A DNA stretch of 32,000 nucleotides. Source: an uncultured archaeon. GTDB taxonomy: Archaea > Asgardarchaeota > Lokiarchaeia > Sigyniarchaeales > Promethearchaeaceae. Position 1 is the first letter of the stretch. Each line of letters opens with the position of its first letter. Position numbers and translations under genes: made by a program. Under the pieces are notes generated by a model, which worked only from the letters and a program-made list of their open reading frames with translations, was not told where the DNA came from and ran no database searches. Where the stretch lies: contig CAYRPF010000030.1 in assembly GCA_964426185.1 (NCBI GenBank), positions 2,983-34,982 of the forward strand, given 5' to 3'. Positions 1 to 32,000 of this stretch are shown one piece after another.

Positions 1-96
1 AGAATTGCCGTAAACTTTCCTGCGGTTGCTTAAAAAATCAAAATTTTTCTATTTCTTTTTTGAATTTGATTCTACTTGATTATTTTACGCAATGCA

Positions 97-648
97 CTAC
101 CATGGATCCCAATCAGTCTCTCTTAAGCGTTGTTTTCGAGTAGCACTAGATTTTGAAGAAGATGGGGTAGTCGCTGTTTCATCAGTGGATGATATTTTAG
201 ATCCAATTGAAATTGGTTTTTTTGAAGCCAAAATTGCAACATTTTTTGATGAAACTGCTTCTGCGACAGGTTCACTAGGAATTGTTTCTGCAAAATCTTT
301 AACCAACCTGTCAATTTCATCTTGATCCGATTGCGTCATTCCAGGTGTCCAGGGCTTTGGTTGAGCTATAGAAGATTCGCTTGAAATATAATGATCTTGA
401 TTGGAAACTTTGTTAATATTTTCGTTCGAAGGCGTGCTAATCGTTTCTTTAAAATTTGTTAAAATTTCAAAAAAACTCTCAAACTCATTTGGAGACATTT
501 CAAATTCTATTCGCTCGTCTCTTTTTTCCAATGCTAAAGTTACGCGCGTGATCATTCCATCCATCTCTGTAAAACGGCATTCAAATTTTCCGGGCTTTTC
601 CTTCCGCTTAATCGACCACACGGTTTCATTCGCTTTCTCGAGTTTCAC
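97..648 (-). CDS. Hypothetical protein: N-terminal beta-rich/alpha domain, disordered S/T/P-rich linker, C-terminal DWDPW tip
   Basis: 183-aa ORF with GGTG upstream of a GTG start and a T-rich tract after the stop; no family firmly recognised. Confidence 0.75.
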   Translation of the reverse strand: MKLEKANETVWSIKRKEKPGKFECRFTEMDGMITRVTLALEKRDERIEFEMSPNEFESFFEILTNFKETISTPSNENINKVSNQDHYISSESSIAQPKPWTPGMTQSDQDEIDRLVKDFAETIPSEPVAEAVSSKNVAILASKKPISIGSKISSTDETATTPSSSKSSATRKQRLRETDWDPW

Positions 649-761
649 ACCAAAACACCACTTCTATATGTAGTACATTTAGATATTCAAGGATAAAAAA
701 CTTATTCGACCCAAGCATAAAATTCAAAATTTATGTTTGATATTTTATTAATAATAATTAC

Positions 762-864
762 GGAACCGTTTTCTAGCCAGGTAAAATAAATTTGAATATT
801 TTTGGTATATAAGAAGCTGGACTTCTAATCCAGTTTTTCGCAGGTTCGAATCCTGCCGGTTCCA
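762..864 (+). tRNA. tRNA-Arg(TCT) with a 27-nt intron (782-808) in the D-loop
   Basis: Acceptor GGAACCG(762-768)/CGGTTCC(857-863); D stem TTCT/AGAA; anticodon stem CTGGA/TCCAG with loop CT-TCT-AA; T arm GCAGG-TTCGAAT-CCTGC; no encoded CCA; T-rich tract follows; BHB motif at the intron borders. Confidence 0.93.
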
Positions 865-890
865 TTTTATTTTTGAAATTAGATAAAAAA

Positions 891-1829
891 TTATGGTGAA
901 ATTAAGGATGGAACAGCAGGGATTTTCACAAATCGACTGATTTCTTTGAATCTACTACGAAGAGTAACCTCAGTAACCTTGATGGTTTTCGCGATTCTGC
1001 TCTGTGAACGGGGTTGATGATGATACAGACTGGCAACGTATAATGCAGCGGCTAAAATACCTTTAGGATCTCTACCTGCCACATTATATCGTTTACGATA
1101 ATGTTTGATGATTTTTATGGCAGTTTTTTCTACATTATTGTCTAACTGTAAAGCAGTAATATATTTCGGTACTAAAAGAATTGGATCTAATGCAGGTACG
1201 GTCAATTTCAGTTCACGAATAATTGTGCGATAACATCGGCGAACATCCCGAGGTTCACTGTCTGAAAATCTCATTATTTCTTGCATTGTTCTGGGAATTC
1301 GGTCAGAACGACAAGCATAATAAAGACAAGCAACTACCATGGCTTTAATAGAGCGCCCACGTAATAATTTCAGCTTAAATGCTTGTCGGTATATTTTTGC
1401 AGCATATTCTTTAACTCGTTGAGGAAGATTCAATAATGCCCCGATTCTTTTGATTTCGGTAGCTGCAATGAGCATATTACGGTTACTCCAACTCATGCGT
1501 GTATTCCATTTGATAATTCGCTTCATTCGTTGAGATAATTGTATACTTGTATCAATTACTGTGGACAAGCCAAGATCAGGCAATAAGGGCGAAACGGGGC
1601 TTCCAGTTTGATCCCGTTTACTTTTTTCAGAGTAAGAAAACGCGCGTCGACCCTCTCGTGCATTATCGATCAAATGATGGGAGAGTACTAAGCCACAAGT
1701 GGCACACACATTCTCACCGCGAGCTTGATCAATAATAATATTGAATGAATTACATTCGGGACAATGGTTAAGATCTCCTGAATTGAAGGAATGATGATGT
1801 GAAACATTAGAATTTGTGATGTCAGTCAT
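891..1829 (-). CDS. tfb: Transcription initiation factor IIB (TFB)
   Basis: Zn ribbon CPEC..CATC; two cyclin repeats (LLRGRSIKAMVVACLYYACR, GRDPKGILAAALY); C-terminal VTEVTLRSRFKE HTH. Confidence 0.96.
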   Translation of the reverse strand: MTDITNSNVSHHHSFNSGDLNHCPECNSFNIIIDQARGENVCATCGLVLSHHLIDNAREGRRAFSYSEKSKRDQTGSPVSPLLPDLGLSTVIDTSIQLSQRMKRIIKWNTRMSWSNRNMLIAATEIKRIGALLNLPQRVKEYAAKIYRQAFKLKLLRGRSIKAMVVACLYYACRSDRIPRTMQEIMRFSDSEPRDVRRCYRTIIRELKLTVPALDPILLVPKYITALQLDNNVEKTAIKIIKHYRKRYNVAGRDPKGILAAALYVASLYHHQPRSQSRIAKTIKVTEVTLRSRFKEISRFVKIPAVPSLISP

Positions 1830-2040
1830 GGTTGTTGATTCCTATTGAATCTATTTCAGTTATTACATGAAAATTTTAAAGTTAATAAAAAATGGCGATT
1901 TTTTTATCAACAGTATCAATGAATTCAATATTAGTATTTAAAAGTTGTAAAAAAAATATCCGCAGATGTGAAAAATTGGAAAAATTCCAAAAAAAAAATC
2001 ATGTAATTGAAAATATTCCAATTTCACTTGGAAAATTTGG

Positions 2041-2361
2041 TTATTTTGTTCTTTTGATCAAATGATACCCAAATTGTGTTTTGATGGGTTCAGAAATTTG
2101 ATTAATTTGCAACTTGGTACATGCATTCCAAAATTCATCTACCATTTTTCCTTTTGGAAATTCACCCAGATTCCCACCTTTTTTTTTACTCGGGCATTCA
2201 GAATATTTCCGAGCCATTTCTGCAAAATCAGCTCCAGCATCAAGTTCATCCCGTATTTGTTGAGCGAGACTTAGTTTTTTAACGAGTATATGAGATGCTT
2301 TCATTTTCCCATTACGAATTGAAGCACCACCACTACGTCCAGATTTAGAAGATTTACCCAT
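2041..2361 (-). CDS. Parvulin-type peptidyl-prolyl cis-trans isomerase
   Basis: ASHILV, FAEMARKYSECPS, GGNLGEF, KTQFGYHLI rotamase motifs; basic G/S-rich N-terminal extension. Confidence 0.95.
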   Translation of the reverse strand: MGKSSKSGRSGGASIRNGKMKASHILVKKLSLAQQIRDELDAGADFAEMARKYSECPSKKKGGNLGEFPKGKMVDEFWNACTKLQINQISEPIKTQFGYHLIKRTK

Positions 2362-2392
2362 TTAGAGCACTGTAATTAAAAAGAGATGGATT

Positions 2393-3115
2393 TTAATTAT
2401 ATTTTTCGATTATATCAAAAAGATCATAGAGACTGTTCAGATGAAAATCTGGCTTCACCAGAAATCTCTGTTTTGTGATATTTGGATCATATTTCGTACC
2501 CCGATGAATAAGAGCAGTAATTATTCCAACTGATTTTGCAGGAGCAATATCGTTATCCACTCGATCACCTATATACAGCATTTCTTGAGGCTTTAAGTGA
2601 AATCTATTTAAGAATAGCTCAAATAAAAATGGATGGGGTTTGCGCGCAGCTACTTCATCAGAGATCAAAATTTCATCAACAATGGGTTCTAATTTCAAAC
2701 GTAGTATCTTCTCATACTGTTTTTTAGGAGAGCCATCTGTTATTATTGCCGTTTTAATCTCAAGTTTTTGCAATTTCTGCAATGTTTTAACCACATCTTT
2801 AAATAAATGGAAGTGTTTAACCTTTTCGCGATGATATCCCATAACTCCTGCAGCAACAAATTTATTGATGTTGAATTTTCGACTTAGTTGAACATTGGGA
2901 TCGTTCCGGAGTCGAATTATCAAATTATCCAAATGAAATTCATTGTTACTCCCGAACTCTGCTACAATTTCATTTAACATCTGCGTTGCATAATCTTCTG
3001 GAACGGGTAATCCATAATTTATCATCATTTGCACTGATGCTTTTCGAGCTTTTTCAACAAGAAGAGTTCCGTTGAAAAGAGTGTCATCCAAATCAAATGC
3101 TACGCAGCGAATCAT
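2393..3115 (-). CDS. HAD-superfamily hydrolase (subfamily IA, archaeal)
   Basis: FDLDDTL motif I, IITDG motif II, RKP and YIGDRVDND motifs III/IV. Confidence 0.93.
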   Translation of the reverse strand: MIRCVAFDLDDTLFNGTLLVEKARKASVQMMINYGLPVPEDYATQMLNEIVAEFGSNNEFHLDNLIIRLRNDPNVQLSRKFNINKFVAAGVMGYHREKVKHFHLFKDVVKTLQKLQKLEIKTAIITDGSPKKQYEKILRLKLEPIVDEILISDEVAARKPHPFLFELFLNRFHLKPQEMLYIGDRVDNDIAPAKSVGIITALIHRGTKYDPNITKQRFLVKPDFHLNSLYDLFDIIEKYN

Positions 3116-3170
3116 GAGAAGTCACAATTTATTCAATTTTTCTATAACAGATGAATAATTAAATTCCATC

Positions 3171-3321
3171 CCGCTTAAATCTTTCCCATAGTAATTTCTG
3201 CTAAAAGTCTGAGATGCACCCTAACGGTTTAGCATGATTAGTGGCCTAGGGCACATAATGGCTTAGTCATAGTAATGGTTTAACTATGCCTTAGTGTAGC
3301 ATTAACTCAGAGTTTAAGCGG
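3171..3321. ncRNA. Candidate structured non-coding RNA or cis element
   Basis: Intergenic and GC-richer than its flanks; nested stems CCGCTTAAA/TTTAAGCGG, TCTGAG/CTCAGA, CCCTA/TAGGG, CATAGT/ACTATG; four 17-nt periodic units. Confidence 0.5.
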
Positions 3322-3402
3322 AAAATGATGAAAATATGAATGCTATGAGATTAACCGATAAGTAGAAAAAAAGAAAATCTAAAATAAAAGGGGAATAAAT
3401 AA

Positions 3403-4563
3403 CTAAACATCATCTGAATTAGAAGTAATACTTCGATAAGAATAAGCCCGAGCAATGTATCCTTTGGTTTCTTTTGGTAAAAGTCCTTTTAAATACTCGG
3501 GAAAGCTCGCAGTTAAAACTATATCGGTCTTCAGTAAATATAAGTGCTCACCTGCATATGAAAAATCTTGTATAATATTCTTCTGTTTTAAAAATTCTAG
3601 ATTTTCCAGAAGTTCTTTTGATGAATCTTCTGAATATAGAGAAAGAATTTTATCTTTGGCAAGTGGTCCTTGCCGCAGCTGTGTGATAATGTTATATTTC
3701 TTTGAATCGGCAAAAATAGTGAATAATTCCAGTGAATCCATCGAAGAAGGGCTATATGTTTCAAAAAAATCTCGGACTTCATTGATATAAATTTCTGTTA
3801 AATCAGACATTTCAGGAGAATCTTCTTCTTCTAAATCTATCACGCAATTGGGAGGTACACGCATAATCGAGACATCTTTTACCAAAAGTACATAAGAATC
3901 TTGTCCAATTGAATTAACAAACACAAATTTTTGTTCTTGTAATTCTTCTATGATTTTTTCAAAAGAATAATTGGGAAAAACCACTTCAAACCATTTCTGC
4001 AAATCTTCATTCGAAATAGGACCTTTGGATAGTTTTTTAATTACATTGAAGATCTCCTTTTTACTCATTATAGAAGCCCATTTTTCCTCTTCGGTTCGTT
4101 CCCTTAATTCTTCTACCCCAGTCCAATAAAGTTCTTTGAGCCAAAATCTGATATTAGAATTAAACTCTTTTATTTTCGGATAATCTGCTTCAGATACTTG
4201 AGTATCTTCAGTACTATAAAAAGCTTTAAAGAGATTTTTCTGAGTTTTCATTTTTTCAGCAAATTCTCGAGTGAATTCTTTAAAAATAGCTTCTTCCATT
4301 TGATTTGGAGTTTTATCAATAACAAAGGATACCATTAACATTTCTTTATTTCCACGAGCCCATTCACTGTTAATTTCAAAATAATAATTCATGGAAGCTA
4401 GCTTTCCAAATTTGTGTGTAAAATATCCCTCTTCGTAAATTTGATCCATGAATTCTGCCAGACGACTCTTTTCATCCTCTGTTAGAATATCTTCAGGGAA
4501 GCTGTAATACACAATGGGTCCAATTTTACGGTGGAAATAACTAATAGCGACTGATGCTTGCAT
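3403..4563 (-). CDS. Longin/uDENN (NPR2/folliculin-like) domain protein with two predicted C-terminal winged-helix repeats
   Basis: N-terminal ISYFHRKIGPIVYYSFP and WARG pattern typical of uDENN/NPR2 longins; two wHTH-like repeats (IKKLSKGPIS.., ITQLRQGPLA..). Confidence 0.65.
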   Translation of the reverse strand: MQASVAISYFHRKIGPIVYYSFPEDILTEDEKSRLAEFMDQIYEEGYFTHKFGKLASMNYYFEINSEWARGNKEMLMVSFVIDKTPNQMEEAIFKEFTREFAEKMKTQKNLFKAFYSTEDTQVSEADYPKIKEFNSNIRFWLKELYWTGVEELRERTEEEKWASIMSKKEIFNVIKKLSKGPISNEDLQKWFEVVFPNYSFEKIIEELQEQKFVFVNSIGQDSYVLLVKDVSIMRVPPNCVIDLEEEDSPEMSDLTEIYINEVRDFFETYSPSSMDSLELFTIFADSKKYNIITQLRQGPLAKDKILSLYSEDSSKELLENLEFLKQKNIIQDFSYAGEHLYLLKTDIVLTASFPEYLKGLLPKETKGYIARAYSYRSITSNSDDV

Positions 4564-4682
4564 ATTGGTTGCTCGACTTGTTGTTCTTTAATACCTAGAT
4601 CAAAGTATCTATATTAAATAATCTGGTGTTAACCTAAAAAATAATCGGTTAAATAGTTATTTGAAGAAAAAAGAAAAGGATA

Positions 4683-5885
4683 TTATCGATCTCGCTTACC
4701 TTCGATAAATTCTTTCACCCATTGTTTGGCAATTACATCTGACGGGGGTTGAATATGAGGATGTTTAAATGAAAAAGAACTGATCGATTCTAAACGACCA
4801 GATATTTTACGATCTAGTGCTAATTTCATCACTCGAATAATATCACAAACCACTCCAGCGCTGTTTGGCGAATCCTCGACACGAAGTTTCATGTCTGCAA
4901 TTAATGAAAGACCTCCAAAGGTTTCACCCTCAATGCGGATATAACAAATTTTCTTATCTCGTAAAAATGGTACATAGTCAGAAGGTCCAATTCGACAATC
5001 AATATCATATGGTAAAACACTGGTAACTGCACTCGTCTTAGACTTTCTCTTAGTCGTTAGCCTGCTCTCCATTTTCATATTTTCAAAATCAGTATTGCCT
5101 CCGATATTCAATTGATACGTGTTTTTTACAATTACTCCACGATCCAAGAAGAGTTTAGCCAAAACACGGTGAGAGATCGTGGCTCCAACTTGACTTTTTA
5201 TATCATCGCCCGCGCATGGTAACCCCGCTTTTTCAAATTCTGCCACCCAATCTTTATCACCTTCTACATGTTCACTTACAATAAATTCTGGAATAGCATT
5301 AATAAATCCACAACCAGCATCTATTGCCGCTTGTGCATAAGCTCTTGAAGCATGATATGATCCTACAGGAAGAAAGTTTACCAAAATATCTGCTTTTGTA
5401 TCTCGTAGGACTTGAGCAACGTCAACGGGTTCGATTTTTTGGGGATCGTAACGATGAAAACTTTCAACCATATGTGGTGCACATCCATCTAAAATTGGTC
5501 CAGGTTGCACAATTACATTTAGTTTGGGCATTTTTTCATGGGGAACAATTGGTTGAACAACATTAGGAGGTTCATATATTGCATCTGCAACATCCTTTCC
5601 AATTTTAAGAGCATTAATTTCAAAAGAAGCTACAAATTTGATATCACGGTAAAGATATCCTCCAACACTTGGATTCATCAAACCCTTGATATATGAGTCT
5701 ACAGGACTGATATTTTTATAATATTCGGTTCCCATTACCAAAGCAGCTGCACAGTTTCCTAATCCCGCGAGGGCTACGCGTATTTCGCGCTTTTTATCTG
5801 TTCTTGGAGGAACAATGGAATCCCCTATAGTCATTTCGGATTTATCTGCAATTTCATCAATAAAATTTTGCTCATTCTCTTTCAT
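4683..5885 (-). CDS. ino1: myo-inositol-1-phosphate synthase
   Basis: GLGNCA, NFLPVGS, GDDIKSQVGAT, QLNIGGNTDFENM, VEDSPNSAG motifs. Confidence 0.96.
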   Translation of the reverse strand: MKENEQNFIDEIADKSEMTIGDSIVPPRTDKKREIRVALAGLGNCAAALVMGTEYYKNISPVDSYIKGLMNPSVGGYLYRDIKFVASFEINALKIGKDVADAIYEPPNVVQPIVPHEKMPKLNVIVQPGPILDGCAPHMVESFHRYDPQKIEPVDVAQVLRDTKADILVNFLPVGSYHASRAYAQAAIDAGCGFINAIPEFIVSEHVEGDKDWVAEFEKAGLPCAGDDIKSQVGATISHRVLAKLFLDRGVIVKNTYQLNIGGNTDFENMKMESRLTTKRKSKTSAVTSVLPYDIDCRIGPSDYVPFLRDKKICYIRIEGETFGGLSLIADMKLRVEDSPNSAGVVCDIIRVMKLALDRKISGRLESISSFSFKHPHIQPPSDVIAKQWVKEFIEGKRDR

Positions 5886-5964
5886 TTATTGTACACCTAA
5901 ATTCTAAAAAAATTTGCTGTAAACATTTATTTTGGGAATGTAAATTAAAGGTTCGCGTTTTATA

Positions 5965-5981
5965 GATCCTATAATAGGATC
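5965..5981. promoter_or_regulatory. Perfect 17-bp palindrome GATCCTAT-A-ATAGGATC, putative operator
   Basis: Seen directly between divergent ino1 and an RHH-like gene; extra half-site AATAGGA at 5984-5990. Confidence 0.55.
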
Positions 5982-6025
5982 AAAATAGGAATATATACAT
6001 ATTTTCCTGATTTATTTCATATTTA

Positions 6026-6493
6026 ATGTCGAATCAACGAGATTATAACCAAGTTGAAATGGTTCGCTTGAAATTGTATATTCCACTTGAAAAATATCAT
6101 CAATGGATGCATTATTTGAAACAAAATCATCCTAATTCTCAATTTTTTACAAATTTTAGCAATTGGGTTCGCACAGCTTTAATTAAGCTTCCATCTCCAG
6201 GTGTATCTCCATTATTTCCCAAATCAATTGAAAATCTAAGTAATGATCATTCTGCCAGAAAAATGCTAGAAAAGGTGGTCTGGATAAAAAAATCAACTAA
6301 AATGTCATTATTGGAAAGGAAAGGTCATTTTTCTTTGAATAGTTACGTAATCCTCATTTTGGATATTCATACCTTTGGGATATCTTCATTTCAATCACTT
6401 ATCTATCAAATCTTGCAACTTCAATCCCGAGTAAATGAAATTGAAGAAAAAGTGAGAATAATAGATGAAAAATTAGTTTTTTTTAAGGAATAG
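6026..6493 (+). CDS. Putative tandem ribbon-helix-helix regulator with a C-terminal coiled coil
   Basis: RLKLYIP-helix-NFSNWVRTAL and KVVWIK-helix-SLNSYVILILD patterns; heptad C-terminus. Confidence 0.5.
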   Translation: MSNQRDYNQVEMVRLKLYIPLEKYHQWMHYLKQNHPNSQFFTNFSNWVRTALIKLPSPGVSPLFPKSIENLSNDHSARKMLEKVVWIKKSTKMSLLERKGHFSLNSYVILILDIHTFGISSFQSLIYQILQLQSRVNEIEEKVRIIDEKLVFFKE

Positions 6494-6555
6494 GCTCAGT
6501 GTGGGGCGACAATTTCATCTGCTTTGCATCATTTGTCATAGGTTCATCATTGCCC
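6492..6555 (-). ncRNA. Box C/D methylation-guide sRNA (predicted target 23S rRNA Gm2251, E. coli numbering)
   Basis: Minus strand reads GGGC-A-ATGATGA(C)-ACCTATGACAA-ATGA(D')-TGCAAAGC-AGATGA(C')-AATTGTCGCCCCACA-CTGA(D)-GCCT; terminal stem present; guide is complementary to UGGGGCGGCA. Confidence 0.85.
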
Positions 6556-6567
6556 AGAAATTATTAT

Positions 6568-6897
6568 TTAACAATATTCTTTGATACACTTTAGAAATTC
6601 GTATCCACGAGCTGATACTTTATAACTATCTTCTCCATGTTGTTCAATTAGTTTTAAATTCAAAAGAACAGGCATTCTTCCTGAGATACAAGCATGAGGA
6701 ACACCCGACATCATTTGGATAGAATCACGATTTTCTGCTCCACGTGCAATTGCGATAAGCATTTGAATACCAAATTCACCCAAAATATATTTATAACTGC
6801 GTAATTCTTCCAAATCATAGGAAACATCTGTTGAAGTTCCATCCATAAAATCAACTGGTGGTATTATAAGTACCAAATTTTTGAAATACTCAAACAA
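6568..6897 (-). CDS. Small winged-helix-like hypothetical protein (start may be ATG 6846)
   Basis: C-terminal LNLKLIE...YKVSARGYEFL is a typical wHTH wing pattern. Confidence 0.65.
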   Translation of the reverse strand: MFEYFKNLVLIIPPVDFMDGTSTDVSYDLEELRSYKYILGEFGIQMLIAIARGAENRDSIQMMSGVPHACISGRMPVLLNLKLIEQHGEDSYKVSARGYEFLKCIKEYC

Positions 6898-6922
6898 TTA
6901 CAATGTTCAATAAAAAAAAAAA

Positions 6923-7393
6923 TTATCCATTTTCGAAATGATCTTGAAAATGAATAAGTTCTCCTTCACAACGTTGAATATTTGAACTGCTTCTGAATTG
7001 ATCAATCAATTCTTTGAATTTAATCCATTGAGAATGTTCATCTGATACTCCAATGTAATATTCTACAATATAAGAGGAGTTGCTTCTACTCAAACCTGTC
7101 GTATGAATAACAGAATAAGAATTTAATAGTTGAGAATGTTTTTTGTATTCTTTCATTCCTTCATTTGTAAATTTAAAATAGATTTTAACAACAGTGAAAA
7201 AATTCCCAGGATAGCAAGTAATCCGAGAAAGTTTTGGGTAAATAGCATAAACGCATAAAATAGAACTATATTCGCTATATAACCGCGGTAATTGGGGTGA
7301 TTTTAGAAAATTATCATATTCTTCAACCGAAATCAAAAACCCTTCCGTGATCGGAGTCCTCTTTTGAAAAAACGGGTATCGATCTCGATTCAT
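6923..7393 (-). CDS. Hypothetical protein (possible ACT/ferredoxin-like C-terminal half)
   Basis: 156-aa ORF co-oriented downstream of pop5; alternating beta/alpha pattern. Confidence 0.6.
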   Translation of the reverse strand: MNRDRYPFFQKRTPITEGFLISVEEYDNFLKSPQLPRLYSEYSSILCVYAIYPKLSRITCYPGNFFTVVKIYFKFTNEGMKEYKKHSQLLNSYSVIHTTGLSRSNSSYIVEYYIGVSDEHSQWIKFKELIDQFRSSSNIQRCEGELIHFQDHFENG

Positions 7394-7446
7394 ATATTAT
7401 GATATTAAATTCTACCTTTAATTTTCTTAGCATTTATAAAAGAAAA

Positions 7447-7815
7447 TTACTGATCATCTCTTTTAGGTGGAATTGTATTGAATATCTCACGCCAAATTTT
7501 AAGGGTTTTTTTTATTGTCCCTGAAGTTTTGCGAGTATGAAAAATCACAGGAATACGTTCTATCCTAGTTATGAAGGTCATACTTGTAATAAGTTCCCAT
7601 TTTGAAACATTATCGCACCTAATTATCCCAATTCGATTAATTGGATCCCATCTAATCATCCATAGTCCAGCTTTAAAACAAATTTTCTGCCCAAAAAGTA
7701 TTTGCATCTGATCCCATATTACTTTCATTATTTGTTCTTTAAAAATATGAATTGACACATTCTTAGGCAATGTAAATACTTCAAATAACACATATCTTTG
7801 GCGTATGGTTTTCAT
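7447..7815 (-). CDS. rnp2: Ribonuclease P protein Pop5/Rpp14
   Basis: RQRYVLFEV, GIIRC and KTSGTIKK motifs; conserved gene order. Confidence 0.92.
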   Translation of the reverse strand: MKTIRQRYVLFEVFTLPKNVSIHIFKEQIMKVIWDQMQILFGQKICFKAGLWMIRWDPINRIGIIRCDNVSKWELITSMTFITRIERIPVIFHTRKTSGTIKKTLKIWREIFNTIPPKRDDQ

Positions 7816-7826
7816 TTGGTAAGTTC

Positions 7827-8621
7827 CTATAATTTTGAATTTTTATTCACGATTTCAACCCCAGGTTGAATAAAAACCTTTAAATCTCGCTTAATAAATT
7901 GAAGTGCTTTCTGTTCTCCATTTTCGCGAAGAATCTTATTTACTTGAACCTCGGGAATGTTCAAAAGTGAAATCAATATTGCACCAATTTCCCGAGGACC
8001 TCGATAATATTGTAATGGAATCTTGGAAGGGTGCTCTCCAACTCCTAAAAGGTATGAATAAGTAAAAGGTTTAGCCTGTTTGAATAACTTATAGAGATTT
8101 CGTAAAATCCGAGTTCGCTTATTTCCGTAGCTTGTTATAAGTTCGTTTATGTGAAGATCTAGATAAACGCGATTCTGTTTTAAAAGTGACAATACACCTT
8201 TTGAAATATTTTTAAAATATTCCATGGATGGAAGTGTAATCAAGTCAACTCGGCCGTCACGCGCTGCAACTTCAAGAATTTCTTTATTAGTAGATTGAAC
8301 TGCAATTAAACATCTTCTTCCTACCCACTGAGCAAGTTCTTGTTTAAGTCCTGAAACATTTTTTGGTTCCAAAGTCACACGTGGAAAAAGTAAAATAGGG
8401 GAAGAGGGAGTTTGATAAAATTTCAAACTGGAAATTTGAAGAGGGAGGGAGATTGCAGGTGGTTTTTTATGGAAATAGGTTGAATTGATCAAAATTTTAT
8501 ATTCCTTAGCATCTACAACATTTACAAATGTTCCTTGATAACCACACCTATATAAAAGTTGAAGATTTGCTTCAAAATCTGTTGGATCAGAACTCCATGC
8601 GAGAAAGCTATTGATAAACAT
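7827..8621 (-). CDS. rnp3: Ribonuclease P protein Rpp30 (divergent)
   Basis: AARDGRVDLI and RGPRE motifs; position between DUF54 and pop5. Confidence 0.82.
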   Translation of the reverse strand: MFINSFLAWSSDPTDFEANLQLLYRCGYQGTFVNVVDAKEYKILINSTYFHKKPPAISLPLQISSLKFYQTPSSPILLFPRVTLEPKNVSGLKQELAQWVGRRCLIAVQSTNKEILEVAARDGRVDLITLPSMEYFKNISKGVLSLLKQNRVYLDLHINELITSYGNKRTRILRNLYKLFKQAKPFTYSYLLGVGEHPSKIPLQYYRGPREIGAILISLLNIPEVQVNKILRENGEQKALQFIKRDLKVFIQPGVEIVNKNSKL

Positions 8622-8633
8622 AATTAACTGCCA

Positions 8634-9140
8634 CTACTCTCCAAGAAAGATGTTGAATTTATGTAAATAATTTATAATATGTTGAGAATTTAAATGAGCT
8701 TTCGGATTTTTATTAAAAAAGGCGATTATAACTTGGAATACATCAGAATGAGATACTAACTGTAATCGCCCTAAAACTGCTTCTTGTTTATCCAACCGTA
8801 AAAATAATTTAAATTTGGAATCCAATCGAGACTCTAATTCTCTCAGTAATTGACGTTTGCTTTGTTCGCTTAGATGTTCACCAAGATAGGACATAAATTG
8901 TTTAATCAATTTTTGAGTTGTAATTCGTAGAACAAGAGGAGTTATGGATTGCCCATAAAAACCATGGCATTGATCAGCTTGAATTTCTAATTTATTATCT
9001 TCGCTTCCAGTTAGATTATCAAAGAAATGGAAAATTTTCTCTCTTGACTCCGTGGCATGTATAAAAGTTCGAATTTCAATTTGACGAATTTTTAATATTG
9101 GTTCTTGCGGATTATTATTTTTTGGATGAGTGTGACCCAT
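8634..9140 (-). CDS. Archaeal RNA-binding protein (DUF54/exosome-operon family)
   Basis: FIHATESREK, GFYGQSI and LFLRLDKQ motifs; adjacent to rpl15e. Confidence 0.88.
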   Translation of the reverse strand: MGHTHPKNNNPQEPILKIRQIEIRTFIHATESREKIFHFFDNLTGSEDNKLEIQADQCHGFYGQSITPLVLRITTQKLIKQFMSYLGEHLSEQSKRQLLRELESRLDSKFKLFLRLDKQEAVLGRLQLVSHSDVFQVIIAFFNKNPKAHLNSQHIINYLHKFNIFLGE

Positions 9141-9203
9141 TGAATGAATTCCGCCAGTTGGTAAATTGAGAGAAAAAATAAGTAAAATTAGAAAAAGAAA
9201 AAT

Positions 9204-9788
9204 CTAATGAAGATTTCTATTTGCTCGTAAAGAGGGTCGAATTTTCTCGGTACCTCGTCCTTTACGATGTAAACCACGACTGTGCTTTCCTGCTGAAGTT
9301 AATCCGCGAAAAACACGGGAATGATTATTCGGATGTGTAATCCAGTTAATTTTACGATCGTTTTTGATTACTGGGTGGTTTGGATCCACCAAAATAACTT
9401 CAAAGAAATGACTTCTCCCATCAGATCCAATTTTATAAGAATTTAACACTTCTAAGTTGGTAAATTTCTTTGCAGTTCTTTCTTCAGCGATCCATTGCAA
9501 AGATTTTTTTGGGGTTATACGACGAACACCTAAATTCGCAGGTTTTCGACCCATTTTAGGTCGAATTTTGTGTAGCGTTCCACGACGAACTTTAGTAATC
9601 GCTACTATATAACCTTGTTTAGCACGATATCCCAATTCCCGAGCACGAGCAATATTGGTAGGATGCTCAACGCGCACAGTAGTTGGTCCTCGCCTAAGTT
9701 TTATCATCCGCTTCCAAAATTCAGATTGATAAGATTCATCGTGCTGCTTAAATGTTTGGGAAACATAACTATATCCGGATTTGACCAT
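9204..9788 (-). CDS. rpl15e: 50S ribosomal protein L15e (likely start ATG 9788)
   Basis: ARELGYRAKQG, NLEVLNSY, FEVILVDP, RVFRGLTSAG motifs. Confidence 0.97.
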   Translation of the reverse strand: MVKSGYSYVSQTFKQHDESYQSEFWKRMIKLRRGPTTVRVEHPTNIARARELGYRAKQGYIVAITKVRRGTLHKIRPKMGRKPANLGVRRITPKKSLQWIAEERTAKKFTNLEVLNSYKIGSDGRSHFFEVILVDPNHPVIKNDRKINWITHPNNHSRVFRGLTSAGKHSRGLHRKGRGTEKIRPSLRANRNLH

Positions 9789-10009
9789 AATACGTTTCGA
9801 CTCGAACTTGCTAATAAGTGTCACAAATCGACAAATATTAATAATTTTACGATTCTAGTAAAAAACCATTTTAGGCAAAAAATTTAATAGGCATCCTTAC
9901 AAAACTCCCAAAATATCTACGGAAATTACTCAAATTTAAAAATATAAGAAAAAGAAAAGAGAAAATCAAAAAAATTCGGAATTAAAAAAGAAATTGATGA
10001 ATAAAATCG

Positions 10010-10702
10010 TTATAATTCTGGAACATTTTTTGATAATTTTACAGGTTTCGAAGTATCCGGTGCCTTTCCATCTCCAATTGCCTGATAAATGGCAGTTCGG
10101 CGCGCTAATTCCGAAAAAACTTGGTAAACATTCATTGCATTTTCATAAAGCGCAATACTTTCATAAACAATTGGATTCCACATATGTAGTGGATGTGATG
10201 GGGGATAAAATAGATTTTCTTGTTTCAGAATTTCTTCTACTTCTCTTTTCTTCATAGTATCAGGTAAATCTTGTTTATTAACCATAACTAAAAGCGGAAT
10301 GTCTGAAATTAATTTTCCTTCAGATACATTCTTTAATTCTTTTAATGCTTGAATGTTATCTTCCAATCTGCTACGTTGAGCATCAAACATTAAAATTACA
10401 CCATCAGTTCCTGTAAAAATTTTTTTACGTAAAGGACTGAAACGAGCTTGGCCAGCAGTGGTATAAACATGGTAAAAAACCTTATTCTCCTTTTTAGATT
10501 GAAATATTCCCCGATCAAAGTAAAGAGTAGAACCACTCGCCATCGCAATTTTTGTCAAAGTTCCTGTAGGTTCGACTGCATCGTTATATTTCTCTTTACA
10601 TAACCGATACAAACTATCGACGGCAGTAGTTTTTCCACTTCCAGCGCATCCCCAATAAAGTAACTTAACAAAAACTTCCCCATTTTTATACAATCGAACC
10701 AT
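10010..10702 (-). CDS. Small GTPase, MglA/Arf-like
   Basis: G1 GCAGSGKTT, G2 region TLYFD, G3 TTAGQ, G4 NKQD, G5 SIA. Confidence 0.9.
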   Translation of the reverse strand: MVRLYKNGEVFVKLLYWGCAGSGKTTAVDSLYRLCKEKYNDAVEPTGTLTKIAMASGSTLYFDRGIFQSKKENKVFYHVYTTAGQARFSPLRKKIFTGTDGVILMFDAQRSRLEDNIQALKELKNVSEGKLISDIPLLVMVNKQDLPDTMKKREVEEILKQENLFYPPSHPLHMWNPIVYESIALYENAMNVYQVFSELARRTAIYQAIGDGKAPDTSKPVKLSKNVPEL

Positions 10703-10813
10703 CGATTTTAAACCCCATTTGATAAAAAATTTACTAATAAATGATCAATCTTAATAATGTTATTTTTTTGTAACCTATAAAGTTTTTAGATCTTCAACCC
10801 TTAGAAGATTATC

Positions 10814-11044
10814 ATGAACACAAATTATCCAAAACAAGGATATTGCATTCAATGTGGCGCAAAAATAAGTTGGAATCCCCAAAACCCATATTGTTCTTTA
10901 TGTGGGACCACGTGTAATGCGTGTAATCGATTTTCTGGAACAGATAACATTGCAATGTATTGTCATATGTGCGGTGAAGCGGTATATGTGGAAGAAAAAA
11001 AACCAATTTGCGATGTTTGTTTAAAAAAATTATCCGATGATTGA
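10814..11044 (+). CDS. Small Cys-rich multi-CxxC (zinc-finger) protein
   Basis: Five CxxC pairs in 76 aa; ATG start; convergent 15-nt overlap with serS. Confidence 0.75.
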   Translation: MNTNYPKQGYCIQCGAKISWNPQNPYCSLCGTTCNACNRFSGTDNIAMYCHMCGEAVYVEEKKPICDVCLKKLSDD

Positions 11045-12307
11045 TTTCCCATTCATATACGGTATCAAAACATCTGGAACCCTAACTGTTCCATTTTCTT
11101 GCTGATAATTCTCTAAGATACAGCAAATGGTTCGTTCTGTGGCAATAGCTGTGCTATTTAATGTATGTGCAGTTTTAAAAGTTTCTTTATCTCCAAGTAC
11201 TCCACTACGAATATTTAACTTTCGAGCTTGATAATCGGTACAATTTGAACAACTTACTAGTTCTCGAAATGTCTGACTAGCCGGAAAATAAGCTTCTAAA
11301 TCATATTTCTTAGCCGCATTGTCATTAAGCTCTCCACTGGCAATACTTACGATCCGATATGGAAGATTTAAGCGTTTGTAAATTTCTTCGGCATTCGCAA
11401 TTAATTCTTCATGCAAGTTCACAGAATCTTCTGGATTACAAATTACAAATTGCTCTACTTTTTCAAATTGATGAACACGGAATATTCCCAGGGTATCTTT
11501 ACCATGTGAACCAGCTTCTCGTCGAAAACAAGTGGAAACTCCACAATATTTCATGGGAAATTTTCTTTCATCTAAAATTTCACCGCGATGTAATGCTGCT
11601 AAAGTTTGTTCACTAGTAGCAATTAGGAAAAGATCATCCCCCTCGATTTTATATAATTGTTCATCAAAATCATGGAGTTCCGCAGCTTCTGACATTACTT
11701 GTCTATTCATCATAAATGGTGTCCAAAAAGGAGTATATCCTTTTTCAACTAAAATATCTATTGCAAATCGGATAAGCGCAAGATTTAACAATACCAAATC
11801 TCCTTTTAAGTAATAAGCGCGTGATCCTGCAATTTTTGAGGCGCGATCTAATTCAACTCCGTCAATCTTGTCAACTAGATTAACATGATTTAATGGTACA
11901 AATGGAAAAGTAGTTGGAGATCCAAATTCTCTAATTATTTGGTCCCCACTCTCATCTTCCGCTATTGGAACATCTGGCATCAAAATATTTCCAACTTTAT
12001 ACCGATATTTATCTCGAAATTCGAGATATTCATCTACAAGAGGTTCTAATCGAGCAATTTCTTGTTTTACTTCTTTTGAACGAGTTTTCAATTCTTGTAA
12101 TTTATCAAGATTATTTTTTCCTATGGATTTAAATGATTTTGATATTTGATTTCGTTTAGTTCTTAAATCTTGTAATTTTTGTAAGTTTTCACGCCATAAT
12201 GTATCATATTTAATCACATTATCAACGTTTTCTGTGGTTCGAAATCTTTTTTTCTCTGATTCACGTATAATATCTGGAGTGTCTCGGAATAGTTTAATAT
12301 CCAACAT
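11030..12307 (-). CDS. serS: Seryl-tRNA synthetase (standard type)
   Basis: MLDIKLFR start, coiled-coil arm, LIATSEQ, CFRREAG, FRVHQFEKVEQF, ELVSCSNCTDYQAR, HTLNST. Confidence 0.98.
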   Translation of the reverse strand: MLDIKLFRDTPDIIRESEKKRFRTTENVDNVIKYDTLWRENLQKLQDLRTKRNQISKSFKSIGKNNLDKLQELKTRSKEVKQEIARLEPLVDEYLEFRDKYRYKVGNILMPDVPIAEDESGDQIIREFGSPTTFPFVPLNHVNLVDKIDGVELDRASKIAGSRAYYLKGDLVLLNLALIRFAIDILVEKGYTPFWTPFMMNRQVMSEAAELHDFDEQLYKIEGDDLFLIATSEQTLAALHRGEILDERKFPMKYCGVSTCFRREAGSHGKDTLGIFRVHQFEKVEQFVICNPEDSVNLHEELIANAEEIYKRLNLPYRIVSIASGELNDNAAKKYDLEAYFPASQTFRELVSCSNCTDYQARKLNIRSGVLGDKETFKTAHTLNSTAIATERTICCILENYQQENGTVRVPDVLIPYMNGKSIIG

Positions 12308-12348
12308 TCTTTACATTCAACTCAATTAATTTAATTTTTCGTATTTTT

Positions 12349-14157
12349 TCAACTTTTTTCATTAACCATAGTGTTTTTTAAAATTTCACCCAGAACTAAT
12401 CGATCACTTAAAACCTTACGAATTTGGACTTTTTGAAAACTTCCAAGATATTCAGCTCCATTTACCACAGAAACTTTCGGTCCTCCTTCAAGTATCCATC
12501 CAATGGCATCTTTAGGATAATTCCGGTTCATTTCTGATATAAAAACTTTGAAATCTTTCCCAACTATTTGAATTTTTTTCGCTTGATTGAAATGGAGAAC
12601 TACGCGCTTGATTTGCTTATACACTTTCATAAGTTCCTTTGGATGTGGTGAAATCTTTTTTGAAATTTTCCAAAATGGAGAACCAGGAAGTTCTTGGTAT
12701 TTATATAAAGTAATTTTATCCACGTTAAGGACAACAAATCGTTTTATTAAATCTAATGTTTCTTGGGCAAATTTCGGTGTATCGCCCGGTAATGAATGAA
12801 TAAAATAAACATGTACTCGAATACCTTTGGCTAAAGCGGATTTAACTACAGAGTATATCACTTCAGGGTGGCTGGGGCGTCCTAAAATGTCTGCAAATTC
12901 TGCCGAACCAGTTTCACACCCAATAGAAAAAATTGGAGATGGAATTTTACTTAAAATTGATAAAGCTCTGTCCGTACACAGCGAAGCTTTCACATTTTCA
13001 AAAAATAATTGCACTTCATGATTTTTTATTTTCGGATTTTGAAGTAAACCAGAAATAAGAGTCTCTAAAGCCCTATAATTGGGTTCGGGTTTATTTGGAT
13101 CAATTAATTCACCTCTTATAGTCCTTTCTCTGTAAAAATCTAAGAGATCTGGCCCACCTAATACAATGCGTTTGGCTCCAATCTTAATTAAATAATTGAG
13201 TTCACCCAAAATTGCTGAAATATCCCGCGAAATTACGTTTCCAAATTGAGAAATAGTTGAACAGAATCCACATCCTGGGGGAATCCTTGCTGGACATGAA
13301 AGTTGAGTTGTGAAGGGGTAACCTCTGCAAATAGTACAAGAAACATCTTGGCATTGATTTTCTGAGAATAATGGAAGAGATGTTCTGCGATAATTGGAAC
13401 ACCCTCTTAAACATTCTACGTAGATCCGTGCATATGGAAAATCTTTATAATGGATTATTTTTTCAGGAAAACCGTTCCCTTCAATAAACCACTTCTTTAC
13501 CATTTGATGAATTTCTAATCGATTGCTCACTAATGTCCTTTTATTTGTATTGTTTATAATTTGGTTTTTTTCAGCAATATAATAAGTTATGCCAGGAATT
13601 TTTGCTAACAGCAAACTTTTCCAATTATTAGAAGAAAACTTGGTAGAAATCATTTTATCTTCTTTTTCTCTTTCTTCTGCTTTTTCTGTCTTCTCTATTT
13701 CTCTCATTTCTTCTGATCTCGATGTTAATGCCTTTTTTAATATATCGCGATTTTGGTTAAAAAGATAAAAAAGTGCCAACTCTGCTTGCTTAATTACGCT
13801 AAAATCTACAGAAATTTGTTTTAATAAATTTTCATCGGAAGCTGCAGGGCCTCCAATAAAAGAAAGCCGAGAATCAGGGTTGGGATGAAATAACTTCCAT
13901 TTTCTCAATATTTTTTTTACGATTGGAATATCCATAGTCATGGCGGAGAAACCGATAAGCAAATATCTAGCTAATATCTGTGTATCTTCTTGTAAAATAT
14001 AATCACTTCTCACTATATCCCAAAGAATTTCATTATTACTAATTTTCTCCATCAAACCAGCTACAAATCGAGGACCTGACCCAATAAAATCTCGTGTGAA
14101 CTCTCGAATACCTTTTCCTGCGGTTAGGCAATCAATAATTAGTCCTCGAATTTCCAT
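12349..14157 (-). CDS. Radical SAM protein with B12-binding-like N-terminus and C-terminal TRAM domain; split CxxxCxxC motif
   Basis: ECLRGCSN..(Cys-rich insert)..GCGFC; SIGCETGS; C-terminal VQIRKVLSDRLVLGEI TRAM-like strand. Confidence 0.85.
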   Translation of the reverse strand: MEIRGLIIDCLTAGKGIREFTRDFIGSGPRFVAGLMEKISNNEILWDIVRSDYILQEDTQILARYLLIGFSAMTMDIPIVKKILRKWKLFHPNPDSRLSFIGGPAASDENLLKQISVDFSVIKQAELALFYLFNQNRDILKKALTSRSEEMREIEKTEKAEEREKEDKMISTKFSSNNWKSLLLAKIPGITYYIAEKNQIINNTNKRTLVSNRLEIHQMVKKWFIEGNGFPEKIIHYKDFPYARIYVECLRGCSNYRRTSLPLFSENQCQDVSCTICRGYPFTTQLSCPARIPPGCGFCSTISQFGNVISRDISAILGELNYLIKIGAKRIVLGGPDLLDFYRERTIRGELIDPNKPEPNYRALETLISGLLQNPKIKNHEVQLFFENVKASLCTDRALSILSKIPSPIFSIGCETGSAEFADILGRPSHPEVIYSVVKSALAKGIRVHVYFIHSLPGDTPKFAQETLDLIKRFVVLNVDKITLYKYQELPGSPFWKISKKISPHPKELMKVYKQIKRVVLHFNQAKKIQIVGKDFKVFISEMNRNYPKDAIGWILEGGPKVSVVNGAEYLGSFQKVQIRKVLSDRLVLGEILKNTMVNEKS

Positions 14158-14240
14158 GCCAAATAATAAAGAATAGAATCGTATAAAGATATTTTTTTTC
14201 AGCCATTGATTAATTTAACCTAGCAAAGGATCTGAACTTA

Positions 14241-15002
14241 ATGGTTATTCCCGATTTAATAAAAAAAGATCTAATTATCACTACAGTAATTCTGATATAC
14301 TTAACTCTTACGATTTTTATTCCCAAAATCCTCAAAGAGAAAAATATTATTTCAAAATACTCAGCAAGGAAAATTATACATAGTTTTTCGGGATTAGCTA
14401 TTCTTATCACACCCTATTTAACTTATACCATAATTGCTGCTATAATTGCCCTCTTAATGACTTTTTTAACGCGGGAAAGTAAAGATAAAAGTAAGGCTAA
14501 ACCTTTAAGAGAATTGTTTGCTGCAATCAGCGAAGAAGAAGAGTTAAAACTCGGATATCTTCAAGGTCCATTCGCTTATTGTCTTTCTATTACTGTTTTG
14601 ATGTTTACATTTACTTTTTTTCCTTCAAAATTCTATTTTCCGATAAGTGCCATTTTAATTATGATGTTTGCAGACACTTCCGCTTCATTTATTGGAAGAA
14701 AATATGGAAAACATCATATTTATATCTCCTGGGTTGGAACAAAAAGAACGATTGAGGGAAGTGTTACCTTTTTTACGGTCGCTTTGGCTTGTTCTTTGAT
14801 TTCCTTTTTCTTTTACGGTCGTTGGTTTGTGGGACATTCTTCTCCTCTTAATTTATCAGAAATTTTATTATATAGTTTTACAGTAAGTGTATTTTCTACA
14901 ATATTAGAGTTAATTAGCCCTTCAAAATATGATGATTTGATTATACCTTTAGGATCGACGATATTTTTAGTAATATTAGCCCTAATTTGTCATATATGGT
15001 AA
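14241..15002 (+). CDS. Polyprenol/dolichol/phytol kinase family membrane protein (SEC59/DGK1/VTE5)
   Basis: RKIIH, FADTSASFIGRKYGK, KRTIEGS, LELISP..DDLIIP; multiple TM helices. Confidence 0.9.
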   Translation: MVIPDLIKKDLIITTVILIYLTLTIFIPKILKEKNIISKYSARKIIHSFSGLAILITPYLTYTIIAAIIALLMTFLTRESKDKSKAKPLRELFAAISEEEELKLGYLQGPFAYCLSITVLMFTFTFFPSKFYFPISAILIMMFADTSASFIGRKYGKHHIYISWVGTKRTIEGSVTFFTVALACSLISFFFYGRWFVGHSSPLNLSEILLYSFTVSVFSTILELISPSKYDDLIIPLGSTIFLVILALICHIW

Positions 15003-15100
15003 TGAATTCACAATTTTTGTTATTTACTGCCAATTTTAAAATTAAAAAATTTTTAATTTTTTAATGACTTAGACTTCCATAACATAATGGAGATGAAAGT

Positions 15101-15754
15101 ATGAACAGTGAAAATGAATCCAAAACACAAAAACAAAAATTTGTGTTCAATTGTACTAAATGTGGCACTTGTTGTGCCGATCGCGGTCCTATTCCCTTAG
15201 TTATGAGCGATTTGATTAGGTGGGCGAAAAATAAAGTAGTAGCAAACATGATGCCCTATTTGAAATTCATTAAAACTCCTCAAGGCACTGTAGATTTAGT
15301 ATTGGGAAGGAAAGACTTAGATCCTTACGCCTTTTTAAAAAAGGATCAAAAAGATAAAAAGAAAGAGAAAGATGAAGCCCGTTCTTGTCCTTTTTATAAT
15401 AAAGAAAAAAAGGAATGCCTAATTTATTCCAACCGACCTTTGAGCTGCCGTACTTATCCGTTAGAATATGATGGAAAGAAGTTCTTAGTAGTCAATACTG
15501 ATACTTGTCCTGGAATTGGTAATGGAGAAATGACAAAAGAAGCAAAGTTAGAAATGCGCGACTTAGCTAAACAAATGAATAAAGAATTAACTGAAATGAG
15601 AATAGCTATGCCCATTCTATCCCAAGCATTTCAACCATTTATAATTCAAGAATTAATGGAAGCTCAACAGAAATTTATGAAAGAATTGGAAAAAATGCCA
15701 CCAGAAGAACGCGAGCGAATTGAAAAAGAAATGATGAAACAACAAATGAAATAG
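15101..15754 (+). CDS. YkgJ family (CxxCxxCC) cysteine-cluster protein
   Basis: CTKCGTCC, CPFY, CLIYSNRPLSCRTYP, CPGIG motifs. Confidence 0.92.
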   Translation: MNSENESKTQKQKFVFNCTKCGTCCADRGPIPLVMSDLIRWAKNKVVANMMPYLKFIKTPQGTVDLVLGRKDLDPYAFLKKDQKDKKKEKDEARSCPFYNKEKKECLIYSNRPLSCRTYPLEYDGKKFLVVNTDTCPGIGNGEMTKEAKLEMRDLAKQMNKELTEMRIAMPILSQAFQPFIIQELMEAQQKFMKELEKMPPEERERIEKEMMKQQMK

Positions 15755-15766
15755 AATAAATCATTT

Positions 15767-16885
15767 TCATATAATTTTCCAAGCCGCTTTGCGAAGACGA
15801 TTCATCACAGCAAGCCCTGAAAAATCTTCTGTTATGCCTTCAATAATAATGAACTGAACTTGAAGATTATCTAGTTTTCGAAGCGCCCAGAAAATTTTCT
15901 GAGCAATATAGGCATATTTTGCTTTTTTCTCTTCTTGATTATTAATTAATTCATCATCAGAATAATGCGTTAAATCTATGAAAGAATCTCCCAATAAATC
16001 TAACTGCTGGGAATTTAAATGAATTTCATCGCTGGTATGAATATAACCTATTTTTCCTTGAATAGAGTATTCTTTGATTAAATCGTGTATATGAGTTTTC
16101 GGAATTACTTGTGAATTTTCTATTAAAATAACGCGCGCTTTAGGGGAATAATGCCGATATTTTAGTCCAGGTGTACTGGGGGGTTTTTTCTTTAATTCTT
16201 GGTTTTTATAATGTTTCTCATATATTTTTAAATTTGGAAGGTATTTTTTCAAATCTTCGTAGTTCACTCCACCAGGGCGTAAAATCAAGGGAGGATTACG
16301 ATGGACATCTAAAACTGTTGATTCTACACCAACTGGACAGCTTCCTCCATCAATAATAAGAGGTATTTTTCCTTCAAAATCATTTTTTACATGTGCTGCA
16401 GTTGTAGGGCTTGGTCTACCTGATATATTAGCACTTGGGGCGGCAATTGGAATTTTAGAAAGAGAGATTAAGCGCAGTGCTATGGGATTCTGAGGCATTC
16501 TTACAGCAACTGTAGGTAATCCTGCAGTAACGCAATCCGGAATTTTCTTATTTCTTAAGAATAAAATTGTAAGTGGTCCTGGCCAGAAAACATTGCATAA
16601 TTTACGAATTTCTTCGGGAATTTCCTTAACGATGGTTTCTAACATCTCCATTGACTCAATATGAACAATTAAGGGATTATCCAATGGTCTTCCTTTTGCA
16701 ATATATATTTTATTAATTGCTTTCTCAGAAAGAGCAGATGCACCTAAACCATATACAGTCTCTGTTGGAAATGCTACAATCCCCTCATTTTGCAAAATCT
16801 CAACGGCTTCATGCAATTGGCGATTTTCAAAATGAGAAGGATCGATTGAAATAATTTTGGTGCTTATCTGACTTGAGTCCATCAT
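15767..16885 (-). CDS. sua5: L-threonylcarbamoyladenylate synthase Sua5 (YrdC + SUA5 domains)
   Basis: AFPTETVYGLGA, KGRPLDNPLIVH, AAPSANISGRPSPT, PGLKYRHYSP, AVMNRLRKAA. Confidence 0.97.
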   Translation of the reverse strand: MMDSSQISTKIISIDPSHFENRQLHEAVEILQNEGIVAFPTETVYGLGASALSEKAINKIYIAKGRPLDNPLIVHIESMEMLETIVKEIPEEIRKLCNVFWPGPLTILFLRNKKIPDCVTAGLPTVAVRMPQNPIALRLISLSKIPIAAPSANISGRPSPTTAAHVKNDFEGKIPLIIDGGSCPVGVESTVLDVHRNPPLILRPGGVNYEDLKKYLPNLKIYEKHYKNQELKKKPPSTPGLKYRHYSPKARVILIENSQVIPKTHIHDLIKEYSIQGKIGYIHTSDEIHLNSQQLDLLGDSFIDLTHYSDDELINNQEEKKAKYAYIAQKIFWALRKLDNLQVQFIIIEGITEDFSGLAVMNRLRKAAWKII

Positions 16886-16927
16886 TAGAATTAATTATTA
16901 CACATTAGAATTAATTATTACGCATTA
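16883..16927. repeat. 20-bp tandem duplication CATTAGAATTAATTATTAC(A/G) x2 plus partial third
   Basis: Copies at 16883-16902 and 16903-16922, spanning the sua5 start codon and leader. Confidence 0.9.
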
Positions 16928-16952
16928 TAAATACTTAGAAACAAATTAAAAA

Positions 16953-17249
16953 TTACAAGTTTGTGGGAGAATTAATTAAATTAATTCCTAAAATGTTGGA
17001 AATAATCCAAACCACATAAAATAGAAGAAAACTGATAAAAACCTTGGTAATAAAAGTGGATGTTTTTATCTCAGAATTAATTTTTTGGAAAAATGCCGTA
17101 AAAAAACTAAAAACACCCAAAAAAATTAAAACCCATAATAGAATAACAACATAATGATCAATTCGACTTAGAAAATCAATCATCAAGTCCGTAAAATTCT
17201 CAAAAAGACCTAAAAAAACCCATATTTGAATATTATAATACGAATTCAT
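16953..17249 (-). CDS. Small membrane protein (2-3 TM)
   Basis: 98-aa hydrophobic ORF. Confidence 0.65.
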   Translation of the reverse strand: MNSYYNIQIWVFLGLFENFTDLMIDFLSRIDHYVVILLWVLIFLGVFSFFTAFFQKINSEIKTSTFITKVFISFLLFYVVWIISNILGINLINSPTNL

Positions 17250-17296
17250 CTACAGAATCTACTAATAAAAAACATAAAAAGATCTAATAAATTAAG

Positions 17297-17312
17297 GTTG
17301 CTAATTAGCAAC
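17297..17312. promoter_or_regulatory. Perfect 16-bp palindrome GTTGCTAATTAGCAAC (putative operator)
   Basis: Seen directly; 13/16 matches at 17906-17921 and 17927-17942. Confidence 0.65.
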
Positions 17313-17321
17313 AGTTAAAAA

Positions 17322-17783
17322 TTATATTGTAGCAAGAATTTGATCTAATTTGTGTGAATCTTTTTCACGTAATTTTTCTATTTTTGAATAAATTTTATCA
17401 ATTGACTCTATATCCTCAACAGATTTTACTCTTTGCCATACTTCTGATATTGTCTCTAGCTCAGGATAATTGGGTAAATAGTTATCTATGTATGCAATTT
17501 TTTCTTGAATACTCTTTTCTAATTTATCAGCCGCACGTTTCCGAACGCTAATAATTTTATCCCATTTTCCATCATCTCGTAATTCTTTTTCGTGTTTTTC
17601 CAAATACTCATCAATCATTTTTTCTACTAACACCGATTTACGATTTGATCGAACTTTATCAGGAGTATCATCAGCCAGGATATCTAAAATCTCGGAATAT
17701 TTGGTAGTTAATGTAATCCAAATTTTCTGGGAATCTTTTTCTGAATTGCTGGATTGGGATTTGGATTTTTGAGTTCCTGGCAT
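17322..17783 (-). CDS. Putative ribbon-helix-helix (CopG/Arc-like) regulator with helical C-terminal extension
   Basis: KIWITLT strand, KYSEILDILA helix, RKSVLVEKMIDEYL helix. Confidence 0.65.
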   Translation of the reverse strand: MPGTQKSKSQSSNSEKDSQKIWITLTTKYSEILDILADDTPDKVRSNRKSVLVEKMIDEYLEKHEKELRDDGKWDKIISVRKRAADKLEKSIQEKIAYIDNYLPNYPELETISEVWQRVKSVEDIESIDKIYSKIEKLREKDSHKLDQILATI

Positions 17784-17815
17784 TCTTTCTTCTTTCCTAT
17801 AATTTGTTAATTATT

Positions 17816-17862
17816 AATACGATAATAACCGAATTAAATCATATCAATACGATAATAACCGA
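17816..17862. repeat. Direct repeat AATACGATAATAACCGA x2 (30-bp period)
   Basis: Exact 17-mers at 17816-17832 and 17846-17862. Confidence 0.9.
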
Positions 17863-17866
17863 CATA

Positions 17867-17893
17867 TTTATATATGCAACACACCTATATAAA
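17867..17893. promoter_or_regulatory. Back-to-back TATA boxes of divergent promoters
   Basis: TATATAAA on the minus strand (17867-17874) and on the plus strand (17886-17893), between divergent regulator genes. Confidence 0.55.
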
Positions 17894-18017
17894 GATAATG
17901 ATTGAGTTGCTTATTAGTAGCTAATTGTTGCTAATAAGATACAAGTTAAAATTATTGATATTTTTGTCTATAATTTTAACATCAACTCATGAATTATTAC
18001 AACAAGTGGATGTCATT

Positions 18018-18263
18018 ATGGTAGATTTAGCAAAATTTGAGGATGGTATGATTTTTAGTCCATTACAAAAAGAATTGTTAGAAGTCTTAGAAAAAAATGG
18101 TCCAATGACCAGAGCTGAATTGGTTAAGCGTGTGAAATCTCCCCGAACAACAATTTATGATAATTTAATGCGCTTAAACAACTATAATTTAATTAAAAAA
18201 TTCTCTCGACCGACCAACTCTCGAGGACGTCCCATGGTATTTTTCAAGTTAGTTGAGGAATAA
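18018..18263 (+). CDS. Small winged-helix transcription regulator (TrmB/ArsR-like N-domain only); likely start ATG 18018
   Basis: LLEVLEKNGPMTRAELVKRVKSPRTTIYDNLMRL..LIKK..RGRPMVFF. Confidence 0.88.
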   Translation: MVDLAKFEDGMIFSPLQKELLEVLEKNGPMTRAELVKRVKSPRTTIYDNLMRLNNYNLIKKFSRPTNSRGRPMVFFKLVEE

Positions 18264-18317
18264 CCTTTTTTTATTTTTAAAATTCTTTATAAAATCTTAT
18301 GTGAATCAGACAGAGAT

Positions 18318-18569
18318 GTGATCATGGGCTACTTAAAATCCTTTCCTGAAAAAAGCAATTTTTCTGAAGAAATTAAAAGCTGCAGAAAAATTATTGAAAA
18401 AGCACCTTACAATTTTTATGACCATTTAATTAAGCCCATGCAGCAATCATTAATTGACAATTATCATTCTCTACGGAAATCTTATATTAAGAAAATAATG
18501 CAAAATGAATTTCGGTTCCACTTGAAAAATAGCTTACCTAAGTATTTTCAAGAAAATAGTTCCCGATAA
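18318..18569 (+). CDS. Doubtful small hypothetical ORF
   Basis: 83 aa, no motif. Confidence 0.25.
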   Translation: MIMGYLKSFPEKSNFSEEIKSCRKIIEKAPYNFYDHLIKPMQQSLIDNYHSLRKSYIKKIMQNEFRFHLKNSLPKYFQENSSR

Positions 18570-18757
18570 TGAGTATGATTTCCATTGGAAAATTTTTTTT
18601 AATTTAATTTTTGCTGAGATTTTATGAATGGGAAGCTAATAATATTTAAAAATAAGAAAGTAAGCTATTAATGGGGATTGAATTTTTCTATTTAATTAAA
18701 TAATAATAAAATATTTTGAACTTTTTTATTTTCCAATGGAAATAGCTCTCTCATTAT
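18566..18757. other. Inverted ORB-like repeats flanking an AT-rich spacer: candidate replication origin (alternatives: MITE or paired operators)
   Basis: ATTTCCATTGGAAAAT (18578-18593) and ATTTTCCAATGGAAAT (18728-18743) form an exact 16-bp IR; outer ATAATGAG/CTCATTAT; spacer has 22 G+C in 134 nt. Confidence 0.5.
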
Positions 18758-18795
18758 TAAAAAGCTGTGTTTAAGGTAAAAATTATTTCTTCAGT

Positions 18796-19116
18796 TTACT
18801 TTTTCGGTTTTAATAAAATTTTGGCTTTTTTTGTTAAATAAAATTGAGTTTTAGAAGAAAAACCTGAACATGCAGAGATAGATCTAAATGGACAACCTTC
18901 ACAACCCATCCCACATTTTAGAAAATCAATATTGTTACTCTCTGATTTAGTAGTAGTTTTAATAAATCCTTGAATAAACAAGAAATCGATTAGTTTCCCT
19001 GCTTGTTCTTGTTTGATTTTAATATTTTTTGCAATAATTATTGGAGAAACAATACCATAATCTTGGATAATCTTGAGGGCAGCAATTTGGTTGGTTTTGT
19101 TTAATACTGTATTCAT
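18796..19116 (-). CDS. FeoC-like winged-helix protein with Cys cluster
   Basis: wHTH pattern with CGMGCEGCPFRSISAC in the wing. Confidence 0.7.
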   Translation of the reverse strand: MNTVLNKTNQIAALKIIQDYGIVSPIIIAKNIKIKQEQAGKLIDFLFIQGFIKTTTKSESNNIDFLKCGMGCEGCPFRSISACSGFSSKTQFYLTKKAKILLKPKK

Positions 19117-20132
19117 TTTTTTACCTTTTTTAGCATTTCGGAAAATTTCATAATATCATTTTGATTTCGAAATTGTTTGGCTGCATTTATTCGTTTCTTA
19201 ATTATTTTTTGCAGTTTAATGATTATTTTTAATTTTTCTGTTTGATATTGATTTCCAGATTGAGAAAATTCTTTCTTAAATTCTTGTAATTTGTCTTGTA
19301 ATTCCTTAATTTCCTGAACATCTTTCCCTCGCTTAGCATTGTATTTTTGCTTTCTGGTTTTTTTTTGTAAGATCATTGCAGCAGAAATATATTCTCTGTT
19401 TTTAATTTTCTTAGCAATTTTAAGAAGTTTTTGGCATTTTTTTTCAATTCTTTCGATATATTTTAAAACTTGTTCATTTTCTTCTTCTTTTAACATTTTT
19501 TCCATTTGTTCTTGAATTTGTATGATATTTTTTCTTAATTTTGAAAAGCTATCAGTTTGTAAATTAATCAGTTGCTCAAATTCTGCAAGTTGATTGATTT
19601 CTTTCCTTTCTTTTTTCAAAACTTTGTAATAGCGGTAGGTCAATAAAGATAACGTTATTAATGATATAATATTTAGTAGAAAGAATGTATTGCTATTATA
19701 ATAGAATCGCCATGATGAAACTAATATTATTTGAAAAGCCAAATCAGCAATGATAAAAATCCCGAATTGTTGATATGTAAGAAGTATATTGGATACCTTT
19801 TTGTCAAAGAGTTTTAGAATTTCTTCAGGATAAAATAAAATAATCCCAATCGAAATGATAATCCCGAGTTGATAAATAGTTAGAATTATGTAATTTACTA
19901 AAATCTGAGGAATTTTGAATAATAATGAATTAAAAATTAGAAAGATGATAGTAATAATTGGAATACTAATAATTATGTTAAATTGTCGCTTGTAATCTTC
20001 GTCCTCAAAAACCTCATCTTTTTTCCGTTTGATAAGGTTAATAATACCAGAAATAATAGCATATAAAAATAAGAATATAAAATTAAAACCCCAAAAAAGC
20101 GCAATAAATGCGTGAATTCTTTTTTTTTTCAT
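19113..20132 (-). CDS. Membrane protein (~5 TM) with Lys/Glu-rich coiled-coil C-terminus
   Basis: Hydrophobic N-half, charged helical C-half; ATGA overlap with the downstream gene. Confidence 0.75.
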   Translation of the reverse strand: MKKKRIHAFIALFWGFNFIFLFLYAIISGIINLIKRKKDEVFEDEDYKRQFNIIISIPIITIIFLIFNSLLFKIPQILVNYIILTIYQLGIIISIGIILFYPEEILKLFDKKVSNILLTYQQFGIFIIADLAFQIILVSSWRFYYNSNTFFLLNIISLITLSLLTYRYYKVLKKERKEINQLAEFEQLINLQTDSFSKLRKNIIQIQEQMEKMLKEEENEQVLKYIERIEKKCQKLLKIAKKIKNREYISAAMILQKKTRKQKYNAKRGKDVQEIKELQDKLQEFKKEFSQSGNQYQTEKLKIIIKLQKIIKKRINAAKQFRNQNDIMKFSEMLKKVKK

Positions 20133-20239
20133 TATAAATCAACTTAAATAACTTAAAGGTGATAATCCAATTAAATTCATCCACATCCAAGAAAGCAAAG
20201 CAAGAACTTATAAGTACTTGGGATACCACATTTTATACA

Positions 20240-22609
20240 ATGAGTTTAACTACATCGGACGAACTTCAAAAACAGCTGACTGTAATATTTGGATATACAG
20301 GTTTTCAGCAGATTGAGGCTGGAGAAATTAGAGGGATAGGAAAACTTTCCCGTCATCATTCTATTGGATTAATAAAAAACATTTTAGAATTTTTGAGCGG
20401 ATTTAATGGAATGTTGCAAGAATTTGCAGGCTGTGAATTATTTTCCATAGAGTTTGAACTGTTAACTAATCAGCAACAAGCTAAAACTCGACTTTTACCC
20501 AAGTCTATGTTGTTTATTCCTGGATTCTATAAAGAAACAGTTTCCTTATTATTATTATTAGCTCCTCAATTAAGTTTATTAGATAATCAAAAACCAAAAA
20601 AAAGTATTAACCAAATCAGCCAACTACTTCATGAAATAGAAGAAGCGGTTGATATTCCTGAATTAAACCTAGAAAAACGACGATATATCATTCAAAAATT
20701 CTCTAGTCGATTTACTTCTAAAATTCAAGCAGAAGCAATAGAAGCAAATTGGAATAGAAAAATGGTAGGATTGAAAGAAGAAGAAAAAATAACCCCATAT
20801 TTAAATATGAACTTAGAATTTATTCGTAATTGGAAAGAAAAAAAAGTGGAAATTCTTAACCCTAGATTTGGGTATCCTCGACTACGGTTATCCGAAAATC
20901 AGAAAGATGAATTCTCTAAATATTCTATTAATTCTAGTATTGCATATATTATAGCCCAACAATCATTTCTTCTCGGACACGATCTTCTTAGTGCAGCTAA
21001 CACAGGAACCACAGATGATACACAAAAACAAATCCTTACGCTTATATTAAATATCTTTTTGAAAAACATTGAGAAACCTGATAAAATGGTTGATTTAGAT
21101 TTATTCATTCACTTATGGGACAAATACCTAAAGAAAATCGAAGAATGGAAAGATATTTTTAGAGATAGATACCAAAAATATATTTCCTTAATAGTAAACA
21201 AATCTTTTGACGAAATTGAAAGCGATTACAATCGACGAAATAAATTTCTTGAGACTAATTTGCCCATAGATCTATTTATAAATAAAATGGGTAAAATCGT
21301 AATTCAAAATATAAAGGATAATCGTTATGATATTAAATCTTATCAAAAATTACGTTTAGGAGATTTCCAAGCACCATTTTTAGTAATATTGGAAAATCTG
21401 AATATTGTAATTAATAAAATAAAAAAAACCTACAAAGAATACATTCAAATATATTATTTTGATGAAATGGTTAATCGCTTAATGGAGGAATTAGAAAAAA
21501 ATCTTTTATCTATAAAAAATGAATCAACGATATATATTGGAAAAAAAATTTTAGTGTATCTGAAAAATTATTTGCATATTCAATTTGGTTTAAAATTCAG
21601 ACTTATTTCCGTGCGAAGTCAAGCCCATCTTTTGTTAGAATTTAAAAGACTTCTTAAGGATATGATTGAACCATTCATTCAAACATTTTCCATTAATATC
21701 AAAGATCTATTAGACTATTGTGAATTTTGTTTTAAATCAAATCCTGAATATAAATTATATATAACAAAATTGCATTCGTTTCAAGAAGAAATTGAGTTTA
21801 TATGGGGTTTTATTCTGCGGAATTCTACTTTACAGAGATTTTTAAAAAAATTTCCTAATGATAAGGATTTTACTCCCCAAAACTTCGGAGAGGAATTTAT
21901 TCAGTTTTTGACTAAACATAGAACAATTATCTATAATTTACAATGGCGTGAAGTATTTTTCACATATATCCGTGATTTTGTGATTCGATACCAAAATGAA
22001 TATGAAATTTCTCTTGGAAATGGGGAAAAATGGCCAAAAAACAAAATTTTATCTATGTTTATGGAATATATCAGCAATAGAGTAAAAAAAGATACAAGTA
22101 TTGATGGATTTATCGAGCCTATGAAAAATTATATTGACAAAATTGCTCTCTCAAATGTTCAATATAAGAATTTAGTTGAAATATATCATAAATATATCGA
22201 AGGCTTAGAAATTGTGAATGAATTCCCAGATTTTCTACGTCAAATTTTTTATATTTCCATTGAATCATTTATTAAATTTTCTTATTCATATCCTATTAAG
22301 AAAATCATTGGACCATTGCGATCAACAGAAGAAATATTGACTTATGATCTTCAGGACATGAAAGAAGATTTTAGAAAGGAGAAATCATTTTATGGCTTTA
22401 TAGTTGAAGAAGAGATGAAATATTTCAGCTCCTTGCTGGCTTTTCCAAAGACTCTTCTTCTTAAATCTAGTGAACCTATTGCTTCATCTAATCTAAAAAT
22501 TGATCATATCATCGATTTTCAAATTTTAAAGGAGAAATTTATCAAAGTATCAATTTCAACTAATTTTGATAAAATTTCACCCTTCCTTGGAGGTGAAAAA
22601 AATGTCTGA
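20240..22609 (+). CDS. Large hypothetical protein (alpha/beta N-terminus, long helical body); likely start ATG 20240
   Basis: ~790-aa uninterrupted ORF; no recognised motif. Confidence 0.85.
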   Translation: MSLTTSDELQKQLTVIFGYTGFQQIEAGEIRGIGKLSRHHSIGLIKNILEFLSGFNGMLQEFAGCELFSIEFELLTNQQQAKTRLLPKSMLFIPGFYKETVSLLLLLAPQLSLLDNQKPKKSINQISQLLHEIEEAVDIPELNLEKRRYIIQKFSSRFTSKIQAEAIEANWNRKMVGLKEEEKITPYLNMNLEFIRNWKEKKVEILNPRFGYPRLRLSENQKDEFSKYSINSSIAYIIAQQSFLLGHDLLSAANTGTTDDTQKQILTLILNIFLKNIEKPDKMVDLDLFIHLWDKYLKKIEEWKDIFRDRYQKYISLIVNKSFDEIESDYNRRNKFLETNLPIDLFINKMGKIVIQNIKDNRYDIKSYQKLRLGDFQAPFLVILENLNIVINKIKKTYKEYIQIYYFDEMVNRLMEELEKNLLSIKNESTIYIGKKILVYLKNYLHIQFGLKFRLISVRSQAHLLLEFKRLLKDMIEPFIQTFSINIKDLLDYCEFCFKSNPEYKLYITKLHSFQEEIEFIWGFILRNSTLQRFLKKFPNDKDFTPQNFGEEFIQFLTKHRTIIYNLQWREVFFTYIRDFVIRYQNEYEISLGNGEKWPKNKILSMFMEYISNRVKKDTSIDGFIEPMKNYIDKIALSNVQYKNLVEIYHKYIEGLEIVNEFPDFLRQIFYISIESFIKFSYSYPIKKIIGPLRSTEEILTYDLQDMKEDFRKEKSFYGFIVEEEMKYFSSLLAFPKTLLLKSSEPIASSNLKIDHIIDFQILKEKFIKVSISTNFDKISPFLGGEKNV

Positions 22610-25049
22610 TAGATCAGTAATTATTCCTTCTTCGACAGCAGAGGAAAGTGCTCAAAAATATTTTCAAACTATTCAATTGTTATTAACTAGGTTTAAAAGA
22701 TCGTCAAATAGACATGAAATCTACAAGTTAACCGGTGAGAGGACTACATTATCAAACTTATTAGCTGGTGCTTGTGCGATACAATGTTTTCATTATCTTG
22801 GAATTCGAACACAATCCAAAGAAACAATGATCTCGCGAGAATCTCAAGAAAATCTCCAAGAAATTCAAGAAAAACAAGAATTATTTCATGAAATCTCTCT
22901 CTTATTCAACAATATGCTTGATAACGAATTAAACATTCTTCTATCTTTTAGCAATTTTGAATCTCAAATTCTTGAAAACCTACTAAATCAAGCTGGATTG
23001 CTTGATTACAAAATAAATTCTCATGAACGCGAACATGCCAGAGATTTTCTTTTTGAAACCCTCCAAATATATCCAGATATTATCTGGTTAGATATAATTG
23101 GAAAATATCTAGGCTTAACTACCACAATTAGAGTATCTATTTCACAAACAAGAGCCAAAATTAGACCCACTTCCATAGATTTGGAGAAAGAATTGATAAG
23201 TGAAACGGGACATGATAAATATATTGAGTTATCTACTGTTCAAATTCTTTATCATCGATTATTGAAAAATTATAATCTAAAATCTTTAAAAGAAATACGA
23301 TTAAATCCAACTCTTTTAGAAAAAATTTTGACTGATATTCTAAAATTTCAAAAAGCTAACTTACCAGATACTAAAGAAGAACTTTACCAATATTTGATTG
23401 GTCTTAGATTTAGAATTGCATTTTTCAAGAAATTACAACAAGCTAACTCAACAAAAATTAAATTCGAAAGGTTAGAAAAAACACTCATAGAATGGATTAT
23501 TCAGCAGTTAAAGGAAAAAGCAGTAAACAATATAGATAATTTTAGAATTTTTCTTGAAAAAATCTTGGAATTCAATCCTACACAATTAAAATCTCTCTTT
23601 TCTCAATATGGATTTAATGATTATCGCTTTTTTGGAGAAATCCAAACAATTAACGTCCAAGAATTTTTACAAGCCGCTTCTTTGAATCAGCTTACTAAGG
23701 AAGATTTTCTTCAATTTAATAAATATGTAGAAATTCTTGATAAAATACAAAAATTAGTGGATGAGATTCATCAAAAAAACCAACTTAAAGGAACTAAATC
23801 AATTACCAAAATATTACAGGAAAATGACGAATTTGAGTTAGGAATTTTGCAACAAGCTTGTGATTTCATAAATATTGATTTAAATTATCTGAAATCTATT
23901 TTTCTGAAAAAATTGATTATTTCTTCATCGATTCAGCCGAAATTTCCATTAAGTGGAGAAATTGAAAATTATGCACTTCTATTTGATATCGACCATATAA
24001 ATTACCAGATCGCTGAAGATGTTTTCTTCAATTTATTTTCTAACATAATTATACAAATCGCTAGGATTTATGAAACTTATGTTAAAGTAAAGAAAGATAA
24101 AAGTATAATTCTATTAGGGCTTAAACGAATCTTTGATTCAACTGAAGAAGAAGATTGGATAAGAGTTAAAATTGAAGAACTAATTATTCAGCGTTTGATG
24201 CACCGACAGGAAGAATTGACTTTTATTTTTGATGCTCAAAATGATTGTTTTTTTGTCAATGCCTTTATTTTAGCGCGTTTTTTTGATTCAACTTTACAAC
24301 GTGAACTAAAATCACTTAGTGAAGAACCCGCATTTTTCTATTCAGAAGTTGGGCAAATTCCATTGAAAAAAGCGCTCTTTTCCCCACATTCTTATGTAAT
24401 TGCTTATGAAATCTTAGAACGCTTTAAATCTTCACGAATTTCAATCCGAAAAGAACGGGAAGAAATTTTGGAAAAAAAGAAGAAAAAAGATAAGAAAAAG
24501 AGAGAGAAAATCAGTAGTGAACAGCAATTAAACACTTTCAACTGGATTGAGAAAAAAATCACCAGTGCTTTAATCTCAGTTTCAGCAGTGTCTGTAAATC
24601 CTACATCCATTTATTGGACAGAGAAAGACAATCGACTCTCGCTAGAGAGTTTATTAATACATGCAAAATTAACTCACCGGAAAATTTGCAGTGAATGCGG
24701 AAAAGATACAACCACAAGTCTGTGCGAAGACCATCCGTCAAGTAGTATTGATGCAACTCCAATGGATTTAGTTTCTCAATATTATCATTTTGCTATTTCA
24801 AGAATTAAAGAATTATATCCATCCATGAAATATCCAAAATATGCAGAAATTTTCAAACAAGTGCAAGAGATGATGAATCAAACCATGTCTGCAAGGCTAA
24901 ATCAACAAATTACCAGAGAATTATCAACAAGTGTACTTGATGGTGAATTGCGAGATGTAGCCGCTCAAATTGTTAAAAAAATTGGTAAAATTCTCGATAA
25001 AGCAATTTATAAGAAATTTAAAGAAAACCTTCGTAAAAAACGCACTTGA
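22602..25049 (+). CDS. Large helical hypothetical protein with poly-Lys tract and CxxC-x8-CxxH zinc finger; start ATG 22602
   Basis: SD GGAGGTGA at 22589-22596; 8-nt overlap with the upstream gene; CSECGKDTTTSLCEDH. Confidence 0.85.
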   Translation: MSDRSVIIPSSTAEESAQKYFQTIQLLLTRFKRSSNRHEIYKLTGERTTLSNLLAGACAIQCFHYLGIRTQSKETMISRESQENLQEIQEKQELFHEISLLFNNMLDNELNILLSFSNFESQILENLLNQAGLLDYKINSHEREHARDFLFETLQIYPDIIWLDIIGKYLGLTTTIRVSISQTRAKIRPTSIDLEKELISETGHDKYIELSTVQILYHRLLKNYNLKSLKEIRLNPTLLEKILTDILKFQKANLPDTKEELYQYLIGLRFRIAFFKKLQQANSTKIKFERLEKTLIEWIIQQLKEKAVNNIDNFRIFLEKILEFNPTQLKSLFSQYGFNDYRFFGEIQTINVQEFLQAASLNQLTKEDFLQFNKYVEILDKIQKLVDEIHQKNQLKGTKSITKILQENDEFELGILQQACDFINIDLNYLKSIFLKKLIISSSIQPKFPLSGEIENYALLFDIDHINYQIAEDVFFNLFSNIIIQIARIYETYVKVKKDKSIILLGLKRIFDSTEEEDWIRVKIEELIIQRLMHRQEELTFIFDAQNDCFFVNAFILARFFDSTLQRELKSLSEEPAFFYSEVGQIPLKKALFSPHSYVIAYEILERFKSSRISIRKEREEILEKKKKKDKKKREKISSEQQLNTFNWIEKKITSALISVSAVSVNPTSIYWTEKDNRLSLESLLIHAKLTHRKICSECGKDTTTSLCEDHPSSSIDATPMDLVSQYYHFAISRIKELYPSMKYPKYAEIFKQVQEMMNQTMSARLNQQITRELSTSVLDGELRDVAAQIVKKIGKILDKAIYKKFKENLRKKRT

Positions 25050-25088
25050 TTTTTCTATTTATTATTTTTTCGTTTTTATTCAAATTTT

Positions 25089-25703
25089 TCAATGTTTCTG
25101 AAATTTTGGAATAAACATTCCAACATTTTCTTGATACTTCTTAAATTTTTGACCAAAAATTAGAATTAATCGTTCTTCTTCATATTTAGCTATTTTATAA
25201 TAGGGATAGATACCAGTTACTAAAGATACAAGCCATAGATTTAATGTAATTAATGGTAATCCCACAAATCCTGTGATATAAAGAAAATATTCGGGATGTC
25301 GAATAATATTATAACCCCAAGTAGTTATTAATTTAGGAGAATCGTAATTTAAATATAAACCACGCGCTAAACGGCCAGAAGCAGCCAATATTAATCCTAT
25401 AGTCATCAATATCATTCCAAAAATGCGAATTATATCAAAGATAAAGCTGTTTTGTGAAAAAGTTGAATAGATATTAGTATGCTTTATCAAAGCAATAATT
25501 GGAGTGATATAGATATAAAAAATAAATATAAAGGATGCAAAAATATAGAAAAAACCCTCCCAAATTTTTTCAAAAGGTGGACCAGGATAATGAATTCGCT
25601 TTTTTCGACAAAGCATTATAATATCCAAAGGGAAATGAGATAAAATATAAACACCATCATATGAAATTAAAAACACCGTAATTATCTTCCACCATAAAAC
25701 CAT
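25089..25703 (-). CDS. Isoprenylcysteine carboxyl methyltransferase / PEMT family membrane protein
   Basis: LITTWGYNIIRHPEY and EEERL..FG..FKKYQENVGMFIP motifs. Confidence 0.88.
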   Translation of the reverse strand: MVLWWKIITVFLISYDGVYILSHFPLDIIMLCRKKRIHYPGPPFEKIWEGFFYIFASFIFIFYIYITPIIALIKHTNIYSTFSQNSFIFDIIRIFGMILMTIGLILAASGRLARGLYLNYDSPKLITTWGYNIIRHPEYFLYITGFVGLPLITLNLWLVSLVTGIYPYYKIAKYEEERLILIFGQKFKKYQENVGMFIPKFQKH

Positions 25704-25805
25704 ATAACATCTATCGACTTTGAAGTTAAAAATTCATCTATAAAGGGGCTGCAGAACTTCAACCTTTAACCTTCAGTAACTAATAGTATTTATTGGTGTT
25801 GAAAT

Positions 25806-28361
25806 ATGCGAAAAAAAAATAAGTTTAGAAGACTTTCCATTTTGAGTATTTTTACATTTTTTGGGATTATTCTTTCAAGCTTTCTCTTGATTAATATCAA
25901 TAATACAATTTTTTTAGATAATGGAATGAATAACTGGTCAAAAGAAAACATCTTAGAAGATGAATCTTTTATTCACGAACCTAAATTCCAATCCTTGCAT
26001 TTATCACAATCTGAAGAGAGTAATTCGAATGAAGTTCCTTCATCAAGTTATGTTATCATTACTACAAATAATATTCGCTCGAATAGTCAAATATTAGATG
26101 ACTTTGTGCAATTCAAGAACGCGTGTGGTTTTAAAGTAATTATTTTAACCGAAGATGATTTTGGGAACGATACTGGAAAAGCTCGAGCCATAAATATTCG
26201 AAATTGGTTAAAAAATAAATATCAAAGTGAAAATATCAAGTATGTTCTTTTAATCGGGGATCCTGATCCTGATAATGATGATATATCTGATGATAGTATA
26301 GGCGATATTCCAATGATGATGTGCTGGCCTCTGAATAATGGCACCGGAGATGATTATAGCTATGAAGAATCGCCTACTGATTACTTTTATGCAGATTTAA
26401 CAGGTGATTGGGATTCTGATGGGGATAATTATTACGGGGAATTTGGGTACGGCCATTATGAGAATCCAGAAGATGCTGGGGTTGATTTCGCTGCTGAAGT
26501 AATGGTTGGGCGCATTCCAGTATATAATAACGATTATTCAACACTGGATTTCATTTTAAACAAAACGATTTATCACCACCAATCAACTGGGATGGAAAAA
26601 TATCGAATTTTAGAACCAATGGCTATCTCGAACTATGATGATGAAGATGGCATTCCAGATTATGATCGAGTTGATGGACGAGATTTACCAGAAGCATTAT
26701 GGAACAGCACCATTAGTCATCTAAATATAAATGACACTGTTTTATACGAGGCATCAGGTTTGAACCCTGTAGATGAGTCAGCTTTTCATTATTCTTTACC
26801 TCTAACCCGAAATAATGTAATCAACGAAATAAATTCAGGATATGGAGCAATTATTTGGTGGGGGCATGGAAGTGAAACTGGAGCATACCGAAAATACTGG
26901 GATGATTCTAAAGAAGATGGGGATGGAATTCCTGAAAAAGATGAAATGAATTGGTTAACTTTTCTTGAATCTAATGATTTATCTTCAATTGATTCCAATA
27001 ATTCCGCATTTATTTTTCAAATTTCATGTAGTAATGGATACCCCGAAAATCCGAATAATTTAGGATATTCTCTTCTTGAATCTGGTGTGGGAATCTCAAC
27101 AATATCGTCTTCTCGCGTTAGCTGGTATGGAACCGCGCCTTGGGAACCTGATTTTTATGAAAATTACACCGACAACGCGGGATTAGGTTATGCATATATG
27201 CACAATTTATTATATGAAAATATGTCAGCTGGCCAAGCATTAGCCGTTGCTAAGGAATTCGGAGGGGAAGATTGGGGAGGGCATAGTTGGATGAATAAAA
27301 TGGATTTTAATCTTTACGGAGATCCTCATTTAAAATATTGGAGTTCTGCTGTTCCAGATATTCCTATTCTTCAATCACCCTTAAATGAAAGTATAATTTA
27401 TTCTTCTGATGTAAAATTGACCATTAAGGTGGAAGATCTGGATAGTCCATTACTGAATGTCACCTTCTTTAATGCTTCTGATAATTCGATTATTGGTTGG
27501 GATTTAAACGTTCCCTCTGGTCAAAATGCAACTATTTGGTGGAAAAATCTTACAAAAAATACCACTTATCAATGGTATGCAATTGTTTCAGATGGACAGA
27601 CTTTTCAAAAAAGCAGCAAATGGTCGTTCAAAATTGCTGGAAATATTACTCCAATTATATTGTCTGTGTCACCCATTAATGATCGTAGAGAGCAGGTAGA
27701 TTTCGTGGAATTAGATATTGGAGTTTTTGATGAAGATCACGATAATCTGACTATTAGGTTTTATAACGCGGCTAGTGATAATCTTCTTGGGATATCAGAT
27801 ATAATTGGTGGTAACGGGTGTGCCACCTTTCTTTGGGACGATCTTTTATGGAATAGTCAATATTCATGGTATTTCACAGTAGAAGATGGGCATTATTTAG
27901 TAAATTCAAGCGTTTTTGTTTTTTATACTGATTATTTACCTGAAATCATGTCTGTTCCAACACCTAGCAATGGTGATGTTTTTGAAAATACCAAAGTTAG
28001 ATTAGCATTAGATATTTTTGATGAAGATTTAAGTCCTTTGACTATATATTTTCATGATAATGTATCACATCAGCTATTAGGAGCAGTAAACCTAACTATG
28101 GGAAATGGAACGGCAGAATTTCTTTGGCAGGGTTTAACCTATAATACAAATTATAGTTGGTATGTTGAAGTTGATGATGGGATTGTAACTATTCAATCTG
28201 AAATTTGGTGGTTCCAAATTGGACCAGATCCTAACGTAGATACAAATTCCTATGAAAATGGCCGGATTTTAGAAATTGCAGCTTTTTCCCCCTTCTTTAT
28301 TATTTTGAGTTTTAATCTCGGAGTGATAATAGTAGTGTATCACAAGTTGAAAAGAGATTAG
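25806..28361 (+). CDS. C25 family (gingipain-like) cysteine peptidase, surface-anchored, with three C-terminal Ig/FN3-like repeats
   Basis: N-terminal signal/TM; YVIIT, YVLLIGD, TDYFYADL, VGRIP; catalytic GHG and SC; FNLYGDP; three ~95-aa repeats; C-terminal TM plus basic tail. Confidence 0.9.
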   Translation: MRKKNKFRRLSILSIFTFFGIILSSFLLININNTIFLDNGMNNWSKENILEDESFIHEPKFQSLHLSQSEESNSNEVPSSSYVIITTNNIRSNSQILDDFVQFKNACGFKVIILTEDDFGNDTGKARAINIRNWLKNKYQSENIKYVLLIGDPDPDNDDISDDSIGDIPMMMCWPLNNGTGDDYSYEESPTDYFYADLTGDWDSDGDNYYGEFGYGHYENPEDAGVDFAAEVMVGRIPVYNNDYSTLDFILNKTIYHHQSTGMEKYRILEPMAISNYDDEDGIPDYDRVDGRDLPEALWNSTISHLNINDTVLYEASGLNPVDESAFHYSLPLTRNNVINEINSGYGAIIWWGHGSETGAYRKYWDDSKEDGDGIPEKDEMNWLTFLESNDLSSIDSNNSAFIFQISCSNGYPENPNNLGYSLLESGVGISTISSSRVSWYGTAPWEPDFYENYTDNAGLGYAYMHNLLYENMSAGQALAVAKEFGGEDWGGHSWMNKMDFNLYGDPHLKYWSSAVPDIPILQSPLNESIIYSSDVKLTIKVEDLDSPLLNVTFFNASDNSIIGWDLNVPSGQNATIWWKNLTKNTTYQWYAIVSDGQTFQKSSKWSFKIAGNITPIILSVSPINDRREQVDFVELDIGVFDEDHDNLTIRFYNAASDNLLGISDIIGGNGCATFLWDDLLWNSQYSWYFTVEDGHYLVNSSVFVFYTDYLPEIMSVPTPSNGDVFENTKVRLALDIFDEDLSPLTIYFHDNVSHQLLGAVNLTMGNGTAEFLWQGLTYNTNYSWYVEVDDGIVTIQSEIWWFQIGPDPNVDTNSYENGRILEIAAFSPFFIILSFNLGVIIVVYHKLKRD

Positions 28362-28407
28362 ATATTTTTTCGTGACATTTTTTTATTTTCCTTCTCATAT
28401 TGTATTT

Positions 28408-28635
28408 TTAGCGAATATAATCAAGTATTCTACCAAGTCTTCTTAATCTTACATTTGTCTCTCCACGAAATCGGAAAATAGAATGAGTTGTATAGAAAAA
28501 TAAGGGGTTCTCAGAAAGTTTAAATCGCGATCTACCGCTATAATACCCCATATCTATTGAATTTTGCAGTGCATTCTGCACACCAGAATCTTTAAATTCA
28601 TGCTGAAAATATTCCGAATTATTGAATAGAACCAT
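28408..28635 (-). CDS. Small hypothetical ORF (uncertain)
   Basis: 75 aa with ATG start in an otherwise empty gap; no motif. Confidence 0.3.
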   Translation of the reverse strand: MVLFNNSEYFQHEFKDSGVQNALQNSIDMGYYSGRSRFKLSENPLFFYTTHSIFRFRGETNVRLRRLGRILDYIR

Positions 28636-28831
28636 TAGATTGCATTTATAAGATGGTTTTCACCGCCTTATTCGAAAATCCCAATATCTAAATGGTAAAA
28701 TTGAAGTGGAAAATTAAAAAATGGAAATTTATCTCTAAAGATGGGCACTACCCCTCAGGTTAAAATTTTTTTCTCAATTTTTTGTGCGAGAAAATTTTTA
28801 ATAAACGTTCCTTTTGCAAAACTCGATAAGA

Positions 28832-29107
28832 ATGGCCGATTTAAAAAATACGACCTATAGGTTCAAAGGAATTCTCGCGGGATTACTACTAATCATAGCC
28901 CCAATTATTGGAGTTTTACTCAGAATTCAAGGTTCCAATGGGTGGGTGATAGGAACAGTTGTTGCGGGTTTAAATATTATTATTTTCATAGGATTAGGCT
29001 TTTATCTCCGAAAAGATTTTATTCCCACTGAAGAAAAAGAATCCGAAAAAGGAGAAAAAGCATCATCTGGAAAAAAGAAAGGAGATAAAGAAGAAACCAC
29101 CGCTTAA
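28832..29107 (+). CDS. Small 2-TM membrane protein with charged tail (likely start ATG 28832)
   Basis: Two hydrophobic helices followed by a K/E-rich tail. Confidence 0.7.
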   Translation: MADLKNTTYRFKGILAGLLLIIAPIIGVLLRIQGSNGWVIGTVVAGLNIIIFIGLGFYLRKDFIPTEEKESEKGEKASSGKKKGDKEETTA

Positions 29108-29117
29108 TTAAATTTTC

Positions 29118-29987
29118 TTAAAATTTTTTCCCCCTCTTGTAAAAACGTTCAAAACCTTTCGCAATTTTCCTCCAATTAAGCGGGGGATCACCGTATTGAG
29201 ATAATAATGGATTTATATCTTCAATTAATATATGAGGAGAATATAACCAAGCACTTTCTTTATTGAATGATAAGCATAAAATTCTAGGTAATTCCAAAAT
29301 TTTTTCTAACATTAGACCATATGTCGCAACTTGTGGAAGTGACCTTAGAAAATAGCCTTCAGGTTTATAGTCTGCTATGATTAAGCACTCAGTTTCAGTA
29401 TCCCACAATAATAGATCGATGTGCCCAGTCAAAGAATAAGAAAAATCACAAGATAGTTTATTGGACGAATCTATTTTAACTAGAAATTGCTCGAGAGAAG
29501 ATTTTTTTCTGGTCCAGACTGGAACCTCGATTGAGAGTGCTCCATCATGTTGGAGAAGAATTGTTGACAGAATTTCCTCATGAGATGGCTTATAATCGGT
29601 GTACCCTTGAGCATAATAAGTTGTAAATGTCTTTTCTGTAATTGTGAGGATTGATAATAGAAAATCCTGGTTGTGGGTAAATTTATCATCTGAACCATGA
29701 TTCGAATTTATCTGAAAATTGTCCTCAGAATTAAGATAAAATGGAAAAATTCGCTCAGTTTTGATAAGGTGGGTTGTTATCTTTTTTTGCGCTCCATGCG
29801 GTAAATTTTTAATACGAAATTTTGAACATCGCTGAATAAATGGGTTGTTGAATAAATCAATAGGAACATCTCTTGCAGCGATTATATCGAAATAGTTCGT
29901 AATTTTTCTTGCAATGTTCTGAGGCATTTGATTAATAATACTTTTCCGTTTTGCACATTTGAACACGTATTCAATCCCATTATGCAA
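29118..29987 (-). CDS. PD-(D/E)XK (RecB/Cas4-like) nuclease family protein, paralogue 2
   Basis: EVPVW, TGHIDL, ADYKP, PQVATYG motifs. Confidence 0.85.
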   Translation of the reverse strand: MHNGIEYVFKCAKRKSIINQMPQNIARKITNYFDIIAARDVPIDLFNNPFIQRCSKFRIKNLPHGAQKKITTHLIKTERIFPFYLNSEDNFQINSNHGSDDKFTHNQDFLLSILTITEKTFTTYYAQGYTDYKPSHEEILSTILLQHDGALSIEVPVWTRKKSSLEQFLVKIDSSNKLSCDFSYSLTGHIDLLLWDTETECLIIADYKPEGYFLRSLPQVATYGLMLEKILELPRILCLSFNKESAWLYSPHILIEDINPLLSQYGDPPLNWRKIAKGFERFYKRGKKF

Positions 29988-30057
29988 AAATCGTACTTTC
30001 TTAATATTATCCAGGAGGCTTCACTACCTTTAATTTGTTTATCTTATATTCTAATTA

Positions 30058-30861
30058 TTATAGGGAATACACAATATCTCTCCATTCTAAAGAAGGATCC
30101 CCATAACTTTTTATATATTCGATGACAACTGTGCGAATAATTTCAGGATCATAGACCCAAGCGCGTTCACGGCTAAAAGAAACGCATTTGATATTTGAGC
30201 AACCCAAAACTTGCTTCATTATTAATCCATATGTGGCTACTTGAGGGAGGGATGAAAGAAAATGATCTTCTGGCTTATAATCGGCCACAATTAGAGAGTG
30301 ATCTTCCGGATCATACAAAATCAAATCAATATGTCCTGTAAACTGTTTATCTGCCATACAATTATATGGAGATGGTTTTATGGTTCGATTTTGAATTGAG
30401 TTCAAATCAGTAGTCCACACGGGAACTTCGGATGCCAGTGCTTGTGGATGTAATTCTATAATTTTTTGTAGAATTGGTTCATGTCTGGGGTTCTTCTCAT
30501 TTAATTGAGTGAAAATATCATACCAAATATTAGCCATTTTTGGAAGCGCTTCAATCACATTAAACGTGGATTTTTTGAAATCACTATTAACTACAATTTG
30601 ATTAACATATTGCTGCTTGACTAAACTCAAACTAATCTTTTTTTGGGCGTGAGGAACTAAATGTTTGATTCTAAATGAAGAACAGCGTAATCCGTCCTTA
30701 TTATTGAATATTGAATCGGGAAAATCGGGTGATTGTGTAAAATGAATATATTGAAGCAATCGATGTCCAAATTTATCATAGATCACAGGGTTTTGAAATC
30801 GTTTTTCTACCCATAATAATTTGTATTCTAAGCCATGATGATAAAAACATACGTTTTGCAA
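30058..30861 (-). CDS. PD-(D/E)XK (RecB/Cas4-like) nuclease family protein, paralogue 1
   Basis: EVPVW, TGHIDL, ADYKP, PQVATYG motifs; clearly homologous to 29118-29987. Confidence 0.85.
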   Translation of the reverse strand: MQNVCFYHHGLEYKLLWVEKRFQNPVIYDKFGHRLLQYIHFTQSPDFPDSIFNNKDGLRCSSFRIKHLVPHAQKKISLSLVKQQYVNQIVVNSDFKKSTFNVIEALPKMANIWYDIFTQLNEKNPRHEPILQKIIELHPQALASEVPVWTTDLNSIQNRTIKPSPYNCMADKQFTGHIDLILYDPEDHSLIVADYKPEDHFLSSLPQVATYGLIMKQVLGCSNIKCVSFSRERAWVYDPEIIRTVVIEYIKSYGDPSLEWRDIVYSL

Positions 30862-30897
30862 TCTAACTCAAGTATTAAAGGATCTTTTTTTATAAAA

Positions 30898-30949
30898 ACC
30901 CATACGTTGAGACATTAATTCTTTCTTTGAATATACCCATACGTTGAGA
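30898..30949. repeat. Direct repeat ACCCATACGTTGAGA x2 (37-bp period)
   Basis: Exact 15-mers at 30898-30912 and 30935-30949. Confidence 0.9.
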
Positions 30950-30999
30950 AATGTAATGTAAAAGAAAAGGGAGAAGAAAAAAAAAGCAGAATAGAACAA

Positions 31000-31254
31000 T
31001 TATTCTGCAGCACTAATATCAGCAGCAGTAACGCGCTTGCGTTTGTCTGCTTTGACTAATTTAATTGCAGCTTTGGTTTTTTCTTCAGCTGCTTTGGTCA
31101 AAACATCAATTAACAATTCTAAAGCATCTTCGGCCACTAAGGTCGCACCCTCATCTTTCATTAATCGTCGAATGGGGGCTTTAGCAATATAGGAAGCACG
31201 ACTTACTGCTTTCTTTTTCTTTGGAGCTGGTTTCTTTGATTTTTTCTTAGCCAT
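31000..31254 (-). CDS. Archaeal histone with a lysine-rich N-terminal tail (likely start ATG 31254)
   Basis: Histone fold IAKAPIRRLMK..GATLVAEDA....KRKRVTAADI preceded by MAKKKSKKPAPKKKKAVSR. Confidence 0.93.
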   Translation of the reverse strand: MAKKKSKKPAPKKKKAVSRASYIAKAPIRRLMKDEGATLVAEDALELLIDVLTKAAEEKTKAAIKLVKADKRKRVTAADISAAE

Positions 31255-31682
31255 AATAATCACTTTTTTAAAAATTATATCCTCCGCGGATATATTGTAA
31301 TAATAACGTTATCCTTATTTAAATGTTTTGGATAAATGCGACAATTGGGATGATCTCCTTACCCCAAACCTTGCAATCATAAATTTTTTTCCCACAAAAA
31401 ATAAATGAAGGGGATCAAGAAAAAAATCTCTTGTCTCCTCTCTTCAAAATTTTTTCAGTTAAATTAAGATAACTCAATTTCGATCCCGGAATTTTTCCCA
31501 CACTTTTTTTGAAAATTTTTTGTCGGGAAGGCATAATCATTATGTATTTTTTTCTAAATTGAGAATGTGCTAATAATTTCACTCAAAAATCTTGGAATTA
31601 TTTTAAAAAAATTCACAACAACTTTAGCTAAAATTAACAATGAAAAAAAAAAATTATCACCATTAAAATGGGGATTTATTTT

Positions 31683-32000
31683 TTAGAGAAATTTAGATTC
31701 ATCTATTTTAGGAAAATCTACCATAGCTTGTTTAATTTCATGATCTGGAAACTCGTAATCCACCATCTGGCCGTCATGATATACCTGATAGGCATGAGTA
31801 TCAAAGTATCCATGTCCTGAAAAGTTGAAGAGGATGGTACATTTTTCTTTATTTTCTTGAGCTTCCAGTGCACGATCAATAGCCGCTGCAATAACATGAT
31901 TAGTTTCTACAGCAGGTAAAATTCCTTCTGTTTTAGCCATTAGGATGCCCGCTTCAATGGTTTTGATTTGATGAACCATAACCGATTTCATAAGATTATG
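31683..32000 (-). CDS. trpB2: TrpB2-type tryptophan synthase beta-like PLP enzyme, C-terminal part (runs off the window)
   Basis: AKTEGILPAVETNH and ILFNFSGHGYFD motifs. Confidence 0.9.
   Translation of the reverse strand, partial: HNLMKSVMVHQIKTIEAGILMAKTEGILPAVETNHVIAAAIDRALEAQENKEKCTILFNFSGHGYFDTHAYQVYHDGQMVDYEFPDHEIKQAMVDFPKIDESKFL

Follow-up and report, generated by a model that had tools for sequence, protein, structure and literature searches.

A gap of 74 nt (positions 6494-6567) in the window, by which we mean the whole 32,000-nt stretch of contig CAYRPF010000030.1 analysed here, raises the question of whether a guide RNA lies hidden between two protein-coding genes and, if so, which nucleotides it would direct for modification. 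From sequence comparison we conclude that the element at 6491-6556 on the minus strand is a genuine conserved box C/D sRNA of a Loki-type Asgard archaeon, an RNA of a well-known kind, and that, taken as a whole, it is very probably a dual-guide archaeal box C/D sRNA with one guide for the P-loop and the other for helix 89 (H89) of 23S rRNA. The preliminary description of this DNA had proposed a box C/D guide for the equivalent of E. coli G2251, a proposal with which the organism's own 23S rRNA, guide-rRNA covariation and a joint scan of eight lineages agree. The RNA was previously unannotated, and a literature search with little coverage of subscription journals turned up no article on C/D guide RNAs of Asgard archaea.

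The C, D', C' and D boxes and the terminal stem noted in the preliminary description are all present and lie, like every part given below, on the minus strand. The stem, now extended to 5 bp (four Watson-Crick pairs and one GU), places the ends of the RNA and joins its 5' arm (6552-6556), the canonical stem of a K-turn, to its 3' arm (6491-6495), which the convergent ORF (6026-6493) overlaps with its stop codon. Between the two arms follow a consensus C box (6544-6550), whose alignment columns are invariant or near-invariant, an 11-nt D' guide (6533-6543), a degenerate D' box (AUGA, 6529-6532) that most homologues place 1 nt farther from the guide core, a 3-bp stem with a 3-nt loop (6520-6528) that closes the C'/D' K-turn, a degenerate C' box placed by alignment with homologues (6512-6518), a 12-nt D guide (6500-6511) and a consensus D box (6496-6499). 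The RNA contains two K-turns, a terminal one in which the end C and D boxes combine with the terminal stem, as in archaeal box C/D sRNAs, and an internal C'/D' one, and its spacers of 11 and 12 nt fit the ~12 nt of that class. In the terminal stem, all four pairs have changed on both sides in 9-14 of 25 homologues with pairing kept, and the inner hairpin likewise varies in both strands and stays paired. Upon scanning for this C/D architecture, with a pattern relaxed once, post hoc, to admit the GU stem pair, we obtained three matches in the 3.26-Mb genome and none in four order-3 Markov genomes or in 300 shuffled windows. The same scan brought up two further box C/D RNAs in this genome, at C1:29066 (plus strand), with a 10-11 bp D' match to the organism's own 23S rRNA, and at C70:17025 (minus strand), with a 12-bp D match to it. 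No Rfam family reached its gathering score for the 6491-6556 element. Elsewhere in the window, a SNORD71-like Rfam match (4182-4265, minus strand; 26.3 bits, below gathering) lies inside ORF 3403-4563 and is probably due to chance.

Conservation in other Asgard genomes, which had been proposed as a check, is extensive: about 130 Lokiarchaeia genomes have a homologue, which, where its position was checked, almost always lies right behind the same wHTH gene. Using BLAST with the element stripped of its flanks, we found it in Candidatus Harpocratesius repetitus (G001), of the same genus as this genome (G000), in G002, G006 and Candidatus Lokiarchaeum ossiferum (G010), and in three genomes of family f3, each time behind a wHTH homologue. 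A box-plus-guide pattern matched 107 other Lokiarchaeia genomes besides the organism's own, with zero matches for the backward control, and the matches were spread over families f1 (8 of 13 genomes), f2 (1 of 1) and f3 (98 of 135); the G128 match among the 107 looks like chance. Pattern matches in G219, G314 and G372 lay inside ORFs and were taken as chance. Part of the guide is built into this pattern, which biases it; we therefore searched the genera that it missed with a covariance model and recovered about 20 more homologues in genera with a differing guide. Intact copies are present in two cultured species, Promethearchaeum syntrophicum (G011 C1:252950-253005, minus strand) and L. ossiferum (G010 C1:3324173-3324228, minus strand), as well as in Ca. 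H. repetitus. Two genomes of another Asgard class (f17) have, at L086:305-371 (minus strand) and L087:1978-2044 (plus strand), a P-loop guide before D, like the window RNA; their 5' guide differs and pairs with their own D guide. For G239 and G240, no 23S rRNA was found on which to place the 5' guide. A GTDB-wide scan for canonical P-loop guides returned chance bacterial matches only and was uninformative.

The RNA sits between the wHTH gene that ends at 6568 and the convergent ORF that ends at 6493. The wHTH gene (6568-6846, minus strand) lies upstream, co-oriented and 12 nt away, as had been described earlier; it is ArnR1-like by its atlas score (0.96) and the UniRef names of its homologues, the ORF has no Pfam match, and it is the last in a run of genes upstream of the RNA that encodes L15e, an RNA-binding protein, Rpp30, Pop5, an unknown ORF and the wHTH protein. 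Its synteny with the RNA is kept in families f1, f2 and f3, and this synteny, together with the conserved co-orientation, suggests that the RNA is probably excised from a transcript running through the upstream wHTH gene. A promoter scan of sigma-70 type was uninformative. Immediately upstream of the L15e run lies a gene for an Arf/Rag-like small GTPase (10010-10702, minus strand). A tRNA gene of the window (762-864, plus strand) escaped ARAGORN when the window was scanned and was assigned to Thr when the genome was; its anticodon arm reads Arg(UCU), and it has a ~27-nt intron in the D loop. Several intron-containing tRNAs on contigs C8, C13 and C39 also appear to be mis-assigned by ARAGORN, and a tRNA-Sec gene is located at C3:27670-27760.

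Turning to the targets, the D guide most likely directs 2'-O-methylation of the P-loop guanosine corresponding to E. coli G2251 (E. coli numbering is used throughout for P-loop positions). The organism's own 23S rRNA is found on contig C35, which includes the P-loop and ends before helix 89; its own 16S rRNA is not assembled. On this 23S rRNA, position D+5 (C6504) stands opposite G2251 (C35:122, minus strand), exactly where the preliminary description had put it. The 10-bp duplex with one G-U that it had given was obtained with the archaeal consensus as target and does not hold: guide positions 2-9 form 8 contiguous Watson-Crick pairs with 2248-2255 of the organism's own P-loop, followed by a U10.C2256 mismatch and by G-C, U-A and U.G up to 2258, that is, 8 pairs, a mismatch and 2-3 more. 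When checked against its own rRNA, then, the guide does pair and is centred on G2251, at the cost of a U.C mismatch. The pair that closes the P-loop in the organism's helix 80 (G000 C35:104-132), G2248-C2256, is the reverse of the archaeal consensus; all of f1 shares the flip, and G004 has additional changes. At least 9 contiguous pairs have been used as a guide criterion (PMC6009581), and the D duplex, with 8, falls below it. The D guide forms the expected Watson-Crick pair at N+5, yet passes this strict 9-bp rule only as part of a dual guide.

Comparison between lineages strengthens the P-loop assignment. Guide position 2 is C in f1, matching G2248 of its rRNA; in f2 and f3, whose rRNA carries C2248, it is mostly A and sometimes G. 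In G004, in which both helix 80 and helix 89 are divergent, the guide matches that genome's own G2248, C2256, U2257 and G2258, and a prediction set beforehand held, in that the syntenic G004 RNA found by the covariance model tracks its divergent rRNA at both targets. When the aligned 23S rRNAs of eight lineages were scanned jointly, the D guide had its top site in the P-loop, at a mean z of −4.6 (−2.85 for the runner-up), and the D' guide in H89, at a mean z of −4.2 (−2.0 for the runner-up). Cognate D and D' duplexes also beat permuted ones, with p-values that overstate the difference as the genomes are related.

The D' guide had been left unassigned in the preliminary description. By sequence and covariation it is a partner of the 5' strand of helix 89, which lies ~210 nt downstream of the P-loop in the catalytic centre, so that the window RNA carries complements to both the P-loop and H89 (2457-2466); H89 positions are given in what we take to be E. 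coli numbering, by our own alignment to the E. coli sequence. The target for this organism was read from the identical H89 of the same-genus genomes G001 and G002, its own contig stopping short, and the duplex (2457-2462 and 2464-2466) consists of 6 bp, an A.C mismatch and 3 bp, which at −9.2 kcal/mol is weak. The spacer follows lineage-specific rRNA changes, covarying with H89 at 2458, 2462-2465 and 2467, and in G004 it forms 9 bp with that genome's own H89 and brings D'+5 onto U2460. The register varies among the homologues. In 29 of 48, a single nucleotide lies between the guide core and D', so that Um2460 is predicted. A shared 1-nt deletion leaves zero nucleotides there in G000 and G001, so the U2460 register is lost in the window RNA and strict D'+5 (G6537) faces C2461. 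A further 16 of the 48, in f3, have 4-7 extra nucleotides and a D'+5 position without a target base, and keep the H89 complement. This pattern suggests that, at the H89 site, base-pairing counts for more than methylation, and it is in line with the chaperone role that has been proposed for guides with distant targets (PMC4644070).

Three other accounts of the guides were weighed against the dual-guide reading. The one that survives best, improbable as it is, holds that the RNA is a self-masked single guide, in which the D' spacer would pair with D guide positions 8-13, leave a 7-nt toehold for the P-loop and aid release. A 5-6 bp internal stem does appear in the MFE and consensus folds, with compensatory changes in G239, G240 and G014; U10 is retained in most of f1 despite its mismatch with C2256, the two guides of f4 and f7 are likewise complementary to each other, and 38 of 40 distinct eukaryotic U31-like RNAs (metagenome contigs L130-L183) keep GGU right after C'. 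However, the D' spacer tracks H89 at the covarying positions given above, the internal stem is weak (−4.4 kcal/mol versus −19 for the target), the folding energy of the whole RNA is no better than that of shuffles (z 0.23), and genera g2, g3 and g7 have either lost the stem or carry it broken, so that it is dispensable. The internal stem may be a secondary feature, one that could not replace the H89 target. As for the U31-like GGU, it could pair with positions 9-11 of its own guide, in the register of the Loki internal stem, and is too short to tell self-pairing from an rRNA partner.

A lower probability still attaches to methylation by the D guide of the helix-32 region of 16S rRNA, instead of or besides the P-loop. 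The 16S rRNA of the same genus offers 9 contiguous Watson-Crick pairs at −20.0 kcal/mol, slightly better than the P-loop, and in f1 the site pairs as well as the P-loop does. But the single f3 16S rRNA examined has a mismatch mid-site (−14.6), the g2, g3 and g7 guides fail at the 16S site, those of G003, G004, G008 and f17 fit the P-loop and not the 16S site, and the conserved A3 of the D guide pairs only with U2249; on these comparisons the 16S site would be no more than a side target for some members of f1. Least probable of all is a D' target in 23S helix 71 or in the tRNA-Arg(CCU) variable loop. Within this one genome these give the best matches, runs of 8 bp that include one GU, but helix 71 fails to track across lineages (mean z −1.3 versus −4.2 for H89), and H89 accounts for the guide variation. 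Two further D' candidates were dropped, namely tRNA-Met C34, with no match among the called tRNAs (no CAU tRNA was called in the assembly) and H89 explaining the guide, and an 11-bp match in the 23S trailer of G001, which is absent from G010 and G011.

Under the dual-guide reading, L7Ae would bind the two K-turns, and Nop5 and fibrillarin would assemble on the RNA. During large-subunit assembly the D guide would open helix 80 and bring G2251 to the fifth position from the D box, where it would be 2'-O-methylated; sequence and covariation show the target, and the N+5 rule predicts the chemistry. The H89 arm would, less surely, yield Um2460 in most homologues, and in this organism either Cm2461 or no methylation, with pairing as a second anchor. 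The genome encodes the machinery: the fibrillarin and Nop5 genes are adjacent on C39, and L7Ae is represented at the family level by two matches that are not told apart from L30e. RlmB was not found in this 92% complete genome, and the single SpoU-family protein is TrmJ-like.

RlmB makes Gm2251 in bacteria (PMC11542601), the same modification as predicted here, introduced by a stand-alone protein rather than with a guide RNA. In archaea, Gm at the equivalent position has been observed in T. kodakarensis (G2353; PMC12124282), and RNA guides for the site, alignment position G2520, have been predicted in three of seven archaea (PMC4644070). Those G2520-site sRNAs share the site and differ in their second guides (e.g. 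U2544, G2490) and in coming from thermophiles, not Asgard archaea; Pyrobaculum calidifontis sR36 has a P-loop-like guide before D, as here. Sac-sR110 of Sulfolobus acidocaldarius has the archaeal size and box layout of the window RNA, and we read in it both a P-loop and an H89 guide, but with the two swapped, the P-loop guide standing at D' and the H89 guide at D; the likeness is one of layout and guides, not of a demonstrated sequence family. Sac-sR110 was detected by RNA-seq and stands in the supplement of Dennis et al. 2015 without a predicted target (PMC4644070).

Eukaryotic SNORD31/U31, yeast snR67 and Giardia GlsR4 (RF00089, RF01177, RF02473) also address this P-loop guanosine, and do so through the N+5 rule. 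The earlier suggestion of an Asgard counterpart of snR67 is borne out for function, the guanosine being the same, and fails on clan score and guide position. The gathering score of the SNORD31/snR67 clan (CL00053) is not reached: snR67 scores 12.5 of 55 bits, and SNORD31 is not listed for the window and scores 11.2 of 40 bits for G239. The P-loop guide precedes D' in SNORD31 and GlsR4 and in this clan, as it does in f4 and f7, whereas it precedes D in the window RNA. The window RNA and snR67/U31 may or may not be of common descent. In the Lokiarchaeia families f4 and f7 (L205, L206, L208) the same two guides occur in reverse order at other genomic sites, and from this arrangement, together with those of Sac-sR110, SNORD31 and GlsR4, the window family is probably a circular permutation. 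Circular permutation and indel-driven target shifts are known in Pyrobaculum sRNAs (PMC6009581), where the sR56/sR57 families, with other targets, show swapped halves and indel-shifted targets comparable to f1-f3 versus f4/f7 and to 2460/2461; in contrast to Pyrobaculum, the permuted form here appears to replace the other rather than coexist with it, with one strong model match per genome. A broader scenario, which we consider rather unlikely, would make the P-loop plus H89 guide one old Sulfolobus-Asgard family and the direct ancestor of U31/snR67, permuted in Lokiarchaeia, with the H89 arm acting mainly as a non-methylating helix 80-helix 89 clamp in the assembly of the peptidyl transferase centre.

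With Gm2251 made by a protein in bacteria and guided by a snoRNA in eukaryotes, and with archaeal guidance already predicted, an Asgard guide was to be expected. Its practical value lies in the modifications it predicts, namely Gm2251, Um2460 in P. syntrophicum and L. ossiferum, and Cm2461 or none in Harpocratesius, and the homologues form a natural series in which to ask if the second guide persists for its pairing and not for methylation. The apical loop between D' and C' has a conserved UGCUC in f3 (e.g. L025, L097, L184-L201) and UGCCC in g2 and g3 (L207, L204). Wherever the H89 sequence of the lineage is known, this motif is complementary to its positions 2464-2468; the window copy lacks it. 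This complement is a possible extra base-pairing element, of a sort that occurs in yeast snoRNAs (PMC6124571). Finally, the 23S rRNAs of G067, G076, G078 and G082 (L046, L062, L064, L068) are apparently interrupted in or near helix 89, probably by rRNA introns.
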